Under the pieces are notes generated by a model. The model had not been told where the DNA came from. It saw nothing but the letters and a program-made list of their open reading frames with translations, and did not search any database. DNA of 62,843 nucleotides, filler included, from Perkinsus olseni (Eukaryota): the NCBI GenBank assembly GCA_013115125.1. It is 35 parts of 35 records of this genome, joined end to end, with 100 filler letters (N's around TTAATTAATTAA, not from the genome) between each part and the next. Parts side by side here need not be neighbours in the genome. Positions count along the whole stretch, not along the records: positions 29,208 to 30,910 come from JABANN010001778.1; 34 more parts are not named here. One strand, written 5' to 3'. Positions within the stretch are counted from its first letter, which is position 1; the number at the start of each line of letters is the position of its first letter. This document shows positions 1-62,843 of this stretch, piece by piece. Position numbers and translations under genes: made by a program.

Positions 1-1381
1 TCTCTTCCCTTTCGATATTTAATATGAAAATCGAAGCATTGTAACCTGCTCACCCATCTCAGATAGCGGGAATTCGGATCTTTCTGCCGTACCAGCCATA
101 TCAGCGGGTTACAATCAGTAACCGCTGTAAATCTCCTTCCTTGAAGGAAGTATGCCCATTTTCCATCCAGAAAACCAGAGCCAAGATTTCTTTTTCAGTT
201 GCGCTGTAGCGCAGTTCAGCACCACGAAGAGTCCTGCTGCCGTACAGTACCGGGACCTGTTCTTGCAACAGAACAGCTCCTATTCCCGTGCGCGAAGCGT
301 CACACTCCAGCGTGAATTCCTTGTCAAAAGACGGGAGTTGGAGGAACGGTTTACTAGTAAGTCGTTCAACCAATTCGTCATAGGCAGTGTCACACGCCGA
401 ATCCCAAACAAATGGGGTGTCCTTCCTTAGAAGATTGGTGAGAGGAGCTGCTATTGTAGCAAAGCTCTTCACAAATTTCCTATAGAAGTTCACTGTACCA
501 ACAAAACGTTGTAGACTCTTCTTGCACTTTGGCTTTCGCAACTTCATAATCTTCTTGACATTATAAGATGCCGGGGATATCATCCCTTTCGAGATGGTAT
601 GTCCTAGATACTCAAGAGTATCCTGCATCCACTGGCATTTAGTCAGCTTTAAGACCAGATGGGAATTCTGCAATTCTGATAATACCAATTCGATGTCACG
701 CAGGTGCTGTTGTGGGTCCTTACTATAGACGATAACATCGTCTAAGTAGACCAACGAGCATCGGCCCAGACTTTTGACCAATACCACTTGCTCCATACAT
801 CTCTGGAATATCGCGACGGCCGTTTTCAGGCCGAACGGCAATCGAGTGTACTCATACACTCCGATATTCTCAGCGATGAAGGCCGTCTTCTCAATGGCAC
901 TCTTCTCCATTCGGAGCTGGTGATAGCCCATTCGAAGATCTAAAGAGGTGAAGTAACAGGCACCATTAAGGGCCTCTAGAAGGCTATCAATTCGTGGGGG
1001 TCGATACGCATCGTCCCTCAACAATTTGTTGAGAGGTCGATAATCAACCACCATCCGATACTCCCGAGTCCCTCGCTTAGGAATCAGCCATGTTGCCGAA
1101 GCCCATGGTGATGTACTATGTCGCACCACACCGGCCTTTTGAAGTGTCTCAATCTGCTCCTTCATAATCTTCCTCATATGGGGATTCTGACGGAACGGTT
1201 TGGCCTTTACAGGAAGGGATCCTTGCGTATCCAACTCCACTTCAAAATTAGGGACACATCCTAATTCCCCTCGAGTGACATCAGAGTATTTCTCAACCAA
1301 TGCAGTTAGTTGAGCCTGATATTCTTCTGGTACTCCTTTTAGGTCAATCTTATCAGAGTTAGTATTCAGACGCAGGGACAT
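1..1381 (-). mobile_element. pol: Ty3/Gypsy pol: reverse transcriptase + RNase H, with a frameshift near 155 and running off the contig
   Basis: Motifs SPWAS, YRMVVDYRPLN, LDLRMGYHQ, LPFGL, YLDD, LECDAS and YSATEKE; another frame continues KWAYFLQGRRFTAVTD...RWVSRLQCFDFHIKYRKG. Confidence 0.93.
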
Positions 1382-1467
1382 AATGATATTTAATCAATAA
1401 CTAAAGGACATCACTAATTCTTAGTGAAACACAACAACTCAGGATCGCGCAGAAACTTAGTGATTAC

Positions 1468-1740
1468 TTACTTCTGTGGTAAATTCATCCACTTAGAATG
1501 GAACCTCAATCTTCCACTCCCGTAGTCTACTAAGACCCTGTTGGACTTTAAGAAGTCCGAACCCAACCAAACGATTTCTCCTGGAACTCCTGCAACATAC
1601 ACCGTCGCAGTCATCGTCTGTCCAGATGGAAACCGGATGGGTACTTCTGCGCTTTCATCAATCTTCACTGGTTTCCCAGTGAGGGTAGTGAGCTTTCGCT
1701 CCTTCGCTTTCGAGGGAGTTACCTTAAGAAGGTCTAACGC
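1468..1740 (-). mobile_element. Retroviral-type aspartic protease, C-terminal half
   Basis: LGSDFL..NRVLVDY matches the retropepsin C-terminal ILG.DFL motif and lies just upstream of the RT. Confidence 0.7.
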
Positions 1741-1840
1741 NNNNNNNNNNNNNNNNNNNNNNNNNNNNNNNNNNNNNNNNNNNNTTAATTAATTAANNNN
1801 NNNNNNNNNNNNNNNNNNNNNNNNNNNNNNNNNNNNNNNN
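1741..1840. other. Artificial contig spacer (N44-TTAATTAATTAA-N44), first of 34 such linkers
   Basis: The same 100-nt N/linker block recurs about every 1.75-1.84 kb, has stops in all six frames, and separates segments of steadily decreasing length. Confidence 0.98.

Positions 1841-1910
<70 letters not shown>
1841..1910. repeat. (TAG)n microsatellite at the contig end; also (CAA)n at 2087-2134 and (GTT)n at 3508-3577
   Basis: Read directly from the sequence. Confidence 0.97.
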
Positions 1911-1925
1911 TGAATACAACAATAG

Positions 1926-2086
1926 GTAGAAGTGAGAAATACTCTTATCTTAGCTGCTGGACCCCAGGCAGATAGTTGCCAGTTTTTGGAGTTTATCTCT
2001 CGTAATGTGGAGCTATATAGTTTGGTTAATGGTGTACAACTAACCACTCATGCTTTGGCCAACTTTACAAGGTAGTAGTAGTGCTG

Positions 2087-2135
<49 letters not shown>

Positions 2136-2750
2136 GATGATGATGTTGTTGTTGTTGTGATGCGATTGTATTGGTATTAGGAATGAGTTAGCCGATGCAT
2201 TGAGGAAAGGGCCGTATCAAGTTAATATGTTGATTGGTGGCTTTGATGCTAAAGATGGCAGTAATAATAACTATAACCATCATTACTGTTAGTATTATCA
2301 CATCTCAGGCGCATCCCTGTATTACATGGATTATCTAGCATCATGCCAGAAGATTACCCGCGGTGCTCATGGTTATGCATCGTATTTCGTACTAGGATTA
2401 CTCGATAAACTATACAAAAAGGTAATACTAATACCACCAGCAGCAGGAGGAGCAAGAGTAGGGGAGATCTATAATATCAGGGTATGAGTCAAGAAGAAGG
2501 CCTTGATGCTATTAATCAATGCATTAAGGTAATAACAACAACAAAAACACCTACTACTACTACTACTACTGGGGTCATACTATGATGATGATCATTGTAT
2601 TTTAGGAGTGTAAGAATAGGTTCATCATCGACAAGAGTAACTTTACCGTTAAAGTTGTGGATAAGGTAGTAATGCTTGGTAGGTTATCATTGCTGTCTAC
2701 ACATGCTGGCTTAGGATGGTATCCGTAGCGTTGCATCACCGTCGGAGTAG
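1926..2750 (+). CDS. PSMB2: Proteasome subunit beta type-2 (beta4), 5'-truncated, multi-exon
   Basis: Spliced translation across GT-AG introns: LAAGPQADSCQFLEFISRNVELY...ANFTR/NELADALRKGPYQVNMLIGGFD/SLYYMDYLAS...AHGYASYFVLGLLDKLY/GMSQEEGLDAINQCIK/ECKNRFII...FTVKVVDK/DGIR. Confidence 0.92.
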
Positions 2751-3001
2751 TAGTAGATGAATCTAATGTGATGATGATGATGTGGAGTAGGAACAACAAG
2801 AACAACATTAAAGCGAATAAACCGTTTTCTCAATGATGCCCGTGAAGTTGAGTTGTATCATCATCACACTATCAACCGTCGTGATAAACGAAACAAGTCC
2901 TTGATTCATATGAAAGACGCATATAATGCATGTTTATCATGTTCATCCTGTGGGATTATCCTTCTCACTGAAGTGGTAGGTAGTATTCCCTAACAATAAC
3001 A

Positions 3002-3480
3002 TCACCATTCAACACTCATCATCACCACTACTATTACCAGCATGGTAGGCGATGATGATACAGTTCCCCCCGATACATGAACACCTCCTATACTGTTTAC
3101 TCCTTTATGTACTGTTTTATCGTCATCCACAGTCGTATTAGATATATGTTTATTGATAAAACCTAGAAGTCCGGGTACACTCCTCTCACCATCATACCTG
3201 ATCATACGTCATCATCATACAACAACAGCGCAATAATAGAGTATGGGTGCTGCTGCTACTACTACTTCCAAGTATGTAATACCGTTCCATTCTCATCTCC
3301 TGATACATGATACAGTCTTATGTCAGGGAATGCATTAATATGTTCCATCTTACATAAGGTATTATCCTTACCTACCAAGTAGTAGTAGTAGTACTAAATG
3401 CTACATTCACTTAAGTCTACTCCCGCCTTACCAACTTTCCAATTATCACCATAACATTCCCTCTGTACCCAGTGAACTAC
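3002..3480 (-). CDS. 3' end of a thioredoxin/PDI-like protein, multi-exon, convergent with PSMB2
   Basis: IRYDGERSVPGLLGFINKH resembles the thioredoxin-domain C-terminal Y.G.R...L..F+ motif; upstream exons not resolved. Confidence 0.5.
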
Positions 3481-3508
3481 TTTAGGATGCTGCTGCTGAT
3501 GCTGGTCG

Positions 3509-3576
<68 letters not shown>

Positions 3577-3727
3577 GNNNNNNNNNNNNNNNNNNNNNNN
3601 NNNNNNNNNNNNNNNNNNNNNTTAATTAATTAANNNNNNNNNNNNNNNNNNNNNNNNNNNNNNNNNNNNNNNNNNNNAGTAGAAGGTATCTGCATCAGAT
3701 CCGGGAGTGTTACGTTATTGAGTCATC

Positions 3728-5414
3728 ATGGTTGCCAACAACAGTACAACATCGGAAAGTTCGAGGATCCAAGAGGATAACATCTCGGACGACGAGTGGT
3801 ATCAGTCCCTATTCGAGGACGACGCCCAAGAAGACGGTGCTGGTGTTGGTGTTTCTGATGCACCAAAGGATAAGAACGTGGAGACCCTCAAGATGGTGGT
3901 TTCCAAGCTACTAACCCGTATATCAAGGTTAGAGGCTAAGAGGGCCGATCCTACGCCGACCCAGAACACAGAGAGCGAGGAATCTACCCCGCCTATCGAC
4001 GACATTAAGTTCGACGAACTGAAGGCCTCAGCGACCGTCAGCTTGGCATTCAACAAGTGTGGTGCTAGTGGTTATCTATCCCCACTATCAGTGATATACT
4101 CGAAGGTGTCTATCCCAAGCTCTACGTACAACGCTACATGGGCTTCTACCGTACCTCAACTACGAGAGTACTACCTGACTCGCAAGGGTGGTGATCCCTT
4201 GGCGCCAATCAGGACCGCTAAGAACGCGGAAGACTTCACGGCTGCGCTACAGAAGGTTACTATGGACCTAGAACAAGTCCATGACCTGACCCCACCGGTT
4301 ATTGTATGCCTACTCCTATGTGAGATGGACCATACCCAGGACACGCTGGTCAAGATAAAGGCCAACGATATTGCAACCTGTTGCCTAACTGCTCCAGATG
4401 TCAAGAGCATCGAGGAGACCCTTAGGAACATCGCCGACAGCGACAGTGATGTCATGATACCTGATCTACCGTACGACACCGACTTCGACAGTCTACCTGG
4501 TAATTCGCTTATATGCCCACACAAGCACGCCTTATGGACCCGTATACTCTACACCGTGACAAAGGTATGGACGAGAATGTACCTTGGCTATGTTACCCCT
4601 GATGATGTAAAGTGGAAATGGACCTCTATACGTCAGAAGAAGGATGAGTGGATATCTCAGTTCTTGGCTCGTGAACGTCAAGCGTGGCAAGGACTATCCA
4701 GCTGCCTAAGCTTCCGCAAGATGCAACTACCGTCCGGCTATGACCGTGCCGTACAGCTACTATCTGCGGTCAACTCCGACCTCCGTAAGGGATATAACGA
4801 CTACATCCGCACCGAGAGGCTGGATGTGGATACCCTACGTTATGAAGACGTCGCAAATCAGCTGGTCATCATCGAGACGACCCAGTCCATGAAGTTCCCC
4901 TGGGACCAGCCGGCCGATCAGGCTAACAAGGCGCAGTCTAAGAAGGGCAACACCAAGCATGAGTCTGGTGGTGGTAAATGGTCTGGTGGTGGCACTGGTG
5001 GTAAATGGGCTGGTGGTGGCAATGGTGGGAAGTGGTCTGGTGGCAATGGTGGTAAGTGGTCCAATGGTGGTAAATGGAATGGTGGTGCTAAGTCCGACAA
5101 GGACAAAGGCTCCAGCAAGAACGACTCCAAGCCTACCAAGAAGGCAGACAAGTGGTGTACCTATTGTAACAAGTACGTTACCCATACGGAAGAGCAGTGT
5201 TGGAAAAACCCAGCCTGTACTACTACTCCTACTTGGTTCAAGGAGAAGATGAAGAACCCCAAGTCCGCTGACGCTGACTCCAAGAAGGAAGGTCAACAAG
5301 CGCCGATGTTCATGGCGGACGACCATCAACAAGACATTTTGGCTGTACCCGCTATCCGAAGCAGAGTACATCCTCATGGAGAAGGGGCTCCAACGGATAT
5401 TGTGGTTGGAGTGG
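3728..5414 (+). mobile_element. gag: LTR-retrotransposon gag with GGKW repeats and a CCHC zinc knuckle, 3'-truncated
   Basis: Long intronless ORF; gag MHR-like IRQKKDEWISQFLAR; knuckle CTYCNKYVTHTEEQC (C-x2-C-x5-H-x4-C). Confidence 0.75.
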
Positions 5415-5514
5415 NNNNNNNNNNNNNNNNNNNNNNNNNNNNNNNNNNNNNNNNNNNNTTAATTAATTAANNNNNNNNNNNNNNNNNNNNNNNNNNNNNN
5501 NNNNNNNNNNNNNN

Positions 5515-7125
5515 GAAGGCTGGGATGCTGTGGATGATGAGTTGAATATTGTTGATCCCGCTCTCGTACCAGAATGTGCCGTTGCCGACACTTATTCTTG
5601 GTATCCTGAGTTTAAGAAACGGGTTCTATTGGCTCAATCAGGGGATTCATTCTGTGTGCATGTGACTACTCAGTTACGATCGCATCCTGAGTGTTCCCTT
5701 GCTAGGTCATTTTCCGTGGATTCTTCCATGGGATTGCTGCTTTCGCGGCAGTTCCGCTCTGATGGTGAGGATGACCATGTACCTGTGATTCCATCTGGAG
5801 AACTACAAGACGAGTTGATTGAAAAGGTGCATCTTGGCTATAATCATCCCGGTATATCGAGAATGGTGAGACTAGTGAGGCAGATGGGATGGTTCAAAGG
5901 GTTGTACTGTGCTATTAAACGGTTTGTCTTACAGTGTGCTGTCTGTGCGCAAGCCAAGGAAGGCAAAATGTTATCGAAGGCACTAAGTACTGTGAAGAAT
6001 TTTATTCCTATGATTTGGGGTGTAGTTGGATTGGATTTGTTTGGTCCACTACGGTTACAAAATGGCACTAAATGCTGGGTGCTTATTGCGGTCTGTTATA
6101 TAAGTCGCCTGGTCGCGGTGAGGGTAATTGACTCCCCATCGGCGGCTAGTGCGGTGGCTGGATTTATAGAGATTGTTGGTCAAGAAGGAGTCCCGAAGTT
6201 GGTCGTACATGATCAAGGACTATGTTTCATGTCAGCTACATTTAAGGAGATTTTGGCTCAGTATAACGTTGGGCAAGCATACACTAATTCTTACGATGCT
6301 GCACAGCGCGGTTGGATAGAACGCTGCCATGCTGAATTTGGTGCCTTATTGCGAACCTATCAGTTGGAGGCTGAGAAGAGGATGCAGGACATGAATGATG
6401 CTCGACGGTGGTGTAGCATGGCCGCCTTTACGATGAACTGCTTACCGTACTCTGACTCTGATGATACCAGGTTATGCCCGTGGACATGTTGTAGAGCATC
6501 TCGAGGCATCAAAGAACATCTACTTGGTGATGAAGCTGCTACGGTAGAACAGATACAAGAGTGGTTGGGAAGTGGTCTATTGTTTCAAGACCTGACCGAT
6601 AATGTTAAGCAGGTTACCGATGACTGCAAGGAAGAATGGGCCAGATCGTTGGAGCACTTAAAGGAGCTCTGGTTAGAACGACGAGCAGAGATACGTCGCA
6701 AATTGAGTCGACGTAGACGCCCTCATAATGACCAACTTAAAGAAGGTGACACCGTCTGGAAGAGGAACTTCGCTGCGGACAAGTTGAACGCCTTGTTTAC
6801 TGGTCCCTATACGGTGGTCAAGATTGTTGGAGGCAACGTGACGATTGAAGACTCCGATAAGAAGACTTCTACTGCTACTATAGATCAGCTGAAGAAAGGC
6901 TTGCCGAGTTCGAGGCGCAAGATAAAGACTACTCCAGCTACTAAGACGGTTGCTACTCAAGTCGAGAAGGATGCCTTGGAACCTCAGTTAGATGAAGAAG
7001 ATCTCCGAAGATGGAGAGATGTCGTTACTGGACAGACTACAGTGCTAACTAGAAGTCGTAAGCGATTGCTCGAGAAGGTCGACAACGCCATGAACAAGTC
7101 GAAGGCTCCTAGGAAAGGAGACTAA
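5515..7125 (+). mobile_element. LTR-retrotransposon integrase (HHCC zinc domain, DDE core, GPY module)
   Basis: H..YNHPG...CAVC; GLDLFGP, HDQG, GWIER; FTGPY. Confidence 0.9.
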
Positions 7126-7167
7126 TTTAGTTGCGAATATCAGCGCGTTGAGAGCCGTGAGATCACA

Positions 7168-7250
7168 GGCTGAGGGAGTGTGATGATATTCAAGATTTTA
7201 CTATAGTGAAGTAGATTCAATGATCATAGAATAATGATGGTCATACCACT
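7168..7250 (+). mobile_element. Polypurine tract and start of the 3' LTR (TG at about 7179)
   Basis: GAGGGAG immediately followed by TGTGATG, about 50 nt after the integrase stop. Confidence 0.55.
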
Positions 7251-7689
7251 NNNNNNNNNNNNNNNNNNNNNNNNNNNNNNNNNNNNNNNNNNNNTTAATT
7301 AATTAANNNNNNNNNNNNNNNNNNNNNNNNNNNNNNNNNNNNNNNNNNNNGTTACATAGCTACGCTACGCTGAATGATCGATAGAGCAGATCTTAGTGGT
7401 ACACAATAATTGTCCCCTTTACAGCACCGTGGATGAACTACACGTTTTTCTCACTACGATTCAAGCCACGAGAGCTACTTAGATGGTTGCCTAAGATTGC
7501 TCCTGGCTTGATCGCGGTTGCGGCAGTGACCATTCTCGCACTGCCAGTGCGAGAAAGGTCATTGGTGCGTCACTAGTGGGCCCCAGCACCTCGTTGCGGA
7601 AAGGGATAGTAGTGACGAATCAGAGTCTCAACCCAATCATCAAGCTATCTCAGTCTCGGAGCAAGTTAGTGTGTCGTTCAAGACTTGAA

Positions 7690-9083
7690 CTTCAAGTGCA
7701 TGACATCCAGGACTCCTGGACCAGGAGAAACATCCCGCTCCGGTTGGAAGATCGGTTTCAGGGTCCTCGCGCCACCGAAAACGGGCTTAGTCAGACTAGC
7801 ACCGATGTATCTTGTTTCAAGAGGGATGAGTTTGGACGAGTTAATTGAGCACAGAAAGTAGCGCTCAGACTGAGGGTAGGGTAAACCCAAGATATTTTCT
7901 TTCCCGCCACAGTCGTACTATCGTCTGCGCCATCGTCCTAGTCTTCGCAGTGGGGTAAGGCTGAGTTACTCATCTTCCTCGAGCCCTTGTATTTTGACTC
8001 AGCAGCTACACAGTGTAGCTGATCAGGAAGAATCTTCCTGATCAAAGTCCTACTATCTTCCTGGAAGATAGTTTCGTCTACAGAGGTCGGTGGGATTGAG
8101 AGCAAATCAGTAAGGAGCTTCAGTCACGGAAGCTCAGTACCATTACATCTGGTCTAATGTTCTTATCGTTTCCTCACGGAGGAGAGCGCCTTCATTGAGA
8201 TCTGCCGTAACAGCGATAGACAGGGTCGCTAGTGTGACCGAAATGCATCGCGGCATGCGGACAGCGCAGAATTTTTCGCCTATTAATGTTCGTTCGCGCT
8301 GTTGAGAATACTGCATGAGAGACTCTTTAGTGCGGAGGATTCTCGAACATCATGACCCCGAGAACTTTGGCAAAAATAGCTTATGCGACAGGCCCATGAT
8401 GATTGGCAGCCTGCCGACGGCAGACGATTCTCTGCTCCTACAAACATTAGCAACTCGAGGTCTTGCAATGGTCTTCTGCCGCTGCTTTCTCGGGAGCCTC
8501 TCGTGCCCGCCCCAGATATTCATGTTGACCCGAATAACCCAACATGCTGGAGATATTGGATATAGACCTGCCTGAGAGATGGAGGCTTGAACGCCTTGTA
8601 TTAGTAGGTCTCCTTCCAAGGACATCAACCCGATCGGACCGACCGAAACGATAAAAATTGGATTTCATCACGAAGGTGATGAACTCCATCGGCGGAGACA
8701 GTCCGACAAGCGATAATTCCTCGGAATGTCAAGAAAACTTCTCCTCAGAGTTTGTTCGTATGATTTACTGGCTTCTCTGGAAGAAGCTGCTACTAAGTTA
8801 AATGGAAAATAGATTCATCCTCGGTCTCGAAAGAGATCAAATTCGTCAAATGGAAGATAGAGTGACGATAAAGGGTCAATAAACTAAGAAACCTCTTCCT
8901 TGGGGGCTTCATTAGTTGTCAGAATTCCCCGATCCTCAGGAGCAGCAACTGAGTTTAGATTCGGCGGAAAGTTGAGGTATCCTTTCCGTGGCACTTTCCG
9001 TGCTCACGAGATGGTCTTCAGAAATAAACCGGACTTGCATGCCAGATCTCCCAAGCCCATCTCCAATACTCACTCCACAAGCC
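7690..9083 (-). pseudogene. Heavily decayed retroelement, possibly Penelope-like (RT + GIY-YIG)
   Basis: Fragments in the expected order across frames: FITFVMKSNFYRF, PACWVIR..NIW, GTELP*L, ETRYIG; many stops and frameshifts. Confidence 0.3.
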
Positions 9084-9286
9084 NNNNNNNNNNNNNNNNN
9101 NNNNNNNNNNNNNNNNNNNNNNNNNNNTTAATTAATTAANNNNNNNNNNNNNNNNNNNNNNNNNNNNNNNNNNNNNNNNNNNNAGGCTAAGATACTTGAG
9201 AATACGAAGACAGCAAGACGCAGTCTTGTGACGATGTTTGCAGTAGTCCCACGACAATACCAGCCCCCACTGATGGAACTGTCTTC

Positions 9287-10915
9287 TTAAGCAGTTGCAG
9301 CGGTCAAGAAACCAAGGCGTCGCAGTTGTCGAAGTACCGCAGCAGGAATACGTCTCGTCTTGGTGAGTTGGAATGGCGCCACCTCAGAGTTAACCTTGGT
9401 GATCTCGATAACCAATCTCGAATGAGTACTTGGGCTGAGAGTAGAACCCTTGAGCTCGAGAGGCTGGACCATAAGGCGACCCGTAGAGGTCCAATAAAGG
9501 AACTCGCCAAAGTAGATCTTAGTGTTGTCATCGAGGAACTCGATGAGTAGAACATCACCTTTCTCAAATGCCGCAGTTGACATATGAGCTGTTCTCAGAG
9601 CCACTCCTCGATGAGTAAAGTCGTCGACCGGGATAAGGTAGCGGCCATTAACAGTCATAACCTTTGAGTCCTTCTCTAAACAAATAGAGTAGACGCCCTT
9701 CCGACGTATCAAGCAGTTGAGTACCACCGCAGGAACCGGTTGAAGAGGATCTCTACCAGAACCACCCCTAGGAGGCTTCCAATAGACCTTCTGACCAACT
9801 TGTAGAGGTTCAGGCACTTGGGCACCAGAAGCTACTTGAGCATCAGACGTAGAAAGTCGTTGATCACAACGTTGTCCATAGAATGCATCCAACCATGTGG
9901 AGATATTGGTCATGACCTCGGCCTTCAGGTTCATAAGTTGATTCCAATCCTCGGACACATCCTCAGCCACATCATCCCTCTCAGTAGAGTCAGGAAGTAG
10001 TAGATGTAAGGGAGTTGGGTGTCCATGATCTAGACCAATAGCCAACATTGATGGACTAGGCTTAGAATGAGACTCGGTGGTGAAGTTGACCATCAACTGA
10101 GCTAACTTACAGAGGAGATCCCATCTGCGCTCGTTGGGGAAGAGGTCTAACAACCGACGTAGATCACCATTCTTCCGCTCTACCTGGCCATTAGAGGCGG
10201 GATAGTACGGCGTACTCCTCGTCAAGCGTACTCCACATAGGAGGCCTAGATCTTGCCATAGCTGACTTGTATACGAGCTTGAGTTATCACTCAATATCCT
10301 TCGCGGCCATCCAAAGACGCTTATCCACGAGGAATATAGCACCAAAGCCGTCGCTGAAGAACTAGTAGAGCTCATAGGGCAATAAAGAGTAAACCCTGAC
10401 GTCAGACAGGTAATGGTTAGAATGTGGTCCAAGCCATTAACTGCAGGTCTCCTAGGATCAACATGATCCAAAGCAATATCCTGGAATCGCCGTCGAGGAG
10501 GGAGATCAAAGGTAGCCGGAGTAGGTGGCTGATGCGGAAGTCGTCGAGGAGCACAGTAAGGGCAGGAACGACAGTAACTTCTCACGTAATTAGCCATACC
10601 AGGGAACCAGCAATTATCCCTAAGGAGGTTGTATGATCGTGTTCGTCCGGGATGTCCACCACAATCATGTACCATCCAGAGAATGAACTCACGTATAGGC
10701 ATAGGCTTAATCCTGTCTACATCATCGGAGTCATCCGTGGCAACATACTGGTAATCTCGGAAGTCACCGCCAATAGGAAGGAAGGGAACCCACCTATAGT
10801 CGTCGCCTATGGGAATGTAGATCATTAGGACACCGTCGTCATCCAGAGTGAACCTTCCAGATGCACAGAGCCTATGAGCCGGAGTAGAAGTATCATCAAC
10901 AACCTCAGCATCTTG
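9287..10915 (-). mobile_element. LTR-retrotransposon integrase, followed by a PPT-like tract and an LTR start near 9256
   Basis: HDCGGHPG...CPYC; IALDH, ILSDN, NGQVERKN. Confidence 0.9.
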
Positions 10916-11015
10916 NNNNNNNNNNNNNNNNNNNNNNNNNNNNNNNNNNNNNNNNNNNNTTAATTAATTAANNNNNNNNNNNNNNNNNNNNNNNNNNNNN
11001 NNNNNNNNNNNNNNN

Positions 11016-11406
11016 ACGACTCAGGCAGAACAGGAGCCACGGCCCACAGCTCGGAGAACAAGGCGTTGGTTTCAATCCATGCTGATACACCGATGAGAAC
11101 GAATAATAGAAGGGCCATCGGGGAGGCCTGACCCTTAGCAGGCATACGTAGTCGGAATGTATTCTTCGCAGTGGGCTCTGCAGCTTCCTCTGCAAGAGTC
11201 TTTCCTTTGGACTCTCCCGGCTCATCAGGAGCAGGTCCGGCATCAGCAGGAGTGGGAGCAGGCCCCGTGATGTCTCCCGGTACGGAGGCTAAACTGGAGT
11301 TCCTGCGTCGTCGATGGTGAGAAGGCGATGATAGTACAGTCATAGAGAAGGATGGAGGGACTAGAGGCTCAGTAAGGGCCGGAAGCATACATTCTGATAG
11401 AGCCAT
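11016..11406 (-). CDS. SLC52/RFVT riboflavin transporter-like protein, N-terminus (downstream tandem copy)
   Basis: LFVLIGVSAWIETNALFSEL...LPES matches the SLC52 N-terminal G..SW...N..W.ELP...LPE.W signature. Confidence 0.75.
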
Positions 11407-11647
11407 GCTACAGACCCGCCGCCCCCAGACGGTGTAACAAAACTTGTGTGGGGTTTGAGAAGGCGTTACTATTATTATGGTAATCGACGCTCACCACACC
11501 AGTGTGTGATGGGCTACTCTAGACAGAGGAAATATCGTCCTAACGAAATGACTTAATAATACTATCAACATAGTGCTGTTAATATACATGAACAACAACA
11601 GGAATAAAAACATTCTCGATAGCCAGCACGCCCTCCGGCAGGACCCA

Positions 11648-12744
11648 CTAAGATGTTAGATAATCTGGCGGCTTGCAGAGGTTGGCGGTGAGAGCACAGA
11701 CGACAGCTCCGATCAGGGAGCCTATCTGCATGCACACCCCAGCATGCTTCAGCACCCCTTCTTCGTTGTAGGGCTTGAGTCGAAGCATTATGGCAGCTTT
11801 AGTGAAGGCTATCGTGCCTCCACCCACTACAGTGATGACAGTGAAAAAGGCAGTACCGGAAGACTTCCCCGCCAGGGGCAGATCCTCGGGAGGGGCATAA
11901 GACAAGTATAGGGTTATGAACCTGAGAATGATAGCATAGGAGGGGGTAGCCTCGAATGACGATCCTCAACAGTGGTGTTGACCCAACCCCAAATTCTGTA
12001 ACACGGGCTGGATCCTGGAAAGGTATTTTTCACGCATAAGATGTGCCAAAAACATCCCGAAGATGAATGAAATACGAACCGTATTTTCCTCGCAAAATGT
12101 GGTACCAGAATCGATGCTGAATGGCAGAATCGACCACCCCCAACTATTACACTTCGATATTCCAGAGAATAACGGCTCCAATCTCAGCACTGGTAACGAA
12201 GCAGTTCTTCCTGTAACGGGTGCCGAGGAGCCAGGCGGCCCCCATGGATGCGACGGGGGCAAAGGCGAAGAGGACGTTCTGAGCTAAACGATAGCCGGAC
12301 GGGTATGCCCTGCCAGCGAAGGGGAGGAATGTGGGAGTTAACGCATTCTGTACGAAGGAGAGCCAGCCAATAAGAAGGTAGAAGCCAAGGAACCGCTTGC
12401 TCTCTCGAGAGAAGAGACTGTGCTCTCGTTGTGATGCTGAGGATGATGACGCAGGGGTGTCGGGGATAGTGGCGTGGGTGGGGTTCAAATCAGTAGGGCA
12501 GGGTCATTATACGAACAAGCCTAAAGGAGTCACATTGACGGTGAGGATCAGCACATGCCCTGATGGGGACTGTGAACGGGGAGCACCGAGTGAACATGAC
12601 CCGACCCTCTCCGAGGACTCTGTTCCCAGTTGGACGGCGGGAGTCGCAACAGCTTTGATGCCTCCCGATTCCGTGCGTGGACTACGGCTGTGCGGCCGGT
12701 TGTCAAGAGGCTCATTATTCATGATCCATCCTGAAGTACCCACC
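11648..12744 (-). CDS. SLC52/RFVT riboflavin transporter-like protein, C-terminal exons (upstream tandem copy)
   Basis: NALTPTFLPF..Y...Y and AFTK...GVCMQIGSLIGA match the SLC52 C-terminal helices; interrupted by introns. Confidence 0.72.
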
Positions 12745-12844
12745 NNNNNNNNNNNNNNNNNNNNNNNNNNNNNNNNNNNNNNNNNNNNTTAATTAATTAA
12801 NNNNNNNNNNNNNNNNNNNNNNNNNNNNNNNNNNNNNNNNNNNN

Positions 12845-13413
12845 GGACCTGTGCTGTCGGTATTTCTCACGCCGGAGTCTCTCAAGCTCAGAGTCTTTCG
12901 TCTTTAATTCTTCAGCCCTTTGGCCGACCAATTCCCTCATGTCCTTCCCCCTGGCGCCAAGCTTCTCAAGCTGCGCTTCCAGTTCCTCCTGAGGGTACGT
13001 CAGGAACTCGTGGCCGCTGCAGCACGGCCCCGCCCACCACGACTAAATCATGCTGGGAGCGTACGTGCTCCAACTTGACGGCCATCTCGACATCCACGAG
13101 GTCAAGACGGTTTGCAGCGAGAGCTGCCACCTCCAGGGAACGGCACAGGCGGCGAATGCATGAATCATACTCACTGGAAGAGGGGATGAGTAAAATCAGT
13201 CCATGGTCGCGACTGGTGCCGGTGAGTCGTCAACATCAGAGCCGAACTGATGTTCCGCTGTGAAGATAGCGCAAAATGATCGAGAAATTCATTCTGCGAG
13301 AATCTCTATCGCCATTACAACGCACTGGGGGGCCGAGTACGGCTCAGAACAGCCCCTTACCCCTTGATGAGACACAGTAGAGGCCTCATGGTAGGCAGAT
13401 GATCCACCAGCCA
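12845..13413 (-). CDS. Hypothetical coiled-coil protein, 5' exons
   Basis: Exon-like segments EYDSCIRRLCRSLEVAAL... and EELEAQLEKL...ELERLRREK bounded by GT/AG. Confidence 0.4.
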
Positions 13414-13543
13414 TCCGAAGGCATCATCCAGTGCCGCTACCCGGCTGGCCAGGACCATCGGAGAGAGCGACTCGTGGATTCAACTCAGAAACAGTAAAAA
13501 GGGGGCGAAACCACCGTACAGAGAGCTTAACGTGGATAAGGAA

Positions 13544-14569
13544 CTACAGTAGTTTCAAGTGTCCGGTCACTTCATTAATCGCACTCTCGGGACCTGGGCC
13601 GAAGGCTGCCACGGTTTTTGACCCGGCAGCGATCTGCGTCCGACCGGCATCGCGAATAGTGCTGACGAGTAGGCCAGCATCCCGACCAGCAGCCACGACC
13701 TCGTTTAACACCTCCTCGTTTGGTACCTAGTAGAATAACAGAGGTTGCACGAAAGGAGTGGTATGCACGCACGCACATGGGGTAGGAAGAGCCGCAACTA
13801 CTATTACAGAGCCGCTAGTTGCCGTTGAAACTGTATACCGTGTAATGCTACAGAGCAATAAGTTGTGTCGGGGCGTTTGACAATACCATTCAGCTGCATC
13901 TTGCGCACCATCAGCCATTTCCCATCATACCAAGCTACCGTCTAGCTATTCACTAGCTACTTACATCGCTACCACATTCACTCTGACAGCGTCCCACATA
14001 TTTGATGAGGTTTCGCATGATATTCATCGCGAGCAATGAATAACACGACACGCTTGCGGAGAGCGTATCGTGTTTCGGAAAGCGGCTCTACCTATTCCGT
14101 GTGCCAGCCCCACCTTCACGACGACCTTCCTCTGGCCACCGTTCTCCCAGGCGTCTCTGACTCGATCCCAGTAGGCATCACTCGCAGAGTCTCCGGCTGA
14201 GAACGGAGCGATGGAATAGAGAAGGCGGTTTAAGACGGATCGTTACTTGGAGTACAGAGCTTCTGGTAGCTTCTAACTGCCGCATGACAACACTGAGCTG
14301 CAATCTAACAGGGGAGAGCATAAGTCTGATCACCAGACGAGCCAGGTTCGAATCAAACTCATGTCATCTCTCTCGGAGATGCAATAAATCCTTCTACAAT
14401 CAAACAGCCCTAGAGAGCCAGTTTTAAGCCGACCTCCGCGCCCGAACACGTGCCAAACGCTCCAACCGTGTGATGAACAAGTCAGGACTTCACTCCACTT
14501 AGTTCCTTCAAAAGCGATGGTTCGACATCCCGGGTTCAATTCCCAGCCCCCTCATTTTACCTTTCCTTT
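13544..14569 (-). CDS. PTH2: Peptidyl-tRNA hydrolase 2, 5'-truncated; exons 14569-14561, 14304-14247, 14196-14114, 13726-13544
   Basis: Spliced product KGK/IAAQCCHAAV...W...GGQRKVVVK/VPNEEVL...IRDAGRTQIAAGSKTVAAFGPGP...VTGHLKLL*. Confidence 0.93.
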
Positions 14570-14755
14570 NNNNNNNNNNNNNNNNNNNNNNNNNNNNNNN
14601 NNNNNNNNNNNNNTTAATTAATTAANNNNNNNNNNNNNNNNNNNNNNNNNNNNNNNNNNNNNNNNNNNNGATGGGGCCGAACTAACGTCGCTGGGGCCAA
14701 GGCTCGAGCGAAAGCTCTGCAGTGGACCACCGTCCCTCTTTTCATCATCCCAATA

Positions 14756-15733
14756 ATGATCGTCCCGAGACTTTCCGTCATCAATACATTCTGGTATGTT
14801 GGTATGGGCTGTCTTTTCGTATATCCTGCCTGGAGCCAGGAGTACAGAGAACAAGAACTCTTGTACGTTGAAGTTGATGATGGAGTGCAGTTCCTTCTCG
14901 TGCCGTACAACGACCCAGCGGTCGACAATGGTCATGATTCCGAGCGTCTTGGTTTAACCAGGACTCTTTATTCTCACGAGAATGGGGCCAAATCTCGCGA
15001 TAGAAAACCCAAGAAGCGGAGCTTCCATTCCTTTGACTTCATACCGCACAACACCTGGACCAACAACAACACGGCCCCAACCAAGGCTACGATTCTGCGG
15101 CTAGACCGTGGGGAGACCTCCGAATACAGTGCAAATGTCGTCTGGGACGGACACTGTTTCGATAACATCAAGCTATATGCAACTTCGTTCGCTTCGGATC
15201 GCAGAACCGTGAGTGAGGAAGTGTCTGCACTTGTGAAGCAAGAGCTAGAGCAAGCTTGCAAGAAAGGTTTCACGGGCCTCAACCCATCCCCTAGATTGAC
15301 GGAACTGCATGGCATCTACTCGGGCCAGAGGCAGAACACGGAGATCGAGCTGAAGTTCCGCGACGGTGTGATCAAAAAAGCAGATCTTGTTGTTGATGAG
15401 TTCGGCAAGAAGGACCCGGTTGTATCGTTCTGGCCCGTCTGCGATGGGATACTGTCTGTTGTCACGAAGTCTCCTGACGCACAGCAGTCAGCGGTCACTG
15501 TGATACTCGAGAGATCCACTGGCGAGAGGACGGCAAGCTGGAGAAAGAAGCTTCTTTCGTTCAAGAAAGGCAGGGAAGAACTTGCTGGTGATTCATCACC
15601 TGCCCTATGCAATATGAGAGACCATGGCAGGAGGAGGATCAATCGCAACAGACTCCACGATTGGGATGTCAATCTGCCCGAAGGATATGTCCTAGAGAAG
15701 AGAACTACTGATGTGAAAGTTCGACGTCTTTAG
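14756..15733 (+). CDS. Hypothetical, probably secreted protein (325 aa)
   Basis: Intronless ORF with a signal-peptide-like N-terminus; no recognised domain. Confidence 0.6.
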   Translation: MIVPRLSVINTFWYVGMGCLFVYPAWSQEYREQELLYVEVDDGVQFLLVPYNDPAVDNGHDSERLGLTRTLYSHENGAKSRDRKPKKRSFHSFDFIPHNTWTNNNTAPTKATILRLDRGETSEYSANVVWDGHCFDNIKLYATSFASDRRTVSEEVSALVKQELEQACKKGFTGLNPSPRLTELHGIYSGQRQNTEIELKFRDGVIKKADLVVDEFGKKDPVVSFWPVCDGILSVVTKSPDAQQSAVTVILERSTGERTASWRKKLLSFKKGREELAGDSSPALCNMRDHGRRRINRNRLHDWDVNLPEGYVLEKRTTDVKVRRL

Positions 15734-17131
15734 TAGGCATTCTCTGCTCAAGACATTGTTACAACTGGCTCTCCTGTCAACCATCTATTCCCCATCACTT
15801 CCAGTATTTATGAGTTGGTTTATTCAGCGCCGTCGTGGGCTTTTCAGCATCGTCTTTATCTCTTGTTGTTTACCATGTTCTGTGACAGCGGCGTGAGGCA
15901 GCCGCCGCACGCGCGACTTGACCAAGTTGCTTATGGTTTGCGTTGTGAATCACAGCTTGTGATCCCTTGGGCAACATTGTTTCCCGGTGTGAGGAACTCA
16001 TACATTACGCAGTGGGTGTTGCACTAATTGATCTATATGTTCCTGGCGTTGCTGATACCGTATCAGACCTGTCACCTCAGCTCGGACTCCATGCCCATGT
16101 CTGAAAATCTGTGTAACTTATGCGTTCGTTATGATCTGTCTCAATTTCACCGTGAAGTATTCGTCTGGTTTCGGTGACGATTTTTCGTCTGGTTTCCGTC
16201 AGCGCGGTCGCATAGAGAAGGCTATGCTATGACAGTAGCATAGCCTCAAATCCCATTCCAAATCATACCATAATTATCATAGTGTCGTTTTGAAGAATTC
16301 TGATATGGTCCCCTCGGGTCCTCCATCATTCACTAATGCATTCCGGTTTGTCGGCTACTGTTGTCTACTACTCTGTCCCACCGGATCTTCTNNNNNNNNN
16401 NNNNNNNNNNNNNNNNNNNNNNNNNNNNNNNNNNNTTAATTAATTAANNNNNNNNNNNNNNNNNNNNNNNNNNNNNNNNNNNNNNNNNNNNCTCAGCATC
16501 CCGTTCTAGACCTTCCAAGAACTATGACCGCTCCCGGCACCTCCGAAGAATGTGTATCTTCCATGTAGGGTATGACGTAGGCATGGCCTCGCTTCCCTTC
16601 CTGGTCGATCTGGCATGAGTCATCGTTCGTCTTCTTAAGTACCCCTTGCTGAGACGAAAGTGATTCATACTTCCACTACGGTGGCATCTCCGACAAGAAC
16701 AACCTATCTTTCAACATTTGCAGTCGAGGATCAATCTTGTCGCAGGGAGAATTTCCCTCCTCTGCCTCGTTCTCACCTTCCTCTGCTACCACTGCTCGAG
16801 GGCGTGCTCGGTGTGAGCCTCGAACCGAGAGGCTCGAACTTTGAGCATCCATGGTATTCTTCGCATGATTGCGCGTGGGGGTCCGCGACGACGAGCGGTC
16901 TACCGCGCACACTCTACCCAATAGTGTTTGAGAGAGTCAGAGGCGCCTGTACTGAACGACGGTGGCAACCGTCCCCACTGCTTACTAACTACAAGCACGT
17001 TTTTGCGTTCTGTGCCTTAAACTCGCACGCCATAGGTTGCATAGCCGATTGATTATGCGCTGAGTTATAGTAGGTGCAGCCTCCTTCAAGGTTCTCAGTT
17101 ACCCCTTCAAGGTTTCCTCGAATCCTCAAAG

Positions 17132-18004
17132 ATGCTCGTCAGTTGGTCCGTCGCTCTGCTCTCCCTCGCCGAAGCAATCGTGAGCAGCCTCGAGAGTGCT
17201 CACGGAGCGCCCTCTCTCGCTAGTATCGACGATTTGGTGGTGACACCTGGACTGATCAATGCCCTGAAGGCGCTAGAAGCCTATTGGGTTAAGGTGGACG
17301 AGGAGCGAGTTGCCTCGTTCAGCGTTGGCCCCCAGCTAGCATCGGTCTCGGCTGATGGAAGTTTCGCATTCCCGCCCAGTTGTACCCCACTGGTGAAGCC
17401 GGCAAACTACTCCTACTGCTTCCACGGTAATCGCACCCATAATGGCAACAACAAGAATATTACCGCTATAGTCGACTTCTTCGATGTCAACGACCCCAAG
17501 GACAACACCGTTATCGGCTTTGCAGCTGAGTACGCGGGCGCAACCGCTCGCGGCCTAGAGGCTTACGCAGGCGGCGAGGCAGAGCTGATGATGGTTGGCA
17601 ACAAGTCGTATGCCGGGGCAGCCGTCTATCTGAAGACCTACGACGTGGAACTGCCCCAGCCCGGCATGCTCGGTGCTTTGCAGAACAGCTTTATAGCCGA
17701 ACCTCACATAAAATTCTACGCCTACCACTATGAGATTTTGGACGTAGAAGGTGGTCCAGTGCCAACTAGCTACGTGTATGCCAAGAAATCTGTGAACGTC
17801 GGCTTCAACGTTTCAGCGGGCATCGAGAGATCTGTTAAATTCGGAAGCGTTGGTGCTTCCTTACACTTGACTCTGAATACCGTCAAGGGCAACGACAGCA
17901 GATGGCTACTTGACGGGGTCGGAAAGGTGACTTTCAAGCTTGCTAGTATCCTCAATTTGAACCTCCCTATTCACTACTTGCAGCAGGAGATTGTGATACC
18001 GTAA
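17132..18004 (+). CDS. Hypothetical secreted beta-rich protein (290 aa)
   Basis: Signal peptide MLVSWSVALLSLAEA; intronless; several N-glycosylation sequons. Confidence 0.7.
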   Translation: MLVSWSVALLSLAEAIVSSLESAHGAPSLASIDDLVVTPGLINALKALEAYWVKVDEERVASFSVGPQLASVSADGSFAFPPSCTPLVKPANYSYCFHGNRTHNGNNKNITAIVDFFDVNDPKDNTVIGFAAEYAGATARGLEAYAGGEAELMMVGNKSYAGAAVYLKTYDVELPQPGMLGALQNSFIAEPHIKFYAYHYEILDVEGGPVPTSYVYAKKSVNVGFNVSAGIERSVKFGSVGASLHLTLNTVKGNDSRWLLDGVGKVTFKLASILNLNLPIHYLQQEIVIP

Positions 18005-18312
18005 AATCATACGCTTTAATGCATACCATACATCCATTCATTTTGACAGTGATGATTATTTACGAGGATGTGTATCACCTTAAACGCTCCGCATTGATCT
18101 AGCGAGTAGTCGGCAAGCTCGTTCTGGACCAGTGTCGGAAATCCTCATTCTGGATGTGGCCATGGTTTGGTGGCTGACCCATGAAGGGCTGCGCATCACC
18201 TGTCTACCTGTTNNNNNNNNNNNNNNNNNNNNNNNNNNNNNNNNNNNNNNNNNNNNTTAATTAATTAANNNNNNNNNNNNNNNNNNNNNNNNNNNNNNNN
18301 NNNNNNNNNNNN

Positions 18313-18494
18313 TCAGTGACCTCGGCAATGCAGTACTCTAGCGTTGAGTCACCCTCCTCCTCCTCATCCTTTTCGTGCCCTGTGCGGGTAGGCAGCAAGC
18401 CACGCGCCGCACAAAAGACACATGGCGAGTCCCGAGCTACGATTCTAGCGCACCGTGGACACCGTCTAAGCACACGCTTCCTTTTCGGGGGCAT
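18313..18494 (-). CDS. N-terminus of a protein with an NLS and a small C4 zinc motif, truncated
   Basis: MPPKRKR...CPRC...CVFC followed by an acidic run. Confidence 0.4.
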
Positions 18495-19952
18495 GCTTGT
18501 ATGAGCAAGGGGAATATTGACTGAACCAGCAACAACAAGAGAGGATAACACGTGAGCTCGCCTCGTTGCCAGCGCGGCGAGGTTGGTGGGTAGGGTATTG
18601 ATAATCGTGATTCACGATTATCTCTTCGAGGGTAGCTCGTAAAAGTGTGCAGGCTATACCGGCAGGGTATAGCCTGTAATACTGGAACGGAATTCTGGTG
18701 TTGAAGGCGATGCTTCGAAGTATAGGGTTAGCTGGTCTAATGCTGTGCTGATGGCAAACTTGTTCGGCTCATCCAAAGACGCCGTGGTCTCGCACTGCAA
18801 TTCCACAGAGCGCTCAGGAAAGATCTCAAATAGTAAGGCCGGCGCACCGCCTGTGGCGATATGTTGAGAGCTGAGCTTGAACAGCTCGTTAATCGACTCG
18901 CGAAAATGCCTCTGACCCACTCGATCCTATCGACGTCTACCGAGCATTCATTATCCCAGGTGCCGCTCTAGGGCAGCTGGCCGTGTGTGTGAGTCGTTGT
19001 ACGGCTATAGCGGAAGCTGATCATAGGCTATGAGAGGACGAGGCTTGATAACGAGGGCTCCGAGGCTGGATCTGAATTTTGGCTCTAGCTGAGAGCTGTA
19101 AGGCGGGGAGGGACTGCCTGCATCAGATCAGCTGAGTCACTTAAATTTCCACTCCTGGAGATGAAGTCTGGGCGGGGAACCGTGGCGGAGCTAGTGCTCC
19201 GGTAGTTTGACATGGCCCACGGTGGAGGGGGGGTCCTGCCAAGGGGTGATGAGATGGTTCGGTCTGTTTTCCCGGGTGGTAGCATTTAGACTAGTAGCCG
19301 CATAACTTTATGCTGAGCTCGTGGGCAGTACCATCGAGACGCGTACATCATTCATACTGTCAGAGACAGGCACTGCCTGTCAGGCAGTGTGAAAGTGTGT
19401 CGGTAGTATTGTAGGCCTGCCCAAGGTTAGAGCACTCCTTCGCTCGGACTAACGATATCCTGTCACAAGCGCTGACACATCAAGGTTGGTGGAGTAGCCG
19501 CGGGAAACAAGCCTTGGCGTGGACTTGAGGGCTTCATTTTCTTCACAGAGTTCAGGGTTGTGTTTTGGATCTTCAAAACGTTTACTTTGGGTGTAGGGTC
19601 ACCTGTATTTGGTACCAATCAACCGGAGCACCTTGTCTCTCGAAACGCCCAGCGCTCGAAGCTATCTTGGTTCCATAGATGGAAAAACTCACGTGAACGC
19701 AGAGAGAAGCGAGACTGCAAGTCTCACCAACTACGGGAAAATTTCCGGCACAGCGCTGCTATACTCGTCTTCTACAACCCTTCCCTGGGACCAGTAGCGC
19801 GCCCTTAGAACATCTAATGCCTTTGTAGGCTCAGCAGTAATCCGAGAATGGTCCTACGGAGGAAAACTCTCTCCGCCGAAGGCTGAGTTTCATCGGAATT
19901 ACTTCTCTCAATTTAGTTCGTTCGAACTGCGTCTTGAAATTGCGCGGTTTTC

Positions 19953-20012
19953 CGTAACGTAAGAAAGTTCGTTCGTGGTGAGTCAACCACGAACGAACTT
20001 TCTTACGTTACG
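19953..20012. repeat. Perfect inverted repeat, 27-bp arms with a 6-nt loop
   Basis: cgtaacgtaagaaagttcgttcgtggt-GAGTCA-accacgaacgaactttcttacgttacg. Confidence 0.97.
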
Positions 20013-20133
20013 ACCACTCGACTCGACTCTGCTNNNNNNNNNNNNNNNNNNNNNNNNNNNNNNNNNNNNNNNNNNNNTTAATTAATTAANNNNNNNNNNN
20101 NNNNNNNNNNNNNNNNNNNNNNNNNNNNNNNNN

Positions 20134-20652
20134 AGCTCAAGCTACCCTTCGACGCTCCCTCTGACCAGCACTCTATCCTCGGCATCCTATCTGATGTAGC
20201 ACAGTCACTCATGGCCTCTACTGAGTTTCGTAAGTCATCAACGGAACCCAACCGTGGCCAGCGGCGGGATGACATGAGAGACCGCATCTCCAAGCTCAGC
20301 GACTCCACTCCCAACAACTCCAGGAACAGTCCATCCGGCGCAATTACCGAGGCTCGCCGTCTCCACAAGGAGGCTAATGACTGGGCACGAAAGCAGAACT
20401 TCGTCGTTATCATCATGGGCAAAGCTCTGCGCTCGTCTACCACCACCGACCCCGGGTTCTGCAACGCCCTCTGACGTACGATTCCTGGTCTCTCGTCAGG
20501 GTAAGCGGTACGGGCTCCTAGCCTTCGACTCGAAGGCTGACGCCGAGAAAACCATATCCGAGTACTTCTCCAACAAGGACTCCTACTCACTGGTCAAGCC
20601 TTACGACCCTGACTTCAAGTCAAAAAACGACTATGGGCGTCGCAGTCAGTAG
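20134..20652 (+). mobile_element. gag: gag C-terminus with one internal frameshift, homologous to the gag at 52479-53915
   Basis: Shared motifs LPFD..S(I/V), DR(I/V)..(L/V)SD, W.....V.(I/V).G and terminal SKN. Confidence 0.7.
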
Positions 20653-20688
20653 GCGACTGTCGATTGCCCTTAATCTCTACGCCTACTC
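20622..20688 (+). promoter_or_regulatory. -1 programmed ribosomal frameshift signal: A_AAA_AAC plus an H-type pseudoknot
   Basis: Heptamer 20622-20628 is in gag phase; the -1 frame is open into pol; stem CAGTC/GACTG whose loop AGTAGGC pairs with GCCTACT at 20681-20687. Confidence 0.8.
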
Positions 20689-21853
20689 TTACTGTTGCTC
20701 CACCTGAGCCTGACGTCGGGCCGAGGCCTGACCACTTGTCACATGCCCTGACCGACGACCTTGTTGCTGCTGTCGGTGATGGGCAACATCTCCCTGAGAT
20801 CTCTCTCAGTCTGAGACTCTCTCAATCCTCTTCCTCGGAGACCTATGGTGAGTCAGACGACTTGAAAGTCCGAGGAGTACTTGACACCGGTGCTACCAGC
20901 TCCTACATCGTAGTACCGCCAACACTTTCTCTCTCATTTCAGACAGACCCCCTCCCTCAAGCGGTGGCAGTGACCTTAGCTAATGGCAGTCTGGTCAGCA
21001 TCAGCACAAGTATCTCGTGCTCAATCACAGTTCGGGATGTTCGCTCTGGTGAGTATTTCGAAGCGGGTCATCACCGTTTCCGTGTACTCAGCTGCCATGA
21101 ACGACTCCACCGACCCTATTGTCTCCTTGGTAGAGACTTGATTAAGGCTTGGAGTCTCGTCTGTGTTGGCCTCGACTCTGTTACCTTATCCGGTCGGCTG
21201 GTGTATGAAGCTACTCCTACAAGCTCACAACCACAGGACCCCACCTCGCTTGCCACTCTCTACCTGGTGGATGATGCTGATCCTAAGTTGATGGTACCAC
21301 TCCCTCGTGCAGGGGCTCCCACTGATCCCCCTACCCGACTATGCAGTCAGGACAAGAACATTGCCCACGACGTGCTCCAGGCGCTGGCTTCCAAAGGATG
21401 GCGTGATCTCCCCCTGTCGAATGGTTATCGCTGTCGTATCCGTAGACTGTGCCCGGCTGAGCATCTAGACTCGCCACATCAAACACATGTTGGTGAACTC
21501 TTCTTACCGGCATCAACGCCATCGACAAGGCCCACACTCAGAAACTTCGCCACTCCTCTCTTCAAGCGTTTGTCTCCTGACCTCAAGGTAGCCTACAACT
21601 CGATGGTCCAAGATTATGTTGTCAAGAAGTGGTGGGTGCCGGCTCCCTCGGTTACTTCAACTCCGAGTCCCGCACCTGCTGCTAATGTCTTTCTCATCAA
21701 CGGCTCTAAGCGGCCGAGACTCGTCTGCGATCTCCGAGCATGCAATGCATCTTTACCTCGGGCAAGCTCACGAAATCCGGACCTTTGGAAAGTCCTCTCG
21801 ATCATCCGCTTGACCGGTCCGTCAATCATTGTGGGCGCCGATATATCCTCGGC
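20628..21853 (+). mobile_element. pol: pol: aspartic protease and start of a BEL/Pao-like RT
   Basis: VLDTGATSSY, LLGRDLI, RPRLVCDLR, GADISS. Confidence 0.8.
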
Positions 21854-21953
21854 NNNNNNNNNNNNNNNNNNNNNNNNNNNNNNNNNNNNNNNNNNNNTTA
21901 ATTAATTAANNNNNNNNNNNNNNNNNNNNNNNNNNNNNNNNNNNNNNNNNNNN

Positions 21954-22650
21954 CACCGTGAAGGCTCCACTCATCATCTCTCTCGTCGTTGCTATTCAGG
22001 ACGATGACCCTCAGGACACCGCTGTGAGAAGGTCCAACTTCGATGGCGACGCAAGGAAGCGCTACTTGTTCCATGATGACTCCGTCATCGGTGCTCTAGG
22101 TCCCCTGGCCGGTCGTTCTTTGTCGAACGATGCTCTCCGCTTCCTGCAAGGCGGTAACGGTGGTGCTGGAGGTAATGGCGGTAATGGCGGCCCGGCCGGT
22201 CCTGGCGGCAACGGTGGTGCTGGCGGTAATGGTGGTCGCGGCGGCGGCGGTAGCGCTGGCGGGAACGCCGGTGCGGGCGGCCGCGGTGGCGACAATGATG
22301 GGGGTCGCGGTGGTTCTGGCGGCGCTGGCGGTGCCTCCGGCCCCCTCGGCCCTGGCGGCGACGGCGGTGCTGGCGGTAATGGTGGTACTGGCAGCGGCGA
22401 AGGTTCTGGCGGCAACGGTGGTAATGGCGGCAGAGGTGGCGGCAACAGAGGCGGCAGAGGTGGCAATGGCGGCAATGGCGGTATGTACGGCCCCAACGGT
22501 GATGGAGGCGATGGCGGTAATGGCGGCAATGGTGCCAATAATAACGGCGGCAACGGCGGCCCAGGCGGTAGGGGCGGCAATAGCGGTGGCGGGCGCGGCG
22601 GTGATGGTGGCAACGGTGCCCCTAATGGCCGCATTCTCTTATCCGTATGA
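21954..22650 (+). CDS. Secreted glycine-rich repeat protein (GGxGGx, PGRS-like), 5'-truncated
   Basis: About 160 aa of GGNGGAGG/GGRGG repeats after a hydrophobic leader and a basic propeptide-like segment. Confidence 0.75.
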
Positions 22651-23771
22651 AGAGCATTGGCGTGGGTGCACAAAAACGCTCACCAATTTTGGCGAATTCC
22701 TCCTCACTGGTTTGTTCACAACACGAAACCTTTTTATTTAGATGGCTACCCAGTTGAACTGGGCCACTTAGTCCTCTGCTAACCCTGTCGCGGAGCTCGC
22801 TGTGGGTCGAGTACGATTCTGCATCTGAGTAGCGTGCTACAGGCTTACCACGCTACTGTACAAGTACTTTACCGGATTCGCCTCATGATTTTTATGAGTC
22901 ATACCTCATTGACGCTCAAAGGTTGCGTTGTCCGAGTCGCTGGGAAATTCAGCGGATCTGAAGTTAAAGGAAATCACAGAAGCTTCGAAGTCAGCAGCCC
23001 TCATCCACGCTTCGATGAATAAACTTGGCAAAAGACACTTGAGTCTCAGGTCTGAAGACTCGAGACAAGAAGCCTGATGTTTTGTCTTTATCAGCCTTTT
23101 CATGGTTGAAAAGAAGGGTTGGATCGAAACCAGCGCCCCTTTATTATATATCTATTTACTATTTAGTTATAATAAACCTACTATTTTATATATCAATACT
23201 AAATATAATAATTTATAAATAGTTGATACAGAATGCACTAACGATAGTAGGACAAGTCCGAGATTGACGAACACGATAGGCCGGGAAGAGCCAGTACATG
23301 AAAAGGAGCAACTGCGAGAATAGCTAACTCGTAAAGATCGATCAACTTTATATGTGTACGCATATGCATTGGCGGGCCGAACCTGGACGGCTCTACTAAC
23401 AACTCTAACAATCAATATATCACTAAATAACTAACATACGTTTCAGCTTCGACCTGCCATGGTAACCATTCCAGACGCTAAGGGGCGCTGAGCGTCCACC
23501 TATTGTATGTCCCCTTCAAGAAAGAGCTTCCTTTGCACTTCAAGTTCGCCGAGGGCAGCCTTAGATTTCTCTGACACTTGTCGAATCTACTTTGTAGACT
23601 ACAGTCGTCCAAATAATTCGCAACACCTTCTGGTATCCCTATACGTTTCGCTTCGTAACTCGTCCCAGTTGNNNNNNNNNNNNNNNNNNNNNNNNNNNNN
23701 NNNNNNNNNNNNNNNTTAATTAATTAANNNNNNNNNNNNNNNNNNNNNNNNNNNNNNNNNNNNNNNNNNNN

Positions 23772-24084
23772 GCTCTACGGACCTGGTGACCATGATGACA
23801 GAGCCTCAGTGGAGCAGCGCGTCGGAGATATGCTCGGCTTCAGTGCCACCACGGTTGGGCTGTGGAGCAGGGAATATGAGATAGCTGGGCAATTCGCAGG
23901 TGGCAGGCGGGGACAGCACCCCAAGACCCGGAGCCCGATCGGCAGTCCTGAGTTTGAAGACTTCCGCCAGCAACTCCGGACCTACATAAGGACCGAAGCT
24001 GTGGGAAAGGGAGGTAAGCCGAACTTGACCGTGAAGGACATCGCCCGGCGGATCAACAACGAGCTGTGCCTTCCTGAAGAATGA
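23772..24084 (+). pseudogene. DNA-transposase-like HTH fragment
   Basis: MLGFSATTVGLW...GQHPK...LRTYIR..A..KG.PNLTV resembles transposase N-terminal DNA-binding regions. Confidence 0.35.
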
Positions 24085-24142
24085 TATCCTGCCTAGTACT
24101 GGGGCCCCTAACTGGAAGAAGTTCTGTCGCGAAGTTGGTTAA

Positions 24143-25312
24143 GTGTTGGACGAGCCTGCCACACCGGTCGCATTGAGGAAGGCTAAGCACACTCTGGACG
24201 GCAAGGATCGGGTTACGGGACTGCCTGTGATGGGTGACTCCATGGAACGTCCGTTATGCCCCGAGGATGATGCTGGGCGCCGTTATGAGTGTCATGATAG
24301 GCATGCTCATGCAGTGCGGGCCTTGCCTGAGTTGGGAGCAGACTGTTGCCCAAGATGGAGGAACTGCACCACTGATGCTCAAGCGAAGAGGGCAGTATTG
24401 GCTTATGGTACTCCCTGGTCGGATCCCACTGTCCGCCAGGGTATGTGGGGTTTGCCTATTGCCTGGTCGTCTGAGACAGTTCCCTTGAGACAGGTTACTA
24501 TGGGTACACGTTGGGTGATCAGTGTTGAGCCTAAGCCGCAGAGGTCAAGACCATCACGTTATGACGGCTATGACCAGGAGCCTGATAGTGGGGACGACGC
24601 CACGGACCCCTACCCTGAGTTGCTCATGCTGATTGCGGCCTGTGGTCAAGTGATGTTCCCCGACTACGTGTACTACTGCCTGTGCTGCTCCCGGGTTGTC
24701 AAGTTGCCTGAGGATCCCAAGGCGAATCCCTTGGATGTCCTGTGGGTACACTTCGCTGATGACCGTCATGCTGGGCGACAATATAACCGGGTGCCTCCTC
24801 CTGATGCTAGGGGAAAGCCTGGTATGTTCCCGATGGCGTGGATTACTCATCCGGTGTTCGCGGACTCTGCCTGTTCCGCTTACAATATGATGGATGGGCT
24901 GTGCATCGACGAGTTGCCTGTGGAGGCGAGACCGTTGGCTACGGCGATGCAGTATGAGTTGGACCCCCGCTACCATTCGGTCTATGTCCACCACGGCCTG
25001 AAACGCCTCTTCATCTTCCGGGCTGGAGACCCTGGGTTCTGCCCTCGGCCTGCTACGTCCGAAGACTTGGGTCCGTTCGTCTTGCCTGAAGGGACATGTC
25101 CGTTCAATCCTGTCATCGCAATGGCTCTGGCTCGGTTGTCGGGTAATTTGGACGACTCTGGTGTCTCCGCTGTCAGACCTGATGCTCCTGTGGAGGCTCC
25201 TGTAGAAGCTTCTGTGCCTCATGACTCGCCTGCTGCGTTGGTTCCCTATACGGCTCCTACGATGACGGTTCCGGCTTTGATGATTCCGGACCAGGGTTAT
25301 GTAATTCAGTGA
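24143..25312 (+). CDS. Hypothetical Cys/His-containing protein, probably element-borne
   Basis: 389-aa intronless ORF; YCLCC...H....RH resembles a C2H2-type motif; Pro/Ala-rich tail. Confidence 0.5.
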   Translation: MLDEPATPVALRKAKHTLDGKDRVTGLPVMGDSMERPLCPEDDAGRRYECHDRHAHAVRALPELGADCCPRWRNCTTDAQAKRAVLAYGTPWSDPTVRQGMWGLPIAWSSETVPLRQVTMGTRWVISVEPKPQRSRPSRYDGYDQEPDSGDDATDPYPELLMLIAACGQVMFPDYVYYCLCCSRVVKLPEDPKANPLDVLWVHFADDRHAGRQYNRVPPPDARGKPGMFPMAWITHPVFADSACSAYNMMDGLCIDELPVEARPLATAMQYELDPRYHSVYVHHGLKRLFIFRAGDPGFCPRPATSEDLGPFVLPEGTCPFNPVIAMALARLSGNLDDSGVSAVRPDAPVEAPVEASVPHDSPAALVPYTAPTMTVPALMIPDQGYVIQ

Positions 25313-25587
25313 AATCTCGCGGGCGAAATTTCAGAGTGAAATATTTCATGAAATTTCGTCAAAAATTTCATGAAATATGAAATTCTGATTTTCGGGCGCG
25401 CGCTAACGCGCGCTAGAACTTCTAACTATCGAGGAGTCTTTTCTTATTCGTATTGGCGGCATTGGCGGCGGATTAACGGAGTTGGTCNNNNNNNNNNNNN
25501 NNNNNNNNNNNNNNNNNNNNNNNNNNNNNNNTTAATTAATTAANNNNNNNNNNNNNNNNNNNNNNNNNNNNNNNNNNNNNNNNNNNN

Positions 25588-27298
25588 CTCTTCATCTGGA
25601 CTATCAGTGTTTGTGCTGCCACTGGCACTGAGTGTACGGACACCTTCACTGGGGTTGCTGGTGGTTTTCCCTTCACCATTGCAGTGAGCCATCTCATCCC
25701 CACTACTCCCGACAGCGTGACTGACTGCAGGTCAATTGCCCCCCATTAGGATGTGCTAATTCCAATGCATCCGATACCAGGATTAAAATAGTCGACCACA
25801 GCTACGACACTGGGTGGGATGCTCGGCTTGTCCGACTGTTACTCATTATCCGAGATGAATCCACGTGTTCCTCAGGTTACCAAGCTATGCTGACCTACAT
25901 CATTGCAGAACCGCCAACGAGACCAGCGACCTCGTAGCCCCTCATTGCTCCTCGCCGACAGACTGCCGGACAGCCACGGCGATGTTCCACGGAAATCGTG
26001 TTTTCGAAGGCTTTTCTTTCACGGGTATGCGACTTGAATCCTGCCCATTCTCCTCCCACCGTTCCCATCATCAGACTGGGTGTCGTACAGTGGGAGCCAA
26101 CGCTATGATGTATGCTATTGTGATGGCCATTGTCCAAGTTCAGCGAACTGGCACAAGGTGACTGGTCGAATTTGGGACGGCCGTAGACTCAGCATCACTT
26201 CAAGGTTGGGGAGTTCGACCGAGAGTCCCTCCAACTTGTCCGAGAGCTGGGGTCCCTAGGGCCCCCGATGGCAAGATCTCAACCCGGTAAAATGGCTGTC
26301 TTCACGAGAGCCGACTCAACCGCGATACTACCGCTGGGCATGCATGCTGAGGCGAACACCTACCACCCCATTATCGGGATCAAGTAGCCCTAACACCTCT
26401 GCCAGGCTGTTTAAAAGATGTGTCGGAATCGATAGTCCTAAAGTCCACGCTGCACCCACTAGATGGCGAGATACTCACGAGATTCTTTGATAAGTGCTGG
26501 GAATTCACGAGGAGAGGTTTCAATGCGGTCGCTACAGGACTTCCAATAGCTGTCAATCACTATGAACTAGTGCTATGCATCCTGAATGAAGCGCGCTTAT
26601 CAAACAGTGGCAAGAGGGGGACGTTTCCTTCGTCTAGGTCTGACCCGGCCTACTCTCTCGGCCATGCAGACTGCCAACGAGATCCCTTCGAGATGGGTGA
26701 GATATCACAGGAGGATACATTCTCTCTACACAGAGGTGATGGGCAGCCAGCAGGCCAGCTGGACGCTACTTCCTCTAGGTGTCCAACTCTCCGATGCCAT
26801 CGTATTCGATGCGGGCGTCGCCTCCAATACTGTTACACTACACACCCCTGGACCAGTGGTTGTGTGCTACTGTCCCTTAGCCGACAGTCAGGGCTGTCGC
26901 GATGGCAGTTTTTGGAGGGCGGCCTTGCGGTGAGCGGCTACCACCAGATGAGGCCATCTACGGCATCCTAGCAGGTTCACGGTATCCGGTCCTACAGGAT
27001 TGAAGGAGTTCATTTTCTCGGCCCACGTTCCTGTCCGGTTCGAGCTCGAGGGTCACGGGCTGTCATCAGCCCCTGGCTACCTCAGACTCATCCAACCAGC
27101 GGAGAATTGCAGCTCCAATGATGGTCACCACTTGACGAGTCCTCCTTCCGAGAAGTTGTCTTCCCTCAGGAAACCCAAACACGGGCCTCGGAAATCTATA
27201 TATCGGTTGCCCTGACCATTGCGCTGGTGTCACTGATGTAGGGGGGTCCGAGAGCAACGTCCCGCTCCAAGGCCGCGACGCGGATCATGTCCGGTAGT
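25588..27298 (+). CDS. Internal exons of a large hypothetical multi-exon gene
   Basis: Short exon-like segments with GT/AG boundaries and repeated Cys-containing units (e.g. VVCYCP, LRLIQPAENC). Confidence 0.35.
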
Positions 27299-27974
27299 NN
27301 NNNNNNNNNNNNNNNNNNNNNNNNNNNNNNNNNNNNNNNNNNTTAATTAATTAANNNNNNNNNNNNNNNNNNNNNNNNNNNNNNNNNNNNNNNNNNNNAA
27401 GGTGAGTCGAGCCGAGAGGCCGCGCTCACTCGAGTGATGCTGGTTCCAACAGTGAGTGTGGTTCGTCGTTGCAGATACCAGCCGGCAAAGATTCAGATCC
27501 GCTTCAGACCAAAGGAAGCTATTTTCTACCGATCGAGATTTCGCATCGACTGTCTCCACGGAGGCCGACCTACTGATGTTATTCTGCAAGTAGCGCTGGG
27601 TCGCAACACTGAGTTTTGACGTTTGTTTCTCAGGGCTGCGGATCGTTCGATGAGCAGGATGACCTTCGGATTGATGCGGGTAGGGATCATTTCGTGAGGT
27701 GTTCCCCGTGGTGACGGTTACGACCGGACTGCAACGTCGCCTGCCGCCTCTGTTTCACCCAGGTCTTCTCATTGGAGAGCAAAAAGCCACTCCAGCAGCA
27801 TGGCTCGGCATGTAAAAGTCCGTATTCTCGTCAACTATTCTATTCGTGTCGTGTTTGAGTCGTTGGTACACATACACTTTAACAGAACACGTTACGCAGC
27901 ACCGCGTTGATTTTGTTTTCACCATCCTGTACGTTCGTCCAATATCAATAACGCGAGACGTGCCGCTCCAATGA

Positions 27975-29107
27975 GAAGTCATGAACGACCGAACATGTTC
28001 TGCAAGTCTCTGAACGTGCACAAGACGGTAGTCTCGAACTCGATAGAGGCATCAAACGCGCCCTTCTCCACCTCCCTAGCCTCGATCCTTACTGGCGGCT
28101 CTTCGCCGCTGTTCACACGAACAACGAAGGTTCCGCGACCGAAGGAACCTGCAAGAACCCAGTGTAGAGGTTCGACTTCCCTGCCTAGTGTCCGGAATCG
28201 GTTTGGACGACTTTACCTGGGATGTCGGTCTTCGGCGGCGGGAGCCCCGCAGGTGAAGATGCGATGATCTCTCCAGCGCTCAACGGTTCATCTGTGCTTT
28301 CCGAGCTTCCCAGCTCCCATACGACAACAAAATGGAAATCGTAGAAGGGCACCCTTTTGCTGTTGTACGTCACCACCCACGCCTCTCCTTCAAAATCAGA
28401 GAGGTCCACGCAGGTAATGCGCCCGATATCCGCTACCACACTCTTACCCTAAAGTAGATGGAATTATGGAGGACATCTCGTTCGCCCCACCATCAGTTCC
28501 TGAGTAACCCACTCCACGACAGGCTCCCACAAGTCGGCCGTGCCGGAGCTGTAGGCTCGGACCTCAGCCCCAGAGGGTACAGAGAGCAGGCGTGTCTCGC
28601 CGCTGGCAGTTCTTCTCTCCTCCCTAGGTGGATTCGATGACACACAAGACAGTCAGCCCGGCAAGCTCTCCACCGATCTCTTTTATCTAGTAGCGTTCTC
28701 CGCCGTTCGTGAACGCCAAGCTCCTCGCGGAATGCGGCAGAGTCGTCGAATTCGACCTGGCCATCCAGGGGCTCACCGGTCACAGCCGCCAACATCTGAG
28801 CTACACCCTCGACCAAGTGAAGGTAAAGATTCTGGACTTGAGCACCTCGTGTTGAAGAGTTGCGGCTAGTTCAGCTTCTTCCGAGACGCCCTCGTCGGGA
28901 TCTGAGAATTCAAAATGGTGCGGGGTCATCGGGACGGAGAAGCTGAGAAGACTAAGGAGTTAACTCGGAGGGAAAGCCGTACTTCGGTCGTCGTAAAGCA
29001 TATTCTTTTCCGAAGGCCGACAGTCGGTGACATCAGTCAAAACCTCAGCCTTGCTCTCAGCAGTTCTGGAGTGGCCAGAGCGCTTCGCCTGTGGGCAACC
29101 GTGATGA
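27975..29107 (-). CDS. Protein containing an Aha1 (Hsp90 ATPase activator) N-terminal-like domain, multi-exon
   Basis: GRITCVDLSDFEGEAWVVTYNSKRVPFYDFHFVVVW matches the Aha1_N GEA....RKGK....YE......W pattern. Confidence 0.55.
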
Positions 29108-29279
29108 NNNNNNNNNNNNNNNNNNNNNNNNNNNNNNNNNNNNNNNNNNNNTTAATTAATTAANNNNNNNNNNNNNNNNNNNNNNNNNNNNNNNNNNNNN
29201 NNNNNNNCATAAGTCCTATAGAAGGCAAGGTTGTGTTCAACAATCCTAGTGGTGCTTTCTATCACAATCATCCGAGAAG

Positions 29280-30910
29280 ATGTCAGGGCGATCTCCTAAG
29301 GCTGATGCTTCTCAGACTTCTGAGGCTAATGCCCCTCCAGTTTGGGCCTTCCAGCTTAAGCAACAGCTGGATGAGATTCGTCAGCGACAAGATGGTATGG
29401 TTGACGTTGATGTCTTGGAGAAGAGAATGGATCAGCTTTCTACTACAGTTGGTAGTCTGGTTAACAAGTTGGATGGTATTGGACTGCATGGTCAAAGTGT
29501 TGATGGTAGTAATGGTATTTCTTCTGGTACTGGAGCCTCGAGTAGTCCAACGAGTGCTGGTAAAGGTGATCATTCTCCAAAAGGCGGTAGTGCTGATGCG
29601 GGTGGACTTGATATTCTCAAGATTTCTAAAAGGGCTTCTAATTTGGCTAAGCTCGAAAAAGGTGTCTACAAAGGTGTTGGTGATTCTCGTGGGTTTTTGG
29701 CCTTTAAACGAGAGGTGTTATCTAAACCGGAATTTGAGTTTGCGGACTCTAGTTCTGAGACCTCTGCTGCTCTGTTGTATTTCTATGTCCTCGATAATAT
29801 CACTTCGGCATTACAACAGTTGGTCAGCACACGTTGCCGTAAGCAGCAGTGCTCATCGTTTGTGCGGCGCGTTGAGGTATTATGGTCATGCCTTGGTGAG
29901 TACAGCGACTTGGATGACCAAATGGCTCTCCTTAGAAGATGGGAGGGTCTTAGTTGTGGCACTGGTGGTGCTGCTGATGTCGATGTTTTTATATCCAATC
30001 TGGAAGCTGTCAAAGAACAATTGGAAACTGTCAAGGGCAGCTCCGTTTCGGACGTGGAGTGCCGCTCAAGACTATATGCCGGGTTGCCTCTCAAAGGTAA
30101 GGAGTATTTGGATTCCTTATCGTTGGATTCTGTTTCCACCTATACTGATATGTTGAAGGAGGTACGGCGTTGGGCTCAGTTGGATATTAGATATCATTCG
30201 TCGTCGTCATCGACTACCCGAACTGTCACTAGTAAGGTTCCTTTTAAGACCACTGCTGGTAAGAATGGTGACAAAGGTTCGGCTAAGACTACTGTTCCTA
30301 AGACTGCTCAATATGCTGAATTGTATAATGCGGAACCGGTGACTGGTAATGGTGGTCTCACTACGGCAACTGACGGCGATAAGGTGTTGAATGGTGGTCG
30401 GTCAGTTTTCTTATCTGGCGTACCCCGTGGTTGGTCATGGGCTCAGGTTAAGGAACTAGTGAGCAAAATACTTGGCACAAGTGTCGAAGTTTTTGTTACA
30501 CTTCTTTCTCGTCCTGGTGCTTCAGTGTTGAAATTCAGTGATCATAATACTGCTGTCAAGTTTTTGGACTCTTGCCAGGGTTTACGACTGAATGGTCGTC
30601 AGCTTAGATGTCACTTTGATAAATATGAGCGACCTTCTGAGGACCCGTCTGTCTATGTATTGGAAAGGGATCCTTCTGTGGTTGACGCTACTACTGATGA
30701 TGGGACTTCATCGGATAGCGGTGAGTTAGAATGTCATGCGACTGTGCTTCAGTCTGTTGGTGTTGATCGGTTGAACCCTCGTGATGAGAAGTTATGCTCT
30801 CCTGGTCAGGAGCCGAGCTTACACGCTCAGTCGTTGACATTATCTGAGAGTGGGCTCCCTCATCTAGCTGTCTCGTTGGGACGGACTGGTTATGGCACGG
30901 AGGCCTTGGT
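29280..30910 (+). mobile_element. gag: LTR-retrotransposon gag with an RRM, in frame with the start of a protease
   Basis: N-terminal coiled coil, gag-like core (DVDVFISNLEAVKEQL...LYAGLP), RRM at about 30399-30620, ending in LPHLAVSL...EAL, the typical lead-in to DTG/DSG. Confidence 0.7.
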
Positions 30911-31360
30911 NNNNNNNNNNNNNNNNNNNNNNNNNNNNNNNNNNNNNNNNNNNNTTAATTAATTAANNNNNNNNNNNNNNNNNNNNNNNNNNNNNNNNNN
31001 NNNNNNNNNNCCCTAGTGGTTGTCTTGGTTAGGTATCAAGTGGCTGGAGGAAGGGCAGCGGAAGTCCCTGGAACTCCGTAAGAGAGTTTTTGACGGATCG
31101 TAAAGGCCGTGGACTACTCTTACAGATACAGTCGACCGGGGCCCGACGCCCTGTGCGAGGTGTCTCCGATGCCGCTGCAGGGTGCAGGGAGCAGCCCTGG
31201 AAGATGAAGTTGGGAAGCAGGAGGCTGCGAGTGATGGGAGTAAGTCCTACACCCTTAGTTTTCCTCTGGCGAATCCTCGGTCGTTCCATTACTATATTAC
31301 ACTGTTAGAATGATACAAGCATGTATTCTCTAATATTCGCTACGAAGGTGTATATTCCTC

Positions 31361-32641
31361 ATGGGCTGCGTCCTCAGTATCCCAGTCTTTACCTCAGATG
31401 GAAGCCGGAAGAGGAGCCCAGAGATCCGTGACCTGGAAGGCCGTGACCGACAGCAAGGGCGAAGCTTTCTGTACCAATGCTCGAGGTCGAGTGCTGGCAG
31501 CTATGGGGGCGTGGACAAACAGGCTCTTTCCACTGCCATAATCGAAGCCAACGAGGCTCTGGGAAAGACCTTGACCTACTTCTCGATATTTTGCGACCAA
31601 AACGACATTTACTTCGTGTTGAAGTACGAGACTCCGACCAGATGGAAGCAGCTTGCCGATACCCTCCGCAACGAGTACGGCATCTCCACCTCGGTCAGCT
31701 GTGCCATACCCAGGCCAGGGTACAGGACCTGTATGTACCCCGTGTTGTTCTCCTACTGCCTCGAATTGGACCCCAACCCCTACCTATCCCCCAATCACCC
31801 CCACCCCAGCAGCCTCCTCGGGGACGGAGAGAGGCAGGGCTCGAGGGCCAGACGGACTCCAGCTTTGGACGGGGGTGGTCTGCCGGCACTCCCACCTTCA
31901 AGAGGCGCTGAGGAAGAGGGCAATGTCCCTAATGGCGGCGGAGCTCCCGCTGTGAAGCCGGGGGAAGGTTCCCAGTCGATCCTTGATGAGTCTGCGGGCT
32001 GTGTAGAAGGAAGCCCATTGGATAAAGTGGAAGAATGTTTGGAGAGGGGGTGCATTTGTCGCCGCCCCGCCCTGTGGCTGGAGCGGATATCGTCTTTAGT
32101 TGTGCGGAATCTTGGGGACGAGGGAGCGAAGCAGCTGAGAGAGGATATTCGGCAGAACTTGGAACAGGGCCGCTCAAAGGAGACTAATGTGGTTATCTAC
32201 GGTGTGGCCTCCAGTGGCAAGTCCGCCATCCTGCGGCCTCTGACTCACATCTTGAAGTGCGCTAAAATCTCCGAGGCTGAGGGGATCTCCCTTGAAGATT
32301 TACTCGACTGTGAGTGCATCTTGTGGAGTCACTTCTGCGTGGAAGATTTGGGCGACAACTTCGATATGACGACGTTACTCGAACTCCTCGATGGCCGCCC
32401 GGTTAAGATGAACTGCGACCAGGGGAATAGTGGCTCTTTTTTCGACAAGTTGGTGCCGATTTTCCTGACGTGTGATGCGTTCCCTGCCCCCTTAGAAGTT
32501 GAGGGCGGACAGGCCTTACACGAGAGGCTTCAGCGGTGTCACTACTTTCCGTACAAGATGGTGCCCGAGGAGCGGGGGAAGCCGTTCTTATCTTGCAACC
32601 GGTGCTTTGCTGAGTGGCTCTTTGCTGATACACTAGCTTGA
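31361..32641 (+). CDS. CRESS/parvovirus-type Rep-like protein (degenerate HUH domain + SF3 helicase)
   Basis: Walker A GVASSGKS, Walker B-like ILWSHF, B' LLELLDG.PV, motif C PIFLTCD, arginine-finger region ALHERL, terminal CxxC; N-terminal FLYQCS / IYFVL / RW..L...GI / YC. Confidence 0.72.
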   Translation: MGCVLSIPVFTSDGSRKRSPEIRDLEGRDRQQGRSFLYQCSRSSAGSYGGVDKQALSTAIIEANEALGKTLTYFSIFCDQNDIYFVLKYETPTRWKQLADTLRNEYGISTSVSCAIPRPGYRTCMYPVLFSYCLELDPNPYLSPNHPHPSSLLGDGERQGSRARRTPALDGGGLPALPPSRGAEEEGNVPNGGGAPAVKPGEGSQSILDESAGCVEGSPLDKVEECLERGCICRRPALWLERISSLVVRNLGDEGAKQLREDIRQNLEQGRSKETNVVIYGVASSGKSAILRPLTHILKCAKISEAEGISLEDLLDCECILWSHFCVEDLGDNFDMTTLLELLDGRPVKMNCDQGNSGSFFDKLVPIFLTCDAFPAPLEVEGGQALHERLQRCHYFPYKMVPEERGKPFLSCNRCFAEWLFADTLA

Positions 32642-32813
32642 CCTCAGCATCAATATTTGTGTTTCCTTTCTACTGCGGTTTAGTTTATGTCAATTCGTCC
32701 GACCATCGTCTCCNNNNNNNNNNNNNNNNNNNNNNNNNNNNNNNNNNNNNNNNNNNNTTAATTAATTAANNNNNNNNNNNNNNNNNNNNNNNNNNNNNNN
32801 NNNNNNNNNNNNN

Positions 32814-34513
32814 GTCGCGGAGAGAGTAATATCGCTTGTTGTGGGCGAACTGACATTGATCACAAGAACGGCAGACCTCAATGGCAAGCTTCCTCAAGCC
32901 CTTGACGAAGAATGCCCTGGAGAAGATCCATCGAACATACCTCGCGTTGAGACACCCTGAGTCGTTGTGATATGACCGTAGCAACCTCCTAGCATAGTCG
33001 ATACCATCCTGAGAATCAGAGGGAACATAGAAGCAGAGACGTGAAGAGCTGTTCCATGTGTTCGAACGACAACGTCGCATGAGCACACCGTCTCCCGCAA
33101 GCACGAACTCTAAGTCGTTGGGCTCCGAAGCACCGTCTGCCCCCCTGATCCTGTCGATGATGGCCGATACCTCCGGCGAGCCACGCTGAAGGTCCAATAA
33201 CCTTTTTCGATCCGGTTGACCGGCCCCGACGCGGAGATCGTCGGGAACGCGTGGAGCATGATCCTCGGAGATGGCAAAAATGACCGCCGACACCGTGTCG
33301 AGCTCACCGGCCTCATCCGCAACAGTGGACTGCGAGCCCGAGCCCGCGAGAGCTTGAGATGGCAAGGGGGTGATGACCTTGCGCGCCGTGTTTGCCGCGC
33401 CCTTGGACCCCTTGAACCGACCATCGAAGATGACGACCTGAGGAATATTCCAGGAATGTGCCAAACGGCTGAGAATATCAGCTTGAGAGTTCTGCTCGGC
33501 CGGGAAATGTTCCACTACCGGATGGATATCATAACGTCGTGCCCAAACCTCCTTAAGGTCTGCCACTGCATCACACAGCCTGGAGATTGCAATCCGTTCG
33601 ATCGAGCGACTGGTCATCCTCTCACCGCCCCGCATCCAGGAGAGGGCAGTCCGAGAGTCAGTCAGGAACCGTACCGTGAGACCATTGCAGTATGGTATCA
33701 GAGCGTCACAGAAGACGAAGGACAGACCGAGGCAGTATGCTTCTTGACGGTTCTGGTGCCACGACACTTGGCTGCCGCGCCAGCACTTGGCCTTGCCGCA
33801 CAGAGCAACCTGCCCCCCTGAGGCAGTACCGATGGAGAGACAGAAGCCCATACCGTATGGGGAGGCGTCGGTGGTGATAGTGAGTGTGGTGCCCGAGAAA
33901 GCGATGTCATGCTGACAGAGCTCATTACGTTCGGCCAACCGAGAACAGGCGATGGTGATTGTCTGAGCATCCTCCTCGCTGATCGCAACCTTCTCGTCCC
34001 AAGAGGTAGGCGACCATTTCCCCGACGCACGTCTTATCAGATCAGCCGCTAGCGACCCCTCGGGATGGAGGCCTAACACATCGTAGCCAGCACCTGCCCA
34101 CCGAAAGGCTTCACGCTTGCTGACGAGGTCCCCGGCCGACAGTTTCCTAGGAGAGAGCGATGAAGGAAGACACTGCAGACGAATGGTCCGTCCACCCTCG
34201 CACCGGACGCATAGGAACCGAACTCCTAGGTGACGAAAGTCGTCGAAGTCATCACAGAAGCCGTCGCTACCGAAGAAGACCCAATGGGTCTTACGCTCCG
34301 AGAAGGTGAAGCCCCAGGCCGCACCGGTCGCGATGATGGCGGAATAAAGGCTCTTGACTGCCACCACCTCTCCAAGCAATGTGATATCATCAACATAGGC
34401 CCAACAGTAGAGTGGCGGTTTGTGATCGTCCAACTGGCTGTGCTCGACCTTCGCCACCGCGGCGGTGAGCAACCCCGACATGGCTTCCTCAAGGATGGCT
34501 GGTCCTGCCCGAT
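32814..34513 (-). mobile_element. pol: BEL/Pao-like pol: RT, RNase H and start of the integrase zinc domain
   Basis: AYVDD, YDVLGL, TTDASPYG, NRQE, LTDS, ADILSR, H...G...CDQC. Confidence 0.85.
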
Positions 34514-36141
34514 NNNNNNNNNNNNNNNNNNNNNNNNNNNNNNNNNNNNNNNNNNNNTTAATTAATTAANNNNNNNNNNNNNNNNNNNNNNNNNNNNNNN
34601 NNNNNNNNNNNNNAAGATCGATCTTCAAAATCAATCCTCAAGATCGATCCTGGGACTGGTTTATAGGTCTTTTACTGAACAGCCCGGCTAAGTCCAGAAT
34701 AGATCATCTCAATTCTTGCATCGCTCCGCTCATCTTCGGTGAGAAACCGCTCCTTATGCTCCTTGGGGTGTACCTTAAAGGAAGGAATTCCTTACGATCC
34801 TTAAAATTGAAAAGTTATGAGGAGTTGCTGCTTAAGGAAGGATCGTTAAGGACTCCTTCCTTCAAGGTACGCCTTGAGGAAGGACTCCTAAGTTATAGGG
34901 CCAGAGAAAGAGACGTGCCATCTCGCGACAGCGGCACTGCCCCTGAGTTTGAAACACAGAGTTTCAGTAACTCATCCCGATTGCCGAAGAGCCTTGTATC
35001 GTGTTCGCTCAACTATTTCAACTGAATAGAATGTCTGCATACGAAGCAGATGGCTAAAGAATCTTTAGTAAAGATACAAATCCTCCATCAGGCAGGCATT
35101 TATACCGCGCAGACGTTGCAACGTTCCACGGTACAATGAGGAGGTGCCATTGACCACACTTGAGGGATTCGAGTTTCCTACCGTCGTGTTTCAAAATGTT
35201 TTTACGCAAGAGCCAAGGTTAGTTGCGGGTGCCGCAATAATGATTCCTTACCGCGCACAGCGGAAGATTCTTGGTGATCGACATCTTTGCGATCAGGAAT
35301 CGGCCAGCGTGTGTAACCAGTGTATACCTCTTATGAGGCTCCGTACTGTTGCTCGTGTCTCCTTGGGCTTCCCTCGTAAGTACTACTTAGGCAGTAACTA
35401 CTTACTAAGAAGTTACTGCCTCGGCCTGTGGATGTGAACTTTATTTTCAACCCATCCACCTCCCACGCCACGGTGGAATTGATGCGCGGGTCAGCGTTCA
35501 GCTACGCGGCTCGTCATCATCTGGCAGTACTCGCTCTTACACCTCACCACAGCTCGCGGTACTAGATGCCGGTCTGCGGCTTCCGTCCAGAATCTGGACT
35601 CCAGATCGTCTCTGATGCCAGGTTGACTGGCCGCGGGCTGCGTGCTGCACGCTGCGTCACGCTGCGTGACGCAGCGTGCAAACCATCTCGTGCTGCTGCT
35701 GTCTCCACCCCATTGTCCCAACGCGACAATCCCTCCCTTTGGCAGAGAGTGACCACTCTACCACAGGGCAGTTCGCATCGGGCCTGCCAAATCTTCTCGG
35801 CTTTATCCACCGATCGAACCGCACCCACACCCCTTGATGAAGAAAGAAAAAATAATCGCAGATGAGCGGCCTGCCGACGAGTACAATGCAGTACAACGGT
35901 GCCCACAACCGTATCATCATCATCATTACGATGATGTTAATTACATGATGACATCATACATGTCACACGTGGATGTGCGACTTCCCCAGGTAAACTATAG
36001 ACAGCCGCCAGAGCCAAAATCTATGGCAACCTGTAGTGCGGGTCGGTGCTGAGCGCCCCTTCAAATGGTAGAGGGGGAGGAGCAGTGGGTTCCCTCGCCG
36101 GTTGCCTCTTTAAAGAGTTAGCGGGCTCAACTCTATGAGCC

Positions 36142-36213
36142 GACACTTTGACGCATTGGAAGCATGTCCGGTTCCGGAGCCGGAGGTTGCGGGGTCAAGT
36201 CCCGCAAGGGTTG
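36142..36213 (+). pseudogene. tRNA-Arg(CCG)-like pseudogene or SINE head
   Basis: Cloverleaf-like: acceptor gacactt/aagggtt, D-loop TGGAA, CCG loop in a ccgg/ccgg stem, T-arm gcggg-GTCAAGT-cccgc with T54 mutated. Confidence 0.55.
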
Positions 36214-36890
36214 GACAGGATTGTTTCGTCTAAGTCTCTTATCAGATTGAAACGTTCCTTAATAACGAGCAATACATGAATTAGTCATCACGTCTTCCTG
36301 CTCTAAGGCTTCGNNNNNNNNNNNNNNNNNNNNNNNNNNNNNNNNNNNNNNNNNNNNTTAATTAATTAANNNNNNNNNNNNNNNNNNNNNNNNNNNNNNN
36401 NNNNNNNNNNNNNGCCTTAGTATTGTGCAGGGTTCGTGCCCTGCGCGCTTACCCTTGTAATCGCTATCGTCTGACCACTTGTAGTTTGCCCTTCGATTTT
36501 TGCGCCACCATTCGATCGCGCTACGCTCAAGCGCGTGTTGCATAGCGTTGAACTACTCGACAAGTGAACTCTTTGTTTGATTCTTCCCACTTGGCTGCCC
36601 TTCCGCGAAGGTTTGCCCTTGTTGTGAAGCTCGACTACGCTATCCACCGAAGCACTGCTACTAGTTGCGTTGCCCAGTGACAGGCACAACAATTGGTGCA
36701 ACGGTTCGCTCCGCTCAAGCTATGTACTTGCGGGCCCTAAGCTTGGGTTTACCCCGAATTGTAGACTTTTTAGACTTTGCATCCGGTTTGCGATCCGAGC
36801 CTCCTTGACTCGAGGTTCGTTTGTCTTCCGCTATATCTACTACCTTCAAATTCTCCAACGGTTCATGCTGCGCAACTAGTTCGAGTTGTA

Positions 36891-36910
36891 CGGCGACATT
36901 TTGGTAGCAG
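36891..36910 (+). promoter_or_regulatory. 5' LTR end (..GACA) and a tRNA-iMet-type primer binding site TGGTAGCAG
   Basis: CA + TTT + TGGTAGCAG, about 40 nt upstream of the gag ATG at 36950. Confidence 0.6.
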
Positions 36911-36949
36911 CTCCTTGTCCAACCTAAAGGCATACTACTCTCTGACGTT

Positions 36950-38108
36950 ATGATCCCCGCTGAAGAGGCCGATCCTGTTGCTCCTCGTTCTCATGATGAT
37001 CAACGCGAAGGTGATCCCTCTCCCTCGGTGATCGAGCCTCCGCCTACGGCTCCTCAAGGTCAAGCGCGGCCGCCTTCCGGGGACCCACCGGTCCCCGAGG
37101 GGAATGTGCCCGGCCCCGCTAACAACGTGCCGGTTCCTGGTCCTGCCCGGTTGACACTCCCGCTTCAGCTGCCCGAGAAGTTCTCTAACGGTCCTCAGCA
37201 ACAAGTTCGCGACTGGTTCGACAGCTTTGACATCTCCGCCGCCGCCGTTAACTGGACCGTTCAGATGAAGGCGTCTTACTTGGGATGTATAACGACTCGT
37301 ACACCGAAAACTCGTACACAATCACTTTGTACACGGCTCGTACACTGGATACTCGTTCACTCATTGGATTCAGACAACGTCATTTCGTACACTTGAAACT
37401 CGTACACGTAATACTCGTACATGTAATAAGTCGTGCACATAAAGTTCTTACACGTAAAACTCGTACACTGTCAACTCGTACACGAGCACGAGTCGTACAC
37501 TATGCTATGCTGTGAGCAAAATTCTAATAGCGGATGTGATATAAAGGTCAAGGTAACAGACTCTCAGGCGGGAGGCAACGGGTTCGATCCTACGAGAAGG
37601 AAGAGAATATATTGTGTTAGGCAACGGGAAAATTTTTTAGGCAAGTCGGGGAACGGCTCCGCGGAGATTCTCCGCCGGAGAGTACGAAATGACTGTGTAC
37701 GAGTTGAAACTGGGGTTGTGTACGAAGTGAGAGTGTACGAAATTCCGCGTACGAGTTGCAAGCGTACGAATATTGTGTGTACGAGCACTATGTGTACGAC
37801 TTCTATATGTACTAGTACGAGCACCCCGCTCTGCGGACTTTCGGGCAACCGCATTGCCTCTGATATCTCGATGTCACTTCCATTTTGTGCTATGATTGAT
37901 ACTGGTGCTCGTATGACTGTTAGTAGAAAAGCTTTTGCCGCCGGTACTCCGAATATACCTGTACACTTTACGGCCACTACGGCCACGCCATCTGTAGCAT
38001 TTCCGATTATTGGTTCGGCTCGTGGAACGCTCTTCCTTTACGATTCCCCTAAGGCCGTTCCAGTAGCTGAGTTGCCGTTCGCTACTGCCGACCATCCGTC
38101 TACATTTG
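36950..38108 (+). pseudogene. Ty3/Gypsy gag N-terminus and protease, interrupted by an insertion
   Basis: PEKFSNG...VRDWFDSF...A.NW...K..YL before the insertion; AMIDTGA after it. Confidence 0.75.
37282..37826. mobile_element. Non-autonomous foldback/Mutator-type element with modular inverted subterminal repeats
   Basis: More than ten CTCGTACAC-like units on the left and several GTGTACGAG-like units on the right around a unique core; termini GGGATG...CACCC. Confidence 0.75.
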
Positions 38109-38208
38109 NNNNNNNNNNNNNNNNNNNNNNNNNNNNNNNNNNNNNNNNNNNNTTAATTAATTAANNNNNNNNNNNNNNNNNNNNNNNNNNNNNNNNNNNN
38201 NNNNNNNN

Positions 38209-39404
38209 CTGTCCCTGCGGATAGTTCGACTACGCTGCCTCCTGAAGCCCCAACTGTCACTATCGATATGTCGTTGGATCCCGAGGAGCACTTCAAGCCT
38301 GCTGTGAGAGCTGTTCTGGATAGACACTCCTACGAGGAGTCTTTCGGGCCTCTCTTCCGCGGATTTAATGGCACTCTCTTCGATGCTCTCGAGTTGAACG
38401 ACTCTGATTACCAGAAGTTAGCCGACGCTGCGAGCAAATACTATCCGGAACAGTTCAAGGAATTGACAGGTATCTCTGACGAGTTCGCTGCTTATGGTCA
38501 TGACGTAAGCGTGCAGTATCTCTCGGCCTGGTTCTACGTCGCTGAGTTGGAGGCTGTTCTCTTCCCTGTACACCCGACTGCGGCTGGTGATGATGGTGCC
38601 TGGTGCACAGCTGCAATGGTTGCTGATGCTGATGGGACTGTGATACACGGACGAGACTTGGACCATCCTCAAGACTACGCACCATACGCAAAAGCGGTAA
38701 CTCTGAACTTGAACATCATCAACGTTCCTCATGAGGGTGTCCCGGACTATCAAGCGGCCGGATTGGCCTGGTTGGCGGCGTCTACAGTGACTGCTGAGGT
38801 CCCTGGCCACTTGTCCATGCAGACCAATAGTCGTTACTATCCGAGCTATAAGACGTGGCCCACCAAGAAGAGCATGTTCGATTACATTCAAGAGGGGAGG
38901 TTGCCTGTCGCACAGACGTACAGAGAGATGATCGAGCGTCGTGGAGTGATTGACTTTGATGAGGCTGTCGACTTCACTAGCAACCATCTGCCTCTCTCGT
39001 GCCCGATTTACTTCGCTATGGTTGGTGCAGGATCTAACTTCAAAGCGGCTGTTATCAGTCGAGATGAAGACGGACTCGCTGTTTACGCTAATGGCACTAG
39101 GACTGAGCCCTTGTATTTGGACAACCAAGGCGGTGAAGCCAATGATTGGTATTTGGTGCAGACTAACTATGATCCTTGGGAGGAAGATTCGCCATCTGAT
39201 CCAAGAAGGACTGTGGCTGAGAACTGCATCAAAGAGCACGGAAAGACTGCTGATGTTGCCTCCACCACTGATGTTGTTATGGACTGCGTTTTCAAGGACG
39301 GTGTATCAACTCCTAATACCATCTACACTGCCATCATGGACCCTACTGATTCTCAAATTACTACGTATGTAAGATACGACATAACAACCACTGATGACGC
39401 ATGA
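38209..39404 (+). CDS. Acid ceramidase / N-acylethanolamine acid amidase-like Ntn hydrolase, 5'-truncated
   Basis: P..TIDMSLDPEE, nucleophile CT, HGRDLD, LVQTNYD.W, DPRR, TIYTAIMDP. Confidence 0.88.
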
Positions 39405-40002
39405 GCCGCTACTGCTTATACCAATCTGCAGATAAAGCAGATCTAATTTTGATAGTGATTCACTCTCAGTAATAATTGGCGGATAGTATCGCCAAATTAC
39501 TATTTAACTGCTTCATTTCTCTCACTCTTGTTTTTCTTCTGCATGATGATCGATCTCGTCTTACTCTGACAGTCGTCGTACTATCGAAGACATTCATTGA
39601 GATACACTCAGGTATTCTTAAATACACACTCCCGGTTCCAAGCATTCTCGCTTCAACTTATCAAGGCAAGCGTTGTGTCGGAGTGATGAGTGTGGTATAG
39701 TTGGATCTGGAGTTCATAATACTGCTGCTCCCAAAGCTGGCAGGCAGTCGACCTAGCGGAAGCCAAAGGAGTTAGCTGTCCTGAATCTACGTGGTCATCA
39801 TCCACCCGAGTTGCCGTCCGAGTTGCTGTGTGATAACCGCTGTACATGGGTATTATGAATAGGCACGGCACGGCCCGTACTTTTGTGATCTACAACAAGA
39901 TCNNNNNNNNNNNNNNNNNNNNNNNNNNNNNNNNNNNNNNNNNNNNTTAATTAATTAANNNNNNNNNNNNNNNNNNNNNNNNNNNNNNNNNNNNNNNNNN
40001 NN

Positions 40003-41689
40003 TGTGTGGTATGCTAAGATTCAATTTGTTACGAAAATGTTCTATGATACCTATGGGAAATGTAAGTCTTCGTTGTTCTATTATCTCTGTTTTATGCACT
40101 TGCTCTGCGGAGCTCGGTTGAAGTTGTTAAACGTGCTGTTTTAACGACCAAGTTCTGTTCTCTGGAAACGTGTAATCACGTGAGTTGTCGGAGAAATCTA
40201 ACTCTATGTAAGTTACTCGTCTCGGTTTCCACAAAACCGGTTAATATGCTTTTCCGTTCTGAGCATCTTTATGTTGTGTTCGTGAGGATAGTCCATCATG
40301 ATGCCGCATTGCGATTCACGAGGTCTCGTGGTTTGCTGGCAGGTAGGAAAGCTGCAGAGGCTGTGTAAGGTCAGCAGGTTGTGGTCGTCTACTGTGACTG
40401 CGCTCACGTTGTATATGAGTGAGTGGGCACTCTTATGTGAGAGAAAACACTCCTCAACGAAGAGGCCGTGTGTGTGAGGTGAGAAGGTCAACGCCGACAG
40501 TACGGCTTAGTTAGAGTAGCATCGATGTGCCATTTGAGAGGGATTGGTTCAGCCCGTTAAATAGGCTCTGTCCATCCAGCCGAAGAATGTTGCTCTCCCT
40601 CTCACTGGAGACATTGAAGGCAATGTCATTCTTATTGGCTGAGATACGTGATGCTAACGTCATTCTCTCGTATTACGCATCTGTCTCTGAACAGGCTGTG
40701 TTTAGCGGTTGACTCGGAGAATCTCTGAATGGATTACGGAACCGCCTTCTACGTGTGAATGGCAATGCCATAATCGATCTGAGTTCAGAATTATGTTATC
40801 GAGGAAAGGGATTCACGCAATCTTAGTGTCCCGCTTAAGTAAGAGAACTGAGCTTCAGCACTGCGAGTCCAGAAACGGGTTGCTCATCGTGAATTAGGAC
40901 ACTGACTGTCGGATCGTGAGTCAGAGTTCGAGATCAGAGCATCCGCAGTCGGCCCCAGGCAGAATAATGCCTCCCCGAGGTAGTGCCGTTCCACCACTGG
41001 AATTCCGACATCCTCAAACTGCGGGGCCGAATCAGAGAAACCCCAGGGGAAACTCCCCCACCGATCGATATGAGGTAGATATCAGATGGTTCATCAAAAC
41101 GCTGCCATAAAGAAGTCCATTCACACGGAGTCCGTTCAGGTTTCCTTTCTTCCTAGCAGAATCTGCTCACGCATCCGCGGAATACGAAATGGTGGTTTTT
41201 CAGTGGGAAACTCGCAGGATTTGACGTCAAGGCATGGGACAAGTTATATCGGTCACAGATGTCTACTTTCAAGGCGCTAATGAATAGCTCAGCAATAGTT
41301 ATCAAGCATGTACTGTTGAAATAAATCATAATCCTTCCTATCAGAGAACAGCCAAGCTCACGGATAAACCATAAATTAACGTGAGCCTAGACATCCACTT
41401 TGCCCCTACCAACACAACATGAAGATCTTAAGAACGGAAAAGCATATTAACCGGTTTTGTGGAAACCGAGACCAGTAACTTACATAGAGTTAGATTTCTC
41501 CGACAACTCACGTGATTACACGTTTACAGAGAACAGAACTTGGTCGTTAAAACAGCACGTTTAACAACATAAACCGAGCTCCGCAGAGCAAGTGCATAAA
41601 ACAGAGATAATAGAACAACGAAGACTTACATTATTCGTAGTTATCATAGCAACATTCTCGTAACAAAATCAACCGTAACATGCCACACG
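40003..41689. mobile_element. Element with at least ~277-bp inverted repeats (40003-40280 / 41411-41689) around a decayed 1.1-kb core
   Basis: The two contig ends are near-perfect reverse complements over about 200 bp and more divergent toward the outer ends. Confidence 0.85.
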
Positions 41690-42799
41690 NNNNNNNNNNN
41701 NNNNNNNNNNNNNNNNNNNNNNNNNNNNNNNNNTTAATTAATTAANNNNNNNNNNNNNNNNNNNNNNNNNNNNNNNNNNNNNNNNNNNNTGATAGCTAAT
41801 AGCAGCTAGCAAGACGCCATCAGCCGCAGCGATGGAGACGAGACGCGTCACGTCACGTGACGTACGGGAGCTAGGCGTGCGCACATAGCCGTGGCGTGCG
41901 CGCATACACATCTCACAACACTAGTTGATGGGCAGTCGTCAGTGTTGACAGCACTGTCGCTGATGTCAAAGAAGGCCATACATTCTCTGATAGAATCTTG
42001 AGCAGAGTCCTCGTTCTCCGTGTCGGCGAATGCAGGACGGAGATACGATGCAGCGACGCAGGCATGGTAAAGAATGCCCGAGTCCGTCTCGATCAAGAAA
42101 AATTGAAATAATTGTTCACGCTCTCATGCACACGGTCCTTGATCCGGCATAACTGCGAGCGCCCACCTGCACTGCTGCACTTTTGGAACAATGTACGAAT
42201 GCACTTCTGGTATGAAATGGCAGAGAACTGACGCCAAGTTCTGCAGAGACTCGAAATTGGCAACAGTGACCGCGAATTTGCGGAAATGCTCTTGCAAGCC
42301 TGGTCAGTCGTGGAACCGGACGAGCTGGGGTCGGTGAATGTCTACCACCGAGTGAAGTCCACCGGTGGACCTCCGCCGTACGAGGGAAGAGGAAGGTAGA
42401 CGACGAACCGCGGCTGCATGGCTCTCATTAATCTTTCGTACTAATTCTTGTACTTAATTTGGCCATTCAATATGGATCCACGCTGCACTGAGTATAACTG
42501 TGACAGTTGGAGTGTCGCGCTGCTAAACACTGATGGCTCATCAGTGATGAGAACAACTCAGCCCCCTCCCACTCAACACGACAGGCTAGTCGTGCCTGAT
42601 ATTAGGCTCGCGAGAATCCAGGCCTTCCGGCCGTGATTGATGTGAAGTTATGATGAGATTTTTCTGACGGAGCGGAATAAACAGCAACAAAGCTCTCCTC
42701 AGCTCATTATCCGAATTAAACACTCATGGACGAAGATCCAATGTCATTGGATCAATGATCACCAACTCTGGAGACACTCGGTGGGCTACTCTCGGTTGC

Positions 42800-43410
42800 C
42801 CGCCAGTCATGCGATTCCAACCCGGCGTTGGTCAGGTTGGAATTCGAAATAGTTCCCAATAAGCATACGATCAGGGAACGTCCAAGAATTATCATCTTCC
42901 TCCCTGATAATGAAGTGACAGTAACCCTCGTCGTTCCTGGCATAGTTCATATAGTTCATCGTCAATGGGACAGTTCCCTTAGTGCTCAATCCAAAAGCCA
43001 GTGGGGGCATGATGGTCAGGTATTGGTAAGGGAAAGTTCACACGTCACGGTATCGGAACTGTCGTGCCTGCAGCCATATTCGCCTGAGCTTTGATATCCT
43101 CTATGATTTTGTCGTAGTAGAGCTGCGAGACGTACAAAAAATTGGTACCGGTATCGAGGAGGAGGTCCTCGTTGATGCCGATAGTTATATGCGCACCACC
43201 CACTTGTAGAGCACCAAGTTTGACCTTATACACACCATCACCAGTGAACAGCTCGGAAAAATAGAGTGGGGAAATATAAAGACTACCATACGTTTTAGCC
43301 TCGCCTCCTCCTAGAAGCAGAGCACCGTCAATGAAGGGCAGGCTGGAAGGGAAGAGGTAAAGAGCAAAGATAATGCTCCCGATAGCCAGGGTGCTCCAAA
43401 ATGGCAGCAA
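42800..43410 (-). pseudogene. Pepsin-family (A1) aspartic protease, C-terminal lobe, frameshifted
   Basis: GALLLGG, LLLDTGTNFLYV, YFEFQPDQRRVGIA; frame change and stop near 43045. Confidence 0.75.
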
Positions 43411-44013
43411 TTCTATTTTCCCAATCTTTCCTGCGGAAAATTTCCTGCCGCAACAAAATGGTGGANNNNNNNNNNNNNNNNNNNNNNNNNNNNNNNNNNN
43501 NNNNNNNNNTTAATTAATTAANNNNNNNNNNNNNNNNNNNNNNNNNNNNNNNNNNNNNNNNNNNNGGTACGGATATCCGAGCGCCGTGTCCACGCAGGCT
43601 CATGAGTTTGACGTAAATCTCTCGCCTCGTGACCGTCCACCAACCACTACCTGTTACATACATAGTTTGGAAGTTTACATGATTTACCAATACGCGCCAG
43701 TCACCAAGGTCGCGTTTGAAACTTGTTGTCCTTCTGTGCTGAAACGTTCATGTTGTCGTGTCCTACTCGAGTTGTGCTTGTCACCAGCCGGTGCGGACAA
43801 ACCACTGATAACCTACCGGGCGTGTGGCACATCCTAATCTTTCTTACCACAAGTTGTGACACTGCTCGCTTCATCATGTCAGTTGTGATCTTAGTGCATC
43901 TCAACTGCACGACGTGAATTCACTGACTACCTTAGTGGCCTTACTGTATTATAATAGCTATAAAAATGAGAGAATCGTAAGTCAAAAGTAATGTTCACAC
44001 GGTCAAATATTTA

Positions 44014-44088
44014 GCCCTCACGGTAGACTGCTGGTTCGTACGGTGGGTTCGCACTCGGGTGACCCAGGTTCAACTCGCAGGTGAGGTA
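44014..44088 (+). mobile_element. Degenerate tRNA-derived (Asp/Glu-like) SINE head
   Basis: A-box-like ..TGGTT, B-box GGTTCAACTC, acceptor cctcac/gtgagg; anticodon arm does not pair. Confidence 0.45.
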
Positions 44089-45341
44089 TATAATTATGTT
44101 ATCGCGAAACACTGACTAAGCTGTGCAGAACTCATAATACACAGTGTTAGCCTTGAAGTAGTTAATAGTACAGTGGCCATGTCGCAGGTTTAAACTGTAG
44201 CAGGTCCTTGCGGGAATCCCAAGCTAGTGCGGTGCATGGTCACTCCCAGCACCGCAGGTTCAACTCTCCCCACGACCACACTGAGTAACTCGCGACAGCG
44301 CAACCGAAGCACGGCACAGTACCATGGACTTTACAGTGAGTAGCGTGACCCCAGCACACAGCGCGACAGCACCACGAAGCCTGGTACAGTACCCGTAGCG
44401 CAACCAACTCAGAACAGGACCCCACAGCACAGCACAGACCGGCTCGAGAGCGAGCCGGAAACAGCCCTCCCAGTGGACCACGCCGAAGGCACACTAGCAT
44501 GACCGGCCCGCGGGACGGTCGTTCAGGCAGCGCACCGCTAGGTTTTAGCATGTATCGATCTACTCTTTCAACCCATTGGTGTCGTCTCTAGCTGCAGTGT
44601 ATCTTAACTGCGGTTGAGATGGCAACTGCTGGTCGATTGACTCACATCGGCTGCTGCTTCTCAGTGATGCAGGAAATTTTCGCCCGTACGTCAGATCTTC
44701 GCTTGATTCAGTGTGTGGCATACTCGTATTCACATGCTTTTAGCGAGCCGCTCGAGAGAAGCGCGCCTCTACGACTCGATGACTACGAGCGCAGGCATCG
44801 CGCTAGCCTCGGGCCACCACTCGCAAGTCTGGAACCCGGAAGTCCTGCATTCCAGCTTTGATAATCATCAACTTTAATATTATACCGACCGGGCTCGATG
44901 TCGCGGTGAGTCTCCAGCTGCCTCCCATGAGCTAAATACCACCACCTTCCGGTCGCTTTCGGCTTGGGCGTACTCCTCTAGCCTCTCATGCCCAAGTTGG
45001 TCAGCCCTACTCCATCTGAGTTTCCTGACCTGAAATTCCCGTCGATGAATGCAAAGAGAATACTTGGGTTGATCCTGGCTTTTTCGATCAAGAGCTGGGG
45101 GCTTGCACACTGAACCGAACTACCTACGGTTAAATGATATGATGGTCCGAGCATCCGGTATGTGGTATACTTAGCCCTTATCTCCTTAACAGCAGCTGTT
45201 TAACAGCGGACAGTGAGGTTCCTTGTCAGCTCCCGTCTTTCNNNNNNNNNNNNNNNNNNNNNNNNNNNNNNNNNNNNNNNNNNNNTTAATTAATTAANNN
45301 NNNNNNNNNNNNNNNNNNNNNNNNNNNNNNNNNNNNNNNNN

Positions 45342-47010
45342 ATTGTGTGCCCAAACAATCACACCCGTTCACGCCAGGTGCTTGATCTGGAGGACTCGAC
45401 CTTGGAGAACCTTTTGCCCAAGACACGGAGTGGCGGAATGGCGACGCGATCTTCGGGAAGGTCGAAGATCTCACCGAGGTTGGGGATGCAGTTGAATACA
45501 GCCTTGGAGTAGGACGAAAACTCGTTCGCATCACCGGGGACCTCAAAGACTTTGAAGATGATGGCGCCATAGCTGTAGTGGTTGGCGTCTACCATAGCGA
45601 GAGTGCCGTCGTTACTCCGTCGTTACCAAGGAAACATGGTAGAGTGCCAGCCAGATAGGCACGGAGTAGGAGTTTAAAGGCATCCGAGATAGCTGTGGTG
45701 AGTGTCTCGAGGAACTCCGTGGTTGTAGAGTCATCCTGGTAGTGCTTGATGGCTTGGTTCAACACTTGGAGAGCACTGATGGCGTTGGGGAGAAGGTGCC
45801 CCGAGAGAAAGTTGAAGACCCCGGTCCAGCTCCTCAGCCACGAGAGACTATTTTGACGGAGTGCTTCAGTGGTCTGCTTGGGACGTCGATGATCTCGTCG
45901 CTTGGAAGGGGCCTTGCCGTTGAGGAAATCGTTGAAGGCAGTGTTGAAGGTAGCTTCAGTGATTTCTCGCTTGTCAGGTAGGGGTCGGTTGGTTTGGCCG
46001 TGTAGCAGTGGGCCACAGAATGTCGTCGATCTCGCCGGTGGCTGGAACTTCTGCGGGTTGATGATGAAGCCGTGGTCGACGATAACGTCGGTGAGCACCT
46101 TTAATGCCTTCTCACCGTCAAGGACGGTGTGTGAAGAGACCAGAATGTCATCTTGCACGTGGAGGACAGTGGCAGCAATACCCTCGGCGGCCAGCTTGGG
46201 GAAGATGGTAGTGTCGAGTAAGGTAGTAAGACCTACTTGAAACGCCAGTGATGACCATCGCCAGCGTTGGGGTAGGGAGGTAAGCGCCCAGCGGACAGAG
46301 ATTCCGGTGCGTGGGCAGATGGATGTAGTGCCAAAGAGCTTCTGTAGAGGGTAGTCGACCGCTATTAAGCCGAAGGCATCACGAAGGTCTAACTTGAACC
46401 AAAAGCCGAGATTGGCAGATGGAACACCCTTCAACAAGTTGTTGGCTGTCCGTTGGTGTTGCTTGTAGGAGAACTCATCACGCTGCTTACTGTCCTTGAG
46501 GATCTCACCGCCAGGCACGAACATGAAGTTGCCGGAGTCATCAAAGGTCAACTGCAATGAGTTGAGGGGTCTGGTGTCGATAACCAGGCGATACCGAGAG
46601 GAGAGTTCGGTATCACTAACAGGGACCGTTCTCAGTTGACTCTTTCCATCAGCACGGTCGAGCTTGTCGATTAGTATGGGCTTGCAGACGATGGGAAGGT
46701 CAGAGTCTTAGACTCGACGAACCTTGCAGTGCGCTTCCATAGCGCAAAGCTTCTGGTGGCTGATCTCACCATCCACTCGTGTGCGCTTGCGCTGGGCAGT
46801 GCGGTATGGCCAGACAGTAACATTGCCAACGGGGTCGATGTCACAGCGAAGCCGTTTGATAGGGCCGTCCTGGACTATGGAGATAAGCGGCTGGACATCA
46901 GTAGAGGCACGATGACAAGTGGCTGCCGGCTCGGCACAGGGTGTCAAGAGACCTTGAATGGTAGAGTCAGTGGTGGCATACGCAGTGGAGGGCATAGAGT
47001 CCTCGGTCGA
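45342..47010 (-). pseudogene. Divergent RT (VQDD) + RNase H with an in-frame stop at 46708-46710 and a frameshift near 45595
   Basis: YRLVIDTRPLN, KLDLRDAF, LPQRWRWS, HVQDDILV, FCG, then VDAN..YGA. Confidence 0.8.
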
Positions 47011-47215
47011 NNNNNNNNNNNNNNNNNNNNNNNNNNNNNNNNNNNNNNNNNNNNTTAATTAATTAANNNNNNNNNNNNNNNNNNNNNNNNNNNNNNNNNN
47101 NNNNNNNNNNGAAATGTACGGCATATTATTGATCTTTTCGGTCAGTTGATGATAATCTTGTGTTTTTCTTGGATTTCTCGCTGTTCCTTTTCAGAATTGA
47201 CGCTCACTTTACTCG

Positions 47216-47920
47216 ATGGTCGTTCTTTCGTCCCTGCCATTCTGTCTTGCGATTTCTCTTGTCCTTGCACAAGGCAACGTGAGCAGCCCTACGCCCTCGT
47301 CCACTACTGGTGCTATTACCACACCTACCGTTACCAGTACCACTCCTACCGTTACCAGTACCACACCTACCGTCACCAGTACCACACCTACCGTTACCAG
47401 TACGACTTCACCTGGCCCTGTGAGTACCACTCCTCCGCCGGCTAAGTATTGTCCTATCGGTTGGTGCCTGGACACGCGGTGGTTCCAGGGCCGTCCATGC
47501 ATCACGCCCAAGTCGGGCTACTTGAAGATGTGTTGGGATAACTTCTGCAAGGCCGATGCGAACCATCGACACATTCATCCTACAAATGCTCATGGCGGAG
47601 GACAAGGCACGTACTGCAAGAACTGGCAAGGCACTGCGGGTCGTGTCTGCTTTCACGACGCCAACCTTCCCTGCCACTGTGACGGCTTCAACTCGACGCC
47701 CTTCTCTCTGTCTCCTAGAGACGGTTGGTCTGTGGCCGATCCATGCAGCTATTTTCCCCCTCCCGGTCCACTGACGAGCGTTTCGCCTGCTAGTCGTACC
47801 ACTACTTCGGCCCCCACGTCGCATACCGTTGTCCCTCTATCTGACAGCAGCGACGTGAGACCGGCTGTCATCCTGTACATGGCTCTGGCCTGCATTGTGA
47901 GTTCATTTTTCGTTAGATAG
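47216..47920 (+). CDS. Secreted or membrane-anchored mucin-like Cys-rich protein
   Basis: Signal peptide, 4 x 21-bp PTVTSTT repeats, Cys-rich domain (YCKNWQ...VC), hydrophobic GPI/TM-like C-terminus. Confidence 0.8.
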   Translation: MVVLSSLPFCLAISLVLAQGNVSSPTPSSTTGAITTPTVTSTTPTVTSTTPTVTSTTPTVTSTTSPGPVSTTPPPAKYCPIGWCLDTRWFQGRPCITPKSGYLKMCWDNFCKADANHRHIHPTNAHGGGQGTYCKNWQGTAGRVCFHDANLPCHCDGFNSTPFSLSPRDGWSVADPCSYFPPPGPLTSVSPASRTTTSAPTSHTVVPLSDSSDVRPAVILYMALACIVSSFFVR

Positions 47921-48877
47921 ACGGTTGGTGGTCGAGCGTGGTGATTATACCGGTCGTCAAAGGGGTTCATTTGTAATTCTAAGCCGGTAGTTTGGTAAAT
48001 CGTCTTTTAGGCGTTTCTTCTACTGCATTCGTAGATTACTGTGCCTTGCGTTTGTAAGGATGTTAACCAGAAGGATTTGGCGATTTTTGCGTGATGGTAG
48101 ATTTTTTGGCGTTGCTAGGGTTTTTTTCGCGGGTTAAGGGAGAATATTTTAGACCTGTTTATAATGTTTCCAAAGGTTGAAGCGCTCGATACTTGAGGTT
48201 CTCCGAAGTTAGAGTGTTAATTGTCGCCGCAGTGCTTGCGTTAGGGACGATTGCTTACGGCGTGTCGGCTTTCTTCTCATCACCGGCACTCTATTCGCTG
48301 CGATTATCGAAGATACCCACCCCACTGGGTTGGCTTTTGAAACGCTGAAGCGGCTGGTCATCGTCGCGGTCGTTGTGATACTCTCTCCTGTTATTTATGC
48401 TCATCGTTTGACTACCACAAGATGAGTAGGAGGGAAATTTACGGGAAATTTTCCGATTTTTTCGGGAAAACAATCGACGCGGACGTGGATTTTTTGTGAA
48501 TCGCTATTTTTTCCTTGCCTTATGATTTAGAACTGTTCTTCGATTTACCAGTCGGAAAATCTTGCCCTAGCCTAATCATTATCAACTTTTTGGGAGAAAA
48601 AGTTGTAGGAAATACCCTCTCTGGTCGGTTTTACGTGTTTAATATCACTCGTACCTCCTGAGTTGATTTCGGTCATAGATTCGGATTCCCCATGCTCGAA
48701 AACATATATGCTCCAACTTTCTGCCTTACTCCCTTTCATACGTGGAGAAAGTGGGGTTAGTGTGGTTTTCTCGGCATNNNNNNNNNNNNNNNNNNNNNNN
48801 NNNNNNNNNNNNNNNNNNNNNTTAATTAATTAANNNNNNNNNNNNNNNNNNNNNNNNNNNNNNNNNNNNNNNNNNNN

Positions 48878-50444
48878 GGTACGTGGAGCAGGCAGCGGAC
48901 GAGTAGGAGTCCTTGATACCGGGGTAGCAGGTAATGGTCTCATCGGTGGCTCCGGAAGCGGCGGAGGAGGCCCATAGATTTCCAAAATAGAAGGTTCAAC
49001 CGGCCTTTCAGAGCGGACAGGAGCGGCTTCCGCCTCGGCGGTAACGTCAGCAGTTCCTTCAGTCGTCACTTCTCTTGAGGGCGGTGTAATCAGCTCAGTC
49101 ACGGCTTCTTGAACAGTCGGAGTCGGAGGGACCGCAGACTCAGCAGGGCCTTGTGAAGCAACTTCACGAACAGGAGCGGGCACTGGCCAAACCTTCACAC
49201 GCCTCCGAGACCTGATTCTAGTCAAGACAGCCTGAAGCTCACGGAACTCGCGAGGAGCAGTACACTCAGCCAAGAATGAGGGGAACGGACAACGCTTCAT
49301 CCTTGCCCATACTACCAACCGCAACTCCTAGCCCGACCGAAGACTTCAGGCTGTACCGAAGACAACCGAAGACGCCATACTTCGGATGGTCGCAACATAT
49401 GCTAGGACCGAAATTAGAGCGGACGAAGGCGCCCAATTCCTCATAAAGAGCGGGCAAACGAGTCAACGGGCTAAGGAAATCATGAGCTGTAAACTTCAAG
49501 TCAGAATCATCCGGAATCACTTCCTTAGGATCCTTTTTAAAGTCGACAAAGCACAGAGGATAACACTTAGCTTCAGCAGTACCCTGGATGTGAGCGGTCA
49601 GAACCTTCTCATGAGCGGACATAGAGGTCTTGGAGCGACCACAAGCGTGCTTAGCAAACACCCTTAAACCCGCCTCGATCTGGCTGCTGTCGGGGAAGTC
49701 ATCAGCGGACAGGCGCTCTTGGCGTTGTCTGGGTACCCAAGTCGAAAAGGCATTGCAGGCCAAGCACAACGAGCAGCGATCGAGCGGACAAATAATTGAG
49801 GTACGGACCATATGACCATAATCGTAGGTCTCCAGCCCTTCCTCAGTAACGGGCATGTTGAAGACGGCCTTGAAACCAAACATCGCCTGCGTCAAGGCGA
49901 CGCTCTCCTCCGCAAAGGTAGGAGTCAGACCTTCGGTCAAGGACATCACCGCCGGAAGACGGAACGGTGAGCCTCGACCGATTCTACAGCGGACAAGGGC
50001 CGTGATCGACGTGGCTTCGAGAAACCGCGGACATTCCGGGCCTGAGCACCCGGAAGAGGCTCTCTCTGCATCACCATGACGGTCATGAGTCTCGATCATC
50101 TTGTGGTTGTGGTCATAGCCTTCCAGCGGACGAACGGCCTTGCCACGGCCAGGGGAAGCCAGGGTACACGTAGAGGCGTAACGAGAGGAGCGGACATTAC
50201 GAGGAGTCGGAGGATCGTCAGTACCGAGGAGAATAGTCGTGAAATGCTTGACCTGAGGACCCAAAGCGGCCCTCGCCAACGCATCCCTACCACCTTCAAT
50301 TTCCAACTTCTCAGGCGTTGGAGAAGCCAGAATAACCTCCGAATAGACGTCCTTAAGCAGATAGGGGAAGAACGACATCGAGCGGACAGATAACGCTGTT
50401 GAAGAGCAGGTAAGTCGAGAGCAAACGGACAATAAAACGGGCAA
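48878..50444 (-). CDS. Two overlapping hypothetical ORFs (Cys/His-rich, then Pro-rich), probably element-borne
   Basis: Intronless ORFs 50444-49266 and 49324 to the contig edge; 19-bp tandem repeat upstream at 50486-50523. Confidence 0.45.
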
Positions 50445-50643
50445 CCGTTACACGTTGTCGAGGGCGGTAGCCGCAGCCAAATTTGCGTCACGCGCCACGA
50501 AATTCGTCACGCGCCACGAAATTGACCGCGCAGGATAATCGTANNNNNNNNNNNNNNNNNNNNNNNNNNNNNNNNNNNNNNNNNNNNTTAATTAATTAAN
50601 NNNNNNNNNNNNNNNNNNNNNNNNNNNNNNNNNNNNNNNNNNN

Positions 50644-52307
50644 CCCCAAAAATGGTTACGGTGTATCGAATACTACTAGCTACGGCTTGTCTGATACCAC
50701 CGTGGCCAACTACGACGACGATGACTCGGGCGACGAAGAAGACCAACTATGTGACGAAGACAATCTGCCTCCGTGGGAAGCACTACGACGCGAGTGGGCT
50801 TATGATGAGACTACCCCACTCGGAAGACCGGTCGTACGTGCCTCGTGGAAGGACTCTAGTAGACCACCAATGAACTACCGTCAAGCAGCCGCTCGTGGTG
50901 CTCGGTCTACTAAACGACTGACGACTGCTCAAGTCGAAGCCTTTCAACAAGCTCTGAAGACCTATCTCGATCGTGGGTTCTGTACTATAGTGCAGAACAA
51001 CGCCCTGGACAACTACAATAAGGGTCCTTCTTTTGACCAATGTCAGCAAGCTTGGGATAGGCTCACTAAGGGCACTCACTACGAGGGTACTACGGTAATG
51101 AAGCCCAAGCACTATACCCCTGCACACACGGTATTTAGGGATAATCACCCTACTACCCCGTGCAGAATTGTGCTCGACTACAGAGTACTGAACAAGTACC
51201 TACTACGTGGCGGCCGAACTCAGAACGACTTACAAGGCACCCTACTACAACTGAGAGGCTTTCGCTACTTCGTGGCTTCCGATATAAGTAAGGCCTTCTG
51301 TCAAATGAAGGCTTCCCTCTACGACTTGGCCTACACCAACTACACTTGTATTGGTGACTACACTGTTCTCTGGAGCAGTGTGTCCTTCGGTACGACTAGT
51401 GCCCCTAACTTTCTTGAATGTTGTACTCACGATGTCACGGAGGAAGCAGAAGCACTACAGGGTGTCGGTGCCAGTCTTACTATGAGTCCACTAATCGACC
51501 CCCACTTGTATAATGACGAAGACTTGGAGAAGGTTCTACTACTACCCTCTCCAGAGGCCTTCGACTACATTCGCCTTGGGCCTCATATTCCCAAGGAGCT
51601 GGTACTACTCAAATACGTGGATGACTTGTTCAACGGCGGTGATACCCCCGAGATAGCCACTCAGGCTAACGACTTCTCACTACATCTTCTAGGTGGACAC
51701 GGATTCAAGGTGGATGCGATCAAGAATTTGAGATCGTGGTCCCAAACAACTACAGAAGATACTAGTGCCAAGTCTCTACTAGGGTACCACTACCGTGGTG
51801 AGCTTCTTTCCGTGGTCTACTCTGGCTCTCTACCTGGTCGAGTGACTACTAAACGTGAAGCTTGTTCGGCACTAGCTTCTCTCTATGACCCACTTGGGAT
51901 TTTCATAGAGTATGACCTGAAGGGTAGACTAATATGGAGACGTATCTGTGAGAACTACAAGTCGTGGTCCGACCCTATTGATACTAACGTGGCCAACGAC
52001 CTCGGCGACTGGGTGAAGGAGTGTCAAGCCGTCACTACCCAGGGAGTCCCTCGGCATGTCAATGTCCGAGAACAGCCACTACTAGTCTGTACGGATGCGT
52101 CTACTGACCTCTGGGGCGTAGACATACGCTGTACAGACAATACGACGATCTCCACTAGACTACTCAGTCGTGGTGGTGTGTTCCCGAAGGGCCAGACGGC
52201 GTGGACTATCCCTCGCAAGGAGCTAGTCGCTCTCTACAAAGGCCTTCAACTACTCAGGATGATGTCGCCCTACCTTCCTGTGCCAACCTACTATAAGCCC
52301 TACCTAG
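50644..52307 (+). mobile_element. pol: BEL/Pao-like RT + RNase H
   Basis: HTVFR....TTPCRIVLD, SDISKAF, FGTTSAP, KYVDD, TKRE..S.LASLYDPLG, CTDAS, TIPRKEL. Confidence 0.92.
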
Positions 52308-52415
52308 NNNNNNNNNNNNNNNNNNNNNNNNNNNNNNNNNNNNNNNNNNNNTTAATTAATTAANNNNNNNNNNNNNNNNNNNNNNNNNNNNNNNNNNNNN
52401 NNNNNNNGTATATAA

Positions 52416-52437
52416 TCCGTAGCCATCTTGGCTCAAG
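52416..52437 (+). ncRNA. Genomic copy of the spliced leader exon (TCCGTAGCCATCTTGGCTCAAG)
   Basis: Matches the Perkinsus-type SL (ACCGTAGCCATCTTGGCTCAAG) at 21 of 22 nt, and the first base fits the D of the dinoflagellate consensus; followed by ACC, not a GT donor. Confidence 0.9.
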
Positions 52438-52478
52438 ACCTTAGTTGGGCTTTTGCGTTTCCCCAATTAGGATCAAAC

Positions 52479-53915
52479 ATGGCGACACCTTCCGACGAAC
52501 TCCAAGCGGCAAGAAGCCAAATCCGTCAATCCAAGCGTGCACTCCGTGACACTCGTGAGAAGTTGAAGAACATCCTCGACGACGAGACCGACGACACCAA
52601 GAAGATTATCAATGACCTTCAGGTTAAAGAAGTCAACCTGACCAAGTGCATCGAGGAACTCGAGTCCCGCATCGCTGAACTCGAGCTGTCCATCGACAAC
52701 GAGCGTTCACAGATCGCTCGACAAGAAGGCCGGTCGAGAGTTGCGCTTCCGACATCGCCAACAGCTGAGAAGCAGAACAAGCATGCCATTTCATTATTCA
52801 TGTCCGCCAGCGAGCATGAGCAAGACGACAAACGTGACGACGACATCGACAACCACGAGACTCCCTCGAAGATACTCTCGTCCGCCTCCTCCGACCAGCT
52901 TACCGCGGCTGACCTTGGCGCTCTCTCGGTACCGTCGCTTCAGACTCCGTCATGCATTGGTGCCCATCTATGCTTGCTGGAACAGCTCTTCCAGGAGGCC
53001 GGTGCTGGTACGATCAGCTCTGGTGTGTTCATACCTCATGGACATCTGCGCATCACTGTGTACAACAAACTGCTCGAGAGCGTCCAGTCCTGCGAGTTGG
53101 TATCGAGTGTCATTCACGACATCGCCCAGAACAGCGAGTACAAATGGTCCGTGATCAAGGCTGAACTACAGCAGGAGTTTGCCCGTCGAGACCTTCTCAA
53201 AGCCGAGTACAACGCGGTCATGAGGTCTCTCTCCTTCTCTGGCCTTGGCACCGTGGAAACCTTCTTACGGAAGGCCCTGGCTGCCTTTCGTATGTACCGT
53301 ACTGTGTACGGTTCTGACCGGGCTGAACTGCGGTCCATGACTAGATCCGTGGTCATGAAACTGCCAGAGAAGCTCCGGATATGTGTGGTTCAGAGTCTGC
53401 AGAGTGAGAAGGTTGGTAGTGGTGACTGGGAACTTGCCTTGCCGTTTGATGATACCAGTGGTCGTCCGTCTGTGATCTCTGTCATCAGATCTAACTGTCG
53501 TACCTTCCGAGATGCTGGTGTCTCTCTCGACAGTCATCACGGTTCCAACAACAACAGCAACCATAACCACAGCAACGGCAAAGGCTACCACAACTCTACC
53601 GACCGAGTAGCTCAAGTATCTGACGGTAAAGGTGGTCGTGGCGAGTCTCTCTCCAAATGGGCTGGCCGCTTCGCGGCTGTATTTGTCGTTACTGGTCCCG
53701 GAGTCGCAGGCTCTCCCGAGAATCACGTCCAGTACGACGATGCTCGACACTACCCCCGGAAAGATGGTAACGGCGTCATCTGGTTTCTGGCCTATAAGGA
53801 TGAGGAGAATGGTTCCAAGATCATCGGCGACCTCTCCAGTGACCAGTTCGAGACCAGAAGGTTCGAGTTCCGTACCAGACGCCTCACGTCTACCCCGGCA
53901 CCGTCAAAAAACTAA
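52479..53915 (+). mobile_element. gag: Complete gag (coiled coil, capsid-like core, possible RRM-like C-terminus) ending at a slippery site
   Basis: Intronless ORF homologous to the gag at 20134-20652, which precedes a protease/RT; the -1 frame is open from 53912 to the contig end. Confidence 0.72.
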
Positions 53916-53968
53916 GTAGGCCTGATGCTGAGGTTCGCGAAACACCTCTGCATCCTGCCGGCCTATCT
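53906..53968 (+). promoter_or_regulatory. -1 frameshift signal: A_AAA_AAC-UAA plus a long stem-loop
   Basis: Heptamer in gag phase directly before the stop; pairings TAGGCC/GGCCTA, GATGC/GCATC and GAGGT/ACCTC. Confidence 0.8.
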
Positions 53969-55043
53969 ACTGAAGTTTCGCAATCCGTCTCTCCTCCAGT
54001 TAGCGAGGATAGTGTCCTTGCTCTTTCGTCTGCTACCATTCCGCCCGAGATTCTGCTGCGTGGTGCCCTNNNNNNNNNNNNNNNNNNNNNNNNNNNNNNN
54101 NNNNNNNNNNNNNTTAATTAATTAANNNNNNNNNNNNNNNNNNNNNNNNNNNNNNNNNNNNNNNNNNNNGCCTCAAACACGTAGTATGTGCTGAATTAGA
54201 CTGATTTTTGTGATTTGCATATCGAATTGGAACACCCTGTACTTCGAGCCCCGTCTGAGATAACCACACTCTACTGAGTTGTAGTGCACACGGTGTACCG
54301 AGACAGTCTGGCGCACCTGAATAACGACAGCATGAGTCGCACGTGAACATCCACGCGCAGTTGTTTATTTCCTGCACGGACTGCCGACTAGGACTGAGCT
54401 ATGGGTGAGAGCAGGCCGTTACACTAAAACGAGTTCATTTCAATCCTTCCATCTCGAAGGTCATATCCCTTACACGAACAATTCTAACACAGGACATCAG
54501 TCAGCACTCTCGGGCTTATGCGCGTGGTTTCATTGGAAGTTTCAATGAATGTTTCAATCTGAAACCAAGTAGGGACTCTTCCCTTATCAAGAGGAGGTTG
54601 CTGTGAAGTAAGTCACTCCGAGAATTTGGACTTTGCCAAGATACTCGAGTCCGTGTCGCAGCTGCTGAGAAAACATGTCTTGATGAACATAGGTGACGGG
54701 TAATTCCTAGTGGAGCACAACCAGCGCGTACTGTCTCTATTCGAACCCGGATAAATCTCGGCCGTCATACATGATAAAGGCGAATACTCGTCGAAAAGTC
54801 GCGACTCGATGGTCCCTCCGCCAAAGCAGCGCCGAGTCTTGTATGCCAGGCTTTAGATGTAGCGGTTTACCAGGGGTGAGAATAGGGAAAGCATCGGTGA
54901 CACTGATTGGTGGCGCCTCCTGTGTCGCGCGTTCGCGTACAACATCACGTCACGCTGTTCGCTTCACGTCGCTCTCCCTTCATGAACGTCTTGACATTTA
55001 CTTTGCTTCGCCCTACAGTTTAGTGAAATCTTTCCTCCCTTCA

Positions 55044-55795
55044 ATGCTGGCCGGGTTCTCCTTTATTTCCCTCCTGCTATCGGATTCTTTCTCTCTGGTT
55101 TCGGCCGATCGTCAGCACACTGTGAGTGCCTTGATCCTGAGACCGAGTGAGTTCACCATGCACGACTACGAAGCGATGCTCGAGGCCGGAGCCAACAGGC
55201 TCATTTTGGGGCCCAGCATCGCCGTCGCCTCGGGGACCGTCCTGGTCCCTGGGGACATCAACAAGACTTTCATGTCCGAGATCCATGACCTTACCCAGAA
55301 GTACAATGCTGAAGTATATCTGAGCGTCTCCCCGCTCTTCAACAAGGGAGATAACACCTCCGGATTCAAGCAAGGCTTTGCCGACTCGATCCGCGAGCAC
55401 TTCAAGACGTTTTATTTGGATGGCGTCGTGGTCGACTCTTACGCCATGCTGGATTACGTCGAGGCCGTTCAGGCCATGGGTGATATCGTACGCGGGACTT
55501 ACACGTGGAGCTGGAACCGCGCCGTGGCTGCGCTGAAGTAGGTCCAATGGCGGTCCTTCTCGAAGGTGCGCCGCTCATCGTCGCCTCCAGGTTCAGCAGT
55601 GACGAAGACTCATGGTCATTCGTAGAGCAGGTTGACCCCTCTCCTCACTTCCACTACGCCATCTGTTCCCTCGACAATGATTCCATGTCGCCTAAGATCT
55701 ACAAGAGCATTGCGTGGACCGATGAAGTCCTACAGAAGTGGGACAACATCACCCGCGCTGTCCAGATCCCGAACTCCGATGGATCTGGAAGTTAG
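55044..55795 (+). pseudogene. GH18 chitinase-like secreted protein, catalytically degenerate and disrupted
   Basis: Signal peptide, VYLSV, FADSIRE....FYLDGVVVDSY (DGxDxDxE degenerate); frame break near 55541, which could instead be an intron. Confidence 0.5.
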
Positions 55796-55930
55796 CGATC
55801 GCCCGAGATATCCGAAACGGCTGGCCGACCNNNNNNNNNNNNNNNNNNNNNNNNNNNNNNNNNNNNNNNNNNNNTTAATTAATTAANNNNNNNNNNNNNN
55901 NNNNNNNNNNNNNNNNNNNNNNNNNNNNNN

Positions 55931-56720
55931 CGACCAGATCCTGTCTTGAGTTGAAGACCTCTTTGAAAGAGCGCGCCGCGTGCTCTTCGAAATCTGCGAT
56001 GCATCTGGTGATCTTAATGCCGGTGAAGAGCTGCAGGATGTCGTTGAACACGAGGTCGTATACCGATTTCTTCCGACTCGGCATGAGGATGAACGCACAA
56101 AGCGACATGTCGAAGCAGTTCTTGCGCTTGACCAACACGCCGTATTGCTGCCCCCAGAGGGGGCAGCAAGCCGCGAAGGTACCATCGATAGAAAGGCGGA
56201 GTCCATCCTGATTCCGAGCAATCATCTCGATGTGGCTCCTGGAGGCGAAGATGAGGTAACGATTGGTATCGTCACGACCGGAATCTAATTGCAGTATCTG
56301 CTCCTCGACGACAGCTCCTCCGGACTCAGACGTGAACGCAGCTCGCGTGTACTTGGGGGGATGCCGAAACCATAGCGGCAACGCGGTACAGGAGGCCGCG
56401 GGTTATTCCGCTGCATAGTCCGCCTTATATGTTCAAGGCAAGTCTCTCTCGAGGGTAACTGACTCAGAACCTCTTGTGGCGCTTGAACGGTGAACTCATC
56501 GTAGACATCGGCAGCCGTGCCTCTCGGCCCCAGAGCACCGGAACATACAAGACTGTCCATTTGCATCCTCAACCTGTGACCGTCCGCATTCTCTTCGCCA
56601 CATACGTGAAGTTTGGGAGCCTTCAGCAGCAGCTGATTTTCGTCACCACTGATGTCGCCACACACGATGAGACGACCCGGACAGTAGACCGCGGGCTTGG
56701 TACGAGTCGCTCGCTGTACC
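55931..56720 (-). mobile_element. Mutator (MULE) transposase with a frameshift near 56380
   Basis: LSIDGTF, Q.Y.V, AFILMP.RKKSVY, IADFE; upstream C.GR...H.C WRKY/FLYWCH-like remnant. Confidence 0.85.
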
Positions 56721-56967
56721 CTAGAGCAGGCCCACTAAGTTGTGCCCGGGGGGGGGGCTCGGCCAGGAGTATACGTCGAATAATACGACGAATTTCAGAG
56801 GGTGGTGCAAAGATTAGCAGAATGAGTTGCTGGCCCCGTAAACCAGAGGTTGAAGCACCCGGCATGGTAAGCTATCTATTCCATGGTAGTTTACAGAGCA
56901 GAAGGGTTCCGTCAGTCACACAGCAGTTTGTATTGCATATGGAGTCCGAATTTTGGGCCGACCAGCA

Positions 56968-57032
56968 GTGACTTCTCCCGTACGGTACGGGAGAAGTCAC
57001 GGGTAGTACGGTACGGACCGTACCGTACTACC
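56968..57032. repeat. Two adjacent perfect palindromes (16+1+16 and 15+1+15)
   Basis: gtgacttctcccgtac-g-gtacgggagaagtcac and ggtagtacggtacgg-a-ccgtaccgtactacc. Confidence 0.97.
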
Positions 57033-57689
57033 TGTTGCAGGCAAAGCTGGTGGTGTGGTGTGGAGGAGAAGGTATCCGATAAGCTTGAGTAGCAGTAGCA
57101 GTAGTAGAGTAATGCATGGTGAGGCTGAGTGATGAAAAGACATTAAGAAGAATGAACTAACATGAAACACATCAAATGCGATAAGAGATTCAGTTGCAGT
57201 GAGTCACTTAAGCATCCCAAGAGTAGACTGTGAGCTCTTAGCGTCCAAAGAGTTACACTTCGCAAGCCGTAGAGTTCCCTAGAGCACGGTTTGCCGCGTA
57301 GTGGTGGTGATTTCGGTAGATAGAGCTTTCGAGCGTGGTGATATTGGCTGTCGCGCGCCACGAAGTTAGGCTGAAAATAGCGGTGTGATTGGGCTGGTGG
57401 TGGGTCGGGTGCGAGTTGTTTCGGAGCCTAGTAACTTCAGGTATGAGACAAATCCGTTGGCCAGCGTTTCGGAGATAAGTAGGTTGCGGCAGTGGTGGCG
57501 TTTGTTAGGTGTGACTTTGTGAGAGAACGATACTAAAGCAATTGTATTGTGTGCGGTTCTGTCTCTCTGTGTGGCTCTGTCTGCCGTATNNNNNNNNNNN
57601 NNNNNNNNNNNNNNNNNNNNNNNNNNNNNNNNNTTAATTAATTAANNNNNNNNNNNNNNNNNNNNNNNNNNNNNNNNNNNNNNNNNNNN

Positions 57690-59343
57690 ATCCTCATGCC
57701 GTCAGTCGATAGAGTGAGGTTTGACGAGAGATTGGCGGAGAAAAAGCCGAGGCTGTGGAGGGAGGCTCGGGACCTGATGATAAACTGATCAGAACCTGCC
57801 CGTTATCATCTGCAGATCCGCCCAGTTGAGCAGGAACTCGATGTTGACTGAACTGCTCAAGCGTCTCAGCTAAGTAAATATCGGCATTGTCGACGACACT
57901 CGCCGAGGGTAAGTTGATGAGTAAGAGGGTCCTAGAACGGGGCTCCCCGCCATGGACAACTACCCCGATAACACTGAGGTGCTCCGATTCTTGCGTAGAG
58001 AACAGGTGGAGCTGAAGGCTCCGTGCGAAGCTTCAGAATTTACGAAGAGCGTTCGATCCAACCCCGAGCCCTATACTCACTTAGTTGGGTCGGAGGCACG
58101 ACGAACCTTGGCAGATTCCTCGCCTTCCCGGACGATCGGCTGAACATGGATGAATCACTCGCGCATGAGGACTCGACGAGGAAGGAGCACGGACCAAGGT
58201 CCATTCCCCGACAGCATCCCGTGCTTGCACGGTATCGTCGCACCCATACTACTACCATGGGCGACCCGGCTGTTGGCTGCTGACTCGCGCCAAGACCTGC
58301 GGTTTCGATCTCTTCTATTCTTGCCATCAGTGCCTGAGTAGGCAAGCATAATGCCATGCAGGAAGGAGCTCACCTAGCGCAAGTCCAGTGGTTCACCTTG
58401 CGCTCCTCAACAAGCTGATCAACTTGCGCTGCTCTTTCATCGAACTCCGCTCGGGACACCTGGAGACAGCCTCTTGACCATCCAGTTTTGACACCCCACG
58501 CAATGAGCGGTCTCAATTCGGCGAAGAGCACGAGTTTCCCCATCACCTTCTGTGCATCCAGCTGCCGTAGAAGCTCTGACTCTCTCGTTTCGAGCTCACG
58601 AATTCTATTCGTTAACGCCGAGCTAGTTGTCTTCTCTTCGGCGAGATCCTAAACGACTATCATGCTCCATACAAAACCCGGTTTTAAGCGGCGTTTAAGC
58701 ATGAAGAACATGAATGAGCCTTGGATACTCGCCCACCTTCTCGGTCTCCTCCAGCTTTACTAAGAGTTCATGCTCGGTCTCGGCGATCCGCAGCTGGATG
58801 TCGATATCAGACTGATGCTTTCCCCTGAATAACAGGTCACCTATCCGAAGGGACCACGAGGAACCCGCTCGCTCGGCTCGGCCCACAGCCGCGTATAGCC
58901 AGGTCCGCAAAGCAGTCAGGCACCTACTCGGGAGCAGCTTCGTCGTGTGTAAAGTCTTCCCCCGCCGGGCAGTGCTCCTTCTAAGTACAAAGAGTCGAGT
59001 CGCTCCGAGTGACTCACTCAACTCGAGCGCAGCCATGGTCAGAGCTTCTACCTTAACCCCGGCCAGAGAAGCCTCTCGCTCTTCTAGCTCACGCTCTCTC
59101 TCGGCTAGCAGCTCTTCCGATGCCTTCAGCTGCTTACACGCCATAGTTACGAGCGATGCGGAATAACACTATGCTGCTACCAGGTTGTATTTCTCTTCCA
59201 CCTCGGCCCCACGCCTGGCCTCCTCCGCCGCCAGCCTCTCCTTCGATACTTCCAGCTCCGCTAAGGACCGCTGCAGAGCTTCGCATTCATCCCTCGAGGC
59301 TACCTGGAACTGGTACATTTCCCAAGGTACTAGCGCAAGCATG
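57690..59343 (-). CDS. Multi-exon coiled-coil hypothetical protein, internal part
   Basis: Heptad-rich E/R/L exons with GT-AG boundaries. Confidence 0.55.
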
Positions 59344-60535
59344 NNNNNNNNNNNNNNNNNNNNNNNNNNNNNNNNNNNNNNNNNNNNTTAATTAATTAAN
59401 NNNNNNNNNNNNNNNNNNNNNNNNNNNNNNNNNNNNNNNNNNNGTAAGCGTCGGCACTAGCGCCGCAGGCGAGCGCTTGCTTCGTCTCTGTATTTGCACC
59501 ACTCTACACTGCGCGGCCTTCGTGTAGTTCGTCAGTCAACTCAGAAAGTCCGCACAGCGAAGGTTGCGGTTGTGTGCAAGGTGCTTCACTCGCCGCCTAC
59601 ATTCTACAGTTTCAGCCTTCGACATGGCGAGGTTTCTATTTTACTGGTCTGCGTCTGGAGTTGGCTGGATCTGCTGTAATACGTCCACCCGTGGTGGTCT
59701 ACATGCACTGATACACCTAGCGCGATGAGAGTTTTAGCAGCGGCCATAACACTACGCCAGACAAAGCGGCACTCAACGGCGGTGGGTTGACACGGAGAAC
59801 ACGGGGGGTTGCAACACTCCTAGCCCCATGATCTTGATGTTAATTCGGTCGAGCTATTCTCGGTAGGCCTCGCATCCGGGAGGGATCAGTCTCGGTGAAC
59901 TCGTTATCGAGTGAGCGATTGGCCTTGAAAGTGAAGCCAATACTGGCGCAAGATCTCGTTACTATTCAAAACATTTTGCGAGGCTTCGAAGTGGGTTCCC
60001 GTCCCTCGGAGTCTGGGCGTCGTAGAAATCTACGCGAGTGCAACATTCCTGTGGTCCTGGCCGCGCGCCTCCAACTCGAATGCAGCCGATCGCCGCCATT
60101 CCACTCACTGAGTTTGTTGGGAACGCCACTATGGCTAGCAGCACACAAACTCAATATCGGAATAGGGTTGATGAGCAGTAAAACGACATTAGAGTGGGTG
60201 AAAGCGCCGCTGTGGCCGTTGGGTGAATGTTCTCTTCACACGAAGGAAGCCTCAGTCGGGGCGTTAACTACTTGCTCGTAAACTTTTTTCCTAAACTATA
60301 ACAGCGAACACAAAGAGTCGCCCATTCTCCAGAAACCAAATCAGAAACACTTCCAGAGGCCTTCACACCTGTAGAGGCTTGAAGGCCACGCCACAGTATT
60401 GGGCGCTGAAGTCGTTCGGGTCTTCGACAAAACCGTAAGAGAAGAGGGCCAGGGGGTCTTTGAACCCACTCCCGACAAGCGCAAATATCTGGCACGAAAG
60501 AATCGGCAGTCAAGGTCCAATAAAGTACACTCACC

Positions 60536-61094
60536 CCTTTGACTGGGCTCTTCAACACGAGGCCAGCCCAAGCAGCTTCATCGTCAGTAACTGACGAGCT
60601 CGCATGAAGAGGCAGTAGATGGCTTTGTGGCTTATGAACCCTGGGACTTACCGGTAGAGAAGCCTGCGTCTGCTAGAGCGGCTCTGAGCTCAGTGGGGGT
60701 GATGAACAGCCTCCAGTCGTGGGCATTAGGTGGCATTATCTGAAAGCAGGACAGGCAGGCTTCCTGATGGGCGGAGAGAAGCGGCATACGTTCAAGATCT
60801 CCTGCGTTATTAACCATACTGTTGTATAGCTCCATAAGGTTCGAGAAATGGTGTCGAAGACGAGGACACCGCCGGGCTTTAATACACGGTGGATTTCACT
60901 CAGAGCAGCTCGGAGGTCCAAAAGATGCTCGAGGACGTCCGAGATGATGACGCCATCAAAGGAGTTATCGGGGAACGGTATCTCGTATGCCGACCCAACT
61001 TGATAGTGTAGATTGGGAAGGTGACGTCCATGGTGACGTGCCTGTTGTAAGGATGCCTCACTAATATCAATACCGGTAATGTTATAGCCGTAGG
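60536..61094 (-). CDS. UbiG/COQ3-like SAM-dependent O-methyltransferase, internal exons
   Basis: ITGIDIS, FDGVIISDVLEH, VLKPGGVLVFDTISRT, then after an intron PPNAHDWRLFITPTEL. Confidence 0.85.
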
Positions 61095-61196
61095 NNNNNN
61101 NNNNNNNNNNNNNNNNNNNNNNNNNNNNNNNNNNNNNNTTAATTAATTAANNNNNNNNNNNNNNNNNNNNNNNNNNNNNNNNNNNNNNNNNNNNTC

Positions 61197-61577
61197 CTAA
61201 CTCAGTGGGGTAAATGCCTTGATCACGAGTGCCGTACTCTCGGTCCCGGTGTTCTCACTATTCAGCCCGGCGCCATGAACGATACCAACTTCAGTGTCGC
61301 TGCTGGATGCAAGGCGTCTCCTTTGTTTACACTCTTCGACATGCCCTCTGACAAGTGCACCGATGAGGTCGTTTGGAGGCTTCAGAATGATGATCCCCGT
61401 ATCGCTACTGGTGTCCACACCATCGGCTTCAAGAATCAGTTCTTGGTTGCCCTTGAGCCCTGGCTTAGTGATAGCTTTGCTGCCTGGGTTGGTAGGATGG
61501 AAATGCTTCAGCCCAACACTCCTTATCTCCGGAGTATGACTGCCGGGGAGAGCAAGTTGGCCATCAAATCCCAATAA
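61197..61577 (+). CDS. C-terminal fragment of a hypothetical protein
   Basis: Frame is open from the contig start to TAA at 61577; no recognised domain. Confidence 0.4.
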   Translation, partial: LTQWGKCLDHECRTLGPGVLTIQPGAMNDTNFSVAAGCKASPLFTLFDMPSDKCTDEVVWRLQNDDPRIATGVHTIGFKNQFLVALEPWLSDSFAAWVGRMEMLQPNTPYLRSMTAGESKLAIKSQ

Positions 61578-62843
61578 GGTCCTTGATAAAATGCTCTTAT
61601 CTAGTTAACCTGAATTTGACCTCTGCCTGAGCCTCATCTGAATCGAGCCGTGCATAGGCCGTCAGCTGATCTCAAGCGGAGCGTCTTGCCACGTGCAGTG
61701 GCTATGACTGGGATATTTCCCACGATTGATTTGTTTAATCACCTACTCTACATCTTTCTAAGCTGCTGCTTACGTGTTGGGTTCCAAGTTAAAACAGTCT
61801 CGCCTCATCACCCGCATAGTAGGTCAGCATATCGTATTTGTAGTCGGCGAGAGGTGGCGTCGTGGGGCCAGTTTCGTTGAAGCTGGCGCGGAGTCGTAGC
61901 ATCAGTGTTGTTGAAATCGTGGGAGTTGGGAAAAGTTTAAAAGCGAAAGTATGCAAGGAGTAACCGTCGGAACACATGAGGTTTCTCGTAGAGCACGATG
62001 AGTTCGAAACGGACCACTGCGATGGAATTAGCAGACTATTGAAGTCCCGGAAATTCGAAGTCTCAGCCGCGATAGCTCAATAGTTTTAAACAAGGCTGGC
62101 CTGTAGCGGGATCGATGACATATACGTGTGCAATTGTGACGACACTGAATATACGGAATCGAGGCACTTCAGTCTGAGAGTGAGCGACGCAGTAGACGGT
62201 GATTACAGTGGTGACGCTTCTTAGAGCAGGACTTGGCTCTGATAAGTACGTTGATGGGTATATTAGTTGGCGTGTTAATATGGCTTAGCGTGGAGGCTTA
62301 GCGTTGACATCCAAGGTCATGGCGTATTTGAACGAAGAAGTTACCGGTACAATCTCAAGAGTAATCGGGTTTCGAGGACGACTCTTTCTCCTGCCACGTG
62401 TCGATCGCCTGTATCGTGCAAATCTCAATCTGCCGAGAGCACACCCTGTATGTTTTGTTATGCGCGTGTCACGAAGTCCCATGCGTGACGGAAGTCTTGT
62501 TTGCATTACGTCTCCCCTCATGTTTCGCATCCAGGTAGCAGTTTGCCACACGTTCTAGCGTTGGGGAACCGCTAGGCGTATCTACTCTTTTGCGCTGATG
62601 TCACGCCGAGTATCTTACAGCTAGAAAGTTATCTGCGTAGACCCGCGGAGGCTCATCCCAAAGCTTCTCTTTCACATTCTAAAAACATGCTGAGTATCCG
62701 AGGAAGCATGGATAATTGACTACCACGTATCGACCAGTTAGTTTTTTTTGTTTTTGTTTGTATGGCAGAAAAGCAAAGTTTACCAGTGGTCCTCTCTATG
62801 GGTGCTTATCCATTCAACTTCTTTGAGTGGTTGAGTCTCATAG

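What the first reader, a model, noticed from the sequence alone, without database searches (positions are those of the whole stretch)
29280..30910. Gag with an RRM where the CCHC nucleocapsid knuckle should be
Seen: RSVFLSGVPRGWSWAQVKELVS...ASVLKFSDHNTAVKFLDSCQGLRLNGRQLRCHFD is a clear RRM pattern between the gag core and the protease lead-in, and there is no CCHC motif. The gags at 20134-20652 and 52479-53915 also lack a knuckle and end in weaker RRM-like segments (YGLLAFDSKADAEKTI; IWFLAYKDEENGSKII). Established: RRMs are typical of LINE ORF1p, while LTR-element Gag uses CCHC knuckles. Inference: a lineage of protease-bearing retroelements may have replaced its nucleocapsid with an RRM.
Basis: partly seen in the sequence, partly recalled or inferred. 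Interest (0 to 1): 0.78.

Follow-up and report, generated by a model that had tools for sequence, protein, structure and literature searches.

The report
Retroelement Gag carrying an RRM
A retrovirus-like jumping gene of the shellfish parasite Perkinsus carries an ordinary cellular-type RNA-binding domain (RRM) exactly where its close relatives and most such elements carry zinc knuckles, which offers a natural swap for studying how these elements grip their RNA.

Summary
The main observation holds. Window 29280-30908 (+) is a 543-codon ORF with no zinc knuckle. It runs off the end of a 1703-base Perkinsus olseni contig.

- **Window structure:** the window is 35 unrelated short contigs glued by N44-TTAATTAATTAA-N44 spacers, so neighbouring "pol" pieces are not linked to this ORF.
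- **Gag core:** residues 109-309 model as an all-helical domain. Its 10 best PDB matches are all retroelement capsids, but the E-values are modest.
- **RRM:** residues 373-449 form a beta-alpha-beta-beta-alpha-beta RRM. This is supported by Pfam (domain alone above the cut-off), a family profile (hnRNP M, E 2e-5), a six-RRM protein (E 5.7e-15) and Foldseek.
- **Link to pol:** this is shown in relatives. One P. marinus protein reads gag-RRM-protease-RT in a single ORF. The window contig stops one or two residues before the protease motif.
- **Knuckle relatives:** two Perkinsus proteins with the same capsid core carry CCHC knuckles at the RRM's position.

The swap is therefore real. Its direction and the RRM's function as a nucleocapsid are inferred, not shown. 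The RRM-like tails claimed for the other two gags are not supported. Vertebrate metaviruses with an N-terminal RRM-like domain plus a nucleocapsid are already published, so I rate this a new variant of a known kind.

The parts
29208..30910 (.). Piece 17: a stand-alone 1703-base contig of Perkinsus olseni, bounded on both sides by N44-TTAATTAATTAA-N44 spacers (29108-29207 and 30911-31010).
   Evidence: spacer map. (P0002 is 100% identical, sits on a 1703-base contig, and NCBI names it as a P. olseni hypothetical protein).
29280..30908 (+). Gag-(Pro) ORF of 543 codons. It starts at an ATG and is open at the contig's 3' end.
29337..29477 (+). N-terminal helical region (aa 20-66, two helices). It follows the conserved 'PPxWAxxLK' motif.
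   Evidence: helices 21-37 and 43-66, block-mean pLDDT about 58-68. (motif conserved in the relatives that have an N-terminus).
29604..30206 (+). Capsid-like all-helical core (aa 109-309).
   Evidence: mean pLDDT 84.0. (ranks 1-10 are all retroelement capsids: dArc1 E 0.018, Copia 0.03, Ty3 0.056, PNMA2 0.082; PEG10 CTD TM 0.79). (retroviral Gag, tungrovirus coat protein, metavirus ORF1).
30207..30395 (+). Basic, low-confidence linker (aa 310-372, pI 9.46).
30396..30626 (+). RRM domain (aa 373-449, pI 10.03), ending in a 'FDKYE' tail. It occupies the nucleocapsid position.
30627..30839 (+). Acidic, disordered spacer (aa 450-520, pI 4.19).
30840..30908 (+). Protease lead-in (aa 521-543). It aligns to the residues just before the DTG/DSG motif of relatives, and the contig ends before the motif itself.
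30459..30752 (+). The 294-base stretch that the public gene model (P0002) treats as an intron. It is in frame, has GT..AG ends and no stop, and encodes aa 394-491, which is most of the RRM.
   Evidence: Relatives keep the region as coding sequence.

Best explanation
Piece 17 is the 5' part of a retrovirus-like retrotransposon of Perkinsus olseni.

**Architecture.** Its single ORF encodes, in order:
- an N-terminal helical region;
- a capsid-fold Gag core;
- a basic linker;
- one basic RRM;
- an acidic spacer;
- the start of an aspartic protease.

The RRM sits where relatives with the same capsid core have two CCHC zinc knuckles.

**Shown.** The architecture, the fold predictions, the absence of CCHC, the homology of the capsid cores, and the presence of the form in three Perkinsus species and in several near-identical copies.

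**Inferred.**
- The RRM was taken from a cellular multi-RRM protein of the hnRNP-M-like 'W..LK...FDKF' type.
- The RRM replaced the knuckles.
- Because it hangs from the C-terminus of the capsid domain, the RRM faces the particle interior. Together with the basic linker it binds and packages the element's RNA, doing the nucleocapsid's job.
- The acidic spacer and the protease then follow as in other Gag-Pro-Pol polyproteins.
For: **RRM**
- Pfam RRM_1 matches the full profile. The domain alone scores 23.0 bits against a cut-off of 20.7. Relatives P0007 (20.8 bits) and P0019 (23.0 bits) also pass.
- The family profile hits 32 of 32 PDB sequences through the same stretch, with hnRNP M best at E 2e-5.
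- The AF2 model is beta-alpha-beta-beta-alpha-beta over residues 375-446, with block-mean pLDDT about 71-88.
- Foldseek gives RRM structures at probability 1.00, with TM up to 0.81 and rmsd 1.9 A over 72 columns.
- A profile built from nine cellular RRMs alone finds the domain at 95.5% probability, E 1.5e-8.
- BLASTP matches five repeats of the six-RRM protein P0011 at E 2e-6 to 9e-5.

**Capsid fold:**

**Link to pol**
- P0022 (1295 aa) carries RRM_1, Asp_protease_2 (24.9 bits against a cut-off of 24.3) and RVT_1 (E 1.5e-9) in this order.
- P0008 and P0015 run from the RRM into the D(T/S)GA motif.

**Swap**
- P0010 has 2 CCHC motifs and P0012 has 1, at the aligned position. The 17 other family proteins examined have none, including P0022.
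- The CCHC pair is separated from the other six rows with 100/100 support.

**Spread**
- All nine gag relatives found are from Perkinsus: P. olseni, P. chesapeaki and P. marinus.
- Ten P. marinus gene models on ten contigs are 90-100% identical to P0022. Four have a full RRM and one a partial RRM.

**Nucleocapsid-like charge:** the linker plus RRM has pI 9.5-10.0 in 4 of 4 subfamilies and is followed by a stretch of pI 4.05-4.25.

**Conservation:** RRM identity to P0001 is 46%, 35% and 25% in the three other subfamilies, against 50%, 38% and 45-49% for the capsid core.

**Interior position of C-terminal extensions:** in PNMA2 capsids the N-terminus is outside and the last ordered residues are inside (PMC10945824, passages read).
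Against: - RNA binding is untested. The aromatic residue at RNP1 position 3 is replaced by A, C, T or V in 4 of 4 element subfamilies, although the RNP2 aromatic is kept in 4 of 4. RRMs that lack these aromatics can serve protein contacts instead (from general knowledge, not from a call).
- The capsid-fold matches are modest. No PDB or BFVD hit reaches E<=0.001, and whole-domain TM scores are 0.29-0.46. No capsid is found by sequence.
- The window's own contig ends before the protease motif and holds no RT. No LTR, primer-binding site or integrase of this family was seen anywhere.
- The tree is unrooted, so the direction of the swap is not shown.
- The public gene model splices out most of the RRM, and I had no transcript data to settle that.
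- The RRM is somewhat less conserved than the capsid core.
Confidence: 0.78

Rival explanations
1. The domain has the RRM fold but is not the RNA-packaging module. The flanking basic linker does the nucleocapsid's work, as the basic tracts of knuckle-less Gags do. The RRM would then serve another purpose, such as protein-protein contact, host-factor recruitment or regulation.
For: The RNP1 position-3 aromatic is lost in 4 of 4 subfamilies, and the beta2-beta3 loop is 3 residues shorter than in the cellular RRMs. The linker before the RRM is itself basic, with pI 9.46-10.0. The N-terminal RRM-like domain of PNMA2 sits on the capsid exterior, and its function is unknown (PMC10945824 passages; PMC11011659 section 10).
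Against: The domain is basic (pI 9.5-10.0) in all four subfamilies, and the RNP2 aromatic is kept in 4 of 4. It sits exactly where the knuckles sit in the sister group. No other recognisable nucleic-acid-binding domain is present in the 1295-aa P0022.
Confidence: 0.17
2. The public gene model is right. Bases 30459-30752 are an intron, so the mature protein lacks most of the RRM, and the RRM-like reading is an unexpressed relic.
For: The stretch has GT..AG ends, and NCBI's model P0002 removes it.
Against: The stretch is 294 bases long, in frame and free of stops. It encodes a domain that folds confidently. It is kept as coding sequence in the models of three other subfamilies and conserved at 25-46% identity.
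Confidence: 0.03
3. It is not a mobile element but a host gene: a domesticated Gag fused to an RRM, or a chimeric assembly or annotation artefact.
For: The window contig holds no RT and no LTR. The contig is short and unplaced.
Against: The same order continues into protease and RT in one ORF in P. marinus. There are many near-identical copies on separate contigs. Four diverged subfamilies in three species keep the same order.
Confidence: 0.02

Closest known systems
Gag of Ty3/gypsy-type (Metaviridae) and other LTR retroelements: CA followed by a CCHC nucleocapsid, then PR-RT
   Same: The Gag core has the capsid fold. The order is Gag, then protease, then RT, in one polyprotein. Sister Perkinsus elements with the same core do carry CCHC knuckles.
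   Different: There is no CCHC anywhere. A single RRM occupies the nucleocapsid position. The superfamily is undetermined: no integrase or LTR was seen, and the RT has only weak PDB matches, to FIV and foamy-virus RT at E 0.0013-0.0053.
RBD-CA-NC metaviruses of reptiles, amphibians and fish, and the mammalian PNMA genes derived from them (PMC11011659 section 10; PMC10945824 passages)
   Same: A Gag of an LTR-type element carries a domain with an RRM-like fold.
   Different: In those elements the domain is N-terminal to CA and lies on the capsid exterior. It was recognised by structure only, and it coexists with a zinc-finger NC. Here the RRM is C-terminal to CA, replaces the knuckles, and is recognisable by sequence as Pfam RRM_1.
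ORF1p of non-LTR retrotransposons (LINE-1 type: coiled coil, RRM, CTD; modular RRM/CCHC/PHD types in the Jockey superfamily, PMC4120745 abstract)
   Same: An RRM serves as the element's own RNA-binding module. RRM and CCHC modules are exchanged between related elements. There is an N-terminal helical stretch before the folded domains.
   Different: ORF1p has no capsid fold and is not followed by a protease (general knowledge; PMC3905857 abstract start says non-LTR elements lack Gag homologues). Here the RRM is attached to a capsid domain and a protease. The RRM's nearest relatives are cellular multi-RRM proteins, not ORF1p.
Knuckle-less Gags that use basic tracts instead (foamy-virus GR boxes, Ty1 C-terminal basic region)
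   Same: Loss of CCHC, with another basic nucleic-acid-binding segment at the same place.
   Different: Those segments are disordered basic tracts, whereas here it is a folded RRM. This comparison is recalled from general knowledge and was not checked in a call.

Membership tests
Retroelement (Ortervirales-type) Gag | Two-lobed all-helical capsid (CA) fold | tested here: met
   The AF2 core model has pLDDT 84.0. Foldseek PDB ranks 1-10 are all retroelement capsids, with probability 0.47-1.00 and E 0.018-0.31. Single-lobe matches have TM 0.59-0.79. No hit reaches E<=0.001, so support is moderate.
Retroelement (Ortervirales-type) Gag | CCHC zinc-knuckle nucleocapsid after CA | tested here: not met
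   The regex finds none in P0001, or in any frame of piece 17, or in the 1295-aa P0022. Knuckles are present in sister proteins P0010 and P0012. This feature is common but not universal in the family.
Retroelement (Ortervirales-type) Gag | Followed by aspartic protease and reverse transcriptase | tested here: met
   Met in relatives: P0022 has PR at 641-728 and RT at 876-1016, and P0008 and P0015 reach the D(S/T)GA motif. On the window contig only the lead-in is present, because the contig ends there.
LTR retrotransposon | Long terminal repeats, primer-binding site, integrase | not testable with these tools
   The contig is 1703 bases with only 72 bases upstream of the ATG. Eukaryotic genome contigs could not be fetched. 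No integrase Pfam match was found in P0022 at E<=0.1, and its gene model looks spliced.
RRM (Pfam PF00076, RRM_1) | Score at or above Pfam's gathering cut-off | tested here: met
   The domain alone scores 23.0 bits against 20.7. The whole protein scores 18.5 bits, below the cut-off. Relatives P0007 (20.8) and P0019 (23.0) pass, while P0004 (18.0) and P0022 (18.8) do not.
RRM (Pfam PF00076, RRM_1) | beta1-alpha1-beta2-beta3-alpha2-beta4 topology | tested here: met
   In the model, strands are 375-379, 404-408, 414-419 and 443-446, and helices are 387-398 and 422-432. Foldseek matches RRMs at probability 1.00.
RRM (Pfam PF00076, RRM_1) | Aromatic residues of RNP2 and RNP1 that stack on RNA bases | tested here: inconclusive
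   The RNP2 aromatic is kept in 4 of 4 element subfamilies, and the RNP1 position-3 aromatic is lost in 4 of 4. The RNP numbering is recalled, not taken from a call.
LINE ORF1p (type II, coiled coil-RRM-CTD) | No capsid domain; encoded upstream of an endonuclease/RT ORF2 without a protease | tested here: not met
   A capsid fold is present, and a protease follows.
RBD-CA-NC metaviruses / PNMA | RRM-like domain N-terminal to CA, with NC retained | tested here: not met
   The region N-terminal to CA is helical or disordered. The RRM is C-terminal to CA, and no NC knuckle exists. The definition is taken from PMC11011659 section 10.

The most novel reading that the evidence does not exclude
A clade of Perkinsus retrovirus-like elements captured a host RRM and uses it as a folded nucleocapsid substitute, in place of the ancestral zinc knuckles. 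This converges on the RNA-handling solution of LINE ORF1p while keeping a capsid. Because sister elements in the same genomes keep the knuckles on a homologous capsid, the pair would be a natural swap experiment. It could show what a nucleocapsid minimally has to do: packaging, primer annealing and chaperoning.
Probability: 0.5. Interest if true: 0.72.

Novelty: new variant of a known kind. Interest (0 to 1): 0.6.

Why it matters
Nucleocapsid function in retroviruses and LTR elements is almost always studied through CCHC knuckles or disordered basic tracts.

A natural lineage in which a folded, host-type RRM sits at that position would show that the RNA-binding module of a capsid-forming Gag is exchangeable, much as in LINE ORF1 proteins. 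Knuckle-bearing sisters share the same capsid core in the same genus, and this gives a matched pair for biochemical comparison.

The finding also corrects annotation. The public model of this gene splices out most of the RRM, and the family's members are filed as 'hypothetical' or merely 'RRM domain-containing' proteins.

Eight full-text searches found no paper describing an RRM at the nucleocapsid position of an LTR-type Gag. Subscription journals, Repbase and paper supplements were not searched.

Tried and rejected
- **Linkage within the window.** Rejected. The 'pol' on 32814-34513 and all other neighbours are separate contigs.
- **Kinship of the three window gags.** tblastn gave no cross-hits at E<0.01. 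hhalign of the family profile against piece 30 and the piece 12 tail gave probabilities of 0.3% and 0.7%.
- **RRM in the piece 30 tail.** Pfam gave nothing at E<=10. The cellular-RRM profile gave 0.3%. The Atlas on residues 390-479 gave no usable hit (after two unanswered tries). The Atlas on the whole protein gave only gag-like leads at 0.83-0.85, below the 0.9 level that counts.
- **RRM in piece 12.** There is a half-domain signal only. I read frame A into frame B with X at each of the possible junctions, and this never extended the match, which stayed at about 6 bits.
- **Word-index protein searches.** The 'longer' search found nothing. The profile search with A2 re-found only P0002 and P0003. 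Both are weak negatives by the tool's own statement.
- **Other searches.** NCBIfam gave no family for P0001 or P0022. A sequence search for capsids in the PDB gave none.
- **Self-association of the capsid core.** Complex prediction with two copies gave no verdict.
- **RT superfamily placement.** Only weak PDB RT matches were found. No reference RT set was on hand, so no RT phylogeny was made.
- **Not used or closed.** The family's presence outside annotated Perkinsus proteins is therefore unchecked beyond.
Full report
**What the window is**

The 62,843 bases are not one locus. They hold 68 runs of exactly 44 N, which pair up around 34 copies of the 12-mer TTAATTAATTAA. These spacers split the window into 35 pieces of 1740, 1737, 1737 ... 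1649 bases, in strictly falling order of length. This is a concatenation of short unplaced contigs joined by a six-frame stop spacer.

The finding lies wholly in piece 17 (29208-30910, 1703 bases, GC 0.468). A word-index protein search identified its source. P0002, 'hypothetical protein FOL46_002429, partial [Perkinsus olseni]', is 100% identical to the ORF and sits on a 1703-base contig. Nothing outside 29208-30910 is therefore linked to the ORF. That includes the RT/RNase H/integrase ORF on 32814-34513, which Pfam matches only weakly.

**The observation**

Frame +1 from ATG 29280 is open for 543 codons to the contig end. The quoted residues are there, at aa 374-447. No CCHC-type motif exists in any of the six frames of pieces 12, 17 or 30. 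No strict CCHC occurs in any of the 760 window ORFs of 40 aa or more.

**Is the RRM real?**

- **Pfam.** RRM_1 matches its full profile (1-70 of 70) at aa 376-443. The score is 18.5 bits in the context of the whole protein, below the 20.7 cut-off. It is 23.0 bits, E 7.1e-5, when the 92-residue domain is scanned alone.
- **PDB by sequence.** phmmer gave six weak hits (E 0.37-0.84), all on aa 369-454. A profile of 12 family members raised this to 32 hits, all through the same stretch. The best were hnRNP M (2dgv, E 2e-5), TIA-1 (8.1e-5) and hnRNP M (2dh9, 1.1e-4).
- **Exhaustive search.** phmmer over 1.84 billion representative proteins returned 11 hits. Nine are gag relatives. Two are multi-RRM proteins, P0011 (E 5.7e-15, five matched stretches) and P0013 (4.9e-4). 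Pfam scores P0011's RRMs at E 1e-102.
- **Pairwise comparison.** The window RRM matches five of P0011's repeats at E 2e-6 to 9e-5, with 22-30% identity.
- **Independent profile.** A profile built from the nine cellular RRMs alone finds the window domain at 95.5% probability, E 1.5e-8, over 78 columns.
- **Structure.** AlphaFold2 with the 12-row alignment gave a poor overall model (pLDDT 59.8). Even so, residues 375-446 form a confident beta-alpha-beta-beta-alpha-beta unit with block-mean pLDDT about 71-88. Foldseek matched that model to RRM structures at probability 1.00. The best was TM 0.81 and rmsd 1.9 A over 72 columns (6e4p_B), and 4 matches reached E<=0.001.

The RRM is real.

**Is the front part a Gag?**

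Sequence methods say nothing here: there are no capsid hits, apart from a weak copia-type gag hit in relative P0004 (E 0.021).

Residues 105-315 were folded with a 10-row alignment. This gave an all-helical model with pLDDT 84.0. Its Foldseek PDB ranks 1-10 are all retroelement capsids:
- dArc1, three rows, E 0.018-0.18;
- Drosophila Copia, E 0.03;
- Ty3, two rows, E 0.056-0.075;
- PNMA2, two rows;
- PEG10 CA C-terminal domain, TM 0.79;
- BLV capsid.

MLV, HIV, HTLV-1 and Ty1 CA follow further down, interspersed with a few unrelated helical proteins at low probability. The viral library gave retroviral Gag, tungrovirus coat protein and a fungal metavirus ORF1.

No match reaches E<=0.001, and whole-model TM scores are 0.29-0.46. 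I therefore call the capsid fold moderately well supported, not proven.

**Link to pol**

The window contig ends too early to show the link itself. Its last residues, '...SGLPHLAVSLGRTGYGTEAL', align with '...NGLPTVAVSLQGRVTTVALLDTGATD' of relatives. The contig therefore stops one or two residues before the protease catalytic motif.

Relatives show what follows:
- P0008 (P. chesapeaki) runs from the gag C-terminus through the RRM to 'LLDSGATD'.
- P0015 and P0022 (P. marinus) hold the gag core, the RRM and a protease. P0022 (1295 aa) continues into an RT with YVDD. Its Pfam matches are RRM_1, Asp_protease_2 (24.9 bits, above the cut-off) and RVT_1 (E 1.5e-9), in that order.

No integrase or LTR of this family was seen. 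P0022's gene model looks spliced near its end.

**The swap**

In the 12-protein alignment the capsid core is conserved throughout. Identity to P0001 is 80, 50, 42, 49, 49, 38, 32, 32 and 45%.

Six members carry the RRM between the conserved 'RRWAQ..Y' end of the core and the protease lead-in: P0001, P0004, P0007, P0008, P0015 and P0022.

Two members carry CCHC knuckles at the same place. P0010 has CWRCAMKGHRAFEC and CSRCGSYDHLLAQC. P0012 has one.

The other four are cut off before this position. None of the 17 non-knuckle family proteins examined has a CCHC motif.

I built a maximum-likelihood tree of the core from 8 rows. P0015 was dropped as a near-duplicate, and P0007, P0008 and P0009 because they cover fewer than 110 core residues. 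The tree separates the knuckle pair from the other six with 100/100 support. It is unrooted, so the view that knuckles are ancestral rests on their wide occurrence in LTR elements (general knowledge).

**Spread and activity**

- All nine gag relatives are Perkinsus proteins. P. chesapeaki has five, P. marinus two and P. olseni two.
- RRM-bearing forms occur in all three species, in four subfamilies with 25-46% RRM identity.
- In P. marinus, ten gene models on ten contigs are 90-100% identical to parts of P0022. Four of them hold a full RRM and one a partial RRM. That is what a recently amplified element looks like.
- UniRef already labels P0022 an 'RRM domain-containing protein'. The domain has therefore been detected automatically but, as far as I could find, not interpreted.

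**How it probably works**

The pre-RRM linker and the RRM are basic in 4 of 4 subfamilies (pI 9.46-10.03). The 70 residues after the RRM are acidic (pI 4.05-4.25).

Compared with the cellular RRMs, the element RRMs keep several features:
- the RNP2 aromatic, in 4 of 4;
- the tryptophan at the start of helix 1;
- the 'NG..GR' turn;
- the unusual 'FDK(F/Y)' tail.

They lack the RNP1 position-3 aromatic (A, C, T or V instead), and their beta2-beta3 loop is three residues shorter.

In solved PNMA2 capsids the N-terminus is outside and the C-terminal end is inside (PMC10945824, passages). By analogy, a domain hanging from the CA C-terminus should face the interior, where a nucleocapsid sits.

My best reading is that the linker plus RRM is the element's RNA-binding and packaging module. 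The loss of the RNP1 aromatic keeps open the rival reading, in which the linker binds RNA and the RRM does something else.

**The public gene model**

P0002 removes 30459-30752 as an intron (294 bases, GT..AG). This deletes aa 394-491, which is most of the RRM. The stretch is in frame and free of stops. It folds as part of the domain and is coding sequence in the models of the other subfamilies. I therefore take the intron to be an annotation artefact, but I had no transcript data to check this.

**The other two gags**

Both lack knuckles, but neither is detectably related to the piece 17 family.

Piece 30 (52479-53912, ending in a stop) gets only sub-threshold gag-like leads from the Atlas, at 0.83-0.85. 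Its tail shows no RRM signal by Pfam, by profile or by the Atlas.

Piece 12 does join a gag tail to a protease (LDTGATSS) and an RT start, by a shift to the -1 frame at 20613-20652. Its tail gives only a half-domain signal: RRM_Thc1 at E 0.13, and hhalign at 19% over 37 columns. Reading through the upstream frame break does not extend it.

Neither tail was folded. The claim that they are weaker RRMs is not supported.

**Comparison with what is known**

RRMs are a standard module of LINE ORF1 proteins. RRM, CCHC and PHD modules are shuffled among Jockey-superfamily ORF1s (PMC4120745, abstract). Those proteins have no capsid domain (PMC3905857, abstract start seen in a listing).

For LTR-type elements, Henriques et al. 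2024 describe an N-terminal putative RNA-binding domain of about 100 residues with RRM-like structure (PMC11011659, section 10 read in full). It occurs in PNMA genes and in active reptile, amphibian and fish metaviruses with an RBD-CA-NC architecture. The PNMA2 capsid paper places that domain on the outside of the capsid (PMC10945824, passages).

An RRM-like fold in a metaviral Gag is therefore known. The Perkinsus case differs in three ways:
- position: after CA, at the nucleocapsid site;
- the knuckles are lost;
- it has clear sequence kinship to canonical cellular RRMs.

Eight full-text searches found no description of this arrangement. Subscription journals, Repbase and supplements were not covered.

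**Verdict**

The extension to the two other gags does not.
- It is a new variant of a known kind, and I score interest at 0.6.
- The architecture is well supported.
- The capsid fold is moderately supported.
- Nucleocapsid function and the direction of the swap are inferences.

Noticed in passing
whole window; spacers e.g. 29108-29207 and 30911-31010: The window is 35 contigs of 1740 to 1649 bases, sorted by falling length. They are joined by 34 identical N44-TTAATTAATTAA-N44 spacers, so adjacency in the window carries no biological meaning.
   Followed up: yes
window 20134-21853 (piece 12): A different retroelement fragment. A gag tail in one frame (20278-20652) overlaps a -1 frame ORF (20613 onward) that encodes an aspartic protease (LDTGATSS; Asp_protease_2 E 0.0014) and the start of an RT. 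Upstream, a second frame change at about 20440-20474 breaks the gag.
   Followed up: partly
window 52479-53915 (piece 30): A complete 478-codon ORF with an N-terminal coiled-coil-like region, no knuckle and no Pfam family. Atlas feature hits to gag families (Retrotrans_gag, DUF1759, PNMA, spumavirus Gag) score only 0.83-0.85, which makes them leads and not evidence.
   Followed up: partly
window 104-1393 (-), 32814-34511 (-), 45592-46707 (-), 50644-52307, 5515-7250: Other retroelement pol fragments sit on separate contigs. Piece 1 has a strong RT plus RNase H (RVT_1 E 2.7e-32). Piece 19 has weak RT tail, RNase H and integrase zinc-domain matches. Piece 26 has a weak RT match. Pieces 29 and 4 are hit by P0022's RT and C-terminal regions in tblastn (E 2.3e-15 and 1.3e-10).
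   Followed up: partly
P0022 and P0015 (Perkinsus marinus proteins), residues about 520-620: The acidic spacer between the RRM and the protease holds about eight tandem copies of a 12-residue unit (SKSFESNIENFE). This expansion is absent from the window's element.
   Followed up: no
window 30459-30752: The public gene model for this contig treats an in-frame, stop-free 294-base stretch as an intron, removing most of the RRM. This is probably an annotation artefact.
   Followed up: partly
window 1841-3577 (piece 2): This contig starts with (AGT)n and ends with (GTT)n trinucleotide runs. It has the lowest GC of the 35 pieces, at 0.387.
   Followed up: no
window 31334-32638 (+), piece 18: A 435-codon open frame with no Pfam family at E<=0.001. 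It was not examined further.
   Followed up: no

Follow-up and report, generated by a model that had tools for sequence, protein, structure and literature searches.

The closest described systems in terms of layout are NS1 of parvoviruses and Rep68-Rep40 of AAV2 (Cossaviricota), which have the same N-terminal HUH-fold domain and SF3 helicase as the protein described here. Papillomavirus E1 and polyomavirus large T antigen also share this layout, with an origin-binding domain of the same fold followed by an SF3 helicase. Their origin-binding domains are HUH-derived and nuclease-dead, and they are thought to have been born of a loss-of-catalysis step similar to that envisaged below. According to two reports, endogenous Reps of ssDNA viruses are found in eukaryotic nuclear genomes, some of them open and expressed (Liu et al. 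2011, PMC3198968; PMC9707805), and like our locus they are Rep-derived sequences resident in a nuclear genome. In the former, the word 'Perkinsus' occurs 0 times. Helitrons and Replitrons (PMC10288648) likewise encode a eukaryotic chromosomal Rep-class HUH protein. The Helitron RepHel protein combines a Y2 Rep and an SF1B (Pif1-like) helicase in one chain, whereas the Replitron transposase has a Y1 Rep with no fused helicase. We considered both identities for our protein and rejected them, the first because its helicase is of the SF3 and not the SF1B type, the second because of its fused SF3 domain.

The window, i.e., the whole stretch of 62,843 nucleotides of Perkinsus olseni DNA that was analysed, is made up of 36 segments with 35 N44+TTAATTAATTAA+N44 spacers between them. 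P. olseni is a parasite of oysters and clams, and its genus is placed in the Perkinsozoa, which are sister to the dinoflagellates. One segment is a real contig of 1,703 bp (31011-32713, no strand assigned), with such an artificial spacer on each side, and it carries the gene of interest on the + strand. Our best explanation, to which we give an even chance as a whole, is that this gene is nuclear, spliced and transcribed in P. olseni and that it codes for a co-opted, non-catalytic derivative of a Rep protein.

Gene structure on a short contig

An earlier note on this DNA had described a complete intronless ORF of 426 amino acids. An ATG-to-stop frame of 426 codons does exist at 31361-32641 on the + strand, and a database protein recorded on a 1,703-nt contig (P0001) is 100% identical to its product. 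However, it corresponds to the 3'-terminal exon of a longer, multi-exon gene. A 194-nt contig of run X1 bridges 31077 to 31126 and 31239 to 31398, and both introns are of the GT..AG type. All on the + strand, the contig harbours an internal exon coding for the coiled-coil part of an N-terminal extension (31033-31077, after an AG acceptor at 31031-31032), a first intron of 48 nt (31078-31125, GTAAGA...TTACAG), an exon with a Cys-rich CxxCxxCxC sequence and an acidic stretch that is kept in the paralogs P0002, P0004 and P0009 (31126-31239), a second intron of 158 nt (31240-31397, GTAAGT...CCTCAG) and the last exon (31398-32641), including the stop codon at 32639-32641. On the upstream side, a second X1 contig extends for 244 nt beyond 31033 into sequence absent from the gene's contig. 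The frame of the coiled-coil exon agrees with the N-termini of P0002 and P0004, and the spliced frame, open over 466 codons, matches the N-termini of paralogs. This N-terminal extension is Perkinsus-specific and lies on separate exons.

As the ATG at 31361 is inside intron 2, the idea that an MGC start might serve as an acylation signal falls. The remark that no capsid ORF adjoins the gene on its contig carries no information, since that contig is just 1,703 bp between N spacers and its neighbours in the window are joined segments. The frame did not arise by chance, because 466 codons are open and single-sequence tblastn searches with distant relatives match the ORF at E values of 1.8e-17 and 1e-10. 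The type of library X1 is only guessed, so that a processed DNA copy is a conceivable source of the spliced contig. X1 cover is zero in the bins 31296-31352, 32208-32264 and 32607-32713. Runs X2-X4, labelled as another organism, contributed only pieces of 179-237 nt, at 100% identity.

Two domains, and the residues lost and kept

The earlier note had proposed a Rep architecture, and the profile and structure matches bear it out, with a predicted HUH-fold domain followed by an SF3 helicase. The AF2 model has an overall pLDDT of 80.7, and 90.4 for the N domain modelled alone, values that lean on the alignment of intact relatives and are no proof that the window copy folds. From this model and from VIA, the HUH-endonuclease-fold domain is placed at residues 15-143, numbered from 31400 (31442-31828, + strand), with the predicted five-stranded antiparallel sheet and flanking helices of a Rep nuclease. 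Its 12 best VIA matches are all Rep nuclease or origin-binding domains, over 87-120 aligned residues, at Z scores of 9.1-6.9, which for values of 7-9 is near the tool's stated background. In Foldseek, the C-terminal part retrieves E1 at 4.5e-7; the N domain is weaker, with nothing at E<=0.001 and a best value of 3.8e-3 when searched alone.

As for the nuclease, the catalytic Tyr of motif III is present and motif I and the His pair of motif II are missing. The degenerate motif I (S-F-L-Y-Q-C-S, 31463-31483, + strand) has a Gln where 23/24 non-Perkinsus relatives have Thr. In the degenerate HUH region (31595-31627, + strand), the second His, present in 24/24 relatives, is replaced with Tyr, the loop is shortened, and the position of the first His is either occupied by Asp or deleted, according to where gaps are placed; MAFFT aligns D-x-N with the upstream E-x-H. 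The reading D-I-Y-F-V-L at the HUH position, with the metal-binding histidines gone, was thus correct. The sequence H-A-H is retained in the relatives from P. marinus and P. chesapeaki. The replacements in the window protein suggest that nuclease activity would be fully lost. The Asp at the first-His position could still bind metal. In the motif III region (31730-31765, + strand), both family-conserved tyrosines, Y113 and Y119, are kept and there is no Lys at +3. The missing Lys had been taken for erosion, but many relatives with an intact HUH motif also lack it. Between the HUH region and motif III, the 8 Perkinsus-type rows of alignment A1 agree at 12 of the 13 residues of the sequence T-P-T-R-W-K-Q-L-A-D-T-L-R (31631-31669, + strand; modelled as helix 82-93), all but the alanine.

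A low-confidence, fast-evolving linker follows (residues 144-201, pLDDT below 50; 31829-32002, + strand), and then a helical region, of the oligomerisation type, with the SF3 helicase domain (residues 202-413; 32003-32638, + strand). VIA aligns the C-terminal part with AAV2 Rep40 (Z 16.9, 192 residues aligned, rmsd 3.2), E1 (Z 16.3) and NS1 (Z 14.1), and the family profile retrieves AAV2 Rep40 (1.1e-7), B19 NS1 (5.5e-6) and E1 (1.9e-4) from the PDB. In BFVD, alignments of 392-584 columns (for a query of 413 residues) extend to E1, NS1 and CRESS Rep proteins at E values of 1e-11 to 1e-9, and the look-alikes in the ESM Atlas belong for the most part to Parvo_NS1 clusters. The fold, the Walker A motif and the arginine finger of SF3 helicases are present, and the Walker B acid and the motif C Asn are not. 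Walker A is intact, as had been noted (GVASSGKS, 32201-32224, + strand; G273 and K274 conserved). The Walker B strand (32309-32335, + strand) reads W-S-H-F, as had also been noted: His replaces an acidic residue that is Asp in 20/24 non-Perkinsus relatives and that aligns with the second Glu of the E-E pair in AAV Rep. In the arginine-finger region (32516-32536, + strand), R376 is kept, as it is in 24/24 relatives; it aligns with the Arg of Q-D-R-M in AAV Rep, which we take to be the arginine finger. A C-terminal C-x-x-C (32594-32611, + strand) and C218/C220 (32048-32077) make up four family-conserved cysteines, possibly a zinc site.

Motif C (P-I-F-L-T-C-D, 32456-32476, + strand) keeps its Pro, Phe and Thr. 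Its sensor Asn, found in P0005 and P0006, is Asp in the window protein. While the reading T-C-D was right, its interpretation as erosion was not, as this position varies across the family (K, S, D, I or G); the missing Asn is a poor sign of decay. All in all, there is catalytic erosion, at the His pair, the motif I Thr and the Walker B Asp, but it is narrower than had been claimed.

Could the protein be a generic P-loop protein whose N domain is ferredoxin-like by chance, rather than a Rep? On its own, it stays below Pfam cut-offs (PPV_E1_C, 16.1 vs 26.5 bits; AAA_16, 18.3 vs 32.6) and phmmer finds 0 matches in the PDB at E<=10. Nevertheless, the family alignment displays the full ordered set of motifs I, II (HUH) and III, Walker A, Walker B, motif C and arginine finger, so that relatives have ordered motifs over both domains, and the tblastn matches also span both. 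Together with the profile and structure matches to Rep40, E1 and NS1, by VIA for the N domain and in BFVD, this makes a chance resemblance hardly credible.

Among the 38 columns conserved at >=80% in the 24 non-Perkinsus relatives, 28 are kept in the window protein, and the losses affect 5/7 nuclease positions vs 5/31 others (Fisher p=0.008). The relatives from P. marinus and P. chesapeaki retain all seven nuclease positions. Conservation along the protein is uneven: identity to P0006 of P. marinus is 55% in the helicase, 52% in the N domain and 17% in the linker, and identity to P0003, which is nuclease-dead too, is 76%, 54% and 43%, respectively. The domain-to-linker ratio, a proxy for selection only, is 2-3x vs P. 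marinus and P0005 and about 1.3-1.8x between two nuclease-dead paralogs. The window protein and P0002 are 88% identical, have lost both His and share the same substitutions, which implies that the frame survived that loss intact. By this proxy, constraint would have continued once catalysis was gone.

These data bear on the possibility that the gene is a neutral relic, namely an endogenised copy of a Rep element that is decaying while still open, has no function and owes its transcription to read-through or a residual promoter. The presence of multiple copies in P. olseni, truncated ones among them, would agree with such decay, as would the location of our copy on a 1.7-kb unplaced contig and the loss of different catalytic residues in different paralogs (both His in the window protein and P0002, the first His and the catalytic Tyr in P0003 and P0005). 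However, a decaying copy hardly accounts for 466 open codons with correct GT..AG splicing, for losses gathered at catalytic positions while 26/31 others are kept, for folded domains better conserved than the linker, or for a frame that outlasted the substitutions shared with P0002. We consider a neutral relic unlikely, if still a serious candidate.

Rather, the gene might well be a co-opted, non-catalytic Rep derivative. Splicing, transcription, the N-terminal extension and the contrast in conservation between domains and linker make the co-option proposed in the earlier note plausible, although our confidence in it is evenly balanced. It descends from a replication initiator of the Rep type found in small DNA viruses and mobile elements and belongs to a clade of such proteins that is specific to Perkinsus. 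With the metal site of the nuclease and the Walker B carboxylate gone, the window copy would neither nick nor unwind DNA, and it probably serves a new, non-catalytic use. It may act as a nucleotide-binding, oligomerising and DNA-binding protein without catalysis, for which the nuclease-dead origin-binding domains of E1 and large T antigen provide a precedent. The coiled coil and Cys-rich exons added at the N-terminus might mediate dimerisation or targeting. We surmise that its likeliest business would be to bind the sequences of related Rep-bearing elements or to poison their hexamers.

The latter possibility has a more specific form, already suggested in the earlier note, in which the protein is a dominant-negative defence factor that co-assembles with the Rep of an invader and blocks its hexamer. 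In hexamers of SF3 initiators, subunits mutated at the ATPase site have a trans-dominant effect, and the window protein has the corresponding profile, with P-loop, arginine finger and the helical region before the ATPase kept and Walker B lost. Nevertheless, its identity to intact relatives is about 20%, which makes co-assembly doubtful, and our searches found neither an exogenous Perkinsus virus nor an intact P. olseni Rep. As a special case of co-option, a defence role thus appears quite improbable.

Paralogs, distant relatives and their transposase neighbours

The Perkinsus sequences form a single clade in our tree (SH-aLRT 100). The family is multi-copy in P. olseni, where P0004 and P0007 are cut to the N-terminal half and a 276-kb contig carries the paralogs FOZ60_005533 and FOZ60_005534; the P. 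marinus gene is on an 85-kb scaffold. Truncated copies and a 1.7-kb unplaced contig fit a decaying repeat family as well. The search for catalytically intact paralogs was successful in part: all the nuclease residues are found in P. marinus and P. chesapeaki, and in none of the three two-domain P. olseni clusters, of which P0003 is nearest to the intact P. marinus form (46%). The intact proteins of P. marinus and P. chesapeaki and the nuclease- and ATPase-dead copies of P. olseni would thus offer a natural series from an initiator to a non-catalytic host protein.

Searching with a profile built from the Perkinsus proteins yields 299 proteins at E<=1e-3, including 76 at E<=1e-10, and the catalytically intact relatives are a large unnamed family. 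In the one clade whose DNA context was readable, which corresponds to metagenome contigs L001-L080, intact relatives occur with a Tc1/mariner transposase. A Rep with an adjoining Tc1/mariner transposase gene is present at 17/17 loci with >=1,500 nt downstream, and 27/28 of the neighbour ORFs tested were identified as such a transposase. No capsid-like ORF was detected on the contigs of the relatives examined, the partner being the transposase. One cluster of relatives comprises 13 members that are >=90% identical, most of them located on long contigs, the largest reaching 2.46 Mb. Queries with P0015, P0020 or alignment A4 found no relative among the viral contigs of IMG/VR. As a readable clade of intact relatives is tied to a transposase and shows no capsid gene, the earlier conclusion that an ssDNA virus must have been present in the host lineage does not follow. 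More generally, Rep matches in protist genomes need not mean capsid-forming ssDNA viruses.

This association raises the question of whether the window protein might be an accessory or regulatory subunit of a still-mobile Perkinsus element, working in trans with a competent Rep or transposase. The 17/17 loci and 27/28 neighbour ORFs with a transposase in the readable intact clade are in line with this idea, as are the 13-member cluster on contigs of up to 2.46 Mb and the seven nuclease positions kept by P. marinus and P. chesapeaki. However, no intact P. olseni Rep is among the three two-domain clusters, and 0/3 Tc1-like transposases from the metagenome loci match the other window segments by tblastn at 1e-3. 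Besides, the Perkinsus sequences branch outside the clade linked to transposases, and the introns and added N-terminal exons look host-like. We regard a role as an element subunit as improbable.

In a tentative scenario, the gene would have been domesticated in Perkinsus from a large and apparently undescribed class of eukaryotic mobile elements with Rep and Tc1/mariner genes. Such elements would combine an initiator of about 450 aa, with HUH and parvovirus-like SF3 domains, and a DDE transposase in units of 4-5 kb with iteron-studded palindromes, and they would be present in numerous copies on chromosomes but also in circular or tandem form. They might be transposons that also replicate as episomes, of which Perkinsus would have kept the DNA-binding and oligomerising shell without the chemistry. 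In open-access PMC and bioRxiv, we found no paper on a Perkinsus Rep, on PMAR022755 or on a mariner/Tc1 transposase with an HUH and SF3 Rep, and no report of a Perkinsus virus or Rep-bearing element. If the units with Rep and transposase are truly undescribed, they would represent a new way of joining replication and transposition in eukaryotic mobile DNA.

Comparison with known initiators and mobile elements

The specific label 'CRESS-like' given in the earlier note was not upheld, as the profile and the fold of the helicase are closest to AAV Rep, parvovirus NS1 and E1. We compared the protein with the Reps of Vientovirus/Redondoviridae, geminiviruses, circoviruses, nanoviruses and smacoviruses and with RepB of plasmid pMV158. 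It is the N domain that most resembles this set, its best VIA matches being Vientovirus Reps (Z 9.1 and 8.8), RepB (8.3) and TYLCV Rep (8.2). Of the Pfam models Viral_Rep and Gemini_AL1, the latter alone gave matches, all below threshold, with 1/8 Perkinsus-type proteins (E 0.022) and 3/36 relatives. Unlike the solved CRESS Reps that it matches, the window protein is about 150 residues longer and has a long linker, and its helicase is nearer to NS1 and E1. Moreover, the gene is nuclear and spliced, whereas in Cressdnaviricota it would be part of a small circular genome with a capsid gene. As for endogenous viral Reps, the Perkinsus family differs from them in that it is not recognisably of the Circoviridae, Geminiviridae, Nanoviridae or Parvoviridae and has gained introns and exons.

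Among viral initiators, AAV2 Rep40 is the best profile match in the PDB (E 1.1e-7) and also the structure that the C-terminal part resembles most (Z 16.9). The Pfam cut-off of 20 for Parvo_NS1 is passed by 2/36 distant relatives, P0018 and P0019 (25.1 and 21.2 bits), whereas the window protein, from which the HUH histidines and the Walker B acid are missing, has no match to this model at E<=1. In contrast with parvovirus NS1 and AAV Rep, it is encoded by a spliced nuclear gene, has an added coiled-coil and Cys-rich N-terminus and carries the family-specific motif L-S-x-x-H-P and the CxC...CxxC set of cysteines. The N domain also matches the origin-binding domain of large T antigen (VIA Z 8.1) and the DNA-binding domain of E1 (Z 7.3). 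Those are viral proteins with an active ATPase, unlike the product of this spliced host gene, which is devoid of the Walker B acid.

The metagenomic units L001-L080 belong to the same family as the window protein, with about 20% identity over both domains (tblastn E 1e-10) and the motifs L-S-x-x-H-P, CxC...W and CxxC-F-A in common. Unlike the window gene, their Reps keep all the catalytic residues and are encoded by one ORF that needs no intron. They always lie opposite a DDE_3/HTH_Tnp_Tc3_2 transposase gene, and they form a clade separate from that of Perkinsus (SH-aLRT 100).

Rep ancestry from relatives and predicted fold

Taken alone, the window protein is nearly silent. Against Pfam it matched PPV_E1_C (E 0.0067, 16.1 bits for a cut-off of 26.5) and AAA_16 (E 0.0034), and phmmer found no match to it in the PDB. 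Its Rep identity is therefore established through its relatives. A word-indexed search returned seven proteins, and those with an organism given are all from Perkinsus. Identity to the window protein is 87% for P0002, 62% for P0003, 49% for P0005 and 44% for P. marinus PMAR022755 (P0006), while P0004 and P0007, whose genes adjoin on a 276-kb contig, span the N-terminal half only. A profile of the Perkinsus proteins run against 1.84 billion representatives retrieved 299 sequences at E<=1e-3, of which 76 reach E<=1e-10 and 8 reach E<=1e-30.

The alignment of 30 two-domain family members displays the nuclease motifs in the order u-Y-L-x-T-x-S (motif I), H-x-H (II) and Y-x-x-A-F-x-Y (III). These are followed by L-D-x-x-P-x-L-S-x-x-H-P and C-x-C...W, then by the helicase motifs G-x-x-N-C-G-K-T-F (Walker A), E-x-x-x-x-N-D-F-R (Walker B) and P-I-F-x-T-S (motif C), and then by M-M-x-x-R (Arg finger) and C-x-R-C-F-A. 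In Pfam, 15 of 36 distant members matched one or more of the Rep or SF3 families Parvo_NS1, PPV_E1_C, REP_ORF2-G2P, Gemini_AL1 and RNA_helicase at E<=0.01, and two of the 36 exceeded the curated Parvo_NS1 cut-off. In the PDB, the alignment profile matched AAV2 Rep40/Rep68 (E 1.1e-7 to 4.7e-7), B19 NS1 (5.5e-6) and E1 (1.9e-4), and its N-terminal part weakly matched CRESS/geminivirus Rep nuclease domains (7vg8, 0.041; 1l2m, 0.14).

The AlphaFold2 model built from the same alignment (mean pLDDT 80.7) has two confident domains joined by a disordered linker (residues 144-201, counted from position 31400). The top Foldseek matches in the PDB are SF3 initiators only, E1 (4.5e-7) and AAV Rep68 (6.8e-7), then SV40 large T and B19 NS1. 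With VIA-align, run against 48,161 chains, residues ~200-413 matched AAV2 Rep40 (Z 16.9, 192 aligned, rmsd 3.2), E1 (Z 16.3) and NS1 (Z 14.1), and residues 15-134 the Vientovirus Rep nuclease domain (Z 8.9). Modelled singly, the N domain reached a pLDDT of 90.4, and its 12 best VIA matches are all Rep nuclease or origin-binding domains, including Vientovirus Rep (Z 9.1 and 8.8), pMV158 RepB (8.3), TYLCV Rep (8.2), SV40 T-antigen OBD (8.1), duck circovirus Rep (7.6), E1 DBD (7.3), nanovirus M-Rep (7.2) and smacovirus Rep (7.2), all values close to the tool's stated background of 7-8. The best Foldseek match of this domain alone is only 3.8e-3. The fold call relies on the consistency of the match list together with the motifs, and no single score carries it. 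BFVD alignments of 392-584 columns, for a query of 413 residues, to E1, parvovirus NS1 and CRESS Reps have E values of 8e-12 to 3e-9, and most look-alikes in the ESM Atlas belong to Parvo_NS1 clusters, with a eukaryotic 'Replication-associated protein family' cluster in addition.

The window gene is thus almost certainly a derivative of the Rep family. Motifs, profile and predicted-fold matches all bear out the proposed combination of an N-terminal Rep-type domain with an SF3 helicase, and the predicted architecture is that of a Shotokuvirae-type initiator. The label 'CRESS-like' is over-specific, as the helicase is closest to the parvovirus/papillomavirus kind.

Contig setting and spliced gene

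The 62,843-base window contains 70 runs of exactly 44 N, paired about the 12-mer TTAATTAATTAA every ~1.8 kb. The resulting 35 spacers, N44+TTAATTAATTAA+N44 (e.g. 30911-31010 and 32714-32813), delimit 36 contigs of ~1.7-1.8 kb in falling order of length, and any inference of gene order across a spacer is an artefact. The Rep gene lies on a contig of 1,703 bp (31011-32713) bounded by such artificial spacers, and the lack of a capsid ORF on so short a contig, pointed out in the earlier note, is uninformative. So are the flanking ORFs, because they are located on other contigs: a 560-aa ORF with a weak RRM match (29280-30962, + strand) and a 571-aa ORF with reverse transcriptase, RNase H and integrase zinc-finger matches (32766-34481, - strand), both cut by a spacer. 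The latter is a retrotransposon pol fragment. One database protein, P. olseni FOZ61_002731 (P0001, 'partial'), is 100% identical to the window gene's product, and its recorded contig measures 1,703 nt as well.

The ORF at 31361-32641, ATG to stop, 426 aa, is present, yet the gene is neither complete nor intronless, as had been claimed. We aligned Logan contigs from four public runs to the gene's contig. A 194-nt contig of one run (X1) joins 31077 to 31126 and 31239 to 31398, skipping 48 and 158 nt, each GT..AG, for which a spliced transcript is the parsimonious reading. A second X1 contig covers 31033-31069 and continues into 244 nt absent from the gene's contig, with an AG immediately before 31033; the actual protein start is upstream, beyond the contig edge. 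Joining exons 31035-31077, 31126-31239 and 31398-32641 by their coordinates gives an open frame of 466 codons. The X1 exon boundaries differ from those of the NCBI model P0001 over 31033-31239, where they bring back a Cys-rich stretch present in paralogs. The first 60 residues of the spliced frame give local scores of 288 and 298 with the N-termini of P0002 and P0004, a much better match than that of P0001 to the paralogs (176). Because ATG 31361 falls within an intron, the suggested MGC acylation signal fails.

The N-terminal part of the spliced protein, found in Perkinsus members only, comprises a heptad-like stretch and a CxxCxxCxC cluster. Four other proteins, P. olseni being among their sources (P0010, P0011, P0012 and P0016), have a coiled-coil, Cys-cluster and HUH-fold module without helicase, in tandem in P0011, with one His at the HUH position in each. 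A 603-nt X1 contig matches 31451-31919 with three differences and then switches to P0007-like sequence; either it is an assembly chimera or it comes from a transcript, that of a nearly identical paralog or of a recombinant copy.

Catalytic erosion and constraint

In 24 non-Perkinsus rows of the alignment, 38 columns are at least 80% conserved (start Met dropped), and the window protein retains 28 of them. Losses are concentrated in the nuclease motifs, at five of seven positions versus five of the other 31 (Fisher exact p=0.008). The motif I Thr is replaced by Gln. In the E-x-H just ahead of the HUH strand, E has become D and H has become N. The second HUH His is Tyr, and the first is Asp in an ungapped comparison or deleted according to MAFFT, with a preceding loop ~10 residues shorter. 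The Walker B Asp is His, and three or four conserved positions outside the motifs are also changed. Retained are both motif III tyrosines, R81/W82, D124, S130, H133/P134, four cysteines, W226, the entire P-loop, the motif C P-x-F-x-T and the Arg finger. The loss of HUH and Walker B residues with an intact P-loop, read initially from the single sequence, thus holds against distant relatives. Two supposed signs of erosion do not: relatives whose HUH is perfect likewise lack the Lys that follows the catalytic Tyr, and at the position of the motif C Asn the residue varies family-wide.

The retained cysteines form a CxC (32048-32077) before the helicase and a CxxC (32594-32611) at the C-terminus, conserved in the window protein and at least 22 of the 24 distant relatives. 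From this sequence pattern, they may constitute a putative zinc site linking both ends of the helicase module. Such a set is not known from AAV Rep, E1 or CRESS Reps.

Within Perkinsus, P. marinus P0006 and P. chesapeaki P0008 have all seven nuclease positions, and P0006 also has the Walker B Asp. P0003 and P0005 have the second His, while the first is gone and the catalytic Tyr is His; the window protein and P0002 have lost both histidines and kept the Tyr. We found no P. olseni protein nearer than P0003 (46%) to the intact P. marinus form. All catalytic substitutions of the window protein are common to P0002, and since the two share them at 88% identity, the frame remained open after the catalytic loss.

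Regional identity to the window protein was used as a proxy for selection, in place of dN/dS. For the N domain, the linker and the helical plus SF3 part, respectively, it is 93, 83 and 87% with P0002, 54, 43 and 76% with P0003, 45, 23 and 57% with P0005, and 52, 17 and 55% with P0006. Beyond the former HUH strand, the eight Perkinsus-type rows all agree at 12 of the 13 positions of the helix T-P-T-R-W-K-Q-L-A-D-T-L-R. This pattern of conservation, the splicing and the added exons lead us to prefer co-option over a neutral relic of a decaying Rep element, an alternative kept alive by the existence of truncated paralogs and by the location of the window copy on an unplaced 1.7-kb contig. That the window protein is selected and non-catalytic is an evenly balanced proposition. 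The earlier view is partly supported: an eroded, probably co-opted Rep stands, and a specifically CRESS-like origin and an ssDNA virus in the lineage do not follow.

If co-opted, the N domain, deprived of two histidines and the motif I Thr, would be unable to hold the metal for nicking, and the SF3 domain, deprived of the Walker B carboxylate, would bind ATP and not hydrolyse it. The protein might then work through DNA binding and oligomerisation, with assistance from the N-terminal coiled coil, its target being either a host process or a related mobile element, which it would repress or whose hexamers it would poison. In E1 and large T antigen, a nuclease-dead HUH fold serves as a sequence-specific DNA-binding module, and both the E1 DBD and the SV40 T-antigen OBD are among the 12 best VIA matches of the N domain.

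Mobile relatives, origin and known systems

Many distant members (ENA, JGI and Logan records) are on contigs of 1.5-6 kb and some on contigs of 0.1-8.8 Mb. The P0174 cluster (>=90% identity) has 13 members, the majority on large contigs that reach 2.46 Mb, and its copy pattern is that of a transposon. Three scans of IMG/VR viral contigs returned no relative. Fusions to WW, SAM, DnaJ, dsRNA-binding or zinc-ribbon domains occur in some members, among them the intact Rep relatives P0013, P0023, P0050, P0044, P0087 and P0017, and suggest repeated capture into host-type genes also outside Perkinsus.

Scanning metagenome contigs with a 17-row alignment yielded 211 relatives, of which 80 loci were kept. 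Besides the Rep, the one gene that recurs in them is a ~365-aa ORF on the opposite strand, and no recurrent capsid-like ORF was found among them. Pfam matches to DDE_3 and/or HTH_Tnp_Tc3_2 in 27 of 28 such ORFs indicate that they are Tc1/mariner-type DDE transposases. An HMM detects this ORF in 33 of the 80 loci. It is present, always on the opposite strand, in each of the 17 loci whose sequence extends 1,500 nt or more downstream of the Rep match. The units, 4-5 kb long, combine an intact HUH+SF3 Rep of ~450 aa with the ~365-aa transposase (e.g. L012:1-4211, L048:1-4184 and L002:1-5521). In four contigs the two ends are exact direct repeats of 110-123 nt, with units of 4.06-4.53 kb, which means a circle or a tandem array. 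An iteron-built palindrome sits between the 3' ends of the two genes: that of L048 measures 2x102 nt, with 99% complementarity and a T|A centre, and that of L012 is made up of a 10-mer repeated in inverted arrays. L002 has 11-nt iterons, with inverted arms 5 kb apart that resemble terminal inverted repeats.

In a quick IQ-TREE analysis of 55 rows, one 34-row clade (SH-aLRT 100) takes in all 18 transposase-linked Reps. The Perkinsus sequences, five rows, group outside it in a clade of their own (SH-aLRT 100), on a long branch of 1.74 that meets other long branches, as the tool warned. The source of the Perkinsus genes is a member of this Rep family, and may have come with a transposase, a capsid or neither.

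In the open-access PMC and bioRxiv literature, we found neither a paper on a Rep-like gene in Perkinsus nor a report of a mariner/Tc1 transposase combined with an HUH+SF3 Rep. Rep transfers to eukaryotes were described by Liu et al. 2011 (PMC3198968), in the text of which 'Perkinsus' has no occurrence. Replitrons have no helicase (PMC10288648). The Helitron helicase is of the SF1B type. The window protein differs from both in possessing an SF3 helicase.

What the first reader, a model, noticed from the sequence alone, without database searches (positions are those of the whole stretch)
52408..53968. Retroelement gag directly downstream of a genomic spliced-leader exon
Seen: a 22-nt SL (52416-52437) with TATAA immediately upstream, sitting 41 nt before the ATG of an intact gag. 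It is followed by ACC rather than GT, so it is not a complete SL RNA gene. A pyrimidine-rich AG (ttttgcgtttccccaattag) lies between the SL and the ATG. Established: Perkinsus and dinoflagellate mRNAs are SL trans-spliced, SL relics mark retrocopied genes, and NeSL and SLACS/CRE non-LTR elements target SL genes. Inference, three models: (a) the element encodes its own leader and so bypasses host trans-splicing; (b) it inserts site-specifically at the exon 3' boundary of SL RNA genes and borrows their promoter; (c) a single trans-spliced transcript was retrocopied. I know of no gag/protease/integrase-type element for which (a) or (b) is described.
Basis: partly seen in the sequence, partly recalled or inferred. 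Interest (0 to 1): 0.88.

Follow-up and report, generated by a model that had tools for sequence, protein, structure and literature searches.

The report
Host spliced-leader copy inside a retrotransposon LTR
A near-perfect copy of the Perkinsus spliced leader sits just upstream of a real retrotransposon capsid (gag) gene, most likely inside the element's own long terminal repeat rather than in a spliced-leader gene, which may explain many orphan leader-like copies reported in this parasite's genome.

Summary
A 22-mer that matches the Perkinsus marinus leader PmaSL1 at 21 of 22 positions (T instead of A at base 1) lies at 52416-52437. TATAA sits just before it, and the ATG of an intact 478-aa ORF follows 41 nt later.

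The window is 35 unlinked small contigs joined by 100-nt artificial spacers. Only 8 nt of real sequence precede the leader, and the neighbouring contigs say nothing about linkage.

The ORF is a true gag:
- Residues 140-350 model as a retroelement capsid fold.
- An A_AAA_AAC slip site plus hairpin leads into a -1 pol frame.
- Relatives are gag-pol proteins with RT and integrase, named only from Perkinsus.

Contigs from other sequencing runs confirm the junction and extend at least 122 nt upstream at full depth. They show a repeat boundary exactly at 52479|52480 (…CA|TGGCGACACC). The leader module is about 2.2-2.4 times as deep as gag. The N-terminus MATP, which that putative primer-binding site encodes, recurs in 15 of 105 otherwise divergent relatives.

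Best reading (about 0.65): the contig starts inside a 5' LTR that carries the leader copy, and the primer-binding site overlaps the gag start. Insertion into an SL RNA gene and a one-off retrocopy are not supported. Whether the copy is functional or a relic is open.

The parts
52308..52407 (.). Artificial spacer (N44-TTAATTAATTAA-N44) between unlinked contigs
   Evidence: 34 identical 100-nt spacers separate 35 length-sorted contigs.
52408..52479 (+). Inferred 3'-terminal 72 nt of the element's 5' LTR, ending in ...AACA
   Evidence: Six listed contig pieces from three runs end exactly at 52479. The gag-body contigs begin at 52450/52451, which is the k-1 overlap. The piece 52420-52479 has depth 1562 against 698 for gag in X1, and 1342 against 559 in X3. 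A 164-nt contig at depth 2041 continues 122 nt upstream of 52408. Reading this as an LTR is inference; the second LTR was not seen.
52411..52415 (+). TATAA directly before the leader copy
   Evidence: Read from the sequence. Promoter function was not tested.
52416..52437 (+). Spliced-leader copy: 21 of 22 identical to PmaSL1, with T at base 1
   Evidence: unique in the window, 0 of 100 shuffles. PmaSL1 as printed in PMC3101222. ACC follows it, not GT.
52451..52470 (+). Pyrimidine-rich tract ending in AG; candidate trans-splice acceptor inside the LTR end
   Evidence: Read from the sequence. Use as an acceptor was not tested.
52480..52489 (+). Candidate primer-binding site TGGCGACACC, abutting the CA end and overlapping gag codons 1-4
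   Evidence: The CA|TGG junction coincides with the contig-graph boundary. MATP is the N-terminus in 15 of 105 family representatives, while residues 5-16 are only 12% identical. A diverged paralog keeps TGGCGAC after its module (loose end behind 52474). The primer tRNA was not identified.
52479..53915 (+). gag ORF of 478 aa: coiled-coil hairpin (residues 1-85), disordered linker, two-lobed capsid domain (about 140-350), small alpha/beta C-terminal domain (about 390-466)
   Evidence: translation. (AlphaFold2; the domain model has pLDDT 96.6). (best match Copia capsid, Z 10.1, 173 of 184 residues aligned; the top 27 rows are all capsid-type proteins). (105 relatives; the long ones carry RT and integrase domains).
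53906..53912 (+). Slippery heptamer A_AAA_AAC in the gag frame, just before the TAA stop
   Evidence: Read from the sequence. The -1 frame is open to the contig end.
53916..53966 (+). Stem-loop 3 nt after the slip site; likely frameshift stimulator
   Evidence: -22.9 kcal/mol, z -3.38, and 0 of 200 shuffles fold as well.
53861..54069 (+). -1 frame: start of pol, open to the contig end
   Evidence: the peptide matches residues 451-494 of the 1962-aa Perkinsus marinus gag-pol model P0109 (E 2e-21, last 16 of 16 residues identical). P0109 carries Integrase_H2C2 and a weak rve match.
54070..54169 (.). Artificial spacer

Best explanation
The 1662-bp contig starts inside the 5' long terminal repeat (LTR) of a Perkinsus-specific, integrase-bearing LTR retrotransposon.

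Proposed anatomy:
- The last 72 nt of the LTR (52408-52479) carry a TATAA box, then a near-perfect copy of the host 22-nt spliced leader, then a 42-nt tail that ends in CA.
- The primer-binding site (TGGCGACACC) starts at the next base.
- The gag start codon straddles the LTR/primer-site junction (A|TG), so the first four gag residues (MATP) are dictated by the primer site.
- gag (capsid fold) is followed by a -1 frameshift into pol.

The leader copy is therefore an inherited part of the element. It is present in every copy, and by inference in both LTRs. It is not a host SL RNA gene and not the 5' edge of a processed retrocopy.

Most likely origin (inferred): reverse transcription of an element RNA that had been trans-spliced placed the leader into the repeat. 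Once it is in both LTRs, it no longer disturbs strand transfer.

Shown:
- the sequence features;
- the capsid fold;
- the frameshift signals;
- the multi-copy junction and its exact boundary;
- the recurrence of MATP.

Inferred:
- that the repeat is an LTR;
- that TGGCGACACC is a primer-binding site;
- the origin and any function of the leader copy.
For: 1. Boundary. Six listed contig pieces from runs X1, X3 and X7 end exactly at 52479. The gag-body contigs start at 52450/52451, the k-1 overlap. The shared sequence therefore stops at ...AACA, and the next bases are TGG.

2. Depth. The piece 52420-52479 has depth 1562 against 698 for gag in X1 (ratio 2.24) and 1342 against 559 in X3 (ratio 2.40). 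Two LTRs per element plus some solo LTRs would give such ratios. In X1 every bin from 52520 to the contig end has depth 697.9, the gag-body contig alone, apart from one bin at 718.2 where a short depth-7.7 contig is also laid. So the extra module copies are not followed by gag-like sequence.

3. Upstream. A contig at depth 2041 runs 122 nt upstream of 52408, and one in X7 runs 138 nt upstream. The flank is therefore shared by all copies. No branch occurs at the leader's 3' end.

4. MATP. MATP is the N-terminus in 15 of 105 representatives, and 4 more have it within or after the first residues. Residues 5-16 of those 15 proteins are only 12% identical. This points to a constraint at the nucleotide level on ATGGCGACNCC.

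5. A diverged paralog of the module (6 mismatches) is followed by TGGCGAC....

6. Element type:
- The capsid fold is supported (Copia capsid Z 10.1, rmsd 5.4, 173 of 184 residues; the top 27 rows are all capsid-type).
- The slip site and hairpin are supported.
- The pol frame is conserved in P0109.
- Pfam found pol domains in 5 of 15 scanned relatives: RVT_1 plus Integrase_H2C2 in P0048, P0071 and P0082, RVT_1 alone in P0089, and these with rve and Peptidase_A17 in P0086. P0109 carries Integrase_H2C2.

7. Literature (PMC3101222, section 16 and Table 1). The paper reports more than 100 intronless PmaSL copies in P. marinus, most starting with T. One primer set for such a copy continues ATCTTAGTG after the leader, which resembles ACCTTAGTT here.
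Against: - No second LTR, polypurine tract, TG start or target-site duplication could be seen. The contig is too short, and no genome of this organism is held.
- The primer tRNA was not identified.
- Contig depth is only a rough proxy for copy number, and the tool warns against using it that way. X1 and X3 are labelled 'DNA?'. I infer that they are DNA from their 92-112 kb longest contigs. They may come from the same strain as the window.
- Sixteen laid pieces were not listed, so other predecessors or successors cannot be excluded.
- Two diverged paralogs of the module continue into sequences without TGG: CCGAACATC... behind 52476 and CTACAGTT... behind 52447. These could be solo or 3' LTR flanks. 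They could also mean that the module precedes unrelated genes.
- MATP could be conserved for a protein-level reason.
- A 64-nt stretch from the leader to the LTR end is short for R plus U5.
Confidence: 0.65

Rival explanations
1. The TATAA-leader-short UTR module is not an LTR. It is the 5' end of a processed, trans-spliced mRNA copy (an SL relic as in dinoflagellate retrogenes), or a dispersed promoter/5'UTR cassette. It was later multiplied by DNA-level duplication and now stands before several different ORFs, one of which is this gag.
For: - Intronless leader copies directly upstream of ORFs are common in environmental dinozoan DNA. Of 57 metagenome loci with the exact 21-mer, only 3 are followed by GT, and many carry truncated second copies. 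In IMG/VR loci, 73 of 139 leader copies have an ORF of at least 200 aa starting within 300 nt.
- The spacing, leader then 22-41 nt then ATG, looks like a trans-spliced mRNA 5' UTR. It is also seen in the P. marinus SL-like primer sets.
- Diverged paralogs of the module continue into different sequences, some with an early ATG.
Against: - Independent retrocopies should have different upstream flanks. Here at least 122 nt upstream is shared at full depth.
- A duplicated gene would give a module-to-gag ratio of 1:1, not 2.2-2.4:1.
- The boundary falls exactly at CA|TGG, and the MATP recurrence fits a primer-binding site.
- None of the 90 ORFs that follow leader copies in environmental loci had an RT, integrase or gag domain. 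The environmental retrogene pattern therefore does not typically involve retroelements.
Confidence: 0.17
2. The element inserts site-specifically at the 3' boundary of the exon of SL RNA genes and borrows their promoter.
For: - Site-specific retroelements in SL genes exist in other phyla: SLACS/CZAR in trypanosomatids and NeSL-1 in nematodes (recalled, not checked here).
- The L-type P. marinus SL RNA genes lie on small 1-1.8 kb contigs with uniform upstream sequence (PMC3101222).
- TATAA precedes the leader.
Against: - For an integrase-type element, a complete LTR would have to lie between the target exon and gag. Only 41 nt are there.
- There is no contig branch at 52437|52438. No intron-bearing allele shares this upstream sequence.
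- Base 1 is T, whereas PmaSL1 genes have A.
- The repeat boundary is 42 nt downstream of the leader.
Confidence: 0.04
3. The junction is an artefact: cDNA contamination of the genomic library or a chimeric assembly.
For: The leader lies only 8 nt from the contig end. The contig is an unplaced 1.66-kb scrap in a bin of leftovers.
Against: - Exact contigs from runs of two other studies (2020 and 2022), whose longest contigs are 92-112 kb, span the junction and continue upstream.
- A cDNA of a trans-spliced mRNA would start with A-initial leader and would have nothing upstream.
Confidence: 0.02

Closest known systems
Intronless 'SL-like' genomic sequences of Perkinsus marinus (Zhang et al. 2011, PMC3101222; section 16 and Table 1 read)
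   Same: - A complete PmaSL1 or PmaSL2 copy with no recognisable intron downstream, and most copies start with T.
- One described subtype continues with ATCTTAGTG after the leader, close to ACCTTAGTT here.
- The copies are multi-copy (more than 100).
   Different: - The paper gives no origin for these copies. It reports only that 3' RACE and RNA blots gave no SL RNA-like product.
- Here one such copy is placed 41 nt upstream of a retroelement gag and, by inference, inside its LTR.
- I could not check whether this contig is among the accessions the paper lists.
Relic spliced leaders of dinoflagellate retrogenes (Slamovits and Keeling 2008, known to me through passages in PMC3229502; also 57 metagenome loci)
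   Same: - A DNA-encoded leader copy lies directly upstream of an ORF.
- It is explained by reverse transcription of trans-spliced RNA.
   Different: - Relics are typically truncated after base 7 and stacked behind a new leader. Here there is one complete copy.
- Here the upstream flank is shared by all copies, and the module outnumbers the gene.
- Here the gene belongs to the retroelement itself.
Yeast Ty1 (recalled, not checked here)
   Same: - A compact 5' end in which the gag ORF begins inside the LTR and the primer-binding site lies within gag coding sequence.
- gag-pol is made by frameshifting.
   Different: - Ty1 uses a +1 frameshift and initiator tRNA-Met.
- The host has no trans-splicing, and the LTR carries no leader.
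Cer1, a Ty3/gypsy element of C. elegans (PMC3315495, passages)
   Same: An LTR retrotransposon in a host that trans-splices, with a primer-binding site directly after the 5' LTR.
   Different: - In Cer1 only a 2.4-kb spliced RNA was detected carrying SL1 (it was seen with and without the leader). The 8-kb gag-pol RNA is not trans-spliced.
- No leader copy is encoded in the Cer1 LTR.
SLACS/CZAR/NeSL-1 site-specific non-LTR elements (recalled)
   Same: A physical association of a retroelement with spliced-leader sequence.
   Different: - Those are non-LTR elements with a restriction-like endonuclease.
- They interrupt functional SL RNA genes.
- This element has a capsid gag, an integrase in its relatives, and an intact leader copy with no intron.
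Pr77 internal promoter of trypanosomatid L1Tc (abstracts seen in the listing)
   Same: A retroelement in a trans-splicing host whose 5' end provides its own way to make translatable transcripts.
   Different: - Pr77 is a non-LTR internal promoter that gives unspliced transcripts.
- It is not a copy of the host leader.

Membership tests
LTR retrotransposon (integrase-type, Ty3/gypsy or Bel/Pao-like) | Gag with the retroelement capsid (CA) two-lobe fold | tested here: met
   - The domain model of residues 140-350 has pLDDT 96.6.
- VIA-align wide search: Copia capsid Z 10.1, rmsd 5.4, 173 of 184 residues aligned; PEG10, Ty1, dArc1, PNMA2, MLV, RSV and HIV capsids follow; the top 27 rows are all capsid-type.
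- Foldseek gave no match at E <= 0.001.
- Pfam gave none.
- The tool notes that Z below about 13 is not decisive for helical folds.
LTR retrotransposon (integrase-type, Ty3/gypsy or Bel/Pao-like) | pol with protease, reverse transcriptase, RNase H and integrase downstream of gag | tested here: inconclusive
   - Only the first roughly 52 pol residues are on the contig. They match the gag-pol model P0109.
- P0109 has Integrase_H2C2 and a sub-threshold rve match.
- Five of 15 scanned relatives have pol domains: RVT_1 with Integrase_H2C2 in three, RVT_1 alone in one, and these with rve and Peptidase_A17 in one.
LTR retrotransposon (integrase-type, Ty3/gypsy or Bel/Pao-like) | Long terminal direct repeats with TG...CA ends | tested here: inconclusive
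   - A repeat boundary at ...CA (52479) and a depth ratio of 2.2-2.4 are consistent with this.
- The 5' start of the LTR and the 3' copy were not seen.
LTR retrotransposon (integrase-type, Ty3/gypsy or Bel/Pao-like) | Primer-binding site complementary to a host tRNA 3' end, next to the 5' LTR | tested here: inconclusive
   - TGG starts at the base after CA.
- MATP recurs in relatives, and TGGCGAC is kept in a paralog.
- There are no tRNA genes in the window. None of 5 tRNAs in the fetched environmental loci matches.
- The host tRNA set is not available.
LTR retrotransposon (integrase-type, Ty3/gypsy or Bel/Pao-like) | Target-site duplication and polypurine tract | not testable with these tools
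   These need full-length copies with flanks. No genome is held.
Functional SL RNA gene | Leader exon followed by a GT splice donor, an intron and a T-run terminator | tested here: not met
   - The exon copy is present at 21 of 22 positions.
- ACC follows it, and no intron like GTAGATATCAGG (primers) is present.
Processed retrocopy with relic leader (dinoflagellate-type retrogene) | The leader marks the 5' edge of the copy, so upstream flanks differ between copies | tested here: not met
   At least 122 nt upstream is shared at full depth by all copies of the module.
SL-gene-specific non-LTR elements (SLACS/CZAR/NeSL) | A non-LTR element with a restriction-like endonuclease, inserted within or at the SL exon of an otherwise intact SL RNA gene | tested here: not met
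   - The element has a capsid gag, and its relatives carry integrase.
- No branch occurs at the exon's 3' end.
- The family definition is recalled, not checked here.

The most novel reading that the evidence does not exclude
The leader copy is functional, and it adapts an LTR retrotransposon to a host that trans-splices its mRNAs. The transcribed repeat (R) of the LTR would begin with the host leader.

Two routes would give the same result:
- Transcription starts at the leader copy, just after the TATAA, which would be leader mimicry.
- The host machinery splices an authentic capped leader onto the terminal AG of the encoded copy.

Either way the genomic RNA ends up with the same 5' sequence that is encoded in the 3' LTR. 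Strand transfer stays homologous, and the RNA looks like a host mRNA to the translation machinery.

The same family of LTRs would then account for a large share of the more than 100 unexplained T-initial, intronless leader copies of P. marinus.
Probability: 0.25. Interest if true: 0.8.

Novelty: new variant of a known kind. Interest (0 to 1): 0.55.

Why it matters
Trans-splicing poses a problem for LTR retrotransposons. Replacing the RNA 5' end with a host leader removes or alters the terminal repeat that reverse transcription needs. How such elements cope is hardly studied. In the one case I read, Cer1, the genomic RNA simply escapes trans-splicing.

An LTR that carries the host leader at the place where its transcript should begin would be a different solution, or at least the fossil of one.

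It would also give a concrete origin for the orphan leader-like copies of Perkinsus marinus reported in 2011, which have no stated explanation in the text I read.

It offers a natural marker as well. Base 1 is T in the encoded copy and A in the authentic leader. That difference can tell encoded 5' ends from trans-spliced ones in existing RNA data.

If the copy is only a relic, the finding is a tidy annotation: a new Perkinsus-specific gag family, a -1 frameshift site, and a primer-binding site that fixes the first four gag residues.

Tried and rejected
- **Whole genome.** None is held.
- **Pfam on gag.** No family found; the best match was Baculo_PEP_C at E 0.87.
- **Word-based protein search.** It gave one relative only. 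The exhaustive search was needed to find the family.
- **Other copies in the window.** tblastn and blastn of the focal contig against the other 34 contigs returned only itself. The S-type leader gave 0 matches. ATGGCGACNCC at one mismatch gave 5 hits, which 22 of 100 shuffles equal or exceed.
- **Metagenome scans.** TAAT plus the leader gave 0 hits. The plain 21-mer gave 57 loci. None encodes a relative of any held protein by tblastn. Pfam found no retroelement domain in any of the 19 ORFs scanned; I dropped L019 as a duplicate of L014.
- **IMG/VR.**
  - P0034 and P0018 alone found nothing.
  - The leader pattern gave 104 loci with 139 copies, all of the TTTT dinoflagellate type, 132 of them A-initial. 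Of the 73 copies followed by an ORF of at least 200 aa, the 71 distinct ORFs were scanned and none had a retroelement domain.
- **RNA evidence.** No RNA holder is listed. X7 and X10 are only guessed to be RNA, so I draw nothing on expression or transcript ends from them.
- **Primer tRNA.** No tRNA gene lies in the window. Five tRNAs in the fetched loci do not match.
- **Leader-region folding.** 52408-52500 is not more stable than shuffles (z -0.29). A 10-bp inverted repeat (52440-52449 with 52462-52471) is noted only.
- **Rfam.** Nothing relevant was found on the contig.
- **Foldseek.** No match at E <= 0.001 for either model.
- **Literature.** Searches listed no paper, by title or abstract, that describes a leader copy inside an LTR or a Perkinsus retroelement with a leader. 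Passages of seven papers were read. Supplements and figures, including Figure 1A of PMC3101222 with the SL gene upstream sequences, could not be seen and may bear on model (b).
- **Resemblance to the intron start.** The bases after the leader (ACCTTAGTT) might be a decayed SL intron start. I considered this, but the resemblance is too short to weigh.
Full report
**1. What the window is**

The 62,843-base window is not a chromosome segment. It holds 34 identical 100-nt spacers (44 N, TTAATTAATTAA, 44 N). These separate 35 contigs sorted by falling length, from 1740 to 1649 bp. This is a bin of unplaced scraps.

The finding lies on one scrap, 52408-54069 (1662 bp). The contig before it (50644-52307, an ORF with a Pao-type peptidase domain) is not linked to it. 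Many of the other scraps also carry retroelement pieces such as RVT_1, RNase H and integrase. None resembles the focal contig by blastn or tblastn.

**2. The observation**

- TATAA lies at 52411-52415.
- The 22-mer lies at 52416-52437 and is followed by ACC.
- A pyrimidine tract ending in AG lies at 52451-52470.
- The ATG is at 52479, and the 478-codon ORF ends at 53915.

The 21-nt core is unique in the window at up to 3 mismatches and appeared in none of 100 shuffles. It equals the P. marinus leader PmaSL1 as printed in PMC3101222, except that the first base is T rather than A. Only 8 nt of real sequence precede it.

**3. The ORF is a gag**

Sequence searches alone are weak. Pfam finds nothing, and the word-based search finds a single relative at 81% identity. 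The exhaustive HMMER search finds 105 relatives, 47 of them at E <= 1e-10.

- Of 20 clusters looked up, 14 carry a Perkinsus marinus, P. olseni or P. chesapeaki name.
- Several relatives are 1600-2030 aa long. Pfam finds pol domains in 5 of 15 scanned: RVT_1 plus Integrase_H2C2 in three, RVT_1 alone in one, and these with rve and Peptidase_A17 in one.
- The 1962-aa P. marinus model P0109 is 81% identical over gag residues 1-450. It has Integrase_H2C2.

The AlphaFold2 model of the whole protein has pLDDT 82. It shows a coiled-coil hairpin (residues 1-85), a disordered linker, a helical two-lobe domain and a small alpha/beta C-terminal domain.

The helical domain was then folded alone (residues 140-350, pLDDT 96.6) and aligned to 48,161 representative chains:
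- The best match is the Copia capsid (Z 10.1, rmsd 5.4, 173 of 184 residues).
- The 27 best rows are all capsids or capsid-derived proteins: PEG10, Ty1, dArc1, PNMA2, Arc, MLV, RSV, HERV-K, Ty3, HIV and foamy virus.
- Foldseek gave no row at E <= 0.001, and Z near 10 is not decisive for a helical fold. The uniformity of the list is what persuades.

**4. gag-pol frameshift**

The last gag codons form the heptamer A_AAA_AAC (53906-53912), directly before the TAA stop. Three bases later a stem-loop begins (53916-53966, -22.9 kcal/mol, z -3.38, 0 of 200 shuffles as stable).

The -1 frame is open to the contig end. Its peptide matches residues 451-494 of P0109 (E 2e-21, last 16 of 16 residues identical). 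In that record the gene model appears to have spliced out the gag tail to bridge the frame change.

This is a standard -1 gag-pol arrangement.

**5. The junction in other data**

None is on record as RNA. I laid four runs at 80% likeness. X1 and X3 come from two studies. Their longest contigs are 92-112 kb, so I take them to be genomic DNA; the tool marks them 'DNA?' and notes they may be the source strain.

Results:
- Exact contigs span 52420-52479, at depth 1562 in X1 and 1342 in X3.
- A 164-nt contig at depth 2041 covers 52408-52449 and runs 122 nt further upstream.
- The gag body is one contig of 4923 nt at depth 698 (559-576 in X3). It begins at 52451 and continues 3304 nt beyond the window contig.
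- In X7 a 210-nt contig runs 138 nt upstream.

The junction is therefore real in independent reads, and the sequence upstream of the leader is shared by all copies.

**6. The boundary at 52479|52480**

Six listed pieces end exactly at 52479: X1 records 4 and 6, X3 records 12 and 14, and X7 records 18 and 20. The gag contigs start 30 nt before that point, which is the overlap of neighbouring nodes in a k=31 graph.

The shared, higher-copy sequence thus stops at ...AACA, and the next bases are TGGCGACACC. CA followed at once by TGG is the classic signature of an LTR end abutting a tRNA primer-binding site (general knowledge of LTR elements).

The module is 2.24 (X1) and 2.40 (X3) times as deep as gag. 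Two LTRs per element plus a few solo LTRs would give such ratios.

In X1 every bin from 52520 to the contig end has depth 697.9, the gag-body contig alone, apart from one bin at 718.2 where a short depth-7.7 contig is also laid. So the surplus module copies are followed by something unlike gag, as 3' and solo LTRs would be. There is no branch at the 3' end of the leader (52437|52438).

**7. MATP as an independent check**

If TGGCGACACC is a primer-binding site, the gag start codon straddles the junction (A|TG), and the first four residues, MATP, are fixed by nucleotides.

- Among the 105 representatives (each standing for a 50%-identity cluster), 15 start with MATP.
- Four more have MATP near the start or inside the protein.
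- Close variants occur: MRTP, MATT (twice) and MATL.
- Residues 5-16 of the 15 proteins are only 12% identical on average.
- A second class has MVTA: three at the N-terminus and six elsewhere, most within the first 20 residues.
- A diverged paralog of the module (6 mismatches over 52419-52474, on a 5023-nt contig) is followed by TGGCGAC....

The primer tRNA could not be identified. There is no tRNA gene in the window, and none of 5 tRNAs in the fetched environmental loci matches.

**8. Reading**

The contig most likely begins inside the 5' LTR. The leader copy lies at 64 to 43 nt from the LTR end, right after a TATAA, which is about where the transcribed repeat would start.

An integrase-type element inserted next to an SL exon would place a whole LTR between the exon and gag, and only 41 nt are there. 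Model (c) fails on copy number and on the shared upstream flank. Model (a) is the nearest, in that the element carries the copy, but nothing here shows where transcripts start.

**9. Context from the literature**

Zhang et al. 2011 (PMC3101222, section 16) found more than 100 PmaSL copies in the P. marinus genome without an intron. [quoted passage not shown] They could not detect the copies as SL RNA.

Their primers for one subtype continue ATCTTAGTG after the leader (Table 1), close to ACCTTAGTT here. The primer sets also imply an ATG 22-36 nt after the leader.

The focal contig therefore looks like a member of this known but unexplained class. The LTR reading offers an origin for at least part of it.

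Joseph et al. 2010 (PMC2868825, passages) mention numerous genomic 22-nt leader copies and more than 350 retrovirus-like polyprotein annotations. They do not connect the two.

**10. Environmental comparison**

The exact 21-mer occurs in 57 metagenome contigs:
- The base before it is T in 41, A in 5, C in 5 and G in 5. One copy lies at a contig start.
- It is followed by GT in only 3. Two of these, L007 and L044, look like true SL RNA genes.
- Many show a truncated second copy, which is the retrogene pattern described for dinoflagellates (PMC3229502).

In IMG/VR, 139 copies in 104 loci are all of the TTTT type, and 132 are A-initial.

None of the 90 ORFs scanned behind these copies has an RT, integrase or gag domain. 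Encoded leader copies before genes are thus commonplace in this part of the tree, but a leader copy before a retroelement gag is not something these samples show.

**11. Function or relic**

The likeliest origin is RNA-mediated. An element RNA that had received a leader was reverse-transcribed, and the leader became part of the repeat. That step is inferred.

Whether the copy now does anything is open. Three possibilities remain:
- It sets the transcript start.
- It offers its own terminal AG as a self-renewing acceptor.
- It makes the RNA resemble host mRNA.

The pyrimidine-AG at 52451-52470 could give a shorter, trans-spliced gag mRNA that lacks the repeat. This would parallel the subgenomic RNA of Cer1 (PMC3315495), but it is untested. 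Literature searches listed no paper, by title or abstract, that describes a leader copy within an LTR.

**12. Verdict**

- The thing is an LTR retrotransposon 5' end with an embedded host leader: a new variant of known kinds (LTR elements and SL relics).
- Confidence in the LTR reading is about 0.65, because the second LTR, the target-site duplication and the primer tRNA were out of reach.
- Interest is moderate. It would be high if the leader copy proves to define the RNA 5' end.

Noticed in passing
window 1-62843: The whole window is a concatenation of 35 unplaced contigs in strict order of falling length (1740 to 1649 bp). They are joined by N44-TTAATTAATTAA-N44 spacers. Any finding that relies on neighbourhood across a spacer is void.
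   Followed up: yes
window 104-1393(-), 5515-7122(+), 9290-10915(-), 32814-34511(-), 45592-46707(-), 50645-52306(+): Other scraps carry retroelement pol pieces. These are RVT_1 with RNase H; Integrase_H2C2 with rve (twice); Integrase_H2C2 alone; a weak RVT_1; and a Pao-type Peptidase_A17 domain. The last is unusual outside animals. None is similar to the focal contig.
   Followed up: partly
window 53646-53876 (gag residues about 390-466): gag has no zinc knuckle. Its C-terminal part models as a small alpha/beta domain. The weak Foldseek neighbours of that domain are RRM and ACT-like ferredoxin folds. It may be a different kind of nucleic-acid-binding domain.
   Followed up: no
proteins P0020, P0049, P0090 and six others: A second class of gag relatives has MVTA at or near the N-terminus instead of MATP. 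If the primer-site reading is right, this class would use a different primer tRNA.
   Followed up: no
window 52440-52449 with 52462-52471: A 10-bp inverted repeat (two G-U pairs) lies between the leader copy and the LTR end. The region as a whole folds no better than shuffles.
   Followed up: partly
L113:2929-5319 (- strand): In an IMG/VR contig, a dinoflagellate-type leader at the very contig end is followed 93 nt later by a 759-aa ORF with a viral RdRP_1 domain. It is either a trans-spliced or endogenised RNA-virus gene, or a transcript-derived contig.
   Followed up: no
L058-L161 (IMG/VR, mostly bins named GVMAG): Bins labelled as giant-virus genomes hold 139 A-initial dinoflagellate leader copies. 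Many lie 20-100 nt before ORFs (DUF4116 repeats, CCCH and RING fingers). This looks like dinozoan nuclear DNA with retrogene-type leaders binned as viral.
   Followed up: no
L007:574-660(+), L044:1362-1450(+): Two metagenome contigs carry what look like true SL RNA genes with the Perkinsus-type TCTT leader (GT donor, T-run about 25-35 nt downstream). L006 and L034, from the same sample series, share upstream and downstream motifs with L007 but lack the GT.
   Followed up: no
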